A stretch of 63,973 nucleotides of DNA, counting the filler, from Reclinomonas americana ATCC 50394 (lineage: Eukaryota), in assembly GCA_048213135.1 (NCBI GenBank). It is 21 parts of 21 records of this genome, joined end to end, with 100 filler letters (N's around TTAATTAATTAA, not from the genome) between each part and the next. Parts side by side here need not be neighbours in the genome. Positions count along the whole stretch, not along the records: positions 51,053 to 56,281 come from AFZH01019649.1; positions 56,382 to 59,980 come from AFZH01019650.1; positions 60,081 to 62,856 come from AFZH01019653.1; 18 more parts are not named here. One strand, written 5' to 3'. Both the position numbers and the translations under genes were made by a program. Under the pieces are notes generated by a model. The model had not been told where the DNA came from. It saw only the letters and a program-made list of their open reading frames with translations, and made no database searches. Shown in pieces: positions 1 to 63,973 of the stretch (position 1 is its first letter; the number at the start of each line of letters is the position of its first letter).

Positions 1-73
1 GACGCGGAGATCTTGACCGAGACCGTCCTGTTTTCTGCCCGAAGTCGCTGATCGCCATCAGGGCACCCAAGAC

Positions 74-951
74 GTGAGAGAAACGCAAAGCGCGCGGCCC
101 GACTTCGCCTTCCTGGCCCTGGCCAAGGACTGCGCCGCCACGATCCCGCATTTTCTGGAGCTGCTGCGAGCGCTGAGGCGCAGCGGCTCCGGCGTCGTCG
201 CCTTCGTCGGCGAGAACGGCTCGCAGGACGGAACGCACGCGCTGCTCCAGCACGCCCAGTCGCGGGCGAAATCAGCCTCGTCCCTACCGCGTTCATGGCG
301 CGCGAGCCGGAGCGGCTCAGGCGGATGGCGCTCGGCCGGGAACGGCTCAAGAGCGAACTTGAAGCCTCGGGCCTCGCTCCCCGCTTTGTCTGCGTACTCG
401 ACATCGACAATGTCATCGCCGCGCCGCCCACGGTCCCGGCGCTGCTCGCCGCGGCTGCGAAACTCGATCGACCGGGCATCTTCGGGGTCTCGGCGAGCTC
501 GCGCCCGCACTATTACGACCTCCTCGCCTACGAAGACGAGCAGCGATCCTTCGTGACGTTGCTCGACGAGCTTGCGATCAGTCGCTCGGGCATCGTGAAG
601 TACTACCGCTTCTTCCGTTCGCGGATCTATCCGCACCAGCGTGCCCTCACGTCCGATCGCGAGATCAGCTGCGCTTCGACCTTCAACGGCCTGTGCCTCT
701 ACCGCGCCGACCTCTATCGCCTCGGCAGCTATCGTGAGGCCGGCCCCGCCATCTGCGAGCATCTAGCCTTCAACCGCCGACTAGCCGCCTTGACCGGGGG
801 GGCTATGCTGATCGATCCCGGCTTGGTGCTGCGCACGCCGTCCGATCACGCCGAGCAGAGCTTCCTGCCCTTCGCCTGGAGGCGATTTCGCAAGCTGATC
901 TCGCTGAGATTGCACCGGCAGGTTCACCGGCCGAATCTTCTCGCCAAGTGA
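74..951 (+). CDS. GT-A fold glycosyltransferase (GT2/CAP59-mannosyltransferase-like), split by a 1-nt frameshift near 263-268
   Basis: Frame 1 gives ALAKDCA...GENGSQDGT; frame 2 gives RMALGR, VLDID (DxD), YYDLLA, STFNG and CEH. Adding one G to cgcgggcgaa fuses them (QSRGEISLVPTAFMAR). Confidence 0.7.
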
Positions 952-1914
952 ATGCCGGAACCGAGCTGCGATCGACATCTTGACGGATGTGAACCATTGT
1001 CAACAATGACCTTAGGGCATGCCTAGATTTTCGTCACCCTTATGACTGCGCATCAAAGGCTCACGGAATCGGGAGCCGCGATCACGAATTTCTTACCTGG
1101 AGGATTTTCCGCCGCCGGTTGCCCAACCGAAGGAGATCAACCTCTTGCTCCTGAATAACAAACAATCGTTGCAATTTTAGCCAGCACTATCAAAAGGTAA
1201 AAAATGCAACTTTTAACCGCGATAGACATACGCTAATATTTTGAATCTTTATCTAAAATTTAGATCTACAATTAAGATACATTTTCCCTAGAAAAATCTT
1301 CAAATTACCTGCGCAAGACGCGCCCTGAAGGCTCACACCCAAGCTCAGATCAATACCCGATATGCAACTTACGTTAGAATTCGCATCCCCCACAAGCCTT
1401 TTTGGACACCAGCGCTCATAATGAAGCAGACAAACCGTGATAATGTGCTATTATCGCAGGGTAGATATGGACTGTAAGCGGGAGGTCACGTTCGCTCCTC
1501 CCTATAACCGCCTTGCTCCTGCCAAGCCTGCAGCTGTTTTTCTTGCATGCTTGACATAGCGATCGGGGAGGTTTCGAGAATGGCCTACATTGCCTCGAAG
1601 GCACAAAAAAAGACAGTTTTTTTGCCCATACTTTAATTGGGACCCATGCGAGATTTAAAACTCTCAATGCTGGGGCGGTTTTATTATCTATCCTGAAACA
1701 AAAAATCTCTACAATAAACGCCTTTGGATTCAGATTTTTATGATCTGAAACAAACAACTCATTCAACAACAAAATACACTCACTTACGCCAGATGATCGC
1801 TCGGAACAACAACCGGGAGATCAAATGTCGTTCAAGCACTGAATTATCTGTGAACAAGCTGCCTGTGACCCGCTTTTGCCTAGTATAACCATCAATTGAA
1901 GGAGTTGGACCAGC

Positions 1915-2469
1915 GTGAACCCGTCCATCGCCGACAGCTCGCCGAATATCGGCGCGCTCGATATCGATTTCGACCATCAGGGCCTTTTCAGCACACTGGT
2001 CGCTGACCTGGCGGAACTGCTGGAAAGCATCGCGGGGGTCGAGGACGCGTGCGCCTATGTCAGCGGCATCGCTGCGCGCCTGGGCACAGATATCGAGAAG
2101 CAGTACAAGTCGGCACTGGGCGTCCAGCATCTCAGTCGCGATCAGCTGATTGAAGTCCTGATCGATCTGAAGAATCGCGCTGGCGGGGCCTTCTCCGTCA
2201 TCGAGCAAGACGAGGACCGGGTCGTGTTCGGCAACTGCTCGTGCCCGCTCGGGCGGGCAGCGGCGAACCATCCTTCACTCTGCATGGTGACGTCGAACAT
2301 CTTCGGGCGCCTGAGCGCCAACGCGATCGGTTACGCCGCAGTCGACCTGGAGGAGACGATCGCCAGGGGGGCTGCCCAATGTCGCGTGGTTCTGCATCTG
2401 AAGCGTACTGAGCCAGGTCCGGAGACGAGGGAATATTTCCGAGATGATGCATCTACAGCTTCGGCATGA
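1915..2469 (+). CDS. Methanogen output domain 1 (MetOD1)/V4R-like small sensor protein
   Basis: AGGAG RBS then GTG start; signature FGNCSCPLG...LCMVTSNIFG...GYAAVDLEETIARG..CRVVLHL. Confidence 0.8.
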   Translation: MNPSIADSSPNIGALDIDFDHQGLFSTLVADLAELLESIAGVEDACAYVSGIAARLGTDIEKQYKSALGVQHLSRDQLIEVLIDLKNRAGGAFSVIEQDEDRVVFGNCSCPLGRAAANHPSLCMVTSNIFGRLSANAIGYAAVDLEETIARGAAQCRVVLHLKRTEPGPETREYFRDDASTASA

Positions 2470-3625
2470 GCCGGATCTAGAGACCTATCTCGAGCCATCA
2501 ATGATCGCCCTGAGCGATGGCAGCATCCGTGCGCTCAACCGCGCCGCAAGCCAGTTGCTCGCCCCTGGACACGCGGGCACATCGCTGCTCGATCTCTGCA
2601 CGAGCCGGGGCGAGGCCTTGCAGAGCTATCTTCTTGCCTGCTCGGGTTCGCGCCAGCCCCTGGTCGAGAGGGTCGGTTTCGGCGGCCCCCATGGCACGAA
2701 CGACTATCGCTGCTTTGGCAATGTCCTGGTCCCACGGCGCAAGAACCAGCCGGCCACGCTTTTGCTCCGTCTGTTTCCCTTGCTCGACGCACGCTTCTCG
2801 GCCGCCGCGGAGCGGATGAGGCGCCTGACCGCCGAGCGGCAGCGTCGCCTCGCCCTGCAGCAATTCGACGAACTGCGCTGCGACCGCGTCCGGCTGGTGG
2901 AACAATACTGCTTCGTCGCCGAAGCACTGCGCGTCGTGGAGGCACGAACGCACCAACTCCAGGATGAGCTCAACCATATCCGAGCCGACGAGCGCGAGCG
3001 CATCGCGCGCGACCTGCACGACCATGCCGGGCAAGAGATGGCCCAAGTGCTCGCGGAGCTGAGAGTGTTGCAGGAGAGCACGAAAGGACCGGCGAGAAGG
3101 CGCCTCGACGAGATCGTCGCGCATGTCGCCGGCGTCGGGCGCAAGATCCACCATGCCGTCGTCAGTGGCCGGCCACGTGTCGTCGAAGAGCTCGGCTTCA
3201 GGCGAGCCATCGAGACCATGGCGGCCTCCTTCGCGGCGGATGGGCGGCTCGATCTCTCCTTCCGAAAGAAGGGGATCGAGCCCGAACGGATGCCGCCTGC
3301 CATCGAAGACGCTCTCTATCGGGTGGCGCAGGAAGCACTGACGAACGCCCTCAAGCACGCGCTCGGCGCACGCAAGCTCGACGTCACGCTGGATTACGCA
3401 ACCACGTCGGTCTCGCTCACGATCGCTGACGACGGCATCGGCCTCTCATCCGAGGCCGAGCAGGCGGGAAGCGGCCCCTGCCCCGGCATCGGCCTTCACG
3501 GCATGCGCCAGCGCATGGACGATATCGGCGGGACGCTGGAGATCCGACCACGCTACCGCAAGGGCACGGTCGTCAGCGCCACTGCTCCCCTGAGCAACGC
3601 ATCGCCGCGGAGCGTTGCCTCGTGA
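2444..3625 (+). CDS. Soluble sensor histidine kinase, HisKA_3 (NarX/UhpB-type), with PAS-like N-terminus
   Basis: H-box RIARDLHD, N-box QEALTNALKH, G1 IADDGIG, G2 GIGLHGMRQR; no evident TM helix. Confidence 0.9.
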   Translation: MMHLQLRHEPDLETYLEPSMIALSDGSIRALNRAASQLLAPGHAGTSLLDLCTSRGEALQSYLLACSGSRQPLVERVGFGGPHGTNDYRCFGNVLVPRRKNQPATLLLRLFPLLDARFSAAAERMRRLTAERQRRLALQQFDELRCDRVRLVEQYCFVAEALRVVEARTHQLQDELNHIRADERERIARDLHDHAGQEMAQVLAELRVLQESTKGPARRRLDEIVAHVAGVGRKIHHAVVSGRPRVVEELGFRRAIETMAASFAADGRLDLSFRKKGIEPERMPPAIEDALYRVAQEALTNALKHALGARKLDVTLDYATTSVSLTIADDGIGLSSEAEQAGSGPCPGIGLHGMRQRMDDIGGTLEIRPRYRKGTVVSATAPLSNASPRSVAS

Positions 3626-4281
3626 CGGCGCGGATCATCCTGGTCGACGATCACCCGGTCGTGCTGGCAGGCCTCAAGTCCCTGGTGCTCGGCCTGCCTG
3701 ATTTCGACCTGGTGGGGCTGGCGAGCTGCGCGGCGGAAGCGCTCGTGCTCGTCCGTGGCCAGCGACCCGACCTTGCCGTCTTCGACATGGGGCTTCCTGG
3801 CATGAGCGGCCTGACGCTGGCCGAACGCGTCCTGGAAGAGCTGCCCGACATCCGGATCGTGATGCTGACCCATTACGAGGAGCCGAGCTACGTCCAGAAG
3901 GCGCTGCGGACCGGCATTCGCGGCTACGTCCTCAAGGCATCGGCGGGCGAGAAGGTCGAGCAGGCGCTGAGGACGGTCCTGAGCGGCGGGGTCTATATCG
4001 ATTCCGATCTGGAGGACTTCCGCTCGGAATGGATCCGCAAGCTGTGTCCGACGGCCGGCGTGGGGACGGCGACCGCGAACGACACGCTGACCTACCGCGA
4101 GATGCAGGTCCTGCGCCTGGCCGCGGTGGGCCACTCCAACAAGGAGATCGCCCGACGCATCGGCCTCGGCATAAAATCGGTCGAGACCTATCGATACAGG
4201 GCCTGCAAGAAGCTGATGCTGCACTCCCGTCTCGACATCATCAGATATGGCGCCAGCCATGGCTGGATTCTCGACGTCTGA
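3622..4281 (+). CDS. NarL/FixJ-family response regulator (REC + LuxR HTH)
   Basis: VDDH, LAVFD (phospho-Asp), GYVLK, LTYREMQVL...SNKEIA; GTGA overlap with the kinase stop. Confidence 0.93.
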   Translation: MTARIILVDDHPVVLAGLKSLVLGLPDFDLVGLASCAAEALVLVRGQRPDLAVFDMGLPGMSGLTLAERVLEELPDIRIVMLTHYEEPSYVQKALRTGIRGYVLKASAGEKVEQALRTVLSGGVYIDSDLEDFRSEWIRKLCPTAGVGTATANDTLTYREMQVLRLAAVGHSNKEIARRIGLGIKSVETYRYRACKKLMLHSRLDIIRYGASHGWILDV

Positions 4282-4540
4282 CGGCCGTGACTAAGCCGTT
4301 GGCGCGCTGAACTGCCGGAGCTGCTCCTGTGCGGAGTACTCAGCTTGGCGTGACTGGAACAATAATGGCCACAGGCCCCGCGACGGCATCTCCGGAAGAG
4401 CGTCGCGACTTGCCGGGCCGTTCCCGCTACCAAAGTGCCCGGGGATAAGAGCCTGCGCTCGGGACCCGCCAGTGACGGGCGGGACCCGGCATCACGGTCG
4501 CATCTCCCACCGAAAAGGCGACCAGAGCGGCGGCACGACC

Positions 4541-4801
4541 ATGGCAAGGATCCTCGTTGCCGACGAACATGCGCTCTACCGCACGGGCCTGCGTACGATC
4601 CTGCACGCTGCCTTACCGGAGGCCGAGCTTCTCGAAGCCGAGGACTTCGACGGCCTGATGCGCAACCTGATGGAGGAACAGCCGATCCATCTCGTGCTGG
4701 TCAGCCTCGGCCTGACGGGCTCTACCGATCCGCAGGTCATCTGGGATTTCAAGCGCGCCTCGGCGACGACACGCTATGTCGTCATCTCGAGCAACGGCAC
4801 C
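4541..4801 (+). CDS. Second receiver-domain protein, atypical (no phospho-Asp), truncated by gap
   Basis: RILVADEHALYRTGL is a NarL-type REC start; beta-3 reads IHLVLVSLGL, with Ser where Asp is expected. Confidence 0.75.
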
Positions 4802-4901
4802 NNNNNNNNNNNNNNNNNNNNNNNNNNNNNNNNNNNNNNNNNNNNTTAATTAATTAANNNNNNNNNNNNNNNNNNNNNNNNNNNNNNNNNNNNNNNNNNN
4901 N
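4802..4901. other. Artificial contig linker (N-TTAATTAATTAA-N, 100 nt), first of 20
   Basis: Same linker with stops in all six frames recurs starting near 7587, 11917, 16125, 17468, 20614, 22110, 27566, 30148, 34873, 39028, 40400, 43283, 44780, 47499, 49054, 50953, 56282, 59981 and 62857. Confidence 0.99.
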
Positions 4902-5158
4902 GCGACCGACACTGGCGCGACGCGATAGCCGCGATTGTCTTCGAAGATGACCAGGCCGTCCGGGATGAGCCGGGCGAGAGCCTCCCGCAGCGGACTCAGG
5001 GAGACCGCGAAAATCTCGCGAGCCCGGTCGAGATTGATCTTGGCGCCGGCCTCGAGCTGGCCCGAAACGATCGCTTCGCGCAGGCGCTCGACGAGCTGGC
5101 TTGCGATGGTGTTCTTGCCGTCGTCGACAAACGCACTCCGCCAAAACCCCCGCGCCAT
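4902..5158 (-). CDS. GntR-family regulator, N-terminal HTH (truncated by gap)
   Basis: LREAIVSGQLEAGAKI...VSLSPLREALARL..DGLV...NRGYRVAP. Confidence 0.85.
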
Positions 5159-5459
5159 CCGCCCCGGCGTTCAGCACGGCCGCAGCGCGAACCTCCGACA
5201 CTGTTCTCTTGGGAGCGCCGCCAGCCACTGCAGGAACCTCGCACGTCATGTCACTCCGCAGGTCTTAAATAAACGATTATCTCAAGTCAACTCTGCCCGG
5301 GACTTATCGGGAACTTTGCATAAAATCATGATATTTCAATACAATGACAATAACCCCGGCGTAGCGTGCCGACCCTTTTGAGCGCCAAGGATTGACAGAT
5401 CATCGATTATTTCTGATAAGCCGCAGCCGCCTGCAGAAACGTGCCAGGGGAGATGAGGC

Positions 5460-6353
5460 ATGCTTATCGAGCGACAGCAGGACGTCACGCCGGCCGTCCT
5501 TGAGGTCATGAAGCGAACGCAGAATCCGCGGATGCGCGAGATCATGGTTTCGCTGGTGACGCATCTGCACGGCTTCATCCGCGACGTCCGCCTCACCGAG
5601 GCCGAATTCCGTGACGCGACGGCCATGCTGAACGAGATCGGCGCGCTCGCATCCGACACCCACAACGAATTTGTCCTGATGTCCGGCTCGCTCGGCGTGT
5701 CTTCGCTCGTCTGCCTGCTCAACAATGGCGATGGCGGCAACACCGAGACGTCGCAGTCGCTTCTGGGTCCTTTCTGGCGGCTGAATTCGCCGCGGGTGGC
5801 GAATGGCGGCACGATCGTCAGATCGGACACCCCCGGGAACCCATTGTTCGTCAGCGCTCGGGTTGTCGATGGTTCAGGTCGCCCGATCGCGGGTGCCGAG
5901 GTCGATGTCTGGCACGCCTCGCCCGTAGGGCTCTACGAGAACCAGGATCCCGAGCAGGCCGAGATGAACCTGCGCGGCAAGTTCACGACCGACGCCGATG
6001 GCCGCTTCTGGTTCAGCTCGGTGATGATGGTCGGCTATCCCATTCCGACGGATGGCGTGGTCGGCCGCCTACTGAAGGCACAGGATCGCCATCCGATGCG
6101 GCCGGCCCATCTGCATGCGCTGATCTTCAAGCCGGGCTTCAAGGTCCTGATCTCGCAGGTCTACGACTCCAACGATCCCCACATCGACTCCGACGTCCAG
6201 TTCGGCGTGACGAAGGCGCTGCTCGGCGATTTCGTCCGCCATGACGAGCCGCATCCTGTCGAGCCCGGCGTCAGCGCTCCCTGGTACTCGCTCGATTACA
6301 CCTACGTCATGGAACCGGGCGAGGCCGTGCTGCCACGGCCGCCGATCAAGTAA
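5460..6353 (+). CDS. Intradiol ring-cleavage dioxygenase (catechol/hydroxyquinol 1,2-dioxygenase family)
   Basis: LLGPFW, VDVWHA..GLYENQD, NLRGKF, GYPIPTDG, RPAHLH supply the Tyr/Tyr/His/His Fe ligands. Confidence 0.9.
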   Translation: MLIERQQDVTPAVLEVMKRTQNPRMREIMVSLVTHLHGFIRDVRLTEAEFRDATAMLNEIGALASDTHNEFVLMSGSLGVSSLVCLLNNGDGGNTETSQSLLGPFWRLNSPRVANGGTIVRSDTPGNPLFVSARVVDGSGRPIAGAEVDVWHASPVGLYENQDPEQAEMNLRGKFTTDADGRFWFSSVMMVGYPIPTDGVVGRLLKAQDRHPMRPAHLHALIFKPGFKVLISQVYDSNDPHIDSDVQFGVTKALLGDFVRHDEPHPVEPGVSAPWYSLDYTYVMEPGEAVLPRPPIK

Positions 6354-6388
6354 ACCCCATCGTTTGAAGCCTTGAAGGAAGCGCTGCC

Positions 6389-7171
6389 GTGTTGACCGAC
6401 GAAGACCACCGCAAGGCCGCCGAAGCCATCCTGAAGGCCGAGCGCGAGCGGGTGCCATGCCCCCAGCTTTCAAAGACATTTCCCGGTATGGAGATCGCCG
6501 ACGCCTATCGCGTGCAGGATCTCTGGGCCGAAGCGCGGATCGCCAATGGCGCCCGGCTCGCCGGCCACAAGATCGGCCTGACCTCGCGCGCCATGCAGAT
6601 GGCCTCCAAGATCACCGAGCCGGATTACGGCCGCATCCTCGACGACGCGCTCTACAATGACGGCGCCCGGATCAAGGCCGACGACTTCATCAAGCCCCGG
6701 CTCGAGGTCGAGCTCGCCTTCATCATGGGCGAAGACCTCTCCGGCCCGGCCTGCCGGGTCCACGACGTGATGCGCGCGACCGAATTCGTCGTTCCGGCGC
6801 TGGAAATCATCGACTACCGCACCGAGGTTCCGCGAGCCATCGTCGACACCATCGCCGACAACGCCGCCTTCGGCGCCATCGTCCTCGGCGGCCGCACGAT
6901 CCGCCCCTTCGACGTCGACGTGCGCTGGATCGGCGCGACGCTTTCGCAGAACGGCATCATCGAGGAATCGGGCGTCTCGGCAGCGATCATGGGGCATCCC
7001 GCAGCGGGCATCGCCTGGCTGGTCAACAAGCTGCACGACGTCGGAGCGGGGTTGAAGAAAGGCCAGATCGTGCTCGGCGGTTCCTTCACCCGGCCTGTCG
7101 ACATCAAGACGGGCGACGTCATCCATGCCGATTACGGCCCGCTGGGCGCCATCGGCGTGTCGTTCATCTGA
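6389..7171 (+). CDS. hpaH: 2-oxo-hept-4-ene-1,7-dioate hydratase-like (HpaH/HpcG, FAH superfamily)
   Basis: GHKIGLTSRAMQ, EPDYG, PRLEVELAF, DTIADNAA, GHPAAGIAWL, GGSFTRP. Confidence 0.85.
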   Translation: MLTDEDHRKAAEAILKAERERVPCPQLSKTFPGMEIADAYRVQDLWAEARIANGARLAGHKIGLTSRAMQMASKITEPDYGRILDDALYNDGARIKADDFIKPRLEVELAFIMGEDLSGPACRVHDVMRATEFVVPALEIIDYRTEVPRAIVDTIADNAAFGAIVLGGRTIRPFDVDVRWIGATLSQNGIIEESGVSAAIMGHPAAGIAWLVNKLHDVGAGLKKGQIVLGGSFTRPVDIKTGDVIHADYGPLGAIGVSFI

Positions 7172-7180
7172 GGGGCCGTC

Positions 7181-7932
7181 ATGAACCTGCCGGAAAACCA
7201 CTTCAAGCGCGCCCTGCGCGAAGGCCGCCAGCAGATCGGCCTGTGGTGCAGCCTGCCGGGCAGCTATGCCGCGGAGGCCGTGGCGGGATCCGGCTACGAC
7301 TGGCTGCTCTTCGACACCGAGCATTCACCTGGGGACCCGCTCACCGTGCTTGCTCAGTTGCAGGCGGTGGCGCCCTATGACGTCTCTGCCGTGGTCCGCC
7401 CGGCAAGCAACGATACGGTCCTGATCAAGCGCTTCCTCGACCTCGGCGCACAGACCCTGCTGATTCCTTACGTGCAGAACGCCGACGAAGCACGTGCCGC
7501 GGTCGCGGCGATGCATTATGCGCCCGACGGCGTTCGCGGCGTCTCCGGCCTGACGCGGGCGACGCGCTTCGGCCGGGTTGCCGGCTNNNNNNNNNNNNNN
7601 NNNNNNNNNNNNNNNNNNNNNNNNNNNNNNTTAATTAATTAANNNNNNNNNNNNNNNNNNNNNNNNNNNNNNNNNNNNNNNNNNNNCCGGCGGATCTCGC
7701 CGCGAGCCTGGGTCATGTCGGCGAGCCCGGGCATCCAGAGGTTGTCGCGGCCGTCGAGGATGCGATCCGCCGGATTCGCATCATCGGGAAGCCGGCGGGC
7801 ATCCTGACGCCGGACATGGCCTTCGCCCAGCGTTGCATCGAGATCGGCACCCTCTTCACCGCCGTCGCGATCGACGTCGGCATCCTGGCGCGAGGCACCG
7901 AGGCCATGGCGCGCCAGTTCAAAGTGAACTGA
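7181..7932 (+). CDS. hpaI: HpcH/HpaI class II aldolase, interrupted by gap 7587-7686
   Basis: N-part QIGLW..., [18 protein letters not shown]; after the gap [10 protein letters not shown]...GKPAGIL...MARQFKVN*. Confidence 0.85.
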
Positions 7933-8103
7933 CAGCTCTGAGCCGGCCGTGGGGAGACACTGGGATCGACGCTCCCCCGCGGCGAGCTTCACGGCCGCTT
8001 GGCGCCTGATGGAGGGCGAGAGTGACTGCTCCGATTGGCGCCGACGCGTGAGCCTCTCGCACCCTGGCTGATTCAGGCTTGCCTGGCGGTCGTGGGGCGG
8101 CTA

Positions 8104-8126
8104 TCTGCGTAACAGTATAACATTTC
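8104..8126. promoter_or_regulatory. Putative Zur (Fur-family) box
   Basis: TCTGCGTAACAGTATAACATTTC; the right half TATAACATTTC matches the Zur consensus, and it abuts the SBP start. Confidence 0.55.
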
Positions 8127-9650
8127 ATGGAACCGCCCGTGTCGAGGAAGTTCGTTGCGATCGCAATCGCGATGCTGGCCATGTCCGGCATGGCCGCGGC
8201 CAAGCCCCTCAAGGTCGTCGGCCCCTGGGAGATCGCGGGCATCGATCCGGCGCAATCCGGCTTCGTGTTCAGCCGCATGCAGGTCGCGGAAACGCTCGTC
8301 TCGGTCGATACCGACGGCAAGCTGACCGCCGGCCTGGCGACCTCCTGGTCGACCAGCGAGGACGGTTTGGCCTGGCGCTTCCGGCTGCGCGATGGGGCTC
8401 GCTTCCATGACGACAGCCCGGTGACTGCGGCGGTCGTGGCCGACACCTTGCGCAAGGTGCAAGGCGGCGCCGGCGTGTTCAGCCAGGTACCCGTCGCGGG
8501 CATCGAGCCCGATGGCCAGGACGTGGTCATCCGTCTGTCCAAGCCTTTTGCTGCGCTGCCGGCCTATCTCGTCAACTTCACCACCATCATCCTGGCCCCG
8601 TCCTCGGTTGGCTCGTCGGGAAAGGTCGAGCGGATCGTCGGCTCGGGCCCCTACCGCGTGAAAAGCCTCACGCCGCCGCTCAACATGCAGCTCGAGGTCG
8701 CTCCGGCATGGGCCGGCGCGAAGCCCGGGGTCGCCGAAGTCGACTACCAGGCGGTTGGGCAGGGCGAGACCCGCGCGCTGATGGCCGAGAGCGGCGAGGC
8801 CGACCTCGTCTTCTCGATGCTGCCGGTCTCGGTCGAGCGGCTCAAGCGCAACCCGAATCTCGATGTCCGCATCGCCACGATCCCGCGCACGCGCATGCTC
8901 AAGGTCAATGCCGCCTCGCCCCTGTTCAGCGATGTTCGGGTCAGGCGTGCGATCAGCGCCGCGCTCGACCGCGAGGGCACGACGCGCGTCATCCTGCGCA
9001 ACGCCGATCTCGCGGCGACCCAGCTCTTCCCGAAGGCGCTGGCCGGCTGGAACGACCCGGAACTGCCCCCGCTGAAGCGCGATCTGGCCGCCGCCAAGGC
9101 GCTGCTCGCCGAAGCCGGATGGACGCCGGGCGCCGACGGCATCCTGCAGAAGGACGGCAAGCCGTTCTCCTTCACGCTGCTGACCTATGCGAGCTGGCCG
9201 GAGCTGCCTCCGATCGCGACCGCCATCCAGGCCCAGCTGAAACAGGTCGGGATCGACGCCAAGGTCTCGGTCGGCAACAGCTCCGAGATCCCCGCGCGCC
9301 ACAAGGATGGCACGCTGGAGATGGGACTGGTCTCGCGCCTGTATTCGATCGTGCCGGACGCGATCGGCACGCTGCGGGACGACTACAAGGCGGGTGGCAG
9401 CGACTGGGGCGCGACCGGCTGGTCCAGTGACGAGCTCAACGCGCTGGTCGAGACAATGGCGCAGACCAGCGACCCCGCTGCACGCGCGCCGATGCAGAAG
9501 CGGGCGATCGCGATCCTCCAGAGCGAGCTACCGAGCATCCCTGTGACCTGGTCGGAGCTCGCCATTGTCGCGAACAAGCGCGTCACGGGCCTGCGCATCG
9601 ACCCGCTCGAAGTGAACTATGGGCTCGCCTCGATCCGCTGGGCCCAATAG
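8127..9650 (+). CDS. ABC substrate-binding protein, family 5 (nickel/peptide/metallophore)
   Basis: Signal peptide; LATSWS, WRFRLRDGARFHD, GSGPY, DVRVRRAIS; alternative GTG start at 8140. Confidence 0.9.
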   Translation: MEPPVSRKFVAIAIAMLAMSGMAAAKPLKVVGPWEIAGIDPAQSGFVFSRMQVAETLVSVDTDGKLTAGLATSWSTSEDGLAWRFRLRDGARFHDDSPVTAAVVADTLRKVQGGAGVFSQVPVAGIEPDGQDVVIRLSKPFAALPAYLVNFTTIILAPSSVGSSGKVERIVGSGPYRVKSLTPPLNMQLEVAPAWAGAKPGVAEVDYQAVGQGETRALMAESGEADLVFSMLPVSVERLKRNPNLDVRIATIPRTRMLKVNAASPLFSDVRVRRAISAALDREGTTRVILRNADLAATQLFPKALAGWNDPELPPLKRDLAAAKALLAEAGWTPGADGILQKDGKPFSFTLLTYASWPELPPIATAIQAQLKQVGIDAKVSVGNSSEIPARHKDGTLEMGLVSRLYSIVPDAIGTLRDDYKAGGSDWGATGWSSDELNALVETMAQTSDPAARAPMQKRAIAILQSELPSIPVTWSELAIVANKRVTGLRIDPLEVNYGLASIRWAQ

Positions 9651-9652
9651 GC

Positions 9653-10588
9653 ATGCAACGCCTCGTTCTCGCCCGGCTGCTTCAGGCCGGGCTGGTCGTG
9701 CTCGTCGTCGGCATCCTCTGCTTCGTGCTTGTGCGCGCCCTGCCGGGCGACCCGGCGATGCGGATCGCAGCCGGCCGCTACGGCCCCGACGCCAACATCA
9801 CGGAGGCAGCCGAACAGGTTCGTCGCGAGCTCGGGCTCGATCAGCCGCTCCTCGTCCAGCTCGGCACTTCGCTCGGGCAGTTGGCGCGGCTCGATCTCGG
9901 CCATTCCGTCGTGACAGGCCTGCCGATCACCAAGGAGCTTCGGATTCAGCTCGGCGCGACGCTCTGGCTTTCGGGATCGGCACTCGTGCTTTCGCTGCTG
10001 CTCGGTCCACCGATCGGGCTGCTCGCGGGGCTGAGGCGCGGCGGCTGGGTCGACAACGCCTCGCTCGGCGGCGCAATCGTGCTGCGCTCGCTGCCGCCCT
10101 TCGTCCTCGGCCTGCTGCTGATCCTGATCTTCGCGATGTTGCTCGGGCTGTTTCCCCCGGCAGGCTATGGCACCTGGCGCGATCTCGCACTGCCGGCGCT
10201 GACATTGGCGCTCGGACTCGCAGCGGTCTCCAGCAGGGTAGCGCGTGATGCCGTCGCGGCGGTGGTGCGCACGCCCTATCTCGCCTTCGCGCGGCTGAAG
10301 GGCTTGCCCGAACCGGTGGTCGTGCGCCGGCATGTGCTGCGCAATGCCGCCATTCCCGTCGTCTCCTATCTCGCCTTGCAGGCGATCTACCTGATCGAAG
10401 GTGTCGTCGTCGTCGAGACGCTGTTCGGCATCCCCGGCATCGGCCACGCCCTGGTTCATGCCGTGATCGCCCGCGACGTGCCGATGGTGCAGGGCACGGC
10501 GCTCGCCATGGGATTGCTCTTCGTCGTCATCGCGGCGGCAGTCGATCTCACCTGCCACTGGCTCGATCCAAGGCCGAAACGCATATGA
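9653..10588 (+). CDS. DppB/NikB-like ABC permease
   Basis: LPGDPA, GLDQPL, ARLKGL, RHVLRNA, ETLFGIPGIG, RDVPMVQG. Confidence 0.9.
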   Translation: MQRLVLARLLQAGLVVLVVGILCFVLVRALPGDPAMRIAAGRYGPDANITEAAEQVRRELGLDQPLLVQLGTSLGQLARLDLGHSVVTGLPITKELRIQLGATLWLSGSALVLSLLLGPPIGLLAGLRRGGWVDNASLGGAIVLRSLPPFVLGLLLILIFAMLLGLFPPAGYGTWRDLALPALTLALGLAAVSSRVARDAVAAVVRTPYLAFARLKGLPEPVVVRRHVLRNAAIPVVSYLALQAIYLIEGVVVVETLFGIPGIGHALVHAVIARDVPMVQGTALAMGLLFVVIAAAVDLTCHWLDPRPKRI

Positions 10589-11412
10589 GCATCGCCGACG
10601 CCACTCTCGTTCCCATTGCGCGCCATTCCTGGCTGACGCCTTCGCGCGCGGCAGGACTCGCATTGCTCGGCCTGTTGGCGCTGTTCGCGCTACTCGGTCC
10701 ATTGCTGGTCTCGGTCGATCCCACCGAGCAGGATTTCGCGGCAAGCCTCACGCCGCCCGGCTCCGACTATTTGCTCGGCGCCGACCACTATGGCCGCAGC
10801 ATGCTCGCCCGCCTCGCCTATGGCGCGCAGCTGTCCTTCGGCATGGCGCTGCTGACGGTCGCGACGGCGGCCTTGCCAGGCATCTTGCTCGGTCTGCTGG
10901 CGGCCTGGCGCGGGGGCCTGCTCGAACGGGCGCTGGAACTGGTCTCGGCCGTTCTGCTCGCCTTGCCGGGACTGCTCCTGGTACTGATCCTGCTCGCCTT
11001 CGCGCCGGGCACCTTCGGGCCGCTCTATCTCGGTCTCGCGCTCACGCTCTGGATCGAGTTCTACCGTGTGACGCGGGTGACGGCGGCCGGCGTGCTGAAG
11101 CAGCCCCATGTCGAGGCGACGCGGCTGCTTGGCTTTAAGACTGGGTATATCCTGCGCAACCTTGTCCTGCCCGAAATCCGGCCGATCCTGATCACGCTCG
11201 CCGCCTTCGCGATGTCGACCGCGATCATCGCGATCTCGACCCTGAGCGCAATCAGCGTGGGCCTGCGCCCGCCGACGCCGGAGCTCGGCGCGATGATCGT
11301 GGAGCTGCTGCCCTACTATGCCGAGGCGCCGCTGCATGTGCTGATGCCCGGCATTCTCATCTTCCTGCTCGTGCTCGGGCTCCAGCTTGCGACACGGAGC
11401 GATCTGCGATGA
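10585..11412 (+). CDS. DppC/NikC-like ABC permease
   Basis: LGADHYGRSMLARL, HVEATRLLG, PPTPELG. Confidence 0.9.
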   Translation: MSIADATLVPIARHSWLTPSRAAGLALLGLLALFALLGPLLVSVDPTEQDFAASLTPPGSDYLLGADHYGRSMLARLAYGAQLSFGMALLTVATAALPGILLGLLAAWRGGLLERALELVSAVLLALPGLLLVLILLAFAPGTFGPLYLGLALTLWIEFYRVTRVTAAGVLKQPHVEATRLLGFKTGYILRNLVLPEIRPILITLAAFAMSTAIIAISTLSAISVGLRPPTPELGAMIVELLPYYAEAPLHVLMPGILIFLLVLGLQLATRSDLR

Positions 11413-11916
11413 ACGCGCCGGTCCGCTTCCAGTCCCTGACGGTCTCCGGCCTCGGGATCAGCAGCGGCGACACCACCATCGTCCGGGACGTCGCCTTCAC
11501 GCTGGCGCAAGGCCGGCCCGTCACCCTGCTCGGCGCCAGCGGCTCCGGAAAGTCCCTCGTCGCTCATGCCATCATGGGCAGCCTGCCGGCCGGACTTGTC
11601 GCGCACGGCGCCATCAAGCTGGACGACGAAGACCTTCTTGCCACGAGCTTCGAGCGGACGCGCGCGCGCTGGGGCCGGACGATCGCCATCCTACCGCAAG
11701 AGCCCTGGCTCGCGCTGGATCCGACCATGCGTATTGCCGGGCAGGTTGGCGAGGTCCACCGCTACCTGCATGGCCGGGGATCGGCAGAGGCTCAGACGTG
11801 CATGCGTGCCGACCTGACCGAGGTCGGGCTGGGCAACCGGACGCAAGCCTATCCACACGAGCTCTCAGGCGGCATGTGCCAGCGCGCGGCCATCGCGGTC
11901 ACGCATGCGGCAGGCG
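11409..11916 (+). CDS. ABC ATPase (DppD-like), truncated
   Basis: Walker A GASGSGKS; YPHELSGGMCQR. Confidence 0.9.
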
Positions 11917-12017
11917 NNNNNNNNNNNNNNNNNNNNNNNNNNNNNNNNNNNNNNNNNNNNTTAATTAATTAANNNNNNNNNNNNNNNNNNNNNNNNNNNN
12001 NNNNNNNNNNNNNNNNC

Positions 12018-13010
12018 GAATTCGACACCGCCAGCCTGTCCCTGCCGATCGTCGAACCGTCGGCCACCATCCGCCGCAGCTTCGAGAGCGCGCAGGACGA
12101 GGCGCGCTGGCGCAGCGCGACCGCGGACGGCTCGCGCGAGGCTCTCGAACGCTATGTCGCGCAATGCACCGGGCCCTGTGCCTATCGGCAGCAGGCGATG
12201 GACAGGCTGCTGCAGCGCCAACGCAGTGCCGATTCGGCTAAGGACGACGAGAGCTGGCGGCAATCGAGCGCCGAGGGCAGGTACCAGGCCTATCTCGACG
12301 CCTGCAACCGGGTCTGCGCCTATCGCCAGCTGGCGCTCGGCTATCTCGGCAAGGATTCGATCGCGGCGACCAGGCCGGAGGACACACAAGCGAAGCCGCA
12401 AGTACTCGCATCAGCAGCGCAGCCGACCGTGACCGGCAATCCGGCCCTCGCCCTCGCCGACGCGAAGGCGGCGGGGACGGTCGAAGCACTGGACCGCTTC
12501 CTCAAGGCCTATCCCGAAGGCAAGCTGGCGACGGAAGCTTTTGCCGCACGGGCAGCGCTGGTTCAATCTGCCAGGCGAGCTGGCGCTGGTCATGCGCCGG
12601 CCGCGGCCGCCAATGCGCGCTACGCTCCCGATCAGACGCAAATCGACGCCGTGGCTCCCGCAGACTCCAAGCGAGCGCCCGATATGCGCTTCGACGCCTG
12701 CACGTCTCAGGGCATCGTCGTGAAGCTCGGGCCACGTCGTCCGGAAGACCCGAAGAGCGGGTTCCTGTCCGTGCGATCCGGGCCAGGCGGCAGCGGCTAC
12801 TTCGAGACCGACCGAGTCTACAACGGCGACGCACTGATCATCTGCGACAGTATCGGACCGTGGCACGCGGTCATTTACCCGAATCGTGGCCAGTCGCTTC
12901 AGGAGTGCCGAGCGAACATGAATGTGAAATCAGCAGGCCGCGCGACTTACTCGGGCCCGTGCCGCTCCGGTTGGGTTCACAAAAATTATATCGAGATAAC
13001 CACGAGATAA
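12018..13010 (+). CDS. Hypothetical protein (5'-truncated) with short helical repeats and a C-terminal SH3b-like domain
   Basis: Frame open from contig start; repeats DEARWR...RYVAQCTGPCAYRQQA and DDESWR...AYLDACNRVCAYRQLA; C-terminal GFLSVRSGPG...GPW...GWVHKNYI. Confidence 0.6.
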   Translation, partial: EFDTASLSLPIVEPSATIRRSFESAQDEARWRSATADGSREALERYVAQCTGPCAYRQQAMDRLLQRQRSADSAKDDESWRQSSAEGRYQAYLDACNRVCAYRQLALGYLGKDSIAATRPEDTQAKPQVLASAAQPTVTGNPALALADAKAAGTVEALDRFLKAYPEGKLATEAFAARAALVQSARRAGAGHAPAAAANARYAPDQTQIDAVAPADSKRAPDMRFDACTSQGIVVKLGPRRPEDPKSGFLSVRSGPGGSGYFETDRVYNGDALIICDSIGPWHAVIYPNRGQSLQECRANMNVKSAGRATYSGPCRSGWVHKNYIEITTR

Positions 13011-13108
13011 GCGTGCATCTGCGCGGCGGCGCTCCTGGTCGCAGTGTCGGACCCGGTGGCGTGAGCGGTCATTTTGTCCAATCGGAGCAGACGATTAAAT
13101 GACAACAA

Positions 13109-13185
13109 TGGCGAGCCCGACAGGATTCGAACCTGTGACCAGCAGCTTAGAAGGCTGCTGCTCTATCCAGCTGAGCTACGGGCCC
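13109..13185 (-). tRNA. tRNA-Arg(TCT)
   Basis: GGGCCCGTAGCTCAGCTGGATAGAGCAGCAGCCT-TCT-AAGCTGCTGGTCACAGGTTCGAATCCTGTCGGGCTCGCCA, 77 nt with encoded CCA. Confidence 0.97.
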
Positions 13186-13227
13186 TGAAGGAAGCGGCAG
13201 ACTTGATGTCCGCCGCTCACTTGAACT

Positions 13228-13533
13228 TCAATGCGTCCACTGGCCGACGCGGTTGAACTTGAAATTGTCGGCATAGGCCATGCTGCGGCGCTTGGCCTGA
13301 TGGGGTTGCTCCAGGCGATAGGCGATGCCGTTGCGCGTCGCATAGGCGACGGCCTCCTCGGCCGTGTCGAACCAGAGCCGGAGCTGGCTCTTCATGTCGC
13401 CCGACGAGGTCCAGCCCATCAGCGGCTCGATCTCGCGCGGCCGCTCGGGCTCGTATTCCAGCAGCCAGCGGCCGGTCTTGGCCGTGCCGGACTGCATCGC
13501 GTTACGGGCCGGCGAATAGATGCGTGCCGTCAT
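13228..13533 (-). CDS. ETC complex I subunit (NDUFS4-like)
   Basis: MTARIYSPARNAMQSG...W...EPLMGWTSSGD..Q..L.F...EEAVAYA...YADNF. Confidence 0.92.
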   Translation of the reverse strand: MTARIYSPARNAMQSGTAKTGRWLLEYEPERPREIEPLMGWTSSGDMKSQLRLWFDTAEEAVAYATRNGIAYRLEQPHQAKRRSMAYADNFKFNRVGQWTH

Positions 13534-13564
13534 GCTCCCCCTCGCCTTCCGGCAAAGCCCAAAA

Positions 13565-13607
13565 TGGTCGGGGCACCAGGATTCGAACCTGGGACCCTCT
13601 GCTCCCA
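13565..13607 (-). mobile_element. 3' half of tRNA-Pro(TGG), putative att site of an integrated island
   Basis: TGGGAGCAGAGGGTCCCAGGTTCGAATCCTGGTGCCCCGACCA; similarity stops at the anticodon and no D-arm or 5' acceptor strand lies upstream. Confidence 0.8.
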
Positions 13608-14355
13608 TTGTTTCCCCGGCGAGGTATAACACCTACCCCCGGGTCCGTCTTCAGCGGCCGTAGTGCCCAGCCGGACCAACCAAGTCAACTGAATTTGACG
13701 GAGCCCAGCCTCCTCACCACGCACGCTCGCATTATCCGAGAAGATGCCCATTGTTGGGCTCGGCAGCCATGCATGACCGTTAACGGGCGAACGGCCTTGC
13801 ACGAGCGCGGGCGGCAGAGCTGGCAAGGGCCGCGCAGCCGCCCGCACGATCGTGGTCGAGATACACATCCACGCTGCGACCACAGCGCACGCCCTCGTGA
13901 TCGCCGCGGAAGGCTCTCGGGGCGTCGCCGGCGACGCTCTGCGGATCGAGAGTGACCCTGCCATGTCCGCAACGTAGCGGTCGCATGACCTGGAGACGCT
14001 GGCTCACAGGATCGTCCCGCTTCATGACGCCGCTGGCGATTATCCCGTCGCGATTCCGCACCGTTCTTCCGTTCGCGTGGTGATCAAGGAGGATGGAGTA
14101 TCTCAAATACTCCTCGATGGTTCGTGGCTCCTCGCAACCTTCTAAAGAGCAAATCCTGGTAGCGCGGATACGCTCAGGCGTTCGGATTATTTTATGATTT
14201 TGTGCGTCAGGCCAAGATTTTTATCAGGCCGAGGCACAATTTTTGAACATCATGAAATGCTTGGCAGATGAAGTCTTTTTGTCTTGGACCCGAGCCGTGT
14301 TGCGCGCTCTAATCCTGCGAGGGACGCGTCTGCCAGCACCACCGGAGAACTCGCG

Positions 14356-14562
14356 ATGCCGCTCATTCGCATCGAGCCTATCGAGGATCAGGTTACTGGC
14401 CGCTTCGCGATCGAGATCTATTACCCGGCCGACGCAGAGCGCCCGCTCGTCACCACGGCTCCCCGCTACAAGAGCGCAGCGGCAGCCGAGCAGGACACGA
14501 TCGCGATCCTCGCCTCGAACGCCAACAATCCCGCTCCGGAGGAACCGGCCGACCGGCGGTAA
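14356..14562 (+). CDS. Small hypothetical protein (68 aa)
   Basis: GGAG RBS, host-like codon use, MPLIRIEPIEDQVTGRFAIEIYYP... Confidence 0.65.
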   Translation: MPLIRIEPIEDQVTGRFAIEIYYPADAERPLVTTAPRYKSAAAAEQDTIAILASNANNPAPEEPADRR

Positions 14563-14580
14563 CGGACCTGTCACGCCGGC

Positions 14581-15780
14581 TCAGCCCGGCGCGAGCTGGT
14601 GCTGGAGCGCGATCTCGCGGCCGGTTCGCGCCGATTCCAGCATCGCGAGGCAGACCTCAAGGGTCGCCATGCCCCATGCGCCGGAGTGTAATGGTGCAAT
14701 GCCGGATCGGATGGCGGCATAGAGCTCGTCGACGACCTCGGCACGCGGCACGGTCGGCGCCGGCAGCGCCTCCAGCCAGCGGCGGTCGTCGGCATAGACC
14801 ATCACGCCGCTGGCGAGCGGACGAAGGTCGGCCTGCTCGCAGCAGACCGTGATCGGGCCGAAATGATTGTGCCCGAGAGCGGCCGACAGCGGCGCCACGG
14901 AGTTCTTGGCCACGCCATAGGTACGGGTGTTCTTGAGCGCGGCCTCCTCCTCCGGCGTCGAGACCCCGACCAATCCGCGACGCGCCATGCCATAACTCTC
15001 GGGATCGCGCCGCTGGCCCATCTCGCCGATCCAGCCGAGTTGCTCGTCGCTGTCATAGCGACCATAGCCGCTATAGGTCAGCGTCGCGCTGGCTCCGTCC
15101 GCGAAAACCAGGAGCGCCTGGTAGGCGCCTTCCGTAGGGCGCGCCGGATCGAACCGGCCTGTGGTGGCCCGCACCGTCGAGACCAGCCCGCCGCCCAGCA
15201 GCCGGGCGATATCGACCTGATGGGCACCCTGGCTGAACACGACGCCGCCGCCCTGCGCGGTGTCGAGCTCTTCCGGCCGGCGCGGCCGGTAGAGGAAATC
15301 GGTGTGGTTCGAGGCCGTGATCATCCGGGCCCGGCCGAAGCGACCCGAGCGGATCAGCTCCGACGCCTTGAGATATGGCGCATTGTAGGAATGGCTGTGC
15401 CCAACGAGGAGATGCACTCCGGCGGCATGGGCCGCTTCGATCATCGCCTGGCAGTCGGCGATGGTCAGCGCCATCGGCTTCTCGACGAGGACATGCTTGC
15501 CATGGGTCGCAGCGAGGCGGACATGGGCGACATGGAACTGGTGCGGGGAAGCGATGTAGAGCGCCTCGACCCCGTCGTCGGCGCAGAGTTCCTCGACGTT
15601 GTCATAGCTGCGCGCCGGCGCATCCGCCCGGGAGAAGTCGCTCTCGAACTGCCAGCGCGCCTCCTCGCGCGGATCGGCGGCGGCGACGAGCCGCACGAGG
15701 GGGTGATGCGCCAGGGTTGGCAGCATCAACATGAAGGCGCGTCCCAATCCGACGATACCAAGACGTAGCGGCTCACTCAT
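14581..15780 (-). CDS. Gfo/Idh/MocA oxidoreductase, probable phthalate 4,5-cis-dihydrodiol dehydrogenase (OphB/Pht4-like)
   Basis: GIVGLGRAF, ASPHQFH, VEKPMA, DFLYRPRRPEELDT..GGGVVFSQGAHQVD; next to a PDR-type reductase. Confidence 0.8.
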   Translation of the reverse strand: MSEPLRLGIVGLGRAFMLMLPTLAHHPLVRLVAAADPREEARWQFESDFSRADAPARSYDNVEELCADDGVEALYIASPHQFHVAHVRLAATHGKHVLVEKPMALTIADCQAMIEAAHAAGVHLLVGHSHSYNAPYLKASELIRSGRFGRARMITASNHTDFLYRPRRPEELDTAQGGGVVFSQGAHQVDIARLLGGGLVSTVRATTGRFDPARPTEGAYQALLVFADGASATLTYSGYGRYDSDEQLGWIGEMGQRRDPESYGMARRGLVGVSTPEEEAALKNTRTYGVAKNSVAPLSAALGHNHFGPITVCCEQADLRPLASGVMVYADDRRWLEALPAPTVPRAEVVDELYAAIRSGIAPLHSGAWGMATLEVCLAMLESARTGREIALQHQLAPG

Positions 15781-15790
15781 CGCAGGGATC

Positions 15791-16124
15791 CTAAAGGTCG
15801 AGCACGAGTTCGGCGGACTTCGCCCGCGACACGCAGATCATGATGTTGCGGGCACGCTCATGCTCGGCCAGCGCCAGATCGCGATGGTCGGGCTCTCCCG
15901 AGACGAGCCGAGTCCGGCAGGTTCCGCAGGTGCCGCTTTCGCAGGATGAAGGCAGCACCTTGCCGGCCTCACGCAGCCGCTCCAGGATCGACTTGTCGGC
16001 CGGCACTTTGAAGCGCTCGCCGCTTTTCGCCAGCACGACCGTGAACGGCGCATTGTCTTCCGGCCGAGCCCTGGTCGCGCCGAAATCCTCGAAATGCACG
16101 GCGGCCGAGGACCAGTGCCCGGTC
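15791..16124 (-). CDS. PDR/VanB-type oxygenase reductase, C-terminal [2Fe-2S] domain (5'-truncated)
   Basis: HFEDF, SSCESGTCGTC, DHRD, IMICVSRA. Confidence 0.88.
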
Positions 16125-16287
16125 NNNNNNNNNNNNNNNNNNNNNNNNNNNNNNNNNNNNNNNNNNNNTTAATTAATTAANNNNNNNNNNNNNNNNNNNN
16201 NNNNNNNNNNNNNNNNNNNNNNNNGACGGACGCTCGCGCGCGACTCGGCCGAGTCCGAGGCGGCGCCGCCGCAGGAAGGCTTGAGCC

Positions 16288-17043
16288 ATGCGGCTCGCTG
16301 CGATTCCTCCGCTTGCGATCGGCCTTGCCACGGTCGGCCTCGCCCTGGGAGTGGTCGAGACCCTGCTGCTGCTCGGCCTCCTCAACCAATTCGTCATCCC
16401 ATTGCCCTCGGCGGTGCTCGGCAGCTTCGGCCGGCTGTTCGCCGAGGAACAGTTGCTGGAACGGCTGATGATGACAGGCAGCGAGGCGCTGGCCGCAAGC
16501 GTCCTCGTCTCGGTCGCCGGCATCTCGCTCGGGGTGCTGCTCTACAAGGTCCGGATCCTGGCACTCGCGACCGAACCCTGGGTGGCGGCTGTGGCCGCCG
16601 CCCCAGTGGTGCTGGCCTACCCGCTTTTCCTCGTCATCTTCGGGCGCAGCGCCGCCACGATCATCGCGATGGGCTTCGTGGCCGGGCTCGCTCCGGTCAT
16701 ACTCAAGACGCTGGAAGGGCTGAAGGGCGTCAGGAAGAGCCTGATCAATGTCGGGCTGAGCTACAATCTCACGCCCGCGCAGCAATTCTGGAAGATCGAA
16801 TTCCCGGCGGCCATCCCGACCATTTTCGTCGGCGTTCGCCTCGGGCTCGTCTTCGCGCTGATCAATCTGATCGGCGTCGAGTTCCTGATCAATTTCGGCG
16901 GGCTCGGCCAGTTGATCAACGATCTCGCGGAGCGCTACGACCTCGCCGGCGTCTTCGCGACAATCGTCTTCGTCATCCTCGTCAGCGTCGTCATTTTCGC
17001 GGTGCTAGAACGTATGGAGCGCTGGCTCCGGCCCGGGCGCTAG
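16288..17043 (+). CDS. NitT/TauC-family ABC permease
   Basis: IPLPSAV, KIEFPAAIPTIFVGVRLG, GVEF...GGLG. Confidence 0.85.
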   Translation: MRLAAIPPLAIGLATVGLALGVVETLLLLGLLNQFVIPLPSAVLGSFGRLFAEEQLLERLMMTGSEALAASVLVSVAGISLGVLLYKVRILALATEPWVAAVAAAPVVLAYPLFLVIFGRSAATIIAMGFVAGLAPVILKTLEGLKGVRKSLINVGLSYNLTPAQQFWKIEFPAAIPTIFVGVRLGLVFALINLIGVEFLINFGGLGQLINDLAERYDLAGVFATIVFVILVSVVIFAVLERMERWLRPGR

Positions 17044-17119
17044 CGGGAAGCCGCGCCTTGTCGTGGCTGCCGGCGCACCCCATCATGACCTTCCAAGAAG
17101 ACAAGCCCGGGAGGCCGCG

Positions 17120-17467
17120 ATCAATCTCCGTCAGCTTCGCTATTTCGTCGGAATCGCCGAGGTCGGGAACATCACCAAGGCGGCGGAGCAGCTCAACGTC
17201 GCGCAACCTGCCCTGGGCTTGCAGATCCGGCAGCTCGAGCAGACCCTCCAGACGGAACTTCTGCTGCGCCATTCGCGCGGCGTCGTGCTGACGCAGGCGG
17301 GCGAGCTGCTGCTGGAGCGTGCAAGGCGCATTCTGCAGGAGGTCGAGGACGCCAGGCGCGATGTTCGGGCACTGGCCGGGAACGATCAGGAAATGCTGAC
17401 GATCGGGCTGACGCCGAGCATCATGCTCCAGATCGGCCCCGATCTGCTGATCGACGCCAAGAATGGC
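17120..17467 (+). CDS. LysR-family regulator (Nac/TcuR-like), truncated, apparent ATC start
   Basis: (I/M)NLRQLRYFVGIAEVGNITKAAEQLNVAQPALGLQIRQLE; GGAGG lies 5 nt upstream of the ATC. Confidence 0.85.
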
Positions 17468-17567
17468 NNNNNNNNNNNNNNNNNNNNNNNNNNNNNNNNN
17501 NNNNNNNNNNNTTAATTAATTAANNNNNNNNNNNNNNNNNNNNNNNNNNNNNNNNNNNNNNNNNNNN

Positions 17568-17836
17568 TGCGTGAAGGCCTCGAGCAGTCCAAGGCGGCCG
17601 CTCTCGCCAAGCTCTCGGACACATCCGCCACCAAGATCACGCTGCCCTTCGTGGAGGAGCAATTGCAGGCGGCGCGCACCCTGATGGGCCAGGATTTCTG
17701 GTCCTATGGTGTCGGCCCCAATCGCCATGCGCTGGAGACGTTCCTCCAGGCCCATCATAGCCAGGGCCTGTCCTCACGGCGGCTTGCGGTCGAGGAGCTC
17801 TTCCATTCCAGCACGCTGGAGGCCTTCAAGATCTAA
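17568..17836 (+). CDS. 4,5-dihydroxyphthalate decarboxylase-like, C-terminal part (OphC/Pht5)
   Basis: KITLPFVEEQL..AR.LMGQDFWSYG..PNRHALETFL..HHSQGLS.RRL.VEELF. Confidence 0.8.
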
Positions 17837-17933
17837 GGAAGCCGTACAATCTCGAGAGTTTCCACTTCGCCACAGAAGCGAAGGCAAGACGACACAGGCC
17901 AGCCACACCGAGCTGGCGCCAGGGGAGGACAGG

Positions 17934-18899
17934 ATGACGACGTTCAAGACGGTCATGTCGACGCTTGCGGCACTCGGCTTCGCGCTCTCGATCGCGCAGG
18001 ACGCCACGGCCCAGGACAAGCTCAAGCTGGCCATCGGCCAGCGCGGCAACTGGGATACCTCGGTGTCCGAGATCGGCACGAGGCTTGGCATCTTCAAGAA
18101 GCACAATCTCGAGCTCGAGATGCTCTACACTCAGGGCGGCGGCGAGACCCAGCAGGCCGTGCTCTCCAACAGTGTCGACATCGGCGTCGCCGGCGGCATC
18201 ATGGGTGCGCTCTCGGCCTATTCGAAGGGCGCGCCGATCCGCATCATCGGCGCCGAGACCACCGGGGCGAAGGACCTCTACTGGTACGTCAAAAGCGATT
18301 CTCCGGTGAAGGCGCTCAAGGACCTGCAGAACCACACGGTCTCGTTCTCGACCAATGGCTCGTCGACCCATGGCGTCGTCAACGCCTTCATCAAGGAGAA
18401 CAGCCTCAAGATCCGGCCGACCGCCACCGGCGGCCCAGCGCCGACGCTGACCCAGGTGATGTCCGGCCAGATCGATGTCGGCTGGGCCGCGCCGCCCTTT
18501 GGCCTGCCTCAGCTCGACAAGGGCGAAATCCGCGTGGTCGCGACCGGCAACGACACCCAGACCTTCAAAGGCCAGACGGTCCGTCTGCTGATCACCAACA
18601 CCAGCGTGCTCCAGAACAAGAAGGCGGTCATCGATCGCTACATGGCCGCCTATCGCGAGACTGTCGACGCGATGTATGCCAGCGATGCGGCGATCAAGGC
18701 CTATGCCGATTTCGTCGGGATTCCGGAGGCCATCGCCAAGCGCACGCGGGACGATTTCTTCCCGAAGGAGGCGCTCGATCCCGACAAGATCGTGGGCCTC
18801 GACGCCATCGTTCCCGATGCGGTGGCGCTGAAATACACCGCCCAGCCATTGACCAAGGATCAGCTCGCCGAGCTGATTCAGATTCCGCCGCGCAAGTGA
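17934..18899 (+). CDS. NMT1/TauA-family ABC substrate-binding protein
   Basis: Signal peptide, IGQRGNWDT, GIFKKHNLELE, GGGETQQAV, GSST; GGAGG RBS. Confidence 0.88.
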   Translation: MTTFKTVMSTLAALGFALSIAQDATAQDKLKLAIGQRGNWDTSVSEIGTRLGIFKKHNLELEMLYTQGGGETQQAVLSNSVDIGVAGGIMGALSAYSKGAPIRIIGAETTGAKDLYWYVKSDSPVKALKDLQNHTVSFSTNGSSTHGVVNAFIKENSLKIRPTATGGPAPTLTQVMSGQIDVGWAAPPFGLPQLDKGEIRVVATGNDTQTFKGQTVRLLITNTSVLQNKKAVIDRYMAAYRETVDAMYASDAAIKAYADFVGIPEAIAKRTRDDFFPKEALDPDKIVGLDAIVPDAVALKYTAQPLTKDQLAELIQIPPRK

Positions 18900-18941
18900 G
18901 CCTGCACATCGACAGCCTCGTCCAGCTGGAGTGACGACGCG

Positions 18942-19754
18942 ATGACGACAACGACCCTCGGCCATCCGCGAGGCCGCCCGGCCAGGATGGACCAGGCGCG
19001 AGCGGTTCTGCTGACCCGGGTTGGCATCATCCTGGCGCTCTTGGCGATCTGGGAGGTGACGGCGCGCTCGGGGCTGCTCTATCGCGATGTCGTGCCGTCG
19101 ATGCTGCTCATCATGCGGGCGCTCGCCCATCTCCTGGTCGAGCCGACCTTCTATGCCAATCTCGGCGTCACAGCCGGCGAGGTCGCGCTGGCGATCCTCA
19201 TCGGCGGCGGCGCCGGAGTCGCCGTCGGCATCCTGCTCGGCAGCAACCGCTTCCTGCAGCGCGCCTATGAGCCGCTGCTGCACTATCTCGGACCGACCCC
19301 GAAGATCATCTTCTTCCCGCTGCTGATCATGTGGTTCGGCGTCGGGCCGGGCTCCAAGGTCGCGATGGGAGCGCTGTCCTCGTTCTTTCCGGTCGCGATC
19401 AGTGTCGCCGCGGCGATGCGCGAGATCGACACCGTGCTGATCCGGGTCGGCCTCAGCTTCCGGCTCAATGTCGGCCAGATGATCTCCAAGATCTACCTGC
19501 CGGCAATGCGCGCACCGGTCATCAACGGGCTGCGCATCGGGCTCGGCGTCGCCATCATCGGCACGCTGCTGGCCGAGACCAAACTCGCCAATCAGGGGCT
19601 CGGCTACGCCGTGATCCAGACCTACGCGACCTTCGACATGCCGCGCATGTATGCCCTGCTGATCGTCGTCTTCCTCCTGGCCGTCGGCGTGAATGTGGTG
19701 CTCGGACGCTACACCGAGCTGCGCAGCGCCAGGCGCCCCTCGGATGCGCACTGA
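18942..19754 (+). CDS. NitT/TauC-family ABC permease
   Basis: PKIIFFPLLIMWFGVG, KIYLPA, GLRIG, AE...QGLG. Confidence 0.88.
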   Translation: MTTTTLGHPRGRPARMDQARAVLLTRVGIILALLAIWEVTARSGLLYRDVVPSMLLIMRALAHLLVEPTFYANLGVTAGEVALAILIGGGAGVAVGILLGSNRFLQRAYEPLLHYLGPTPKIIFFPLLIMWFGVGPGSKVAMGALSSFFPVAISVAAAMREIDTVLIRVGLSFRLNVGQMISKIYLPAMRAPVINGLRIGLGVAIIGTLLAETKLANQGLGYAVIQTYATFDMPRMYALLIVVFLLAVGVNVVLGRYTELRSARRPSDAH

Positions 19755-20770
19755 ACCTGCCGGCGGGACGATCCCGGCCACGAAGCAGCAGGCGGGCGTC
19801 CCACGCGCAGCCTATTGGCTGGCGATGCTTCCGCCATTGTTCTGGTCGGGCAATTTCCTGATAGCGCGGCTGATGCGCGAAGCCATTCCGCCCGTGCAGA
19901 TGTCGTTCTGGCGCTGGAGTCTGGCCCTTCTCATCCTTGTGCCGTTCTGCTGGCGGCCGATCGCCAGCTCCTGGCCGCGCATCCGCAGCAACCTGCCGTT
20001 CCTCGCACTGCTCGGCGCGATCGGCGTGACCGCTTTCAACTGCTTCGTCTATGCGGCGCTGCGCTACACGCCGGTCGCCAATGCGGCACTGGTCAACTCC
20101 CTCCTCCCCGTCGTCACCTTCACACTCGCCTATCTGATCCTGAAGCAGGGCCTGACGCAGCGACAGTTTGCCGGGATCGCGCTCTCGCTCTGCGGCGCGG
20201 TTCTGGTGATCTGCCGCGGGGACCCGCGGATGCTTCTGAGCGTCGCGCTCAACCGGGGCGACATTCTGGTCTTCGCCGGCATGAGCTGCTGGGCGCTGTA
20301 CACCGTGCTGATCCGCTGGCGACCGGCGGGCCTGCCGCCGATGGCATTTCTCGGCATGACCGTGTTCTTCGGCGTCCTGTTCCATTTGCCGGCAGTCGCC
20401 TGGGAATACGCAGCGCAAGGCGGCTTCCGGCTCACCATGGCGACCGCCGGCGCGCTGATCTATTTCGCGGTCTTCCCCTCGATCCTTGCCTATATCTTCT
20501 GGAACCGCTCGGTTACGGCGCTCGGCCCCGGCAGGACGGGGATGTTCATGCACCTCCTGCCGCCGACCAGCGCGGTGCTGGGCTTCATCGTGCTCGGCGA
20601 GCAGATCGCCTGGNNNNNNNNNNNNNNNNNNNNNNNNNNNNNNNNNNNNNNNNNNNNTTAATTAATTAANNNNNNNNNNNNNNNNNNNNNNNNNNNNNNN
20701 NNNNNNNNNNNNNTTCGCCATCATCGTTCTCGGCATCTGGCTGGTGACGTCAGCACCCCGCAAGGCGTAA
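19744..20770 (+). CDS. DMT/EamA transporter, spanning gap 20614-20713
   Basis: FWSGNF, RW, RGD, HLLP; final helix FAIIVLGIWLVTSAPRKA* lies after the gap. Confidence 0.85.
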
Positions 20771-20832
20771 GCCAAGACGCCCGGTGCTCTCGGTATCGGG
20801 GCGCGGCGCCTCCGGACGAGCCCTTTTCCGTC

Positions 20833-21078
20833 TCAGCGACGGCTGCCGGAAAGTCGGCCCTGATGCCCACTGGACAGGAAACGCATGAAGGCTGGCGGGA
20901 TCTCGATATAGCCGAGAGCTTCCTGGCGGATATCGAAATCCGCGATTGCCTCAGTCAGCATCTCGAACTCCCGCTCGCCATCGGAGCCCCTCGAGGACGA
21001 GATCAGCTGTGCAGCTCGCAGCACAGCCGCTTTCCGCTGTTCATAAGACGAGATCACTACGGCGTCGGCGTTGGGCAT
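20833..21078 (-). CDS. Small hypothetical protein (81 aa)
   Basis: GAGG RBS and ATG; helical, charged sequence; function not recognisable. Confidence 0.5.
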   Translation of the reverse strand: MPNADAVVISSYEQRKAAVLRAAQLISSSRGSDGEREFEMLTEAIADFDIRQEALGYIEIPPAFMRFLSSGHQGRLSGSRR

Positions 21079-21153
21079 GACACTACCTCATCGCTACGCA
21101 ACTCACATCCGCTACGCTAGCGGCCCGACCGCTGAAATGCGAGTCGCGTATGC

Positions 21154-21311
21154 GCCGACAGCGTTAGAAGCGTCGTCGTTGCTGAGGTGATGAAATCCTG
21201 ATCCAGTCTTCCTTGGACGGACGACGGCGCGATGCTAGGCGGGTGGCAGATGGCGCAAGGGCGCTGTTTCACGAACTCAGTCTCGAGCGCCCTCTCCCCA
21301 CCGATCACTGG
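21154..21311 (+). mobile_element. Degenerate IS1182-like left end and transposase N-terminal remnant
   Basis: MLGGWQMAQ then, frameshifted, ALFHELSLERPLPTDH, resembling the MMG..Q.ALFYEFSLE.HVP.DH start of IS1182-type transposases. Confidence 0.6.
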
Positions 21312-21322
21312 GGCCGATTCAT

Positions 21323-22109
21323 TCAGGGTCTGTATCGCTCAACCATCTCGACGATCCGGCGTGCAGCATCCAGCGCTGCGCTCCGGTCCTGCGAGAAGTT
21401 CAAGCGGATGCTGCAGGGATGTGGGCCAAATTCGGTTCCCGGCGTGACGATGACGTTGGCCTGCTGGCGCAGCAGGCGGGTGAAATCGAGCGGTGGGACA
21501 CGCAAGGCCGGCAAGGTTGGGAACAGGTAGCTTCCGGCCTGCGGGCGGCGGTTCGGAAAGCCGGCCGCGGCAAAAACCGCCAGGAGTTCGTCGCGAATGC
21601 CCTGATGCTCGCCCACCCTGCGCGCCATCCAGCCTGCAGGCTCGGCGAACCAGGAACGTAGTACCGCCTGATTGTAGCCCGCCGCCCGCAGCGAGACGAT
21701 CGCCTGGAGCTTCTCCATCCGGTCGATGATCGCCGGCGCGCCGAAGGCGACGCCGAGGCGGTAGCCGCTGAGCGACTCGGTCTTGGACGGGCCCATGATC
21801 GTCACGCATTGCTCGTCGGGAAGGCCGCTGGCGCGGATATGCGTGTAGCTTTCGCCGTCATAGCGCAGACGGGAGTAGAGCTGGTCGGCAATAACCGTGA
21901 CGCCGTAGCGCTTCGCCAGATCCGCGATCCGTCCGATCTCGCGCTGCGAGTAGACCGCTCCGGTCGGGTTGTTGGGGTTGGAGAAGACGAAGACCTTCGC
22001 GCCGGCCACGAAGGCTGCCTCCAGCGCCGACAGATCGAGACCAGCCCCGTCACCGCCACCGAGATAGTCCATCGCGATCGGTACGACCTCGCCGCCGAAG
22101 AACTGCACC
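21323..22109 (-). CDS. PLP-dependent aminotransferase class I/II (5'-truncated)
   Basis: SNPNNPTG, DQLY, SKTESLSGYRLG, PGTEFG, IRLNF. Confidence 0.9.
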
Positions 22110-22209
22110 NNNNNNNNNNNNNNNNNNNNNNNNNNNNNNNNNNNNNNNNNNNNTTAATTAATTAANNNNNNNNNNNNNNNNNNNNNNNNNNNNNNNNNNN
22201 NNNNNNNNN

Positions 22210-22665
22210 GGCGATGCGCTGCTGCTGCCCGCCCGAGAGCTGCGCCGGATAGGACGCTTCCTTGTCGGCGAGACCGACACGTCGGAGCAGGCTGCGCGCC
22301 TTCTCCTGGGCTTCGTCGCGGCTGCGCTTGAGCACGTGGATCTGCGCCAGGCAGACATTCTCCAGCACCGTGAGGTGCGGGTAGAGCTCGAAGTGCTGGA
22401 ACACCATACCCACCCGCGCCCGGACCCTCGCGGCTGCCGCGGGCTTCGAAGGGAGGTTCTCGCCATCGATCGCGATGCGGCCTGCCTGGACCGGCTCGAT
22501 CCCGTTGATGCATTTGACGAAAGTGCTCTTGCCCGAGCCCGACGGCCCGCAAATCACCACGACTTCGCCGCGCGCGACGTCGAGGCTGCAGTTCCGCAGG
22601 ACCGCGACGTCGCCATAGCTCTTGGACAGTCCTTCGATTCTTATCATCTCGACCATGTCGTTCAT
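22210..22665 (-). CDS. Polar amino-acid ABC ATPase (truncated)
   Basis: GPSGSGKST, GMVFQHFELYPH, LSGGQQQR. Confidence 0.92.
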
Positions 22666-22704
22666 GCTGGCCCGCGGTTGCGAGGGAATGGGGCGCCGGC
22701 GACG

Positions 22705-23367
22705 CTAATGCGCACGCTGCCGGTCGCTGCTCAGGCGCTGCGCCAGGGTGCCGCCGGCGGTGCAGAGAGCGAGGTAGACGAGCGCCGCGAACACATAGAG
22801 CTCGACGATGCGGTTCTGGGTGTTCGCGACGATGCTGGCCGAGGTCATGAAGTCGTGGAGGGACACGACATAGACCAGCGACGTATCCTGGAAGAGCACG
22901 ACGCCCTGCGTGACCATCAGCGGCGCCATCTTGCGCAGCGCCTGCGGCAGCACGACGAGCCGGACCGCTTGGAGATAGGTCATGCCGGAGGCCTGCGCTG
23001 CCTGCCACTGCCCCGGCCGGACGCTCTTCAGGCCGGCCCGAATGATCTCGGAATAATAGGCCCCCTCGAACATGACGAAGGCGATCAGCACCGAGTAGAG
23101 CGCGCCGACCGGCCGACCGAGCAGGAGCGGCACCAGGAAGTAGAACCAGAAGATCACGAGAATCAGCGGCACGGCCCTGAAGCCGTTCACATAGAGCGCA
23201 GCGAGCAGTGCCAGGACACGGAAGCGCGAGAGGCGGACGATGGCGATGACCAGGCCGAGCGCCAGGCCACCGATCATGGCGATTGCGGTCAGCCCGAGGC
23301 TGAGGCCGAGCCCCTTCGCCAGCAAGGGCAGAGCATCGAGAATGACGGAGATGTCGAAGCCGGACAT
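22705..23367 (-). CDS. Amino-acid ABC permease (GltK-like)
   Basis: FRAVPL, AYYSEIIRAG, LPQA, LFQDTSL. Confidence 0.9.
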   Translation of the reverse strand: MSGFDISVILDALPLLAKGLGLSLGLTAIAMIGGLALGLVIAIVRLSRFRVLALLAALYVNGFRAVPLILVIFWFYFLVPLLLGRPVGALYSVLIAFVMFEGAYYSEIIRAGLKSVRPGQWQAAQASGMTYLQAVRLVVLPQALRKMAPLMVTQGVVLFQDTSLVYVVSLHDFMTSASIVANTQNRIVELYVFAALVYLALCTAGGTLAQRLSSDRQRAH

Positions 23368-23370
23368 TGC

Positions 23371-24087
23371 TCATCCTCTCGCGGTTCGACCGGGGATCGA
23401 GACCTTGCGTTCGATGACGGTCATTAGCGTCGTCACCATCAGGGCGATCGTCATGTAGACGACGGTCGCGGCGGTGAAGGCCTCGAAGCCCTGATAGGTG
23501 AAGCTCTGGATCTGCTGGGTCTGCGCCGTCAGCTCGTAGACGCCGATGGTCAGCGCGATGGAGGAGTTCTTGAAGATCGTCAGGAATTCCGAGGTCATCG
23601 GCGGTATGACGATCCTGAAGGCCTGGGGCAGCAGGACGAACCGATAGGCCTGTATTGTGGAAAGCCCCGAGGCGCGCGCCGCCATCGACTGGCCGCGGGA
23701 CACGGCGGCGATGCCGGCGGCAACCTGGACCGCAACGCGCGAGGCGGTGAACAATCCCAGCGCCACGATCGCCGTCACGACTTCGGGATGGGGCAGCTCG
23801 CGCTTCAGCCATATCCCCGCGGCCTTCGGCAGCAGCTCGGGCACGACGAAGAACCAGAGGAACATCTGCAGGAGCAGCGGCACGTTCCGGAACAGATTGA
23901 TGTACGAGCCGGTGGCGAGGCGCACCACGCCTGAGGCGCCGCTGTGGAAGACGCCGATCAGCGTCCCCAGGCTGAGCGCGATGACCCAGGCTGCGACCGA
24001 GACCGCCAGCGTCATGGCGATGCCCTGGCCTAGCCATCCCAGATAGGGGGACTGGAAGAGGACGCCCCAGTTCCATGCGTAGTTCAT
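23371..24087 (-). CDS. Amino-acid ABC permease (GltJ-like)
   Basis: MNYAWNW, FRNVPLLLQMF, IPPMTSEFL.IFKNSS. Confidence 0.9.
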   Translation of the reverse strand: MNYAWNWGVLFQSPYLGWLGQGIAMTLAVSVAAWVIALSLGTLIGVFHSGASGVVRLATGSYINLFRNVPLLLQMFLWFFVVPELLPKAAGIWLKRELPHPEVVTAIVALGLFTASRVAVQVAAGIAAVSRGQSMAARASGLSTIQAYRFVLLPQAFRIVIPPMTSEFLTIFKNSSIALTIGVYELTAQTQQIQSFTYQGFEAFTAATVVYMTIALMVTTLMTVIERKVSIPGRTARG

Positions 24088-24130
24088 GGCGTGCTCTTCC
24101 CCGCCCTGCCCCCGAAACTCCCGCCCCGCT

Positions 24131-25018
24131 TCACTCGGGAATCCCGATGATCTGGAAAGTGGTCGCCAGCGGCGCCGAAAGCGGCACGCCCAGTGGCTCG
24201 AACCAGGTTCCGTAGACCTTGGCGAGCTCGCCATCGCGCGCGAGCCGGGCGAGCGTCGCATTCACCAGCGACAGGAACACCGTGCTGTTCTTCTGAACGA
24301 GGAAGCCATAGCTGTCGTAGGAGAGCGGCTGGCCGACAACCTCGTAGTCGGCGGGCGACGGCGCCTTGCTGCGAAGGCCGAACAGGAGAATGTCGTCGGT
24401 CGAGAAGGCATCGACGCGATCGGTGGACAGGGCAAGGAAGCCCTCCGAATTGTCGCGCACCGGAACGATCCGGATATTGAGCTTGTCGCGCTCGACAAGG
24501 GATTTGATCAGGCGCTCGGGGACCGAGTTGATCGGCAGGGCGATCGACTTGCCCTTGAGGTCGGCGAGCTCGGCGATGCCGGACTTCGACTTCACCAGGA
24601 GCCGCGTCGAGGAGATGAAGAAGGGGCTTGAAAAGTCCACCTGGGCCTGGCGCCCGATCGTGTTCACCGCCGACTCGCAGGAAATGTCGACGGTGCCGTT
24701 CGCGACCAGCGGGATGCGATTCTGCAGGTTGACCGGCACCCATTTGATCTCGAGATCGGACAGGCCGAGCGCCGTTTTCACGGTCGCCGCGACTTTGATG
24801 CAAAGATCGGTCGAATAGCCGGTCGGCTTCCCCTGCGCATCGATATAGGAGAAGGGAATTGAGGCCTCGCGATAGCCGATCGAGATCGACTTCTTCGCCT
24901 TGATCCTGTCGATCACGGCGTCCGCCGCTTGCGCTCGCGCCGCCGATACCACTCCCAGTGCCAGGCTGACGCCGATGGCGGCCAGCCCCAAGATCCTGCC
25001 CTTCATGTCCTGCTCCAT
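24131..25018 (-). CDS. Amino-acid ABC substrate-binding protein (GltI-like)
   Basis: GYREASIPFSY, GYSTDLC, NRIPLVANGTVDI.C, DDILL. Confidence 0.9.
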   Translation of the reverse strand: MEQDMKGRILGLAAIGVSLALGVVSAARAQAADAVIDRIKAKKSISIGYREASIPFSYIDAQGKPTGYSTDLCIKVAATVKTALGLSDLEIKWVPVNLQNRIPLVANGTVDISCESAVNTIGRQAQVDFSSPFFISSTRLLVKSKSGIAELADLKGKSIALPINSVPERLIKSLVERDKLNIRIVPVRDNSEGFLALSTDRVDAFSTDDILLFGLRSKAPSPADYEVVGQPLSYDSYGFLVQKNSTVFLSLVNATLARLARDGELAKVYGTWFEPLGVPLSAPLATTFQIIGIPE

Positions 25019-25043
25019 TGTCGTTGTCGGTTGATCGCAAGCT

Positions 25044-25748
25044 TCAGGCGATGGCTTCGAGCAGCTCCGCGAGGCTCGACACCGTCAGGTCCGGCCGGGC
25101 CTCGGCCGCCCCCTCCCCGGACAGCCCAAGCAGGCGGTTCGGCCGGTTGATCCAGGCCGATTTGAGCCCGAGCCTGTTGGCGGGCGTGATGTCGGCGCGA
25201 AGGCTCTGGCCGACATGGAGGACGCGCTGCCGCGGGATCCCGACTGCGTCGAGATCGGCCAGTGCCGTGGCGAAATGCTCGTCACTGGGCTTGTAGGCGC
25301 CGACGCGCTCGGCCGTGACGATGATGTCGAAACGGATGCTCATCTTGGCGCAGGACGAGGCGAGCGAGGCGTTGTCGATGTTCGACAGCGCCCCGATCCT
25401 GGCGCGCGCCTGCAGCGCCTTCAATCCAGCCTCCGTGTCGGCATAGGCCGGCCAATCGTGCGGCGTCCGCGAGAAGGCCTCACGCCAGGCGGGATCGACC
25501 GCGACGCCGTAATCGGCCGAGATCCTGTCGAAGCAGCGGCGCAGGACATCGGGATAGAGATGGGCCGGGCGCTCCTTCTGGATCGCGGCGCGGGCACGGT
25601 CGAAGGACATGATCAGCTCGTCGCCGCTCGCGGTCACCCGCTGCTCCTGCGCCCAGGCCTGCAGAAAGGCGACGATCGACGGCTCCCAATCGATCAGGGT
25701 GCCATAGACGTCGAAGGTGACGGCGTCGAAGTCGGACAAGCGAAGCAT
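25044..25748 (-). CDS. HAD hydrolase (haloacid dehalogenase type II-like)
   Basis: FDVYGTLIDWE, LSNID, YKP, LHVGQS..ADI.PA. Confidence 0.88.
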   Translation of the reverse strand: MLRLSDFDAVTFDVYGTLIDWEPSIVAFLQAWAQEQRVTASGDELIMSFDRARAAIQKERPAHLYPDVLRRCFDRISADYGVAVDPAWREAFSRTPHDWPAYADTEAGLKALQARARIGALSNIDNASLASSCAKMSIRFDIIVTAERVGAYKPSDEHFATALADLDAVGIPRQRVLHVGQSLRADITPANRLGLKSAWINRPNRLLGLSGEGAAEARPDLTVSSLAELLEAIA

Positions 25749-25778
25749 TGGAAAACCGTTCCGTTCAAGCTGGAATGA

Positions 25779-25797
25779 ATTAGCGATAATCGCTAAT
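25779..25797. promoter_or_regulatory. Perfect palindrome, putative GntR operator
   Basis: ATTAGCGAT-A-ATCGCTAAT between the divergent HAD and gntR starts. Confidence 0.65.
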
Positions 25798-25961
25798 ATG
25801 AAAACCGTCAACTCCCCACAACTCGGCTGCGCACCAGGGAGCTTCTGGGTGTATCCCGCCCTGCTGCGCCGATTGACTTATGAAAGCAGCTCGCTGAAAA
25901 GGAGGGCAATTGACGCCTTCAAATCGCTAATCACGCACAGGGCGGACATCGTTTGGACCCT

Positions 25962-26627
25962 ATGAGAATCGTGGATCCGGCCTCGCGCCGGGACAGCCGG
26001 TCGGCCGCAGCGGTCGTCGCCGACGATCTACGCGCCGCCATCCTCCGCAACCGGCTGCCGGGCGGCGAGCGGCTGCGGCAGGACGCCATCGCCACGCAGT
26101 TCGGCGTGAGCCAGATGATCGTACGCGAGGCCTTCAAGCAGCTCGTCGGCGAGGGCTTCCTGACGGCCGAGCCGCGTCGCGGCGTCGCCGTCGCCGTGAT
26201 GAGTCGCGACGAGGCCTGGGAAATCAGCCAGTTGCGCGCGATCCTGGAATGCCAGGCCCTGCGCTGGGCGATCCCCAACATGGTGCGCGCCAATTTTCTT
26301 GCCGCTGCAAAGGTGCTCGACGAGCTCGACACTGCCACAGCCGTCGACGCCAAGATCCTGCTGAACGGCCGCTTCCACCAGATCCTCTATGCGCCGGCGA
26401 GGCGTCCGCGCACGCTGGAGATGATCGAGACACTGCGGATGAACTTCGAGCGCTATCTGCGCTACACTTGGGAGCAAACGCATCATCTCGAGCAGTCCCA
26501 AGCCGAGCATCGCAGCATTCTGACGCTCTGCGAGATGCGCGACGTCGAGCGGGCCTGCGACCTCCTGCGCAAGCACGTTCTCGCCACGGGCGACCTGCTC
26601 GTCGACAGCCTTACGCCGAAGGCCTAG
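25962..26627 (+). CDS. GntR/FCD regulator
   Basis: LRAAIL...GERLRQDAIA..FGVS...VREAF..L..EG; FH..LY; EH..IL. Confidence 0.9.
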   Translation: MRIVDPASRRDSRSAAAVVADDLRAAILRNRLPGGERLRQDAIATQFGVSQMIVREAFKQLVGEGFLTAEPRRGVAVAVMSRDEAWEISQLRAILECQALRWAIPNMVRANFLAAAKVLDELDTATAVDAKILLNGRFHQILYAPARRPRTLEMIETLRMNFERYLRYTWEQTHHLEQSQAEHRSILTLCEMRDVERACDLLRKHVLATGDLLVDSLTPKA

Positions 26628-26676
26628 CGCCGCCTGCCGGGGAAGCGCCAGCCATGCGTGCTTCATGCGTAATCAT

Positions 26677-26695
26677 ATTATCGTTAATCGCTAGA
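26677..26695. promoter_or_regulatory. Second copy of the putative GntR operator
   Basis: ATTATCGTTAATCGCTAGA, 15/19 identical to the 25779 palindrome, upstream of the dehydrogenase. Confidence 0.55.
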
Positions 26696-26750
26696 ATCAG
26701 AGCGCCGCTGGCCGGACCGCTCTGCTAAATCCGGGACAGGGAAGAGGCAC

Positions 26751-27521
26751 ATGAACTACCAGCGGGTCGGGCTCATCGGAGCAGGCGTCATCGGCCAGGC
26801 GATCTTCGACGCTATCGTCACCCAGAATCTCGCTGCAGTGGACTACGTGCTGGTCGACGAGCACTTCGCGCCACCTGCCGACGCAACGCGCCTGCGCGAA
26901 CATCTCACCACCGACATTCGGCGCGCGCTCACCGCCCCCACGGATCTGGTGATCGAGGCGGCTCATCCCGATGTCGTCGCCCGGTTGGGTGCTGACCTGC
27001 TCGCGAAGGGTGATCTCTGCGCCTTCAGCGTATCGGCGCTCGCCGACGCCGCAGTGGAAACCGTCGTCAGGCGCGCTGCTGAGGACGCAGGCACCCATCT
27101 GCTGGTGCCGCATGGAGCGGTTCTCGCGCTCGACGGGCTCAGCGACGGCCGCGACGCGATCGACCAGGTGATCGTAACCACGACGAAGAACGGAGCTAAC
27201 CTGGGCGCGGACCCCAGCGCCCGAGGCGTGCTCTTCGAGGGTTCGACACGGGACGCCTGCGCCCGGTTTCCGCGCAATGTGAACGTGCATGCGGCCCTCG
27301 CGATCGCCGGGATCGGCTTCGATCGGACGCGCAGCATCGTCGTGGCCAATCCCGACACGCGCCAGATGCACCATCGCATCCAGGTCTTCGGCCAGGGCTT
27401 CGAATGGGATATCTCGGTCCGCTCGACCGCACTCGGCGGCGTGTCCGGGGCCTATACACCAAGGTCGGCGGTCGGATCGATCCAACGCATCTTTGGCTTC
27501 CATCCCGTCGCGGCTTGTTGA
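26751..27521 (+). CDS. Aspartate dehydrogenase-like (NadX/DUF108) protein
   Basis: GAGVIG, VIEAAH, SVSALAD, GA...LD, FEGSTRDAC.RFPRNVNV.AA, H.I. Confidence 0.85.
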   Translation: MNYQRVGLIGAGVIGQAIFDAIVTQNLAAVDYVLVDEHFAPPADATRLREHLTTDIRRALTAPTDLVIEAAHPDVVARLGADLLAKGDLCAFSVSALADAAVETVVRRAAEDAGTHLLVPHGAVLALDGLSDGRDAIDQVIVTTTKNGANLGADPSARGVLFEGSTRDACARFPRNVNVHAALAIAGIGFDRTRSIVVANPDTRQMHHRIQVFGQGFEWDISVRSTALGGVSGAYTPRSAVGSIQRIFGFHPVAAC

Positions 27522-27665
27522 TGCTCAATCGCCAAGCTCTCGCGATGGAGCATGTGTGGCCTCAANNNNNNNNNNNNNNNNNNNNNNNNNNNNNNNNNNN
27601 NNNNNNNNNTTAATTAATTAANNNNNNNNNNNNNNNNNNNNNNNNNNNNNNNNNNNNNNNNNNNN

Positions 27666-27878
27666 CGGAGCTGCAGCCTCGGCGAGATCGGCGATCAAGG
27701 GCGAAGCCGCGAGGTCTCTCGCCTGCAGATCGGCCACGGCCGCATGAGCGGCCACTGCGTCCCGGTCATGGATGATCGCATGCGCGCCGGCTTCGGCGAG
27801 CCGCGTCGCGATCGCCAGCCCGATGCCGCGCGCCGCACCGGTGACGAGGGCGACGCGCCCCGAAAGTTGGCCCGCCAT
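27666..27878 (-). CDS. SDR oxidoreductase (truncated)
   Basis: VALVTGAARGIG. Confidence 0.85.
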
Positions 27879-29167
27879 CAGCCGAGCAGCGGCTTCACGC
27901 GGGCGACGGCATCGTCCATCGCCTGCTGCGGCGGCTTGCGGCCGAGCACGGCGGCCTGCGTCTCCTCGACGAAGATGTCATGGGCACGGGCCTGCTCGTC
28001 GAAGGCCGGCAAGTGGATGCGCGAGACCTTCAATGCCGCGGCCTCGTCGGCGGCATAAGGCATCGCCGCCTTCAGTTTCTCGTCGGCATAGGTCGAGATC
28101 CGGGTCGGGCCGTTGCCGTTGAGCGCCATCGCCGTGGTCCCGGCCCTCGACGACAGGGCGCGGATGAATTCCCAGGCAAGCGGCTTCTGCTTGGCGTTCT
28201 TCGGGATCATCAGCGACCAGAACTCGACCGTCGGCGCGAAGGCGAGCTTGCCGGAAAGATCAGCGGCCATCGGCGGCAGCAGCGACTTGAAGCGCCCGCC
28301 ATATTTGCCCTTGGCCGGATCATTGTAGGAGACCAGCCGGGCGAACGGGTTGATGGTCATCGCCGCCCTGCCCTGCTGCATCCAGGTGGTGATCTCCTCA
28401 TTGTTCACCGTGGCGAAGTTCCGCGGCAGCACGCCGGTTTTGTAGAGATCGGCGAGGATGGTCAGCGCCTTGACCATGGCCGGCTCGCTGGCGGTGAGCT
28501 TGCCGTCGGCGGTCATGTAGTCGCCGCCGAGGCAGCGCGAAAACGTCAGGAAGTTCGAGGCGAAGACGGCAGTGAAGGCGAGGCCATGAACCTGCGTGCC
28601 GTCCTCACGCTTGAAGGTGAGTTTGCGGGCGGTCTCGACCAGTTCCTCGAAGGTTGCCGGCAGCTTGCTGATGCCGCGCTCCTCCAGCAGTGCCTCATTG
28701 TAGATCAGCGCATTGGTGGCGTGGCGGACCGGGATGCCGTGAAGGGCGCCATCGACCTTGAGCGGGCCGATCAGCCCCGGTGCGAAATCGTCGAAAGCCT
28801 CGATCGGCGCCTCCTTGATGAACGCATCGAGCGGCTCGAACAACTTGAGATTGCGCGGCACGGCGCGGCCATTGACCAAATAGGCGACGTCGATCGACGT
28901 CTCGGCCAGCGATGCCTCGCGCAATAAGCGCTCATGCACGGCGTTGACGTCGCCGAAGGTGACCCAGTTCAGGTTCGCTCCGCTCGCCTTGCGGAAGGCC
29001 TCGGTCGCATCGCCGCCAGGCCCTGTCGTGGCGGCAGTCTGGTGCACGCGATGGCCGAGGGCTGTGAGTGTCTTCGCCTGTGCGAAGACACGACCGGGCA
29101 GGACAGATTTGGCCACGGCCGCACCGGCGAGAGCGCCCAAGCGGCGGCGCGAGATCGGAAAGGTCAT
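27878..29167 (-). CDS. Sugar ABC substrate-binding protein (family 1) with Tat-like signal
   Basis: SRRRLG twin-arginine leader; YNEALL; AWEFI; QQAMD. Confidence 0.85.
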   Translation of the reverse strand: MTFPISRRRLGALAGAAVAKSVLPGRVFAQAKTLTALGHRVHQTAATTGPGGDATEAFRKASGANLNWVTFGDVNAVHERLLREASLAETSIDVAYLVNGRAVPRNLKLFEPLDAFIKEAPIEAFDDFAPGLIGPLKVDGALHGIPVRHATNALIYNEALLEERGISKLPATFEELVETARKLTFKREDGTQVHGLAFTAVFASNFLTFSRCLGGDYMTADGKLTASEPAMVKALTILADLYKTGVLPRNFATVNNEEITTWMQQGRAAMTINPFARLVSYNDPAKGKYGGRFKSLLPPMAADLSGKLAFAPTVEFWSLMIPKNAKQKPLAWEFIRALSSRAGTTAMALNGNGPTRISTYADEKLKAAMPYAADEAAALKVSRIHLPAFDEQARAHDIFVEETQAAVLGRKPPQQAMDDAVARVKPLLG

Positions 29168-29197
29168 GACATATCCTCCGGGCTCTCGTGCCGCCGG

Positions 29198-30147
29198 TCA
29201 GGCCGGCAGCAGCGGCTGCACGCGCTTGACCAGCGAGGCCATCGCCTCTTCCGGCGTCTTTATGCCGAGCACAGCGGCCTCCGCCTCCTCCTTGAAGAGG
29301 TCGCCGGCGCGCGCCGCCTCGTCGAAGGCCGGCAGCGGCACGCGCGCCACCTTCAGCACCTTCAGCTCCTCGGCGGCGTAAGGGACCGTCCCGGCGAAGC
29401 TCTGGTCGGCATAGGTCGAGGCGCGCACCGGGCCGTTGCCGTTGAGCGCGGCCTTCAAGGTCGCCTGCTTCGAGGCCATCGCCTTGATGAAGCTCCAGGC
29501 GAGGTCCTTGCGCTTGGCGTTTTTGGGGATGACCATGCCCCAGAACTCGACCTTGGCCGGTGCGGCATCGTACTTGCCTGCCAATGTCTTCGAGGCTGGC
29601 ACGGCGATCGTCTTGATCTTGCCGGAGAATTTCGACTTCTGCGGATCGTTGTAGATGCGGTTGCGGCCCATGCTCTGCAAGCTCATCGCCGCCCGGCCCT
29701 GCTGCATCCAGACATTGACGTCCTCGGGCGAGAGCGTCGCGAAGTTGCGCGGGAAGGCATTGGCCTGGAACAGCTCGCGCAAGGTCCTGATCGCGTTCAG
29801 CATCGGCGGCTGGTCGGCGGCGCATTTGAAATCCGGCGTGATGAACTCACCGTCCCAGGCGCGGGCGAGGTCGATCACATTGGGATAGGTCACGCCCGGC
29901 GTGCACAGGCCGACGACCTGCGTGCCGTCGGCGCGGCGATAGCTGCAGGCCCTGGCGATCTCGATCATCTCCTCGATCGTCGCCGGCGGCTTGGAAAAGC
30001 CCTTCTCTGCCAGGATCTCCTCGTTGTAATGCAGGCCCGAGGAGGCATGGCGGAACGGCACGGCGAGCTGCTTGCCGCCGACATTCATGCCTTGCATCAA
30101 TCCGGGGAAGATGTCGGCAACGTCCTCGACCGGGTCGCGCTTGAGAT
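29198..30147 (-). CDS. Paralogous sugar ABC substrate-binding protein (5'-truncated)
   Basis: Shares P.RHA, PRNFAT, WMQQGRAAM, VEFW, ALNGNGP and LPAFDE with the adjacent SBP. Confidence 0.85.
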
Positions 30148-30247
30148 NNNNNNNNNNNNNNNNNNNNNNNNNNNNNNNNNNNNNNNNNNNNTTAATTAAT
30201 TAANNNNNNNNNNNNNNNNNNNNNNNNNNNNNNNNNNNNNNNNNNNN

Positions 30248-30411
30248 CCTTCGAGTGCATGGTCTACCAGAACCCGCTGCGCGACGCCTTTACCCATCCG
30301 ATCGTCGGCGAGGGCTCGCAGCTGATCGACGGCAAGCTTGCCGTGCCGCAGGGGCCGGGCCTCGGCATCGCGATCGACCGCGACGCGCTGGCGCGCTTCA
30401 GGATCGCCTGA
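30248..30411 (+). CDS. Mandelate racemase/muconate lactonizing (enolase superfamily) C-terminus
   Basis: NPLRD...DGKLAVPQGPGLGIAID..ALARF*. Confidence 0.75.
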
Positions 30412-31283
30412 TGAGCGCCCGCACGCCGCTCTCCGCCATCGCGTTGGTCTCGCCGGTCCAGCTGATGATCGGCGGCATCATCTTCCTGCCGGCGATCTAT
30501 GTGTTCTGGCTCAGCCTCAACCAGTCCTCCTTCGGCCAGGCGGCGAGCTATGTCGGTTTTGCCAACTACGCCAAGGTGCTGGGCGACGCCTATTTCTGGA
30601 AGGCGCTGCTCAACACGGTGATCGTCGTCGCCGTGGTGGTGCATGTCGAGCTGCTGCTCGGCCTCGGCATGGCGCTGTTCTTCGCCTCGGGCGTGCCGTT
30701 CCGGCCGCTGTTGCTGGCGATCGTGCTCGCGCCCTATGCCGTCAGCGAGGTCTCGGCGGTGGTGATGTGGCGCTTCCTGTTCGAGCCCGATGTCGGGATG
30801 ATGAGCCGGCTTCTGACTTCACTCGGACTGCCGCCGATCGAATGGGCGGTGAACCCGAGCCACGGCCTCGCCATGGTCAGCTTGCTCTCGATCTGGCTGC
30901 ACCTGCCATTCAGCTTCATCATTCTCTATGCGGCGAGGCTCTCGATCCCCGGCGATCTCTACGAGGCCGCCGCGATCGACGGTGCCTCGCCCTGGACCTC
31001 GTTCCGCCGGGTGACGCTACCGCTGCTGATGCCTGCCCTGCTGATCGCCGCGCTGTTCCGCTACATCTTCGCCTTCCGTTTGTTCTCCGAGGTCTGGCTG
31101 ATGACCGGCGGCGGCCCGGCCCGCTCGACCGAGGTGATGGCGGTCTATCTCTATCTCGAGGCCTTCCGCTACAACGCCTTCGGCCCCGCCGCCGCCACCG
31201 GCTGGCTGCTTGTGCTCGCCTCGCTCCTGCTCGCGCTGTTCTACCTACGTGGGCTCTACAGGGAGATGTTCGCGCGTGCCTAA
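30411..31283 (+). CDS. Sugar ABC permease
   Basis: VGFANY, DLYEAAAIDGA, VTLPLL, MTGGGP. Confidence 0.9.
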   Translation: MSARTPLSAIALVSPVQLMIGGIIFLPAIYVFWLSLNQSSFGQAASYVGFANYAKVLGDAYFWKALLNTVIVVAVVVHVELLLGLGMALFFASGVPFRPLLLAIVLAPYAVSEVSAVVMWRFLFEPDVGMMSRLLTSLGLPPIEWAVNPSHGLAMVSLLSIWLHLPFSFIILYAARLSIPGDLYEAAAIDGASPWTSFRRVTLPLLMPALLIAALFRYIFAFRLFSEVWLMTGGGPARSTEVMAVYLYLEAFRYNAFGPAAATGWLLVLASLLLALFYLRGLYREMFARA

Positions 31284-32103
31284 GATTTTGCGCCACTTCC
31301 TCAAGCTCGTCGGCGTCGCCGCGATCGTCGCCTGGTCACTGGTGCCGATCGGCTTGATCGCGATGTCGTCCTTCAAGGCCGACCGCGACATTTTTTCGAC
31401 TACGGGCGCGCTCTCTTTTTCTCCGACCCTGGCGAACTACCAGGCGCTCTGGAGCCGCTGGGGCGACTTCTTCTTCGGGCTGTGGAACAGCTTCCTGGTC
31501 ACGCTCGGCGCGACCGTGCTCGCGGTCGGCGTCTCGCTGCTCGCCGGCTTCGCCTATTCGCGCTTCGCCTCGCGGGGCCTGCAGGCCTCGGCCTTCTTCC
31601 TGATCTTCATCCGGCTGATCCCGCCGATCGTGATCACCCTGCCGCTCTTTCCGGTGGTGAACTGGCTCGGGCTCAACGACACCCATGTCGTGCTGATCGT
31701 GCTCTACGCCACCTTCTTCGTCTCGTTGGGTACGGTGGTGATGCGCACCTTCATCGACCAGATCCCGCGCGAGCTCGACGAGGCCGCGATGATGGACGGC
31801 GCCTCGCAGATGCAGATCATCGCCAAGGTGATCCTGCCGATGGCGGCGCAGGGCATGCTGGCGGTTTCGGTCTTCGTCATCGTCTACGCCTGGAACGAGT
31901 TCCTCTTCGCCTTCATCTTCACCACGACCAAGGCGAAGACCGCGCCGCTGGTGATCTCCGAGATGATCGGCGCCGTCGAGGGCGTCGAATGGGGCGTGCT
32001 CTTCGCCGCCTCGACCGTGCAGCTCGTGCCGGTGCTCGCCTTCGTCATCCTCATGCAGAAGCATCTCGTCGCGGGCCTGACTGCCGGCGCGGTGAAGGGG
32101 TAA
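31276..32103 (+). CDS. Sugar ABC permease
   Basis: IPRELDEAAMMDG, WNEFLFA, GLTAGAVKG. Confidence 0.9.
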   Translation: MPKILRHFLKLVGVAAIVAWSLVPIGLIAMSSFKADRDIFSTTGALSFSPTLANYQALWSRWGDFFFGLWNSFLVTLGATVLAVGVSLLAGFAYSRFASRGLQASAFFLIFIRLIPPIVITLPLFPVVNWLGLNDTHVVLIVLYATFFVSLGTVVMRTFIDQIPRELDEAAMMDGASQMQIIAKVILPMAAQGMLAVSVFVIVYAWNEFLFAFIFTTTKAKTAPLVISEMIGAVEGVEWGVLFAASTVQLVPVLAFVILMQKHLVAGLTAGAVKG

Positions 32104-32108
32104 TCGCC

Positions 32109-32993
32109 ATGACCGACATCGACGCCCTGCGCCGCGCCATCCGCGAGGCCGACCCGCAGCTCAGCCGTTTCGACCCCCTGCCCCGCATCATCTGCCTCGA
32201 CGATTTCGACCGCGGCATGTGCGGCTGGACCCAGCTCGTCGGCAATTACGAGGACACGCTGGACGCGATGCTGCCGGGTTATGCGCAGCACAGCCACGCC
32301 ATGCTCTCGACCCTGCCGAACTGGGATTTCGGCTCGCATGGCGGGGTCGACGGCTCCTATGCGCTGAAGATCGCGACGCGGCCGAAGAAGGGCGCGCAGA
32401 ACGTCGCGATCAAGCGCCTGACCTTTCGCAAGCCGGGGCCGATCCGGCTCGAGGCCTATTTCACCTTCAAGCCCGAAGCGACCGATCTCCAGCTCTCGGA
32501 GACCGATATCCGCTCCTTTGGCTTCCTCTACGATCTCCAGATTGGCGACAGCTCAGGGCCGGGCGACCGGGTGATGCCGCATTTGCGCTTCCTCAACGCG
32601 CAGGACGGCCAGCATCTGCAGAAATGGCAGTTCAAGCGCAAGACGACACCGATCAAGCCGATCGGCAATGCCGGCAAGACGATCACGCATTATCACCTTG
32701 CGCCCGATGACTGGGAGGACCTTCCCGGCGGCGAGCAGCGGCTCTGTTACAACGAGATCCCGACCAAGGTGAACTGGCACTATCTGCGCTTCGATTTCGA
32801 CCTCGCCTCGATGCAGGCGACGCGCTTTCAGGTCAACGACCGGGTGTTCGCCATGGAGGGTTTCGACTGCATCCGCATCCCCGCGATGAAGAACCTGTGG
32901 TGCATGCTCAACCTCGCCTTCTTCGCCGAGACGGACACCGACAAGCGCGCCTTCGCCTATCTCGATTCCGTCTGCCTGTCGGGAGAGTTCTGA
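32109..32993 (+). CDS. Conserved hypothetical protein (resembles DUF6772 family)
   Basis: Strong host codon bias; RFDPLPRI..LDDFD.G..GW..LVGNYE and LCYNEIPTK.NWHY. Family name from recollection only. Confidence 0.6.
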   Translation: MTDIDALRRAIREADPQLSRFDPLPRIICLDDFDRGMCGWTQLVGNYEDTLDAMLPGYAQHSHAMLSTLPNWDFGSHGGVDGSYALKIATRPKKGAQNVAIKRLTFRKPGPIRLEAYFTFKPEATDLQLSETDIRSFGFLYDLQIGDSSGPGDRVMPHLRFLNAQDGQHLQKWQFKRKTTPIKPIGNAGKTITHYHLAPDDWEDLPGGEQRLCYNEIPTKVNWHYLRFDFDLASMQATRFQVNDRVFAMEGFDCIRIPAMKNLWCMLNLAFFAETDTDKRAFAYLDSVCLSGEF

Positions 32994-33328
32994 TGCTGCC
33001 CGAGAACCTGACCGCCGTTGTCGCCCGCAACGAAAGCTGGACCGGCGAAGCTGCGACTGAACCCTACGAGGCCGGCTGGGCCAAGGAAGCGATCGTTTTC
33101 GTGCGGGCGCTGAAAGAACCGAAGGGACAACTGCCGAAGGCTCGCATCGAGATCTCGGCCGACGGCATGCATTGGTGCCGTGAGGGTTCCGAGTTCGATC
33201 TGCCGGCTGCGAAGGATGCCGTGACCTTCCAGCGCATCAGTCATTTTGGCAATTTCCTGCGCGTCGCCGCGACGCTGGCCGATGGGGCCGAGATCACCTT
33301 GCTGGTGACATTTCATCTCAAAGCCTGA
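32993..33328 (+). CDS. Small hypothetical protein translationally coupled to the preceding gene
   Basis: TGATG overlap; TEPYEAGWA.EA, ISADG.HW, HFGNFLR. Confidence 0.65.
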   Translation: MLPENLTAVVARNESWTGEAATEPYEAGWAKEAIVFVRALKEPKGQLPKARIEISADGMHWCREGSEFDLPAAKDAVTFQRISHFGNFLRVAATLADGAEITLLVTFHLKA

Positions 33329-33397
33329 CCGCGCCCGGTGCAGGATGCGCCATGTGTGGACGGCTCGGCACCGGCCGCTCCAGAGCTGCGAGCGGCA

Positions 33398-34333
33398 TCA
33401 TTGGCCTTCCGGCGCGAGGGTCGACAGTTCGGCTGCGACCAGCGCACCGATCGCCGGCAGGAAACCGTCGTCCTCGGCGATGGCCTCGCCCTGAGTGAAG
33501 ACTGTGAGCAGGAACTCCTGCCCCGCAGGCAGGATCGCGCGCAGCGTATCGTGCCGGCGAAAGGAGGCGCGGTCGTCGCCGAGCCAGCGGGTCCGTCCTG
33601 CCTTGGACCAGATTTGCGTACCACCGGGAAGCGCGTCGCCGAGATAGCCGAGCAGTTGATAGGCGCCGCGACCGCGGTCGGGATCATTGGCGTCGCGGGC
33701 GAGATGGTCGCGGATGACGGCAAGGCGCGCCGGGGGCAACAGCGCGGAGTCGCTGAAGATCTCATGCATCAGCCGCGCCATGGCGATCGGCGTCAGGCAG
33801 TTGTGCCCGGTGGGCGAGCGATCGAGCGCAACCTTCTCCCGGCCGTAGCGCAGATCGTCCATCAGCTTCTGGTTGAGGTTGATGCCGGCGAGTTCCGGCC
33901 AGCCGAGCCCGGCGAAGATCCGGTTGACCTCCTCGCGTCGCTCGCACCAGGCGTTCATGTCCTGCTCGTTCAGCAGCGTGTCGCCAGTCGTGCCGGTCAG
34001 GAGGTCGATGATGTAGTTCGTCGCGGAATTCGACGACCAAAGGATCATGTCGCGCATGGCGCGGTCGAGCTCACCATGGGCTGAAAGCCGCCCGTCCTCG
34101 AGCCGCAATTGCGCCGCGACGAGGTGGAACACTTTCACCAGCGAGCAGGGATAGGCGCGCCAATTCGCCCGCAATGCCGCGCCTCGGGGCTTGCCGCCGT
34201 CCTTGCCGGGCTGGATGAGCACATAGGCGAACTGCTCGAAGGGGATGCCACGCGCCGCATAGATCGGCGCGGCATGGGCCTCGATCAGTGCGCCGATCCG
34301 CTGGAGTTCGGCAGTCTCGATGAAGAAGCTCAT
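33398..34333 (-). CDS. Serine hydrolase, class A beta-lactamase-like fold
   Basis: SxxK (CSLVK), SxN (WSSN), KAG motifs; no signal peptide. Confidence 0.8.
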   Translation of the reverse strand: MSFFIETAELQRIGALIEAHAAPIYAARGIPFEQFAYVLIQPGKDGGKPRGAALRANWRAYPCSLVKVFHLVAAQLRLEDGRLSAHGELDRAMRDMILWSSNSATNYIIDLLTGTTGDTLLNEQDMNAWCERREEVNRIFAGLGWPELAGINLNQKLMDDLRYGREKVALDRSPTGHNCLTPIAMARLMHEIFSDSALLPPARLAVIRDHLARDANDPDRGRGAYQLLGYLGDALPGGTQIWSKAGRTRWLGDDRASFRRHDTLRAILPAGQEFLLTVFTQGEAIAEDDGFLPAIGALVAAELSTLAPEGQ

Positions 34334-34371
34334 GGCCGTCTCGCGATACAGGGCGGAAATGGGGGCGCGCG

Positions 34372-35125
34372 TCAGCCCTTGGGGCGCAGCGCGGTGTCGA
34401 GGCCCTCGCCGATCAGGGCGAAGGTCACGCCGGTGTAGACGATGGCAAGGCCGGGAGCGGTGGCGATCCACCATGCGTCGAACAGGAACTGGCGTCCGTC
34501 GGCAATCATCAGCCCCCATTCCGGCGTCGGCGGCTGGATGCCGAGGCCGAGGAAAGAGAGCGAGGTCACGGCCAGGATCGTCAGCACGACGTCGGCCATG
34601 GCGAAGACGATCGCCGGCGTGACGGCATTGGGCAGGATATGCGCGGTGACGATGCGGCTGTCGGTCGAGCCGAAGCTGCGCGCCGCCTGGACATAGTCGA
34701 GCTCGCGCAGCACCAGCACCTCGCCGCGGGTGATGCGCGCGAAGGAGATCCAGTTCACCAGCAGGAAGGCGAGATAGAGATTGGCCTCGCCAGGCCCGAG
34801 CACGCCGACGATGGCGATCACCAGCACGTGGAACGGGAAGGCCCAGAAGATGTCGGTGATGCGCATGATCACNNNNNNNNNNNNNNNNNNNNNNNNNNNN
34901 NNNNNNNNNNNNNNNNTTAATTAATTAANNNNNNNNNNNNNNNNNNNNNNNNNNNNNNNNNNNNNNNNNNNNGTGTTTCGCCGAGGGCGGCTGCAGCGTG
35001 TTGCCATAGTCGACCAGGAACGGGTCGTGCGGCGTCCAGACCTGCCCGAGCCCGACGAACAGGCACAGCAGCAGGAGCATAACGAGGCCGACGAGGAGCG
35101 TCGGATCGAGGCGGCGCTTGCTCAT
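34372..35125 (-). CDS. DppC-like permease, spanning gap 34873-34972
   Basis: N-part PHDP...LQPPSAKH; C-part DYVQAARSFG, LSFLGLGIQPPTPEWG. Confidence 0.85.
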
Positions 35126-35129
35126 CGCG

Positions 35130-36065
35130 TCAATCCAGCCGGATGCGCGGATCGGCCAGCGCATAGGCGATGTCCGTCGCAAGATTGATCAGCACGACCA
35201 GCACGGCGAAGACAATCGTCAGCCCCTGGATCATCGGATAGTCGCGGGCGAAGATCGACTCGACGAAGAGCGAGCCGAGCCCCGGCAGGGCGAAGACGGT
35301 CTCGATCACCACCGTCCCACCGATCACCCAGCTCGTATGGGCGCCGAGCACCGAGATCGAGCTGATCAGCGCATTCGGCAGCACATGGACGCGCATGGTG
35401 CGGCTAGTCGCGTTGCCCTTGGCGCGGGCTGTCGTGACGTAGTCCGAACCGAGCACGTTGAGGATGCCGCTGCGCAGGCTGCGGATCGTCAGCGACGCCG
35501 TCGCCAGCGCGATGACGAAGGCGGGCAGCGTCAGATGGTGCAGGCGTGAAAGGATGCCGCTGCCATAGCCCGAGGTCGGAAATAGCGGCACCCAGATGGC
35601 GAGCACGACGACGAGCACCAGCCCGAGCCAGAAGGATGGGATCGCGAGCAGCACCGTGAACATGAGCTTGATCAGGATATCGGGCGCCTGGTCGCGCCGG
35701 ATCGCCGACCACAGCGCCAGCGGGATCGTCAGCACCACCGCGATCGCGGTCGAATAGGCGACGAGCCACAACGTCGCCGGCAGACGCTCCAGCACCAGCG
35801 ACATCACAGGCTGGCCGTAGACGACCGAACGGCCCAGGCTGCCGGAGAGGATATCGCCAAGGAAGAGCAGGTATTGCCGCCACAGCGGCAGGTCGAGCCC
35901 GAGCCGCTGCTTCATCGCCGCGATCTCGTCCGCACCGCCGCGTGCGCCGAGAAGCAGCGTCGCCGGATCTCCCGGCAACGCCCGCAGCAGGAAGAAGCAG
36001 GCCAGCGTGATGCCGAACAGCACCGGGACGAGCTGGACGAACCGCTTGAGAATGTAAGTCAGCAT
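35130..36065 (-). CDS. DppB-like permease
   Basis: PGDPA, LGLDLPLW.QY, DYVTTARAKG, RDYPMIQG, DPRIR. Confidence 0.92.
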   Translation of the reverse strand: MLTYILKRFVQLVPVLFGITLACFFLLRALPGDPATLLLGARGGADEIAAMKQRLGLDLPLWRQYLLFLGDILSGSLGRSVVYGQPVMSLVLERLPATLWLVAYSTAIAVVLTIPLALWSAIRRDQAPDILIKLMFTVLLAIPSFWLGLVLVVVLAIWVPLFPTSGYGSGILSRLHHLTLPAFVIALATASLTIRSLRSGILNVLGSDYVTTARAKGNATSRTMRVHVLPNALISSISVLGAHTSWVIGGTVVIETVFALPGLGSLFVESIFARDYPMIQGLTIVFAVLVVLINLATDIAYALADPRIRLD

Positions 36066-36108
36066 GGGTGCGGGCTGGAGAGCAGGGCAGCCACCGGCCG
36101 CCCCTTCC

Positions 36109-37636
36109 TCACTTCAGCTTGACGTCTTCGAGGCGGAAATTGCCGGTCGGCAGCACCTCGAAGCCGCTGACAGTGCTGCGATACGCGTAGGGAGTGCCGG
36201 GATAGAACAGGAAGATCGACGGCGCGCCCTCATGGGAGAGCTCGACCATCTCCTTGAACATCGCGCCGCGTTCGGGCCCGTCCTTGGTGGCGCGCTCCTT
36301 CTCATAGAGCTCGTTGACGCGCTCGTTCTTCCACTCGGTGTGGTAGGCGTTGGCGCGCTCCGGGTTGACGATCAGGAAGCCGGCCATTTGGTCGGGGTCG
36401 ATCGTGTCGCTGGACGCATAGGAGACCGCCATCTCGTAATCGCCGGCCTTGGTCGTCGACCAGTGCGTGCCGCCTTCGACAAGGCGGATCTCGGCAGTGA
36501 CGCCGATCTGCGCGAGCGCGCTCTGCAGCGCCTGAGCAACCTGGCGATGCAGCGGCCGGCCCGAATGCACCAGCAGTGAGGTCTTGAAGCCATCCCCATA
36601 GCCAGCCTCCTTGAGCAGTGCCTTGGCCTTCGCGACGTCATGCGCACTAGGGCTTCAGCTCGGGGTCGGCATAGGCCATCAGCGGCATCGGCGAGTTCGC
36701 CACCTTGCCGGCGCCGTAGAGCAGCGCCTTGACCAGCCCCTGCTTGTCGATGGCGTAGTTCAGCGCCTGGCGGACACGGACATCGTCGAAAGGCTTCTTC
36801 TTGGTGTTCAGCAGCACGAAATCGGTGCGCAGCACATCAGCGACGGCGGTCTTGACGGTGCCGGCGCGGCCGAGGCTTTGCATCTGATTGAGCGGGATTT
36901 CGAGCGCCGCGTCGATCTCGCCGGCCTGCAGCTTCAGCACGCGACTGTTGCCTTCAGGCAGGACCAAGATCTCGGCGCCGTCCAGGCTAGGCTTGCCGGC
37001 CTGCCAGTAATGCGCGTTCTTCTTGAGCGAGAGGGCCTGGCCCTTGTTCCAGGCCGCGACGGTGAAGGGGCCGGAGCCGATCGGCTTTTCGAAAAACTTG
37101 TCGGGCGCGGCCTCGAACGCTTTCTGCGGCAGGATCGCCGAGGAGAACAAGGCGAGGTTGTTCAGAAGCGGAGTGAAAACCTTCTTCAGCTTGAGCACGA
37201 CGGTGCGCTCGTCCGGCGTCTCGATGGCATCGATGCCGGAGAAGAAGCGTTTCCAGCTCGACGCGTCGCTGCCGGCCCGCTTCAGCGAGAAGGCGACATC
37301 GGCGGAGGTGACGGGCGTGCCGTCCGAGAACTTCGCCTGCCGCAGCTTGAAGCTGTAGGTCAGGCCGTCATCACTGACCGTCCAGCTCTCGGCCAAGCCG
37401 GGCTCCAGCTTGGTGGCGTCCGTGCTCGGACGCAGCAAGGTGTCGTAGATCAGAAGCTGCGCATGGATCGACGGATTGTCGCTCGTTGCAATCGGGTCGA
37501 GCGAGACCAGGTCCTGTGTCTGCGCCAGCTTCAGGACGCCCTGCGCCAGGGCGGTGGAGGGCGCGATGGTGAGCGCCGGGCCGAGGATTGAGAGCGCGAG
37601 CGCGGCAGCCGACACCATGGAACGGAAAGTGGTCAT
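36109..37636 (-). CDS. Dipeptide ABC substrate-binding protein with a 1-nt insertion at ~36647
   Basis: LDP, PGLAESW, FSDGTPVT, GSGPF, DVRVRQAL; CCC-TAGT-GCG-CAT restores P-Y-A-H-D-V-A-K-A-K-A-L-L if one G is removed. Confidence 0.85.
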
Positions 37637-37756
37637 GGAGATCCCCTGATCTTGGCCGCTCTGCCTCGGCGGCGGCAGCTTGCAACCTTCCATGCGCATA
37701 TCTAGTCTCGCAAATGAAACATTCGGCAAGATTATCAACCAAGTGGAATAGGCTGA

Positions 37757-38632
37757 ATGAGGCTGGGGGCGCTGCAAGTGATCGATGCCTTCGTCCGACT
37801 CGGCGGCACCGGTGAAGCGGCGCAAGGGCTGGGCGTCAGCCAGTCTGCCGTGATCAAGTCGTTGCACATGGCGGAAAAAGAGCTCGACCTCAGCCTTGTC
37901 GCGATCGTCCAGGGGCGGCTGACCCCGACACCCGAGGCACTGGAGTTGAGCCGCCTCGCACGCCCGGCCTTCGGCGCGTTGCGCCGGGCGCATCATGAAG
38001 CCGACATGATCCGCGTCGGCATGGCCGATCGCCTGCGGATCGCGACTGTGCCGGGACTGGCGCACAGCATCTTGCCGCCGGCCATCGCCAGCGCGCGTCG
38101 CGACCTCAGCGACCGGGCCGCCGTCGAGGTGATGTTCGACCATGTCCGCGATCACCTCAGCGCCAACGAAGTCGATCTTGCGATCTCCTACGGTCCGATG
38201 GCGACGGAAGGGTTGCGGGATATCGTCCTGCGCAGCAGTCCACTCGTCTGCGTGCTCGACGAGGCTCACCCGCTCGCCGCCCATGACACGCTGTCGCGCG
38301 AGGTCCTCGAAGGCCAGCGCCTGATCAGCTATGGGCCCGACGGCATCAGCCTGGCCGACAGCTTTCAGGACGCACTGGGCCGGATCGGCCTATCGGACCA
38401 GATCGCGATCACCGTCCGCCATACCGACAGCGCCTGTCATCTGGCGCGCGAGGGCGTCGGCATCGCCGTCGTCGACGGCTTCGTCATCAGCAGCAGCCTC
38501 ACGCAAGGGCTGGCGGTCCGTTCGCTCGACGAGAGCCCCCTCGTCACGGCCTTCGCGCATCATCGCGACGGCGCACCGCTCGACCATGCCGCGCGGATTC
38601 TGCTGGAGCATCTCGTGGGTGCGGGCGCATGA
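37757..38632 (+). CDS. LysR-family regulator
   Basis: N-terminal HTH AAQGLGVSQSAV, RLTPTPEA; substrate-binding domain follows. Confidence 0.85.
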   Translation: MRLGALQVIDAFVRLGGTGEAAQGLGVSQSAVIKSLHMAEKELDLSLVAIVQGRLTPTPEALELSRLARPAFGALRRAHHEADMIRVGMADRLRIATVPGLAHSILPPAIASARRDLSDRAAVEVMFDHVRDHLSANEVDLAISYGPMATEGLRDIVLRSSPLVCVLDEAHPLAAHDTLSREVLEGQRLISYGPDGISLADSFQDALGRIGLSDQIAITVRHTDSACHLAREGVGIAVVDGFVISSSLTQGLAVRSLDESPLVTAFAHHRDGAPLDHAARILLEHLVGAGA

Positions 38633-39508
38633 AGGCATTGACGCCAACCCACGCGACGGTCCTGCGCGCCGTCGGCCGTTGCGGCACCACCGTCGAGGCC
38701 GCACGGCAGCTTCATCTGACGCAGTCGGCCGTGAGCAAGATCATCGCCCGCAGCGAATCGGCCCTCGGCGTCCCAGTATTCGATCGCCGCGACGGCCGCC
38801 TGATCCTGCGCTCCGAAGCGCGCGGCCTGATGTCGGCGCTGGGCCATGTCGAGGACGAATGGCGCGCGTTGCGCGGAGCCGTCGGCGACGTGCGCTCCGG
38901 CCGCGCCCTGCCGCTGCGGATCGCATCGACGCCCAGTATCGGCCAGGGGCTCATCGCGCAGGCGATCCGGCGGCTCGTGACGGACTATCCGCAGGCCCGC
39001 ATCGAACTGATCATGGGTGACGCGCCGNNNNNNNNNNNNNNNNNNNNNNNNNNNNNNNNNNNNNNNNNNNNTTAATTAATTAANNNNNNNNNNNNNNNNN
39101 NNNNNNNNNNNNNNNNNNNNNNNNNNNCGTGAGGACGATCCGCTCGCGCGTTGCCGCCAGGTCAGCTTGCCCGAGCTCCGTAATCATCGGCTGATCTGCT
39201 TCGATCGCGAGAAATCGCCGCTGGGCTGGCTGATCGCGCGCGCCCATGAGCAGGCCGGTATCGACTATGCGCCCTTCATGACCGTGCCCTACAGCATTTC
39301 CGCCGCCCATCTGCTGGCGCGCCAGGGCGATGTCATCCTGATCGACAGCCTGCTGACCCAGGCCCAGCGCTTCGAGGGGCTGGTCAGGCTGGATGTGACG
39401 CCGGAACTGCCGATCACCATCTGCCTGATGACGGTTCGGAGCCGGCCTTTGACCCGGCTGGCGGCGCGCTTCGTCGAAATCCTCGTAAGAGATCGGCAGC
39501 CCGGCTAG
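38629..39508 (+). CDS. Second LysR-family regulator, spanning gap 39028-39127
   Basis: ATGA overlap; AARQLHLTQSAVSK, VFDRRDGRL; C-terminus RPLTRLAARFVE after the gap. Confidence 0.75.
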
Positions 39509-39633
39509 CCGGCTGGTTCGTTACCTAAGTCGCCGCATCGAGCTCTACAGGAGCTCCGCCGCACTAATTATGCACATCGGAGAATCTGCCGCGAGCAGAC
39601 CCTCAGAACGCCGCTTGCCAGGTCGCTTGAGGC

Positions 39634-39666
39634 CTGTTAAACGTTTTACTGTTAAACGTTTAACAG
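39634..39666. promoter_or_regulatory. Tandem LacI-type operators
   Basis: CTGTTAAACGTTTTAC overlapping the perfect palindrome CTGTTAAACGTTTAACAG (39649-39666), central AAACGTTT, 7 nt before the LacI-family start. Confidence 0.8.
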
Positions 39667-39673
39667 GCGTACG

Positions 39674-40399
39674 ATGAACAGCCGCCGCGTAACGATCCGG
39701 GATGTCGCAGGCCGCGCGGGGGTATCCATCGCGACGGTCTCGAATGTCTTCAGCGGCAACAAGCCGGTGAACGAGGATTTGCGCGAACGCGTGCTGCTGG
39801 CTGCCAAGGAGCTGGCGTATCAGGTGGATCGCGCGGCGTCGCAGCTGCGCTCAGGTCAGGCCCGCGTCGTCGGCGTCCTGGTTCCTGATCTCGACGACGT
39901 GTTTTTCACCTCGCTGGTCTCGCGGCTCGAGGTCCTGGCGCAGGCCGACGGCTACGACATCGTCGTAGCGAGCTCCCGCGACGATATTCGTCTCGAACAG
40001 TCGCGCCTGAACACCCTGCTCGCCTGGCGCCCCTCCGGCCTCATCGTGGTGCCCTGCTCCGACGAGGTGCCGCAAGCCCTCGCCGCCGAAATCGGGCGGC
40101 TGCCGATTGTCTTCGCCGACCGTGTCCATCCGGGGGGCTCGGTCGTCGACACCGTCGCGATCGACAACCGCGAAGCCGGAGAGATCGCTGCGCGCCACCT
40201 CCTGGCGCTGGGGCATTGCGACGTCGTCATCGCGGCCTCCAGCCTCGCCATCTCGCCGATCCGCGAGCGTGTCCGCGGGGCTAGTGAACTGATCCGGCAG
40301 ACGGCCGGTTGCGAGGTGACGGTGATCGAACTCGGCTCCGTCGCCGAGCACGGTGCCGAGCTCTTTCGGAACTGGCTCGAGCGGCATCCGCAGCCGAGC
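39674..40399 (+). CDS. LacI-family regulator (truncated)
   Basis: [19 protein letters not shown]. Confidence 0.93.
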
Positions 40400-40499
40400 N
40401 NNNNNNNNNNNNNNNNNNNNNNNNNNNNNNNNNNNNNNNNNNNTTAATTAATTAANNNNNNNNNNNNNNNNNNNNNNNNNNNNNNNNNNNNNNNNNNNN

Positions 40500-40598
40500 G
40501 CGTAAGGCCACTACTCGGATGCGCTGCTCTCGCTCGGGCAGTCGGCAGCAAGCAGGCGGGCTCTGCTGTACGGCCAAGGCGGATGTACGGTACAGCAG
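40500..40598. other. Assembly artefact: mate-pair tag plus SOLiD/Ion internal adapter
   Basis: 40500-40562 is an indel-laden copy of ~42590-42655; 40563-40598 is CTGCTGTACGGCCAAGGCGGATGTACGGTACAGCAG. Confidence 0.93.
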
Positions 40599-41296
40599 GC
40601 GACCCGATCATCCGCCGCTCGCTGCTGAACACCCTAATCTACGTCGCGATCATGGTGCCCGGAGGCGTCTTCGGCGCCTTGCTCATCGCCATATTGATCC
40701 ATCGGCGCACGCGTACGCGCTCGCTCTACGAGGTCATCTACTTCCTGCCGGTGACCTCGACGCTGATCGCGATGGCGACGGTCTGGCAATTCCTGCTGCA
40801 TCCCTCGCTCGGGCCGGTCAACGGCCTGCTGAAATGGCTTGGCTTTGCACCGATCGCCTTCCTCAGCGAGCCCTCGACTGCGCTGGCGACGCTCGCCGTG
40901 ATCGGCATCTGGCAGATCCTCGGCTTCAACATGATCCTATTCCTGGCCGGGCTGACCGCGATCCCGCGCGATCTCTACGAGGCCGCTGACATCGACGGCT
41001 GCTCGGGCGGGATCGACCGCTTCCTGACCATCACCTGGCCGTTGCTCGGGCCGACGACGATGTTCGTGGTGATCACGACGATGATCACCGCGTTCAAGAT
41101 CTTCGACACAGTGGCGGTGATGACGCGCGGCGGCCCGGTCGGGTCGACCGAGGTGCTGCTCTACAACATCTATCTCGAAGGCTTTCAGTACTTCCACACC
41201 GGCTACGCTGCGGCGCTGACCTTCATCTTCCTCGCCTTCATCCTCGTCTTCTCGGCCGCGCAGACCTTCGCCCTCGACAAGAAGGTGCACTACTGA
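40599..41296 (+). CDS. Sugar ABC permease (UgpA-like, 5'-truncated)
   Basis: YFLP, LYEAADIDG, ITWPLL.PTT.F, MTRGGP. Confidence 0.88.
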
Positions 41297-42171
41297 TGTC
41301 GGCTAGCCCCCCCCTCGTCGCCACGGTCTCTTCCGCGCATTCGGCGGCGCGGCGTTTCCTCTCGCTCGTGCTGATCCATGGCGTGCTGATCGCCGGGGCG
41401 CTGTTCATGCTGGCGCCGTTCATCTGGATGCTGGTCACCTCGATCAAGCCGCCAGCGGAGATATTCAGCGCCGAGATCGCGCTCTGGCCGAAGCAGTTCT
41501 ACGGCGTCGAGAACTACCGCTTCGCCATGGAGAAGGCGCCGCTGCTGCGCTTCGCATTGAACGGCGTCATCCTCTGCGCCGGCATCCTCGTGGTGCAGCT
41601 CTTGGTCGCGATCCCCTGTGCCTATGCGCTGGCCAAGCTCGATTTCCCCGGGCGCAACCTGCTCTTCGTCCTCGTGCTGCTCGGCCTCTGCATCCCCGTG
41701 CAGGTGCCGGCGATGCCGCTCTATATCGGCCTCGCCCAGCTCGGCCTGCTCAACACCTATTTTGCGATGATGGTGCCGTTCTTCCTCTCGGTCTTCGCCA
41801 TCTTCCTGTTCCGCCAGTTCTTCCGCAGCTTCCCCGACGACATCATCAACGCCGCCCGGCTCGACGGGATGAGCGAGTTCGAGATCGTCTGGCGCATCGT
41901 CACGCCGAGCGCCTGGCCGGCGATCGCCGCCTTCGCGGTGTTCTCGATCGTGGCGCACTGGAACGATCTCTACTGGCCGCTGATCGTCATCTCCGACGCC
42001 AAGCTCGCGCCGCCGCCGCTCGGGATGATGTTCTTCGCCGATGCCGAGACCGGCTCGAACTACGGCGCGCTGACCGCTGCGGCGACGATCCTGACCGCGC
42101 CGCTCGTTCTCGCCTTCCTGATCGCGCGGCGCCGATTCATCGACGGCATCACAATGACCGGCGTCAAATAA
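41296..42171 (+). CDS. Sugar ABC permease (UgpE-like)
   Basis: PFIWM, ENY, FLFRQFF, AARLDG, HWND.YWP. Confidence 0.9.
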   Translation: MSASPPLVATVSSAHSAARRFLSLVLIHGVLIAGALFMLAPFIWMLVTSIKPPAEIFSAEIALWPKQFYGVENYRFAMEKAPLLRFALNGVILCAGILVVQLLVAIPCAYALAKLDFPGRNLLFVLVLLGLCIPVQVPAMPLYIGLAQLGLLNTYFAMMVPFFLSVFAIFLFRQFFRSFPDDIINAARLDGMSEFEIVWRIVTPSAWPAIAAFAVFSIVAHWNDLYWPLIVISDAKLAPPPLGMMFFADAETGSNYGALTAAATILTAPLVLAFLIARRRFIDGITMTGVK

Positions 42172-42230
42172 GCCGACCCCTCGAAACGCCTGAGCCTAAA
42201 GAAAACTCTATCCTCTCAAGGAGATCACCG

Positions 42231-43282
42231 ATGAAAGCTTTCGGTAGAACCCTGGCCGCCGCAGCGTTCGCGCTGGCTGCCTCCACGGCGGCGCGCGCCC
42301 AGGAGGTCACGCTCGACGTGCTCTATGCCTTCCCGGCCTTCGCCAAGTTCCACGAGCCGATCGCCGCGGAGTTCATGAAGAAGAACCCGGGCATCAAGAT
42401 CAATTTCCGGGCCCCGGCGGCGAGCTATGACGAAGGGCATCAGGCGATGCTGCGCTCCTCCGTCACCAACCAGCTGCCGGACGTCTATTATTCCGGCTTC
42501 CATTTGCTGACCGAGCTGGTCGAGACGCTCGACAAGCGCAAGCAGGTCGTCGATCTCGGTGAACTGCTCAAGGCTGAGCCGGAAGCCTGGCGTAAGGCCA
42601 ACTACTCGGATGCGCTGCTCTCGCTCGGGCAGGTCGGCAGCAAGCAGGCGGGCCTCGCCTTCAACGCCTCGACCCCGCTGATGTATTTCAACGCCGAGCT
42701 GGTGAAGAAGGCCGGCGGCGATCCCGAGAAGATGCCCGACAACTGGGCCGACACGATCGCCCTCGCCAAGAAGATCCGTACCGCCGATGTCGCCGGTCTC
42801 GCCTACAATATCCATGACTGGCCGGACGACTGGCTCTGGCGCGGCATCGTCCAGCAGGGCGGCCATACCCTGCTCGACGCCAGCGGCAAGAAGGTCGCCT
42901 TCGGCGGCGATGTCGGCCTGAAGGCGCTGGAGACGCTGCGCAGCCTCGTCACGGAAGACGGCATGCCGCTGATCGACTGGGACCAGTCGCGCCAGCAGTT
43001 CATCGCCGGCAAGATCGGCATCTTCTTCGACACGCCGGCCCGCCTGCGCCAGGTCACCGACCTTATCGGCGAGCGCTTCACCCTGAAGACCGCCCTCTTC
43101 CCAGTCGACGACAAGGCCAAGGGCACCCTGCCGACCGGCGGCAATGCGGCGATCATCACCGCCAAGGACCCGGCCAAGCAGAAGGCCGCCTGGGAATTCG
43201 TGAAGTTCGTCACCGGTCCGGAGGCTCAGAAGATCGTGGTCGAGACCTCGGGCTACATGCCGACCAATCTGCGCGCCGGCGA
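42231..43282 (+). CDS. Sugar ABC substrate-binding protein (UgpB-like, truncated)
   Basis: Signal peptide, FNASTPLMYFN, PTGGN, AAWEFVKF, GYMP. Confidence 0.88.
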
Positions 43283-43386
43283 NNNNNNNNNNNNNNNNNN
43301 NNNNNNNNNNNNNNNNNNNNNNNNNNTTAATTAATTAANNNNNNNNNNNNNNNNNNNNNNNNNNNNNNNNNNNNNNNNNNNNCCGG

Positions 43387-43439
43387 TTGACATAGAAGGG
43401 CGATGTGCGAGCATATGCTTCAACAAAGAGCATATGCTC
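43387..43439 (+). promoter_or_regulatory. Promoter -35 with two palindromic operator-like sites
   Basis: TTGACA at 43387; AGCATATGCT (43410-43419) and GAGCATATGCTC (43428-43439). Confidence 0.55.
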
Positions 43440-43464
43440 GCACAACTTCACGAGGGAGGCTTTC

Positions 43465-44778
43465 ATGCGACCTATCCATGCGGTGCTGGCGGGTGCGGGT
43501 GCCCTGCTGCTGGCCGGCCTGTCGACGGCCCAGGCAGCGACCGAGATCGAATTCTGGCACGCGATGAGCGGCGCCCTCGGCGAGCGCGTCGACGAGGTCG
43601 TAAAGAAGTTCAACGACTCGCAGAAGGAGTATGTCGTCAAGGCAATCGCCAAGGGCACCTATGACGAGGTGCTGAACGGCACGATCGCCGCCTACCGGGC
43701 CAAGCGCCAGCCGGAGATCGTCCAGTCGAACGAGCGTTCCTTCCTGACCATGGTCAATTCCGGGGCGATCGTCCCGACGGCCGAGCTGATGGCCGAGCAG
43801 GGCTACAAGGTCGACTGGTCGAACTTCATCAAGCCGGTGGTCAGCTACTACGCGATAAACGGCAAGCTGCAGGCGATGCCGTTCAATTCCTCAACGCCGA
43901 TCCTGTTCTACAATCGCGACCATTTCAAAGCGGCCGGCTTCGACAAGCCCGGCGCAACCTGGCAGGAGCTCGAGCCGCAGCTCGATGCGATCAAGGCCAA
44001 GGGCGTCTCGAAATGCGCGATGGTGCTGCCCGGCGACTATGAATGGAGCTTCCTCGAGAACTACAGCGCGGTGAACGACATCCCGTATGCGACCAGGCGC
44101 AACGGCCTGGACGGGCTCGACGCCACCTTCGTCTTCAACAAGGGCAAGCTCGTCGGCCAGGTCGAGCGCATGAAGCGCCTGGTCAGCTCGGGCGTGATGC
44201 AGATCGCCGGACAAGGCGTCATCCCGGTCCAGCTCTTCACCTCGGGCGAGTGCTCGACCATCATCGCTTCGACCGCCGCCCACGCCGCCGTGGTCGCCGC
44301 CGCCAAGTTCGACTGGAGCGCGACCGAGCTTCCCTATGAGCAGGGCGTGACGCCGAAGAACAGCGTCATCGGCGGTGCCGCGCTCTGGACCCTGAAGGGC
44401 CACACGCCGGAGAAGTACAAGGCGGTCGCCGCCTTCTATAATTTCCTGGCGCAGACCGACACGCAGGTCTGGTGGCATCAGGCCACGGGCTATGTGCCGG
44501 TGACGGTCGCCGCCTACGAGGCCGCCAAGGCGCAGGGCTACTACGACAAGAGCCCGACGCGGGCGATCGCCGTCGTCCAGCTGATGCGCGGCACGCCCAG
44601 CGACAATTCCCTTGGCTTCCGGATCGGCAACAGCAACCAGATCAATGTCGCGATCATGGAGGAGGTTTCGGCCGCCTTCCTCGGCCGCAAGCCGGTGCAG
44701 CAGGCGCTCGACGACGCAGTCAATCGCGGCAACGAAGCGCTGCGCCGCTACGAGCAGCTCAATGCTGGCAAGAAATAG
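43465..44778 (+). CDS. ugpB: sn-glycerol-3-phosphate ABC substrate-binding protein
   Basis: FWHAMSG.LGE, KGTYDE, MPFNSSTPILFYN, IGGAALW, WHQATGYVP. Confidence 0.8.
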   Translation: MRPIHAVLAGAGALLLAGLSTAQAATEIEFWHAMSGALGERVDEVVKKFNDSQKEYVVKAIAKGTYDEVLNGTIAAYRAKRQPEIVQSNERSFLTMVNSGAIVPTAELMAEQGYKVDWSNFIKPVVSYYAINGKLQAMPFNSSTPILFYNRDHFKAAGFDKPGATWQELEPQLDAIKAKGVSKCAMVLPGDYEWSFLENYSAVNDIPYATRRNGLDGLDATFVFNKGKLVGQVERMKRLVSSGVMQIAGQGVIPVQLFTSGECSTIIASTAAHAAVVAAAKFDWSATELPYEQGVTPKNSVIGGAALWTLKGHTPEKYKAVAAFYNFLAQTDTQVWWHQATGYVPVTVAAYEAAKAQGYYDKSPTRAIAVVQLMRGTPSDNSLGFRIGNSNQINVAIMEEVSAAFLGRKPVQQALDDAVNRGNEALRRYEQLNAGKK

Positions 44779-44879
44779 CNNNNNNNNNNNNNNNNNNNNN
44801 NNNNNNNNNNNNNNNNNNNNNNNTTAATTAATTAANNNNNNNNNNNNNNNNNNNNNNNNNNNNNNNNNNNNNNNNNNNN

Positions 44880-45505
44880 CCAGCGATGGCGAGATCATGG
44901 TGATCCACGACCCGCTGCTTGACCGCACCACTGATCACAAGGGGCCGATCGACAGGCTCGACCGCGAGGCACTGCGCAAGGTCAGGCTGCGCGACACGCT
45001 CGGCGAGACGATCCCGACCTTGCCTGCCGTGCTTGACGTCTTCGGTCCCACCGGGATCGAGCTCGAGATCGAGATGAAGATGAACGCCTTCGGCAGCCCC
45101 TATCCCGGCCTGCTCGACAAGGTCATCGCGCTGGTCGAGGAACGCGGGCTGTCCTCGCGCGTGGTGCTGACCTGCTTCGTGCCAGAGGTGATCGAGGAGA
45201 TCAGGGCAAAGGCGCCCCAGATGCGCCGTCTCGCCTCGGTCGACCGGCGCTCCTGCGAAGCCTATGGCGGGATCGAGCGGACGCTGAAGCGGTTCGTTGA
45301 TCTCGGTTGCATCATCGCTGTCGAGCAATCGCTGCTGCGCCTCACGCTCGACCAGGCGCTCGGCATCGTCGGGCGCGAGCGCCTCGGCGTCTGGGTGCCG
45401 AACACGGTCGGCGACATCGACTTCTGGCTCGGCCAGCCCGTTTCGCAGATCACCAGCGACCGGCCGGATCTCGTCATCCAGTCGGTCGCCGCCCGGGCCA
45501 GGTAA
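44880..45505 (+). CDS. Glycerophosphodiester phosphodiesterase (5'-truncated)
   Basis: VIHD..LDRTT, IPTL, EIEMK, ITSDRPD. Confidence 0.88.
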
Positions 45506-45510
45506 CGCCG

Positions 45511-46995
45511 ATGGCGGCCAGGCTCTCGCGTGCGACGCTATCTGCCATCGCCAGTCCTGTCGCGGTGCCCAGCTACCAGCCGGAGCAGCTCTCGCCCGGC
45601 ATCGTCCATATCGGCGTCGGCAATTTCCACCGGGCGCATCAGGCTGTTTATCTCGACGAGCTCTTCGAGCAAGGCCTCGATCGCGACTGGGCACTGATCG
45701 GCACCGGAGTGCGTGAGAGCGACGCCGAGATGCGCGCCGATCTTGCGGCGCAGGATTTCCTGACCACCGTCGTGGCGCAGGAGGCCTCGTCCTCGCAGGC
45801 GCGCATCATCGCGCCGATGCTCGATTTCGTTGCGCCAGGAGAGACCGACGCTGTCCTCGCGCAGCTCGTCGATCCACGCACCCGCATCGTCTCGCTGACC
45901 GTCACCGAGGGTGGCTATTACCTCGATCCCGCGACGCAGGCCTTCGCTGCGGAGCACCCCGACATCGTCGCCGATGCGAGCGATCGGCTGCGCCGTCCGA
46001 AGACGGCCTTCGGTCTTATCGCCGCCGCGCTGTTGCAGCGTCGCGCCATCGGCATCGCGCCCTTCACGGTGATGTCCTGCGACAACCTCCCAGGCAACGG
46101 GCATGTCGCCGAGGCTAGCGTCGCTGGGCTCGTCGAACTGGTCAACCATTCCGACGCCGCCTGGATCAGGGAGAACGTCGCGTTTCCGAACGGAATGGTC
46201 GACCGGATCACGCCGGCGACCACGCAACGCGAGCGCGACAAGCTGCGCGACGAGTTCGGCATCGAGGATCGCCGCCCGGTCTTCTGCGAGGACTTCCGGC
46301 AATGGGTGCTGGAGGACCGGTTCAGCGCCGGCAGGCCGAGGCTCGAGGAGGTTGGCGTCCAGTTCGTCGGGGATGTCGCGCCGTTCGAGCTGATGAAGCT
46401 GCGCATCCTCAATGGCGGCCATGCCGCGATCGCCTATCCGGCGGGCCTGCTCGACATCGCGTTCGTTCACGAGGCGATGCAGGATCCTCTGATCGCCCGC
46501 TTCCTGTCGATGCTGCTCGAAGCGGAGGTGATGCCGTTGATTCCACCCGTACCGGATACGGACCTCGGTGCTTACAAGCGGACGATCGAGCGGCGCTTCG
46601 CCAATCCGCAGATCGGCGACACGATCCGGCGTCTTTGCCTCGACGGCTCCAATCGCCAGCCGAAATTCATCCTGCCGACGATCCGCGATGCGCTGAAGGC
46701 CGGGCGCGCCATCGACGGGCTTGCGCTCGTCTGCGCCCTGTGGTGCCGCTACTGCTATGGCGAGACGGAGACCGGGCAGCCGATCGCGCCGAACGACCCG
46801 ATCTGGCCGCGGCTGACGATGCAGGCGCGGCAGGCCCGGTTTGTGCCGGAAGCCTGGCTGGCGATGCAGGATATCTATGGCGACTTGGGAGACGACCAGC
46901 GCTTCCGGGAGGCGTTCAGCCGGGCATTGAAGAGAATCTGGGAGTTCGGCACCCGCCCGAGCATTGACCGCTATCTGGCCTCGCTCGGTTCGTGA
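45511..46995 (+). CDS. Mannitol dehydrogenase family (mannitol 2-dehydrogenase-like)
   Basis: GIVHIGVGNFHRAHQA, SLTVTEGGY, MSCDN, FPNGMVDRITP, MKLRILNGGH, RFANP.I.D. Confidence 0.92.
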   Translation: MAARLSRATLSAIASPVAVPSYQPEQLSPGIVHIGVGNFHRAHQAVYLDELFEQGLDRDWALIGTGVRESDAEMRADLAAQDFLTTVVAQEASSSQARIIAPMLDFVAPGETDAVLAQLVDPRTRIVSLTVTEGGYYLDPATQAFAAEHPDIVADASDRLRRPKTAFGLIAAALLQRRAIGIAPFTVMSCDNLPGNGHVAEASVAGLVELVNHSDAAWIRENVAFPNGMVDRITPATTQRERDKLRDEFGIEDRRPVFCEDFRQWVLEDRFSAGRPRLEEVGVQFVGDVAPFELMKLRILNGGHAAIAYPAGLLDIAFVHEAMQDPLIARFLSMLLEAEVMPLIPPVPDTDLGAYKRTIERRFANPQIGDTIRRLCLDGSNRQPKFILPTIRDALKAGRAIDGLALVCALWCRYCYGETETGQPIAPNDPIWPRLTMQARQARFVPEAWLAMQDIYGDLGDDQRFREAFSRALKRIWEFGTRPSIDRYLASLGS

Positions 46996-47216
46996 CAAGT
47001 ACGGTTGGCCGACCGACCCAAGGCCTGCGCTCGGAAGCCTGATCGAAAGCCGCCACTTCCAAGGTCAGCTAATAGGCCATGATTGCAGTAGACGTTGCCG
47101 CAGCCGCCGACATGCTTCGCGAACGCGAAGCGAACACGCCCGAAGGGAAACTAGGCTCTGTGGCGCACTGCATTGATCAGCAGCCGGAAGGCCGGCGAGG
47201 TCCGGCGGCGGCGCGT

Positions 47217-47398
47217 GGCAAAAACGTGCGGGAGATTCGCACGGCGGCGCAGCTTTCTTAGCAGGACATAGCGGTTCGCATGGGCGTCGAGCAGACTTAT
47301 GTCAGTGGCCTAGAACGAGGCATTCGCAATCCTACGGTCATCACGCTGGATTGCGCAGCGCGCTGAATATCAAGGTGGCGAAGCTCTTGCGAGAATAG
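47217..47398 (+). pseudogene. XRE-family HTH regulator pseudogene
   Basis: GKNVREIRTAAQLS*QDIAVRMGVEQTYVSGLERGIRNPTVITL; in-frame TAG at 47259, a later frameshift, and no start codon. Confidence 0.75.
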
Positions 47399-47598
47399 AT
47401 GCCCCTCCGCGGAGAGGTTTTCCGGCATTGCCAGTGAGCCTGGCACAACGGCTCGCTTCCTGCGGCCCTGCGCAATCAACCGTCAAAGTGGTCGGGGCNN
47501 NNNNNNNNNNNNNNNNNNNNNNNNNNNNNNNNNNNNNNNNNNTTAATTAATTAANNNNNNNNNNNNNNNNNNNNNNNNNNNNNNNNNNNNNNNNNNNN

Positions 47599-48333
47599 TA
47601 ACGCCGGAACGTCGCGCCGTATTCGACGCTGCCATAGTCGCCGGCTTGCAGCGTTCGGTCGGTCGGCGCCCCGTGGCTGTAGCAGGAGCGCTCGCCGGAA
47701 ACGAGGTTGATCGGGCTCGCCGCGAGGCCGCTGCCGCGCGCCAGCAGCGCACCGTAGACCTCGCCAGCGATCTCGAGCTCGTTGCGGCCCGCGCGGAGCG
47801 CCGCGCCGAAGACAGTCAGCGTCTCGTCGGCGATCGCCGCCGCCCGCCTGATGTAGCCGAGCTCGGCCGGCGATTTCACCAGGCTGAGATCGTGGACGAG
47901 GCTGGTAGCCTCGACGAACGCCGAGCCGAACAGGTCGTGGATCGCAACGTAGTGCGTGCGGGTGGAGGTAATAAGCCGGCACCTCGACCCCGACGCGGCC
48001 GGCGAGCAGGCCGAGTTCATCGACGATGCGGGCGAATCGCGGGATCGGGTCCTCGTTCTCGCCGCCACCGAACGTTTCGAGCCGGTCGACCCGGGCATCG
48101 TCGAGGATCTCGGCCCGCTCGCCCTCGCGCGCCATCATCGCGATCGGCCCGTCCGCCGCCGGGACCAGCAGGCACTGGAACTCCTGATAGCTCTTGGCGT
48201 CCGAGCCGGTCAGCCAGCGGATCGAGACGGGATGGAAGAGCACGAGCCAGTCCAGCCCCTGCTCCGCCATCGCCCGCCTGACGCGAGCGCGCCGTTCGGC
48301 GAATTCCTCGGCCGTGAAATCGTGCCGCGACAT
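47599..48333 (-). CDS. M24 Xaa-Pro peptidase family (truncated), 1-nt insertion at ~47955
   Basis: EFAERRARVR..M..GLD, WLTG; after the shift VKSPAEL.YIRRAA and SHGAPTDR. Confidence 0.85.
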
Positions 48334-48345
48334 CTCCTGCCGCCC

Positions 48346-49053
48346 TCAGAGCGCCGGCAGTGGCTGCATCGGCCCGCCCAGCCACTTCTTGTGGAGCTCG
48401 TCGAGATCGCCGTTCAGCGTGCTCTGGAAGATCAGCGTGTCGAGCCAGCGCAGCAAATCATGCTCGCCGCGCCGAATGGTGATGTGCGCCGGCGCACGCC
48501 GCAGCGCGAACTTGAAATCGAATTCCTCGGTCGGATTCTGCTTGGCCAGCTCGACCACGACGACGCTGTTGGCGGCGAGAAGCTGCGCGTGGCCGGCCAG
48601 ATAGGCCTGTACCGCCGTGGCGTTGTCCTCGGTCCGCATGATGTCGGCGGACGGCGCCAGCGCCGAGAGGACAAGGTCCTCGGTCGTGCCCTTGGCGACG
48701 GCGATGCGGCTCTTGCCGAGATCGGCGCCCGATTTCACCGCCAGCGCCTTGGCGCCGTAGACCGCAAGCGAGGTGTCGGCATAGGGCGCGCTGAACATCA
48801 CCTGGCGCGCGCGCTCGGCGGTGATCGACATCGCCGCGATGTTCATGTCGGACTTGTCGGTGAGCAGGAACGGAATGCGGCTCGCCGCTGGCACCGGCAC
48901 GAGCTCCAGCTTCACGCCGAGCGACTTGGCGACCAGCCTGGCCATGTCGACGTCGAACCCTTCGAGCTCGCGCTTGGCGTTCATCATGCCGAAGGGCGGC
49001 ACGTCGGCGAAGACGGTGATGCGCACCACGCCCTTCGACAGGATATCGTCGAG
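48346..49053 (-). CDS. Amino-acid ABC substrate-binding protein (family 3, 5'-truncated)
   Basis: PPFG, GFDVD.A, RIPFL, ITAERA..V.FS.PY, KKWLG. Confidence 0.88.
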   Translation of the reverse strand, partial: LDDILSKGVVRITVFADVPPFGMMNAKRELEGFDVDMARLVAKSLGVKLELVPVPAASRIPFLLTDKSDMNIAAMSITAERARQVMFSAPYADTSLAVYGAKALAVKSGADLGKSRIAVAKGTTEDLVLSALAPSADIMRTEDNATAVQAYLAGHAQLLAANSVVVVELAKQNPTEEFDFKFALRRAPAHITIRRGEHDLLRWLDTLIFQSTLNGDLDELHKKWLGGPMQPLPAL

Positions 49054-49153
49054 NNNNNNNNNNNNNNNNNNNNNNNNNNNNNNNNNNNNNNNNNNNNTTA
49101 ATTAATTAANNNNNNNNNNNNNNNNNNNNNNNNNNNNNNNNNNNNNNNNNNNN

Positions 49154-50628
49154 GGCGCGGCGAATCGAGCGACGGCACGATCAAGGTCGAAGGCGCGGCA
49201 ACCGGCCCGATGAACGGCGAGATCAAGCGCACCAGCTTCGAGGTGCTCGACCTGATGCAGATTGCGCGCATCTTCGGCGAGAAGGCGAAATCCGACGAGA
49301 CGCCGCCGCTGCAGCCGATCATCGGCAAGATGGAACTGGACGGCTACGTCCTCGACCTCGGCGAGCAGGGCAAGATCACCGCCGGCAAGGCCTCGATGCG
49401 CGACTTCAAGGCGCGCGTCGCGTCCGAGCCGATGGGTGAGCTCCTGGCCCGCATCGCCGTGCTCAGCGACGAATCGGAGAAGGCCTCGCGCGATCTCAAC
49501 AGCAAGGAAGATCCAGCGATCAGCGAAGCGCGCGACCGCAAGCTGATGCTCGCCATGGCGGAGGTGTTCGAAGCCGTCGACTATGGCAGCGGCGAGATCC
49601 GCGACATCGTCATGGCGCTGAAGACGCCGCCCAAGCCAGGCGCCAAGGCTGAAGCGGTCGACATGCGCTTCTCGCGCATCGCCTTCGGCGAGGACGCGCC
49701 TGAGAAGTCGGGCGTCGCCATCGAGGGGCTGCAGTTCGAAGGCAGTGGCGCCAAGGGCGTCATCGGCCTCATCGGCTATTCCGGCTTCTCGCTCGAAGGC
49801 GTCATCCGTGAGGTCAAGGCCGTCGCCAACTCCACGGTCGACATCAAGACGCTCGACTTCCGTCGCTTCATCCCGAAGCTCGGCACGGTCAAGATGAGCG
49901 GCGTGCAGATGAGCGTGCCGCAGGACGGCAAGCGCGGCCGCCCGGCCGGCCCGCCGATCCAGGTCGGCCTCGGCAATTTCGAGCTCAAGGCCGGCGAGCA
50001 GCTCAACGGCATCCCGACCGACATGACGCTGAGCCTCGACAAGATCACCTTCCCGATCGTCGAGAGCGCCGACAACCCTGCGGCCAAGGACCTGCTGGCG
50101 ATGGGCTACCGCAACATCGACCTCTCCGCGAAGTTGGCGCTGGCCTGGCAGGAGGCGAGCAAGGAGTTCGCCATCCGTACGCTCTCGCTCGGCGGCGCCG
50201 GCATGGCCAGGCTCGACGCGACCGGCACGCTCGGCAATATCGGCAAGGAGGTCTTCACTGGCGACCTCGCTTTGGCGCAGGTCGCGCTGCTCGGCGCCAC
50301 CGCCAAGAATGTCGAGCTCAAGCTGCAGAATCTCGGCCTTGCCGAGAAGCTGGTCGAGAACGAAGCCAAGAAGTCGAAGCGCAAGGTCGAGGACGTCCGG
50401 CGGGAATACGGTATGATGGCGAGCCTCGGCCTCGCCGCCATCCTCGGTCCGTCGGACGGCGCCAAGGCTCTGGCGAACGCGGTCGCCCGCTTCGTCGCCA
50501 AGCCAGGCACGCTAACCGTCAAGGCCACCGCCAAGACTCCGGCCGGCCTCGGCCTCGCCGACGTGATCGCGCTCGGCGAGCCGACCGAGATCTTCGACAA
50601 GATCGACGTCGACGCTACGGCGGAGTGA
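49154..50628 (+). CDS. Large hypothetical envelope-type protein (5'-truncated)
   Basis: Long open frame with strong host codon bias and beta-rich character; LAMGY, ARFVAKPGTLTV; no catalytic motif recognised. Confidence 0.65.
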
Positions 50629-50638
50629 GGTCGACGCA

Positions 50639-50952
50639 TTGAGCTCGTCTATCCTGCCTGCTCCGGACGCCGAGTGGCGTCCGGGTGCCCTCGCCATCTG
50701 GTGGGCCGGTCTCCCGACCGGCCCCCGCAGCTATCTGCGCCGCTGGATCAACCCGCACAATCAGACGCGCCTGCATCTCGCCCACCTGCTGGCGCGCCGG
50801 CGCGGGCAGATCACGATCGGCGCCTATACCTATGGCCGGCCCAAAGTGCGCTTCGCCGAGAGCGGCTCGAAGCTCACCATCGGCCGCTATTGCTCGATCG
50901 CCGACGGGGTCGAGATCATGCTCGGCGGCAATCACCGCACGGAATGGGTGAC
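50639..50952 (+). CDS. CatB/Vat-like hexapeptide O-acetyltransferase (truncated)
   Basis: IGAYTYG.P, LTIGRYCSIA.GV.I.LGGNHR.EW. Confidence 0.85.
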
Positions 50953-51211
50953 NNNNNNNNNNNNNNNNNNNNNNNNNNNNNNNNNNNNNNNNNNNNTTAA
51001 TTAATTAANNNNNNNNNNNNNNNNNNNNNNNNNNNNNNNNNNNNNNNNNNNNCGACTGTGGCGAATCCCCTGTGCACCACGGAGGCGAGATCTGGAACGA
51101 TATGGTGCTCGATCTGAGGCCAGCGTCGCCAGCAAAGGAGTGAAGCGACACACTGCTGGAAGAATGCATCAAAACAACTGCGTTAATAATGGTGTACTGT
51201 GTGTTCAATTG

Positions 51212-54200
51212 TCAGTGAGCTTTGCCCCGACTGGGAATGATGAGTGCCTCGAGACTCATGAATGGCCGCTCCACCAGCAAGTACAACAGGTACGACCCGA
51301 CGTAGGCGACGAATATGGCACCGCAGCACTCCACCGTGATTGCCTGCATGTAAGAGAGAGTGTCAGCAACCTCTCCGCACACACAGTGGCCAATGACTGG
51401 CGCGTACCGGAATCGAGTACTGCACAGAGAACAAAAGACATTCAGTCACAGTGCGGAGGACAAGAATGCACCGAGTATTGCTCACCTCGAGGAAGTGCGT
51501 GCGCATCGAGTACGACATCTGAATCCCTGCGAGTGAGAGGACAAGATGAGTGATGCACACGGTACCGGCGGTCACACCAATATACAGACGCACAGGCCGG
51601 ATGCAGCAGGTAGGCGCCGTACGTGAGCCGTGCCAGTGGTGTCCAGTATTCTGCACATCACACGCAACGTCAACATCATACCACGCAACTCCACTGGACA
51701 CGCAACAACTCACCCGCCGACAGGAATCGACGCCACAGATTCGTCACAATCACGAACCGGAACGAACTGCGCCAAGACAAGTATCTGCATCAGCGTCTGC
51801 GTAGACGGAGGAGAAGAAGCGTGTTCGAGACTTGCCTCTTCTTCACACTCTCAATCATCAAGTACAGCATCACCGCAAGCGCGAGACACCAGGCCGGACG
51901 ACTGAATGTAATGTACATGACCTGGTGGTAGTGGTAGTGTGAGATACAACACGCATCAGAAACTCTCGCAGCGACGAAACATTGTTGATGTCGCCCGGCG
52001 TCCAGTTCTGTCCCAGTGACTCGTACAGATTCACCGGACCAAAGACGCACGCACCAAACACCGCAAAGCACGCCAGGTATAGCAGCCAGTGCACCGCAAC
52101 CACCGACCGCGACTCGGAGGTTTGCTCCGCAGCCAGCTTGCCGGTGCGGAATGCCTCCAGTTCACGCTCACGCGCCGCCTCACGCTCGTGCAACACAAAG
52201 GCCAGACCCTGCAAGAATGACGAAGAGTCAGCCACACCCTTCCCACCATTGACGAACAGAGATAGACGTACCACGCCAACCAGGTACGCGGGAACTCGGG
52301 CCCACGGTCGAGCGTAGTAGTAGTTCCTGCAGCAAGCAGAGAAAATGGTCTGTTAGTATCATGGAAGCGTGAGCCAGCACCACAATTGCAGATACCAGTA
52401 GTCGTCATTGGGAGCAATCACATAGAACCACAGTTGCTTAAAGTGCACCACGAGTGCCTGGCCCACCGAAGAAATGAGCAAACATCGACTCCACATCTGA
52501 TTAGCAACCACAACTCACCGACGACAAGAGGCTGCCAAACATCACCACTCCAACCAACGTCCAACCCAACCACCGTCGACGAGCGTACGCGAACAAGAAG
52601 ATCGGTGTAATGGCAAACGCCCAAAAGTCACAGGCCAGGTACCTGTGCAGGTGCGCGCAGGCACTCAGAGGGTTCACTCACAGACATTGTACACGAGAGC
52701 GACGCATGCGCACCACACCCATGGAACGCATTGTGTGTCAAAGTCCCAAGGATAGACCGCATTGAGGAAGAACAACAGTGGCTGCCGACACAGACGAGAG
52801 TCAGCGTCGCATCAGTCAGTAACTATAACGACTACAACCAACCGTCCACCAATACTTGGAGCATCCAGTATCATAAATCGTCTGATACTGAGACCAGAAC
52901 GGTCCATCGCCCACATACGGTGTCAGCTGTGACAAAACGACGACGACGGTGGTGGTGAACACCAAGATCCTCATCAGCACCACGCTTTCACAACCGCAAC
53001 ACTCACCTTCCACACCACAAAGATCATCACCGCCAGACTCGGAGTCAGTCGCCAGATGCGATGGAAGTAGTACAGCAGCAGGTTGAGCGATCCACGCTTC
53101 GGTGGTTCTGTAGGGCGACAGCAGGAGTGTCAGCTGAGGATCTCGTCAGTGGTGAAAGCATACGAGAGATCAAACCATCCAGTCGCTGGTGTGGCAGCAG
53201 CGCTCCGAGGGCCAGATGCGCCACCAACAGGCCCGACAGCATGAAGAATGTGTCGACTGCGAACCTGTGTGCCTGACTGTGAGAAGAGAGTGACAGCATT
53301 GTCTGGCATGTTCGCGACACGGAACTCAGCTGCAAACAGCAACGCATGGGTGAGTACAATTCGTGACACTCATGAGGAAGAAAGACAAGCCACTCACCGC
53401 CAGCAATAATCGCGACAGGCCACTGCGTGCCGAACCCTCCCGGCATGAAAACAGACACCACATTATACACGAAAGCGAGTGCTTCAGACTGCGCGTGTCC
53501 AAGAATACTGGCATCACGAATCGGTCAGCTGGATCTAATCACAGAGGACCAGCACACATTCGCAGCGTCGTCACACGCACATCCAGAACATGGACAACAC
53601 TCGAACACCATTCAGCACTTTCAGTGACCGATCCGGTGACGGAGCGAGAAGCTTTCGCGTGTTTGTGATGGCCGACCATGACAGGAAGAACGTCCGCAGA
53701 ATGTCGGAGCACGACCGCCGTGGCTTCTCCAGCTCTGATTCACACAAGCACACGCACACTGTCACACGGGTGATGGAGAAGCAACATGCATCATCAAGGT
53801 GCAGACGGAACCTGGCAGCTGATACACGATATCTTTCCCCGATCCCTGCACCGAGTTGGAGTGCGGTCGCCGACGAGTCTCGCCGGTGACCGATGAGAAG
53901 TAGCCACTCGTCGTCCCTGCGCGAACGACAAGAGAGTTGGTCAGTAATTTGTGGCGACTTCTTGCGCAACCGGGCCCGGCGCACCGTTGCTTCCGAGCAA
54001 CAGGGAGGTCTCCGTTGGCGCTGCCTGCAAGAGAGTGTGAGGAGAGGCAATCTGATTTGACATGTGCGAGTGCGACAGTCCACGTAACAATGCTGTGGGC
54101 AGCCGACGATGAGGATGGACTCGGTCGCGACGAAAACAGATCGACCAATGATCCTGCTCGGTGCACGGGGTGAGCATGACTGAAGAGAACATGCATTACT

Positions 54201-55039
54201 CTTCACACACACATGCACCAATCAGCACCAGCGTGCCGAGACCGGCCAGCAGTACAATGGCGCCTCGTGCTTCACGCGGCAGTGTGTGGACGACCTGCTC
54301 ATCGGTGCACGACGCGGTGATGCTGCGAAACGCACACACATATACAAAAATTACTCAACGCCCAATACACAGCAGCACCGAGTACGAAAGGAAGCGCAAC
54401 GCAGAAGCGGGAATCGGGGTCTTGGGGAACAGCAAACTGATAAACTCGGCTGCGGTGGCCGGCAGCGTCTCGGAGGTGCACGATCGCGGCACACACATGC
54501 CGATCATGGGCTACAAGGCAGCTTATAAGAAGCAGCGTGCACCGGCGACCGCAAGTACTGCACACACGCACCGGAACCGTCGGATTAACTTTCACCGTCA
54601 CCAGGCAGTAGTGCGCCGACGGAGTGAGATCGGGCTGGATGCAACGCTTGTAGTCGCCTGTGACGAATGAAAGACAGGTGAGCAGCCGGCAGCGGCAACG
54701 TTTGATGGCAACGCGAGGCACCTGCATCACGCGGCGGAGATTTGCCGGTAGACTCGTACAGCTATTTATGTGTGGATGAGATGAGCATGACAGCGGTGAG
54801 GGGGGAAGGGAGAGCAGCTGAAGCAGCAAACCATGGCCTCAGCACCAGGGTAGCTGCGCTCGTAAGCAAGACGGAGTTGCATGAGCATGCGGCGGGTAAA
54901 TGCATGCACACACACAATGCAAGAGACGCAACGTTCCGGCAAGCACTGCACCCCAATCATCTTCACACTTGTCAGCGTGGACAGCCGTTGTCGCGCACAC
55001 CAACAACACCGCCACCACGACAGTGAGCGTGACCCGCAT
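51212..55039 (-). CDS. Eukaryotic multi-exon NRF-6-like O-acyltransferase (acyltransferase 3)
   Basis: Signal peptide; GDYKRC..HYC; VLNGVRVLSMFWIILGH; AVDTFFMLSG; RPWARVPAYLVG; WTPLARLTYGAYLLH; LLVERPF; GT-AG introns. Exons not all resolved. Confidence 0.85.
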
Positions 55040-55196
55040 CGCGGCTCCTCGCACGACGGCGATGACAACACAATGATATGCAGGACACGCTTTTACGTCG
55101 CCGTCTCTTCTCTTTTCCACGCTTCGCCTCATCGTCCCTCCTTTGTTCTCTCTAACGCAAGTGATCATTTCTTTTTCTTGGTGGCATGTGGGGTTT

Positions 55197-55212
55197 GGCG
55201 CTCATAAGCGCC
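55197..55212 (-). other. Histone 3'UTR-type stem-loop downstream of H4
   Basis: GGCGCT-TATG-AGCGCC (6-bp stem, 4-nt loop, U at loop positions 1 and 3), flanked by TCAAT and AAACCCC. Confidence 0.65.
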
Positions 55213-55377
55213 ATTGAAAGAAAATAGAAAGGAGTGCAGCCGCCAAGAAGGAGGCACGCAGTCACACCGATAGTGGTGTGCACGTGTGGGCCCGTGCCCT
55301 GCAAGTGGCCGCCAACAACAGCAGCCAGAACTGAAGGTTGATGTTGTTGTTGTTGTGGAGTGGTGGGTGATGATGAT

Positions 55378-55713
55378 TTATCCACCAAAGCCGTAGATGG
55401 TGCGGCCCTGGCGCTTGAGCGCGTAGACCACGTCCATGGCAGTGACGGTCTTGCGGCGGCCGTGCTCGGTGTAGGTCACAGCGTCGCGAATGACGTTCTC
55501 GAGGAAGGTCTTGAGCACGTTGCGGGTCTCGTCGTAGATGAGGCCCGAAATGCGCTTGACACCACCACGGCGCGCCAAGCGGCGGATAGCCGGCTTGGTG
55601 ATGCCCTGAATGTTGTCACGGAACACCTTCTTGTGGCGCTTGGCGCCGCCCTTGCCCAGGCCCTTGCCGCCAGAGCCGAATCCCTTTCCGCCGCCCTTTC
55701 CGCGTCCAGACAT
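55378..55713 (-). CDS. H4: Histone H4 with extended N-terminal tail (111 aa)
   Basis: [25 protein letters not shown]...[24 protein letters not shown]. Confidence 0.98.
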
Positions 55714-56088
55714 GCTTGCTTGTTACTGCACACACAGAGAGGGAGGGAGAGCATGAGCAACCACGTTCAAGCGGTGGGTATGGAGGAAGTGACGAGCTTT
55801 GCTCACCGAAGTGATCAGAAAAATCTGTGAGTGAAAGTGATGGGAGATTGGCGCCAAATGAGTGGCAAACCGATTTCCCGCCTTCCACATTCGGATTCCC
55901 AAGAGGGGTGCATCTCCGCTCATGCACCACGCATCCGTCGACCTGGGGTTTGCTGATCTCACCCGTTTTCAAGTGTTCCCCGTGAGCAAAGGTCGGCCAC
56001 CCCCCTTCCTCCGTTTGCTTTTCCCTCGCACAAGTCTTCTCACTCACCACTTCATACACACGCACACAGTCAACTACTCTCATTCATC

Positions 56089-56219
56089 ATGCCGCCGAAG
56101 ACCGCTGCTAAGGCCCAGAAGGCCCCCAAGGCCGTGAAGAGCGCCCCCGCGTCCAGCTCTGCTGACAAGAAGAAGAAGCAGAAGAAGCGTGTGGAGACCT
56201 TCTCGTCCTACATCTACAA
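56089..56219 (+). CDS. H2B: Histone H2B, first exon (truncated)
   Basis: Lys/Ala-rich tail then KKRVETFSSYIYK, followed by GTTGAGT and intron-like sequence. Confidence 0.9.
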
Positions 56220-56417
56220 GTTGAGTTTTCCCTCGCTCACTCTCTCGTCAAGTGTGCATGTCAAACTGACCTTGTATACAANNNNNNNNNNNNNNNNNNN
56301 NNNNNNNNNNNNNNNNNNNNNNNNNTTAATTAATTAANNNNNNNNNNNNNNNNNNNNNNNNNNNNNNNNNNNNNNNNNNNNCACTCACACTCATACTCGC
56401 ACTTGTCTCTGCCACAG

Positions 56418-56897
56418 AGCGTGCGATTGTACTCGGTGTCTGGCAACGAAATGCTGCGCCAGTGGTCACATCGCAGTGCAGCGCTCGATTGCGCCTTTGG
56501 CTCCGACGCCAACGAGTGCTACTCGGGCGGTCTCGACTGCCGCGTCATACGGTACATGCACTCACACTCTCTGTCACACACATGCATGCATGCATCAATT
56601 TCTGTGCATTGCATTTTGACTTGTCCCTCCCCTCTCTCTCTCTGTCTCTCAGGTATGAACCGACGACGGGTCAAGAGGTGCTGGTTGGCGAGCACAGCAA
56701 GGCGGTGCGGTGTGTGGAGTACTCGGCGGCGCAGGGCATTCTGTGCTCTGGATCGTGGGATGCCACGGTCAAGCTGTGGGACATGCGGGCGGCGCAGGTG
56801 AGGGAGAGGGAGAAGAGAGGGGGGAGAGAAGAAGGATAGGAGGTCAGCAGCGTTTCTTGGATCGCTCTCGTCACACCTCTCTGCACCGATGTCTGTA

Positions 56898-56930
<33 letters not shown>

Positions 56931-57733
56931 GCGTGTGTGAGGCTGTGTGTCGAGCTGGTGCGCTGTTGTCGTGTCGCTCAGATCTCTCTGCGTACACAGT
57001 CGGTGAGCACGCTGGAGGTGCCGGATCGTGTGTATTCCATGTCGGTGTGCGATCAGGTGTTGGTGGTGGCCACGGCCGAGCGACATGTGTTTGTGTATGA
57101 TTTGCGGAGACCCGACAAGCCGGAGCAACGTCGTGAGTCGGCGCTCAAGTACCAGACGCGGTGCGTGTCGGTGTATCCGAATCGCGAGGGTTACGCACTC
57201 GGCTCGATCGAGGGTCGTGTGGCGATGGAGTACTTTGATCCGTCGGAGGTTTGTCCTTTCAGCAGTGTGTTGTCTCGCTCTCCACTGTGCCCACTCTCTC
57301 TCCCTCTCGTGTACACAGGCGGGTCAAGCACGCAAGTTCGCCTTCAAGTGCCACCGACAAAAGATCAACGGCATCGACCATGTGTATCCGGTCAACGCCA
57401 TTGCATTCCACCCGGTGTATGGCACGTTTGCGACTGGCGGTTGCGATCGCAAGGTGTCGATGTGGGACGGCGGCAACAAGAAGAAGCTGGTCGATTTCGA
57501 GTACCCATGCAGCATCGCGTCGCTCTCCTTTAGCTACAATGGTCTGCTGCTGGCGGTTGCGTCGTCGTACACATTCGAGGAGGGCGAGAAGGAGTTGCGC
57601 CACCACACCAAACACACATCTATCTGTGTGCCACACATACTCTTTTCTCACACGCACATGTGCCCGCGACAGTCACGCTCCCGACCAAATCTTCATCCGC
57701 ACTGTGGCCGACAAGGAGGTGCGGCCCAGGTAA
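56418..57733 (+). CDS. BUB3: BUB3 spindle checkpoint WD40 protein (multi-exon, 5'-truncated)
   Basis: [65 protein letters not shown]. Confidence 0.92.
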
Positions 57734-57871
57734 CGCATCGTGGTGGCATGTAGCACTGCGCCGCGCTCTCAGGCTGGCTGGTGGTTTGTTTTTTTGACGA
57801 CGGCAATACTGCGATGTGTGTGGGGATGAAAAAATGCAAGACAGGTTCCAGTGGTATTTATTTCTTGTGAC

Positions 57872-59535
57872 TCATGCATACGAGCCAAGCTCCATCGACA
57901 TGAGACTCTGCTCGTTCTTGTCGTTGCATCTGCGCGGCAGAGAGAGAGCACAAGCAGCAACAGTGCGTGGTCAGCAATCTCACCCACTGCGCGTGATTGT
58001 CAGAAAAGCTGACGACGCAACGGCCACAAGTCGTCCTTGGGACACTCGTGTGGCTTGAACGATTCGCCCTGCAGCAAACGTGAGTGTGTGCGCCACCCAG
58101 TGCAGGTCAAGCGCGTGTGTGCGCCGACGCAACTCCAAAATTAATGGGCTCCAGCAGCTCGGAGAAGCAGGCGGGATAGTCGGGCGACGTCTCTAATCTC
58201 AGTGTGCTGGCCCGCCCCGTGTGCAACAGCAAATTGTACTTGAAGGCGAACGGCCGACGGCCGCGTGTTTCCGAGCGGCTGCGCTCGGTCTCGCCCAAGA
58301 ACCACTCAACCAGCAAGTGATCTGGTGGCCGACGGGCCCATCCCTCGCGGAAGTACGACGCCAGCACCGCCACATCGCTGAAATGCACGAGTGCACCATT
58401 CAGGCCGAAGGACACGCGAATCGCCGACCATTGCTCGCCGCGCCGCTCCTCGGCCTTGTCGGTGATGTAGAGCAGTGTGCGCAGGGAGTGCGGGCAAAAG
58501 TTCATGTCGTCCTCGGCCAGCATAAAGTACTGCGCGCCGCCGTCGTACCTGCCAATAAACATGTGAGGAAGAAGAAGAGGCGGTGACCACAGCATCCGTG
58601 GCACGCAACTTGGCCACCGACTCCAGCAGCATCACCACATCGCGTGTCTGCTCCATCACCCGTGAACTGGGCACATTGGGGCTGCCTCGCGTGTCGGGAA
58701 ACGGTTGCAGTTGTCCCTTGGAGCGCGGCTCATTGTCGCGAAAGGCAAAGTGCGCGGCCAGCATCGGGTTGCTGAGGAACTCGCGCTTGAGGTTCTCATA
58801 CACCGGATGCTGGCCGGGGCGATTGTTGAAGATGACGAAAAGCACCTTGCCGAACAGCGGGTGCGTCGGATGCCGCGGCAACTCGCGCGCAATCGATCGC
58901 AGAGTGCCGGTGAGGTAGTCCTCGCGCGCGCGTGGAATCGTGGGAATCCCGACCACCAGCCATCGCTTCTGCCGATCGTCCATGCTGGCGGCCAGTGAGC
59001 TCGTCGCCGCGGGAATGTTCGGGCACGGTGGTGGCTCCGGGCAGTCTGTAAGATCGTCGTCATTGCAAGCTTCTCTTTGCTCACCACGATTCAGCACGTG
59101 CAACGCACCCTCCAGCACCTCCACCACCACATCCTTTGTCGACGAAGACGATGCAGCAGCAGCCGCAGCCGCAGCCGCAGCTGCAGCAGCTGCTGCAGCA
59201 GTGGCCGAGGGCGACGCAACTGCACCGACCTCGCGACACACCGCCCGCAATCGATCGACATCCTCGCGCAACGCATCCAACTCGGTGGAGAACTCCTGCA
59301 CCGCCTTTTGCGTCTCCTCCGCCTCCGCATGCCGCTGCTCCCGCAACTCGGCACACGCGGTCGCTGTTTCCCCTTCCCCCTCCTTGGCTACAGTGTCCTT
59401 TTCGCCCACGTGCACCACATGCGCCTGTCGCGGTGTCGACGTGTACACCCACACAACGAGCACAAGGAAGACGCCGGTCAGCGCCAACGCCACCTGTCGC
59501 ACAGCAGGCGACGACACTGACGACGTTGGCGCCAT
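57872..59535 (-). CDS. Type II membrane GT-A glycosyltransferase, MGAT4/GT54-like; introns 58549-58609, 58069-58133, 57930-58021
   Basis: N-terminal TM anchor, stem with poly-Ala, VGIPTIPR..DYL..TL, QTRD, YFMLAEDD, PPDHL, LHTG..STL, DDLWPC after splicing. Confidence 0.75.
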
Positions 59536-59598
59536 CCACGCGTCACACTGAGACAGGCTGTCCTCCCCGTGTCCCCTTTGTGTTTGTGTGGATAGGAG

Positions 59599-59922
59599 AT
59601 GTGGTCGTTCCTCGGCAGTGTCTTGTGCTACTTGCTGTACGCGCTGGTGGCGGCTGTGCTTGTGCAGTGCTCAGTGGCACTCTATCGCATGTTTGTGGCG
59701 CCTCGAGAGTACCGCGGCAAGCATGTGTTTATCACTGGAGGATCCACGTTGCGTCGACGACTCTGTGTCTCTCTGTGTGCATGTTGCTCTGTGCTCATTG
59801 TGTGATGCAGTGGCATTGGACTGAGCATTGCGCACAAGTTTGCCCGTCGCGGAGCGAATGTGGTGGTGTGTTCGCGCACAGAGAGCAAGCTGCGAGCGGC
59901 TGTCGACGAGCTGGAGAAGAAG
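59599..59922 (+). CDS. SDR, 3-ketodihydrosphingosine reductase-like (first two exons; intron 59748-59810)
   Basis: N-terminal TM then KHVFITGGSTGIGLSIA...GANVVVCSR..SKL after splicing. Confidence 0.75.
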
Positions 59923-60253
59923 GCGCGTCTCTCTCTCTCTCTCATTGGCACCCCAGTCCAGCTGTGTGACTTTGTCGAGCNNNNNNNNNNNNNNNNNNNN
60001 NNNNNNNNNNNNNNNNNNNNNNNNTTAATTAATTAANNNNNNNNNNNNNNNNNNNNNNNNNNNNNNNNNNNNNNNNNNNNTTCGTGAATGCATCGACTCG
60101 TTGCGAGAATGTCGGCTTCTTCTGCTGTGCAGAGGGTGGTGGTGGCGATGATGCACCCTCCACTCTCGCATGTGCGCCGTCCTCCACCATGCCACACCTT
60201 CTTCGCTCGCAGAGACACAAGAGAGCAACGAAGAGAGCGAGTAGAGACAGGGA

Positions 60254-61542
60254 TTGATGATTGATCAGATCCGTCCGTCTTTGGTCGTGTTTATTAATAG
60301 TGCGGATCGGAGAGTTGTCTTTGTGATGAACGCGTCGGTGCTGGAGGATCTGAGCGAGTTCGCCGTGCATCACAACCTGCGCCTGTTGCGTAAGCGTGTG
60401 GGCGAGTGGATCCGATCGGGCGACGAGGAAGCATCCGCGTGGAGCGATGAGGAGGTGGAGGCGATCCTCAGCGATCGCGATCGCGTGGCGGCGAGACTGG
60501 CGGCGATGCCGCGAGAGGCGTGCGTGTTGGTGACGACTGGTACGTTGTGTGAGGTGTGATGTGCGTGTGTGTATGCGTCTCTGTGGTGCCGACGAGCCAA
60601 CAGGATCGTTCTGCCCGCCGCATCGGAGCCATTTCAAGGTCGGTGTGCGTCGTTTGTCGTCCACTGACAACTCCCGCTGACGGTAGACGCAGTTGTTTCG
60701 TGCGGCCAAGAAGCACTTGGAGGCGGAGCCACGCAACCTGCACGTGCTGGCCGGTCTGATGTCGCCGAGTCATGATGTGTACACGTCGTCGAAGCTGCGG
60801 CACGAACGCGGTCACATTCCGTCGATGCATCGCCTGCGCATGCTGCAACGGGCGCTCGATGGTGAAGAGGAGCTGGCCGACCTGCGCGAGTGGGTCACGG
60901 TGGATCCGTGGGAGTCGTGTCAGGAGGGTTTCGTCAACTTTCCCAGCGTGGTGCGCCACCTGCAGGCGGAAATCGACGACATGTTCCCCGGGCTGCGCAC
61001 ACTCTACCTGTGTGGGGAGGATCTGTGTCGCAACTGCAACCTCTGGTTCTATCCGTTGCGTGGGGGAGATGGGCCCGCAAAGAATGTCGTGTCAAGGTAA
61101 TAATATCTTTGTCGCGTGGCAGGCACGTGGTGTGTGTTCGTCGACGCGAGTCGGATGCAGACGGTGATGAAGACGACGATGATGACGACGACGACGACGA
61201 CTTCTACCGCCAGAGGAGAAAGGTGCCGGCCAACACCAAGTGTTACGTGGTGGACGCGGACCACGCCGAACCCGACACGTTGAGCAGCACCACAGTTCGG
61301 AATCGCGTTCGCCAAGTTGCGTGGCTCCTGTATCACCAATGCTGCTGGGAATGCACTCACCAGTGTGATCCTCTCCCGTGTGCGCAGGGTTGGTTATCGC
61401 AGCTGCAGAGATCCCAACACATCTGCTTCCTTGTTCTGACTCCTATACAGGCAAGGGCGTGTCGCACATCACCTTTCCGTCCGTCGAAGAGTACTTGATC
61501 GAACATCAGCTGCTGACCTCGTCGAGACGGCATGACAAGTAA
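60254..61542 (+). CDS. Nicotinamide/nicotinate mononucleotide adenylyltransferase-like (multi-exon; start uncertain)
   Basis: Spliced TTGSFCPPHRSH (HxxH), SPSHDVY, HRLRM, VDPWES.Q, YLCGEDL, LSSTTVR, PSVEEYL. Confidence 0.75.
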
Positions 61543-61640
61543 GCAGGAGGGCACACACAACACAGCCTGTAACCAAGTAAATTCGTGACAACAGATTCTA
61601 GAGAGAGATGAAGAGAGAGAGAGTCAAACGGTCGGCGTTG

Positions 61641-62712
61641 TCACCGCAGCTCCACGTGCAGTCGGTCGCGAGTGAGACACCGCACGTCCTCCTGGATGTC
61701 GTCGACCTCCTCGTTGGTCATGCTCCGTTCCATGCTGCGGTATGTGATGCGGTAGCACAGGCTGCGACGGCCAGTCTTCGGGTGTTTAAAGTCGTCGATG
61801 CGCTTGACAGTTTCCACCAGGTCACCGGCACGTTCGCGCACCAACTCCATGAGGTCGTTCTCCACAAACGGTGCCGCGGCACTCTCCCAGAAACTCATGT
61901 CCTTGAAACATGGCGGGTACTTGCTGAAGGGTCGGAACTTGACAATCTCGCCACGCCGGAACTGCGAGGTGAATCGCTCGTCTGCGCACATACTCAGCAA
62001 AGGCGAGGCAGGATGTGGGGTGCTGTCACCGGCGCCTCACCATCAGACCAAAACAGACGAATGTCGGTGATCTCAAACAGAATCATGGCCAGTCGATCAA
62101 GACCGAGACCAAAGGCCCAGCCGTTGTCGCGGTCGGGTACGCCACACTGCTGCAAAATCTTGCGTGCCACCACGCCACACCCCAGCACCTCCATCCACTT
62201 GTCGTTGTAGTAGATCTCCAGCTCCAACGACGGATCCGTGAACGGGAAGTACGCCTCCACCCAGCGCATCTCCACGTTGCCAAACAGACTGCGCGTCACC
62301 GACTCGAGACGCGCCTTTAAATCGGCCTCCACCAGTGCCGTGGCCACTGGAGCGTCGGGTGAACTTCCGGGCAACTCGCCCGGTGAAAAGATCCGCACAC
62401 CCTCCATCTGGTGAAACACCGGGTAGTGATGGCTGTCGACTTCATCGCGGCGGTACACATCGCCGGAGCACAAAAAGGCACGATGGCCGGCACGAATCAA
62501 CTGCGATACCAGAGGGAGGTCAGCGCAAGAGTGTGTGGCGAAGGGGAGACGGGCCAAACCTGATTCTGATGTGCCGATGTGTGAGTGCGCAGCAGTGTCT
62601 GCGAGTCGTAGTAGTATGTGTCGTGAGGTGATCGACTGACGTGGTCGGTGGGGATGAGCAGCTCGTCAAAGTTCTGCTGCACGGTCACCCGAGGCGGCAG
62701 CGAGTCGGCAAA
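61641..62712 (-). CDS. FARS2: Mitochondrial/organellar monomeric phenylalanyl-tRNA synthetase (multi-exon, 5'-truncated)
   Basis: NFDELL..DH.SR...[53 protein letters not shown]-terminal anticodon-binding [10 protein letters not shown]. Confidence 0.93.
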
Positions 62713-62784
62713 CTGTGCATGCATGCAGGCATCGATGCATCAGCGACAAATGTCAATCTTCAGCATGCACAAAATGCATGCATT

Positions 62785-62787
<3 letters not shown>

Positions 62788-62837
<50 letters not shown>
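62788..62837. repeat. (CA)n microsatellite, about 25 units, intronic
   Basis: Direct reading. Confidence 0.95.
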
Positions 62838-62838
<1 letters not shown>

Positions 62839-62956
62839 CGCACGACAACAGTACGGNNNNNNNNNNNNNNNNNNNNNNNNNNNNNNNNNNNNNNNNNNNN
62901 TTAATTAATTAANNNNNNNNNNNNNNNNNNNNNNNNNNNNNNNNNNNNNNNNNNNN

Positions 62957-63120
62957 CTTCCCCCTTCTCTTCCCCCTTCTCTTCCCCCTTCGCTTCCCCC
63001 TTCGCTTCCCCCTTCGTCTCCCCCCTTTGGTCTTCTCCCTCCGTCTTCCCCCCTTCGCTTCCCCCCTCGTGCTTCCCCCTTCGCTTCGCTTCCCCTTTCT
63101 CTCTCTTTTCTTCCTACTTC
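62957..63120. repeat. Polypyrimidine 12-mer tandem repeat CTTCCCCCTTC(T/G), degenerating
   Basis: Direct reading; about 5 clean units then decay. Confidence 0.85.
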
Positions 63121-63145
63121 TCACCCCCTTCCCAATGTCATCAGC

Positions 63146-63640
63146 GCCTTGCCGCCAGCGCCACCGAACTCCAAGAGCTCACCACCGTCCGCGACGAATT
63201 CGAATCCTTCAAAACCAAAGCCGCGGAATGGAAACAGCGCGTGCAGCAAACAAGCGACGCCGATCGTCAGCGCATCGCCGAACTCGAGGTGCAATTGGTG
63301 AGCGAGCTGCCCACCTGAGCGAATGCACTGTGAGTTACTCACATCTGTCCACAGTCTGCATCTGCCGGCGGTGCGTCGGCCGACGCGTCGCTGCAGGACA
63401 CGTTGCGCGCGCAAATCGGTGCGTCCAATTCATCTCGTTTCTCGCGTGCATATCATCACCTCATTCAGCCGATTACAGCAACCCTCCAACACGAATTGAG
63501 TGGAGCGCGCCTGGATGCCCAGCAGTCGTCGGAGGCCAAGCAAGGTGAGCAGCGCTCCCTGATCTCTTTTTTGTCTTTCCCTCTCGCTGACTCCCTTCCC
63601 CTCCCAACAGCGCTGGTCGCCGAACTCGAAGAGCTGCGAG
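63146..63640 (+). CDS. Exons of an unidentified coiled-coil protein (partial)
   Basis: RLAASATELQELTTVRDEFESFKTKAAEWKQR...RIAELE, with further short exons bounded by CAG| and |GTGCGT, |GTGAGC, |GTTTGT. Confidence 0.5.
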
Positions 63641-63973
63641 GTTTGTGTGTCTCACTCAAAGAGGGGAAAAGGCAGCTCAGCAAATACACGTGAAAAGAGA
63701 ACAAGAAAGAGAGAGAGAGAGAAAGATAGCACTTCCACACTCTTCTCCTCCTTCGGACGAGTGACAGAAAAAGGCAGGCTTGCGGCGCGTACGCACAGTG
63801 ATACACTTTGCAAGAACGAGTGATAGAGAGAGCAAGAAAGGGGCTGGTTCCTCTCTCTGTCTCCCACTCTCTCATTCACTCCCTCTTTCTCTCTTCCCAC
63901 TCTTCCCTCTCTTCCCTCTCTTTCCTCTCTTTCCTCTCTTTCCTCTCTCCCCTCTCTTCCCTCTCTCTCCTCT

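Follow-up and report, generated by a model that had tools for sequence, protein, structure and literature searches.

The original prediction for this locus placed introns opening with GTTGCG side by side with introns having ordinary GTGAGT and GTGCGT donors, which raises the question whether the motif is a genuine 5' splice site and, if so, in which register it would be paired by U1.

Source of the DNA

The window, i.e. the whole stretch of 63,973 nucleotides analysed, was found to be a chain of 21 short contigs. Of these, 17 are bacterial (Bosea), whereas the four at the end (51053-63973) come from the nucleus of a jakobid flagellate. The jakobid contigs lie at 51053-56281, 56382-59980, 60081-62856 and 62957-63973 and are joined to the 17 Bosea contigs via N/TTAATTAATTAA linkers. 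Their GC content is 56-59% and their ORFs are short, whereas positions 1-50952 have 61-68% GC and long ORFs; the jakobid DNA would have been co-assembled with that of a Bosea bacterium. Each jakobid contig is a stray fragment, 1-5 kb in length. The organism was named from an intronless histone H4 gene (55378..55713, minus strand), whose product is identical in 110 of 111 residues to the EST protein EP00694_Reclinomonas_americana_P003924, falls in the same 90% cluster and has an unusual N-terminal Gly-rich insertion in common with it. An exact copy of the H4 sequence is present in the collection searched. Judged from H4, which is one conserved protein, the source of the four contigs is Reclinomonas americana or its close kin. 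The Bub3 of these contigs was without a close relative, its best matches being 67-74% identical over the one exon covered.

Introns opened by GTTGCG

The motif was verified at all six predicted donors, namely 54932(-), 57594(+), 58021(-), 58133(-), 58609(-) and 59748(+), and removal of a GT..AG intron leaves an open frame at each. Five of these junctions are backed by homologs or a profile and 54932 by frame only. In the Bub3 gene (plus strand), the fourth intron (57594..57672) opens with GTTGCGCC after an A at -1 and is placed in the apparently shifted class; its removal restores EGEKD/HAPD, the sequence seen in Bub3 homologs. The first three introns of this gene have ordinary donors: G/GTACAT (56552..56652), G/GTGAGG (56798..56999) and G/GTTTGT (57249..57318), the last having T at +3 yet G at +5, i.e. 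the canonical register. An MGAT4-like glycosyltransferase gene on the minus strand has three introns opened by the motif. Intron 1 (58549..58609; donor GTTGCGTG at 58609, -1 A) and intron 2 (58069..58133; donor GTTGCGTC at 58133, -1 A) are both bridged gap-free by the homolog P0001, and for intron 2 the frame is kept by no alternative donor within 45 nt. At intron 3 (57930..58021; donor GTTGCGTC at 58021, -1 C), which P0001 likewise bridges gap-free, the joined ...DDLWP/C aligns with ...DDMWPC of P0001. The first intron of a short-chain dehydrogenase gene (59748..59810, plus strand; donor GTTGCGTC, -1 C) follows an exon ending in ...TGGS, and the match of exon 2 to the Pfam profile adh_short begins at profile position 10, directly after this TGGS.

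Three GTTGCG donors beyond those predicted earlier were also found, at 61055(+), 54400(-) and 53970(-). The first belongs to an NMNAT-like gene (plus strand), in which introns 1 (60540..60603, G/GTACGT, frame only) and 2 (60639..60692, G/GTCGGT, with a GTGCGT 6 nt downstream that is equally frame-compatible) are ordinary. Its intron 3 (61055..61122; donor GTTGCGTG, -1 C) keeps the frame; exon 3 matches NMNAT structures (E = 1.1e-4) and exon 4, searched alone, gave no significant match. Intron 4 of the same gene (61316..61455; donor GTTGCGTG, -1 A; frame only) starts at one of the two look-alikes put forward earlier, a GTTGCGT at 61316(+), and its frame requires the acceptor AAG at 61453-61455, as a CAG five bases earlier breaks it. 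Homolog confirmation was sought for the introns at 61055 and 61316 and was not obtained. The other look-alike, GTTGAGT of H2B (56220..56226, plus strand, -1 A), is likewise present, and the frame departs from the histone sequence immediately after ...SSYIYK at this donor; its support is the frame only, and the intron cannot be closed within the contig, its acceptor lying past the end at 56281. The remaining three donors come from a provisional model of an NRF/acyltransferase-3-like gene on the minus strand, a 297-aa open frame, with frame support only: intron 1 (54854..54932; donor GTTGCGTC at 54932, -1 C), intron 5 (54323..54400; donor GTTGCGCT at 54400, -1 C) and intron 7 (53917..53970; donor GTTGCGCA at 53970), whose -1 G is the sole exception in the class. 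Two introns of a mitochondrial-type PheRS gene on the minus strand (62501..62559, G/GTTTGG at 62559; 61982..62040, G/GTGAGG at 62040) were also recovered by a motif-free parse. Ordinary GTGAGT/GTGCGT donors are found in the same DNA, as had been predicted.

All 14 complete modelled introns, and all nine of the provisional NRF-like model, have GT at the 5' end and AG at the 3' end and restore the frame. GTTGCG starts 7 of the 14 complete introns (models built from frames and homologs). Donors of the form GTTG[C/A]G, hereafter the second class, make up 8 of 15 in the modelled set, H2B included, and 11 of 29 after addition of 14 provisional donors that were hand-read and chosen by eye, including one ordinary donor with T at -1 (53580). 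In the modelled genes, 13 of the 471 sense-strand GT dinucleotides begin GTTGCG, and seven of these 13 are used as donors by 7 of the 14 introns (hypergeometric P = 5.6e-9). Counting both strands of the 12,621 bases, there are 26 copies of the hexamer, where a first-order Markov model predicts 12.0 on average and reached at most 23 in 500 simulations. Of the 13 sense copies in modelled genes, the other six are exonic and unused, so the motif by itself is insufficient for a donor. Its use as a donor extends over two contigs and no fewer than four genes, with frame-only cases on a third contig. An introner-type (transposon-derived) family was considered and rejected, as the bodies of 23 introns match only in low-complexity stretches of 12-15 nt. 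The GTTGCG donors are thus confirmed, from frames and homologs rather than RNA, as genuine and recurrent donors of GT-AG spliceosomal introns, and the sample, though small (12.6 kb on four contigs), suggests that in the jakobid many splice sites are read with a one-base offset from the normal register.

Two donor classes and their pairing register

The GTTG[C/A]G donors stand apart as a class of their own. Only 1 of 11 has G at -1, compared with 17 of 18 ordinary donors (Fisher P = 5.8e-6); in the modelled set alone the counts are 0 of 8 and 7 of 7 (P = 1.6e-4). G at +5 is absent from all 11 and present in 14 of 18 ordinary donors; the second class instead has G at +6 (11/11) and mostly U at +7 (8/11). 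UGCG occupies +3 to +6 in 10 of the 11, while the equivalent positions vary in ordinary donors, and C at +5 (10/11) exceeds its frequency at the matching ordinary place (7/18; P = 0.008). When the conserved stretches are aligned, the two classes share the pattern G-[G/U]-U-G-[A/C]-G-U. From this signature at -1, +5 and +6, GUUGCGU is an ordinary G/GUGCGU read from one base earlier, which agrees with the earlier proposal of a canonical donor displaced by one.

That proposal had left the U1 pairing as either bulged or shifted. The two can be told apart by the -1 position: in a shifted register G at +1 replaces G at -1, so that no G is required there, whereas a U bulged at +3 would retain the -1 preference. 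The loss of -1 G (1/11 vs 17/18) favours the shifted alternative and speaks against the bulged one, although the textbook U1 gives no stable duplex with the class. Its 5' end pairs with the second class at a mean of -1.6 kcal/mol, compared with -7.5 for the other donors. It folds in the shifted register with 1 of the 11 (the H2B GTTGAGT) and in the canonical register, weakly, with 1 of 11, whereas all 18 ordinary donors fold canonically, one of them mixed. Simple pair counts were higher in the shifted than in the canonical register for 9 of 11 second-class donors, and of the 14 ordinary donors that were scored, 11 had more pairs in the canonical register. Since the +5 C (10/11) would mismatch the textbook U1, a plain shift with standard U1 explains the data poorly. 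With a what-if U1 carrying a U-to-G change at position 5, 7 of the 11 fold purely shifted and three more partly (mean -4.8 kcal/mol), and the ordinary class still folds canonically. The RNA pairing with the second class probably departs from the textbook U1 in the base opposite the +5 C, and we infer that its register would be the shifted one.

The explanation towards which we lean, taken as a whole and by a slight preference, is that two donor classes would exist side by side in one organism. The ordinary class, G/GU[G/A/U]NG[U/G], would need the -1 G and pair, in the textbook register, with the 5' end of a U1-type RNA. The second class, N/GUUG[C/A]GU, would present the same U1-facing heptamer with U replacing the second G, and since the only GU then sits one base upstream, the cut would fall there. 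The recognition RNA would accordingly dock in a register offset by one base from the cleavage site, and the catalytic core would then take the GU.

Since pairing with the textbook U1 is poor in every register, a changed or second U1-like RNA is still a live alternative. A dedicated RNA, either a variant U1 or U11-like, with a 5' end fully complementary to GUUGCGU would make two parallel donor-recognition systems, and the far greater uniformity of the second class (UGCG in 10/11; C facing U1 position 5 in 10/11 vs 7/18), its poor textbook pairing and its missing -1 G preference, as in U12-type donors, would all fit. Co-evolved or second U1 RNAs have precedents in Entamoeba and Mastigamoeba, the case of Physarum being mixed (10.1101/2022.06.08.495308), and in a diplonemid (PMC12621601); here and below, published statements are taken from the available parts of the papers cited. 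However, only one aligned position separates this heptamer from the ordinary one, which makes a one-base shift the simpler reading; moreover, a U12-type signal was seen in 0 of 11 donors, no shared branch-site motif distinguishes the class, and the search of the window for an snRNA found none. We consider such a dedicated RNA unlikely, and the fuller picture of a free-living jakobid running two donor systems, a textbook U1-type for G/GURNGU and a variant U1/U11-like RNA for GUUGCGU, somewhat less likely still. If true, the variant RNA would serve between about two fifths and one half of all introns, as a second major class unlike the rare U12 elsewhere.

The bulged register, in which a standard U1 would pair G+1:C8 and U+2:A7, leave the extra U at +3 bulged and pair GCGU as +3 to +6, appears improbable. 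The motif does equal GUGCGU plus one U, and one-base +2/+3 bulges are validated in human 5' splice sites, where they are rare (68 predicted of 201,541; PMC4856993). Yet this pairing leaves C9 free for a -1 G, which the class lacks (1/11 against 17/18 ordinary), and RNAduplex with the textbook U1 never gave a bulged canonical-register duplex for second-class donors. An artefact or sampling accident is very improbable, be it a T inserted systematically where a contaminant was assembled at low coverage, wrong gene models, or a motif that is rare genome-wide and happens to abound on four unrepresentative contigs. The contigs are indeed stray fragments and the donors total 15 modelled plus 14 provisional, but GTGCGT/GTGAGT donors are intact in the same contigs, a surplus T could not strip the exon of its -1 G, homologs or profile coordinates pin five junctions, and the motif recurs as donor across no fewer than four genes on two contigs and, by frame only, on a third.

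Comparison with known splicing systems

A literature search for jakobid donor signals turned up no account of them. Among jakobid nuclear genomes, the only one found described is that of Andalucia godoyi (PMC7050145), and the part of its text examined gives no donor consensus. All its introns are GT..AG; among 864 genes surveyed, 107 contain introns, which number 134 in total and average 151 bp (PMC7050145). It shares the jakobid affiliation and GT..AG ends with the present genes and is intron-poor, unlike them (PMC7050145).

In human shifted-register 5' splice sites (Roca & Krainer 2009, via PMC4856993 and PMC9311317), all donor/U1 pairs are displaced by one position; as in the jakobid class, the cut is still at GU and canonical complementarity is poor. 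Those sites are, however, a handful and atypical, whereas the jakobid class comprises 8/15 to 11/29 of donors with a rigid heptamer and C where the textbook U1 wants A. The human bulge +2/+3 register (Roca et al. 2012, via PMC4856993) resembles it in that a GUU... donor matches the consensus once a U is skipped, but the predicted -1 G preference is missing in the jakobid and the bulge is very rare in humans. Taken together, the validated non-canonical human registers account for some 1.5% of 201,541 sites (PMC4856993).

Entamoeba has a GUUUGUU donor with U1 AACAAAC, GUUUGU reaching 87.9-89.5%, and Mastigamoeba has GUGCGC with an altered U1 base (10.1101/2022.06.08.495308). These are likewise atypical protist donors, extended to +7 and carrying a U at +3 or a C at +4, which a changed U1 base explains; theirs is one replacement consensus in the canonical register, whereas the jakobid has two classes with the second offset by one base, and Entamoeba is intron-poor whereas the jakobid genes are intron-rich. 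An Entamoeba-type near-universal donor was rejected, as the two classes coexist (11 vs 18 in the 12.6 kb sample).

Like U12-type introns, the second class lies in the same genes as the ordinary one, has a rigid extended donor and lacks the -1 G preference. Minor (U12-type) introns are a very small share elsewhere, unlike the jakobid class, which is near half of the sample. U12-type identity was rejected, the minor-class donor box being found in 0 of 11 and the branch candidates varying, whereas U12-type introns are defined by that extended donor box and a conserved branch box close to the 3' end.

To our knowledge, U1 recognises donors in the canonical register almost universally, shifted and bulged registers are known solely as rare human exceptions, and whole-lineage donor changes are limited to a few protists, mostly intron-poor. 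If the shifted-register explanation is true, a deep-branching, intron-rich jakobid would have two fifths to half of its introns with a rigid, one-base-offset donor. Standard donor models would miss these introns, which would matter for jakobid gene prediction. The case would show that an offset between U1 docking and cleavage can become a standard mode, and this jakobid would offer a natural system for asking how U6 and U5 set the cleavage point despite out-of-register binding of U1.

Origin of the contigs

The window, in which 21 short contigs (63,973 bases) are joined by N44-TTAATTAATTAA-N44 linkers, reads as a mixture of 17 Bosea contigs followed by four jakobid nuclear contigs. Contigs 1-17 (positions 1-50952) have a G+C content of 61-68% and long ORFs, one of which (651 aa) is 98% identical to Bosea vestrisii, and these contigs are assigned to Bosea. 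The nearest bacterial genome, G001, a clean bacterium of 6.4 Mb, has 66% of the words sampled from the window. The last four contigs (51053-56281, 56382-59980, 60081-62856 and 62957-63973) have a G+C content of 56-59% and only short ORFs, and they carry genes for histone H4, H2B, a Bub3-type WD40 protein, an MGAT4-like glycosyltransferase, a short-chain dehydrogenase, an NMNAT-like protein, a mitochondrial-type PheRS and an acyltransferase-3 (NRF-like) protein. As Bosea and jakobid contigs stand in one record, a bacterial assembly contains the eukaryotic contigs of a protist, which is the organism that the bacterium grew with. Jakobids are bacterivores, and being kept on bacteria would account for the mixture.

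The jakobid naming is based on one conserved protein, H4. The exact H4 protein of the window is present in a EukProt-derived protein collection, and its 90% cluster includes EP00694_Reclinomonas_americana_P003924 with 110 of 111 residues identical; an unusual Gly-rich insertion of 8 residues in the N-terminal tail is common to the window and the Reclinomonas EST protein. The best matches of Bub3 were 67-74% identical over one exon and mostly from plants, with no close relative in the database, and the PheRS exon gave only family-level matches in the protein atlas. Searched against 401 G001-family genomes, the 3.6-kb eukaryotic contig matched only low-complexity stretches of 24-59 bases, and a degenerate H4 pattern, which does match the window, found nothing in the genome-contig or metagenome-contig collections.

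H4 (-) and H2B (+) form a divergent pair (55378-56219) separated by about 375 bp. Immediately 5' of both start codons are pyrimidine-rich runs that end in AG (55714-55760 (-) for H4 and 56030-56088 (+) for H2B) and are reminiscent of trans-splice acceptor sites. A long (GT)n microsatellite occupies the 5' part of the PheRS locus (62790-62840 (-)), and the last contig, D, has CT-rich tandem repeats at both ends (62957-63130 and 63860-63973 (+)).

Junctions at the GTTGCG donors

The original prediction placed GTTGCG at six donor coordinates (54932 (-), 57594 (+), 58021 (-), 58133 (-), 58609 (-) and 59748 (+)) and the motif was found at every one of them; the frame said to be gained by splicing there was also recovered, all gene models built by coordinates being open. 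Five GTTGCG junctions are supported independently of the donor motif. Splicing at 57594 restores EGEKD|HAPD, matching Bub3 homologs, and the homolog P0001 spans the three junctions of the MGAT4-like glycosyltransferase (58609, 58133 and 58021) free of gaps. At 59748, the start of exon 2 of the dehydrogenase falls on adh_short profile position 10, right behind the TGGS closing exon 1. The homolog search with a glycosyltransferase exon gave 1 match among the 8000 candidates scored, those with the most shared words, and was probably crowded by a poly-Ala stretch. Among alternative frame-keeping GT..AG pairs within 45 nt of every junction, none near the GTTGCG donors resembles an ordinary donor.

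The NMNAT-like donors at 61055 and 61316 retain the frame. Exon 3 of this gene matches NMNAT structures (E = 1.1e-4) and had zero matches in a large protein database; exons 4 and 5, each searched alone, gave no significant PDB match. The intron at 61316 keeps the frame only with an AAG acceptor five bases 3' of a CAG; use of the CAG in this intron 4 (61445-61455 (+)) would break the frame unless the donor cut shifted by one base. The H2B donor GTTGAGT at 56220 directly follows ...SSYIYK, and the contig stops short of its acceptor.

A provisional ten-exon model of the NRF-like gene is open over 297 residues and has GTTGCG donors at 54932, 54400 and 53970, for which the frames are the support. 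The codon-usage profile was too weak to place exons here, and a representative search with the ORF returned 2 matches, both repetitive junk. At 53393-53397 (-) in this gene, GGTGAGTGG contains GTGAGT and, four bases away, GTGGCT as putative donors, and the frame to the downstream acyltransferase motif needs either the GTGGCT donor or no intron.

Comparison of the two donor classes

The donor table combines 15 modelled donors with 14 from the NRF-like gene and contig D that were read by eye, 29 in all; this second group was hand-picked and is not exhaustive. GTTG[C/A]G donors, the second class, make up 11 of the 29 (other, 18) and 8 of the 15 modelled (other, 7). The two classes differ sharply at position -1, where G is found in 1/11 second-class and 17/18 other donors (Fisher P = 5.8e-6), or in 0/8 and 7/7 when only modelled donors are counted (P = 1.6e-4). 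The one second-class donor with -1 G (53970) and the one ordinary donor without it (53580, -1 T) are both provisional. G at +5 is absent from all 11 second-class donors and present in 14/18 others; the second class has G at +6 in 11/11 and U at +7 in 8/11. Aligned on their conserved part, both classes share the heptamer G-[G/U]-U-G-[A/C]-G-U, which is cut behind its first G in the ordinary class and ahead of it, at the sole GU, in the second. GTTTGT and GTTTGG donors have U at +3, yet they keep -1G and +5G and behave as ordinary donors. Acceptor form does not separate the classes in the donor table; second-class introns measure 61-140 nt and ordinary ones 54-202 nt. In this sample the second-class donors are frequent and form a class of their own. 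All donor results come from a small sample of 12.6 kb, with junctions taken from frames, homologs and profile coordinates, and to call the class a major one genome-wide would be an extrapolation from it.

The modelled gene spans contain 471 sense-strand GT, 13 of them in GTTGCG. The motif starts 7 of 14 complete introns, using 7 of these 13 copies (hypergeometric P = 5.6e-9). On both strands of the 12,621 eukaryotic bases it occurs 26 times, against a first-order Markov mean of 12.0 and a maximum of 23 in 500 simulations. The other six sense copies sit in exons of modelled genes, and the motif alone is therefore insufficient. Exonic GTTGCGT at 57556 (+), 59220 (-) and 60385 (+) is apparently unused; the copy at 57556 shares ten identical bases with the real donor at 58021 and lies 38 nt 5' of the real Bub3 donor. 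Exons were also parsed without the motif, from GT/AG and codon usage at penalty 6; this placed 6/13 known donors exactly, including 3 with GTTGCG, and is too imprecise to serve as an unbiased census.

Two provisional introns with GTGAGT donors carry further copies. Behind the donor at 51713 (-) are three GTTGCGTG copies (51706, 51689 and 51668), and GTTGCG at 53000 immediately follows the donor at 53006 (-) (span 53000-53011); these copies resemble tandem donors or decoys.

Register and the pairing RNA

A register-shifted donor is the best reading of the second class. The "bulged or shifted" pairing originally proposed is narrowed to the shifted form by the loss of -1G, which fits a shifted register because +1G then pairs at the usual place of -1G. 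By plain pair counts, 9/11 second-class donors do better with the shift, and of 14 ordinary donors scored, 11 do better in the canonical register. Nearest-neighbour folding against the 5' end of textbook U1 speaks against a plain form of this reading: the mean is -7.5 kcal/mol for ordinary donors, which pair canonically, and -1.6 kcal/mol for the second class, whose register is inconsistent, only the H2B GTTGAGT donor folding shifted. The second class has C at +5 in 10/11 donors, vs the matching base in 7/18 ordinary donors (P = 0.008), and this C would mismatch textbook U1. With a what-if U1 carrying G at position 5, 7/11 second-class donors fold purely shifted and 3 more partly (mean -4.8 kcal/mol), and ordinary donors remain canonical.

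The main rival, a dedicated second RNA for the second-class donors, seems less likely; a second U1 form is described in a diplonemid (PMC12621601). Rfam at gathering scores found no snRNA in the window, where the sole match was a bacterial tRNA gene (13112-13185 (-)), and no U1 was found in the bacterial genome G001. A bulged U at +3 does not fit, as it would keep the -1G preference that is seen in only 1/11 second-class donors.

U12-type introns were rejected, the minor-class donor signal being found in 0/11 second-class donors. The intron bodies have no common sequence, and the introns are therefore not copies of one introner element. A T-overcall artefact was also rejected, since GTGCGT and GTGAGT donors are intact in the same contigs and an extra T would not remove -1G.

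In human donors, shifted and bulged registers are established and rare (PMC4856993; PMC9311317); validated non-canonical registers together are given as ~1.5% of 201,541 sites, with 68 sites predicted for the +2/+3 bulge (PMC4856993). Lineage-wide donor changes with co-evolved U1 are described for Entamoeba (GUUUGUU, with U1 AACAAAC) and Mastigamoeba (GUGCGC), and a retained standard U1 for Thecamonas and Mamiellales (preprint 10.1101/2022.06.08.495308). The jakobid Andalucia godoyi is described as intron-poor with every intron GT..AG, and its searchable supplements hold only spliced CDS (PMC7050145); one 877-nt intron is reported in the Reclinomonas Rpl7a gene (PMC1201135). No description of the GTTGCG donor motif or of jakobid donor signals was found in the open-access literature searched.

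The GTTGCG donors are real, and they may be read by U1 in its standard form, by a changed form of it or by a second RNA. In the mechanism proposed here, the pairing RNA would dock on second-class donors one base out of register. Taken together, the -1G, pair-count, folding and +5 C results point to pairing that is most likely offset by one base, with an RNA that probably differs from textbook U1.
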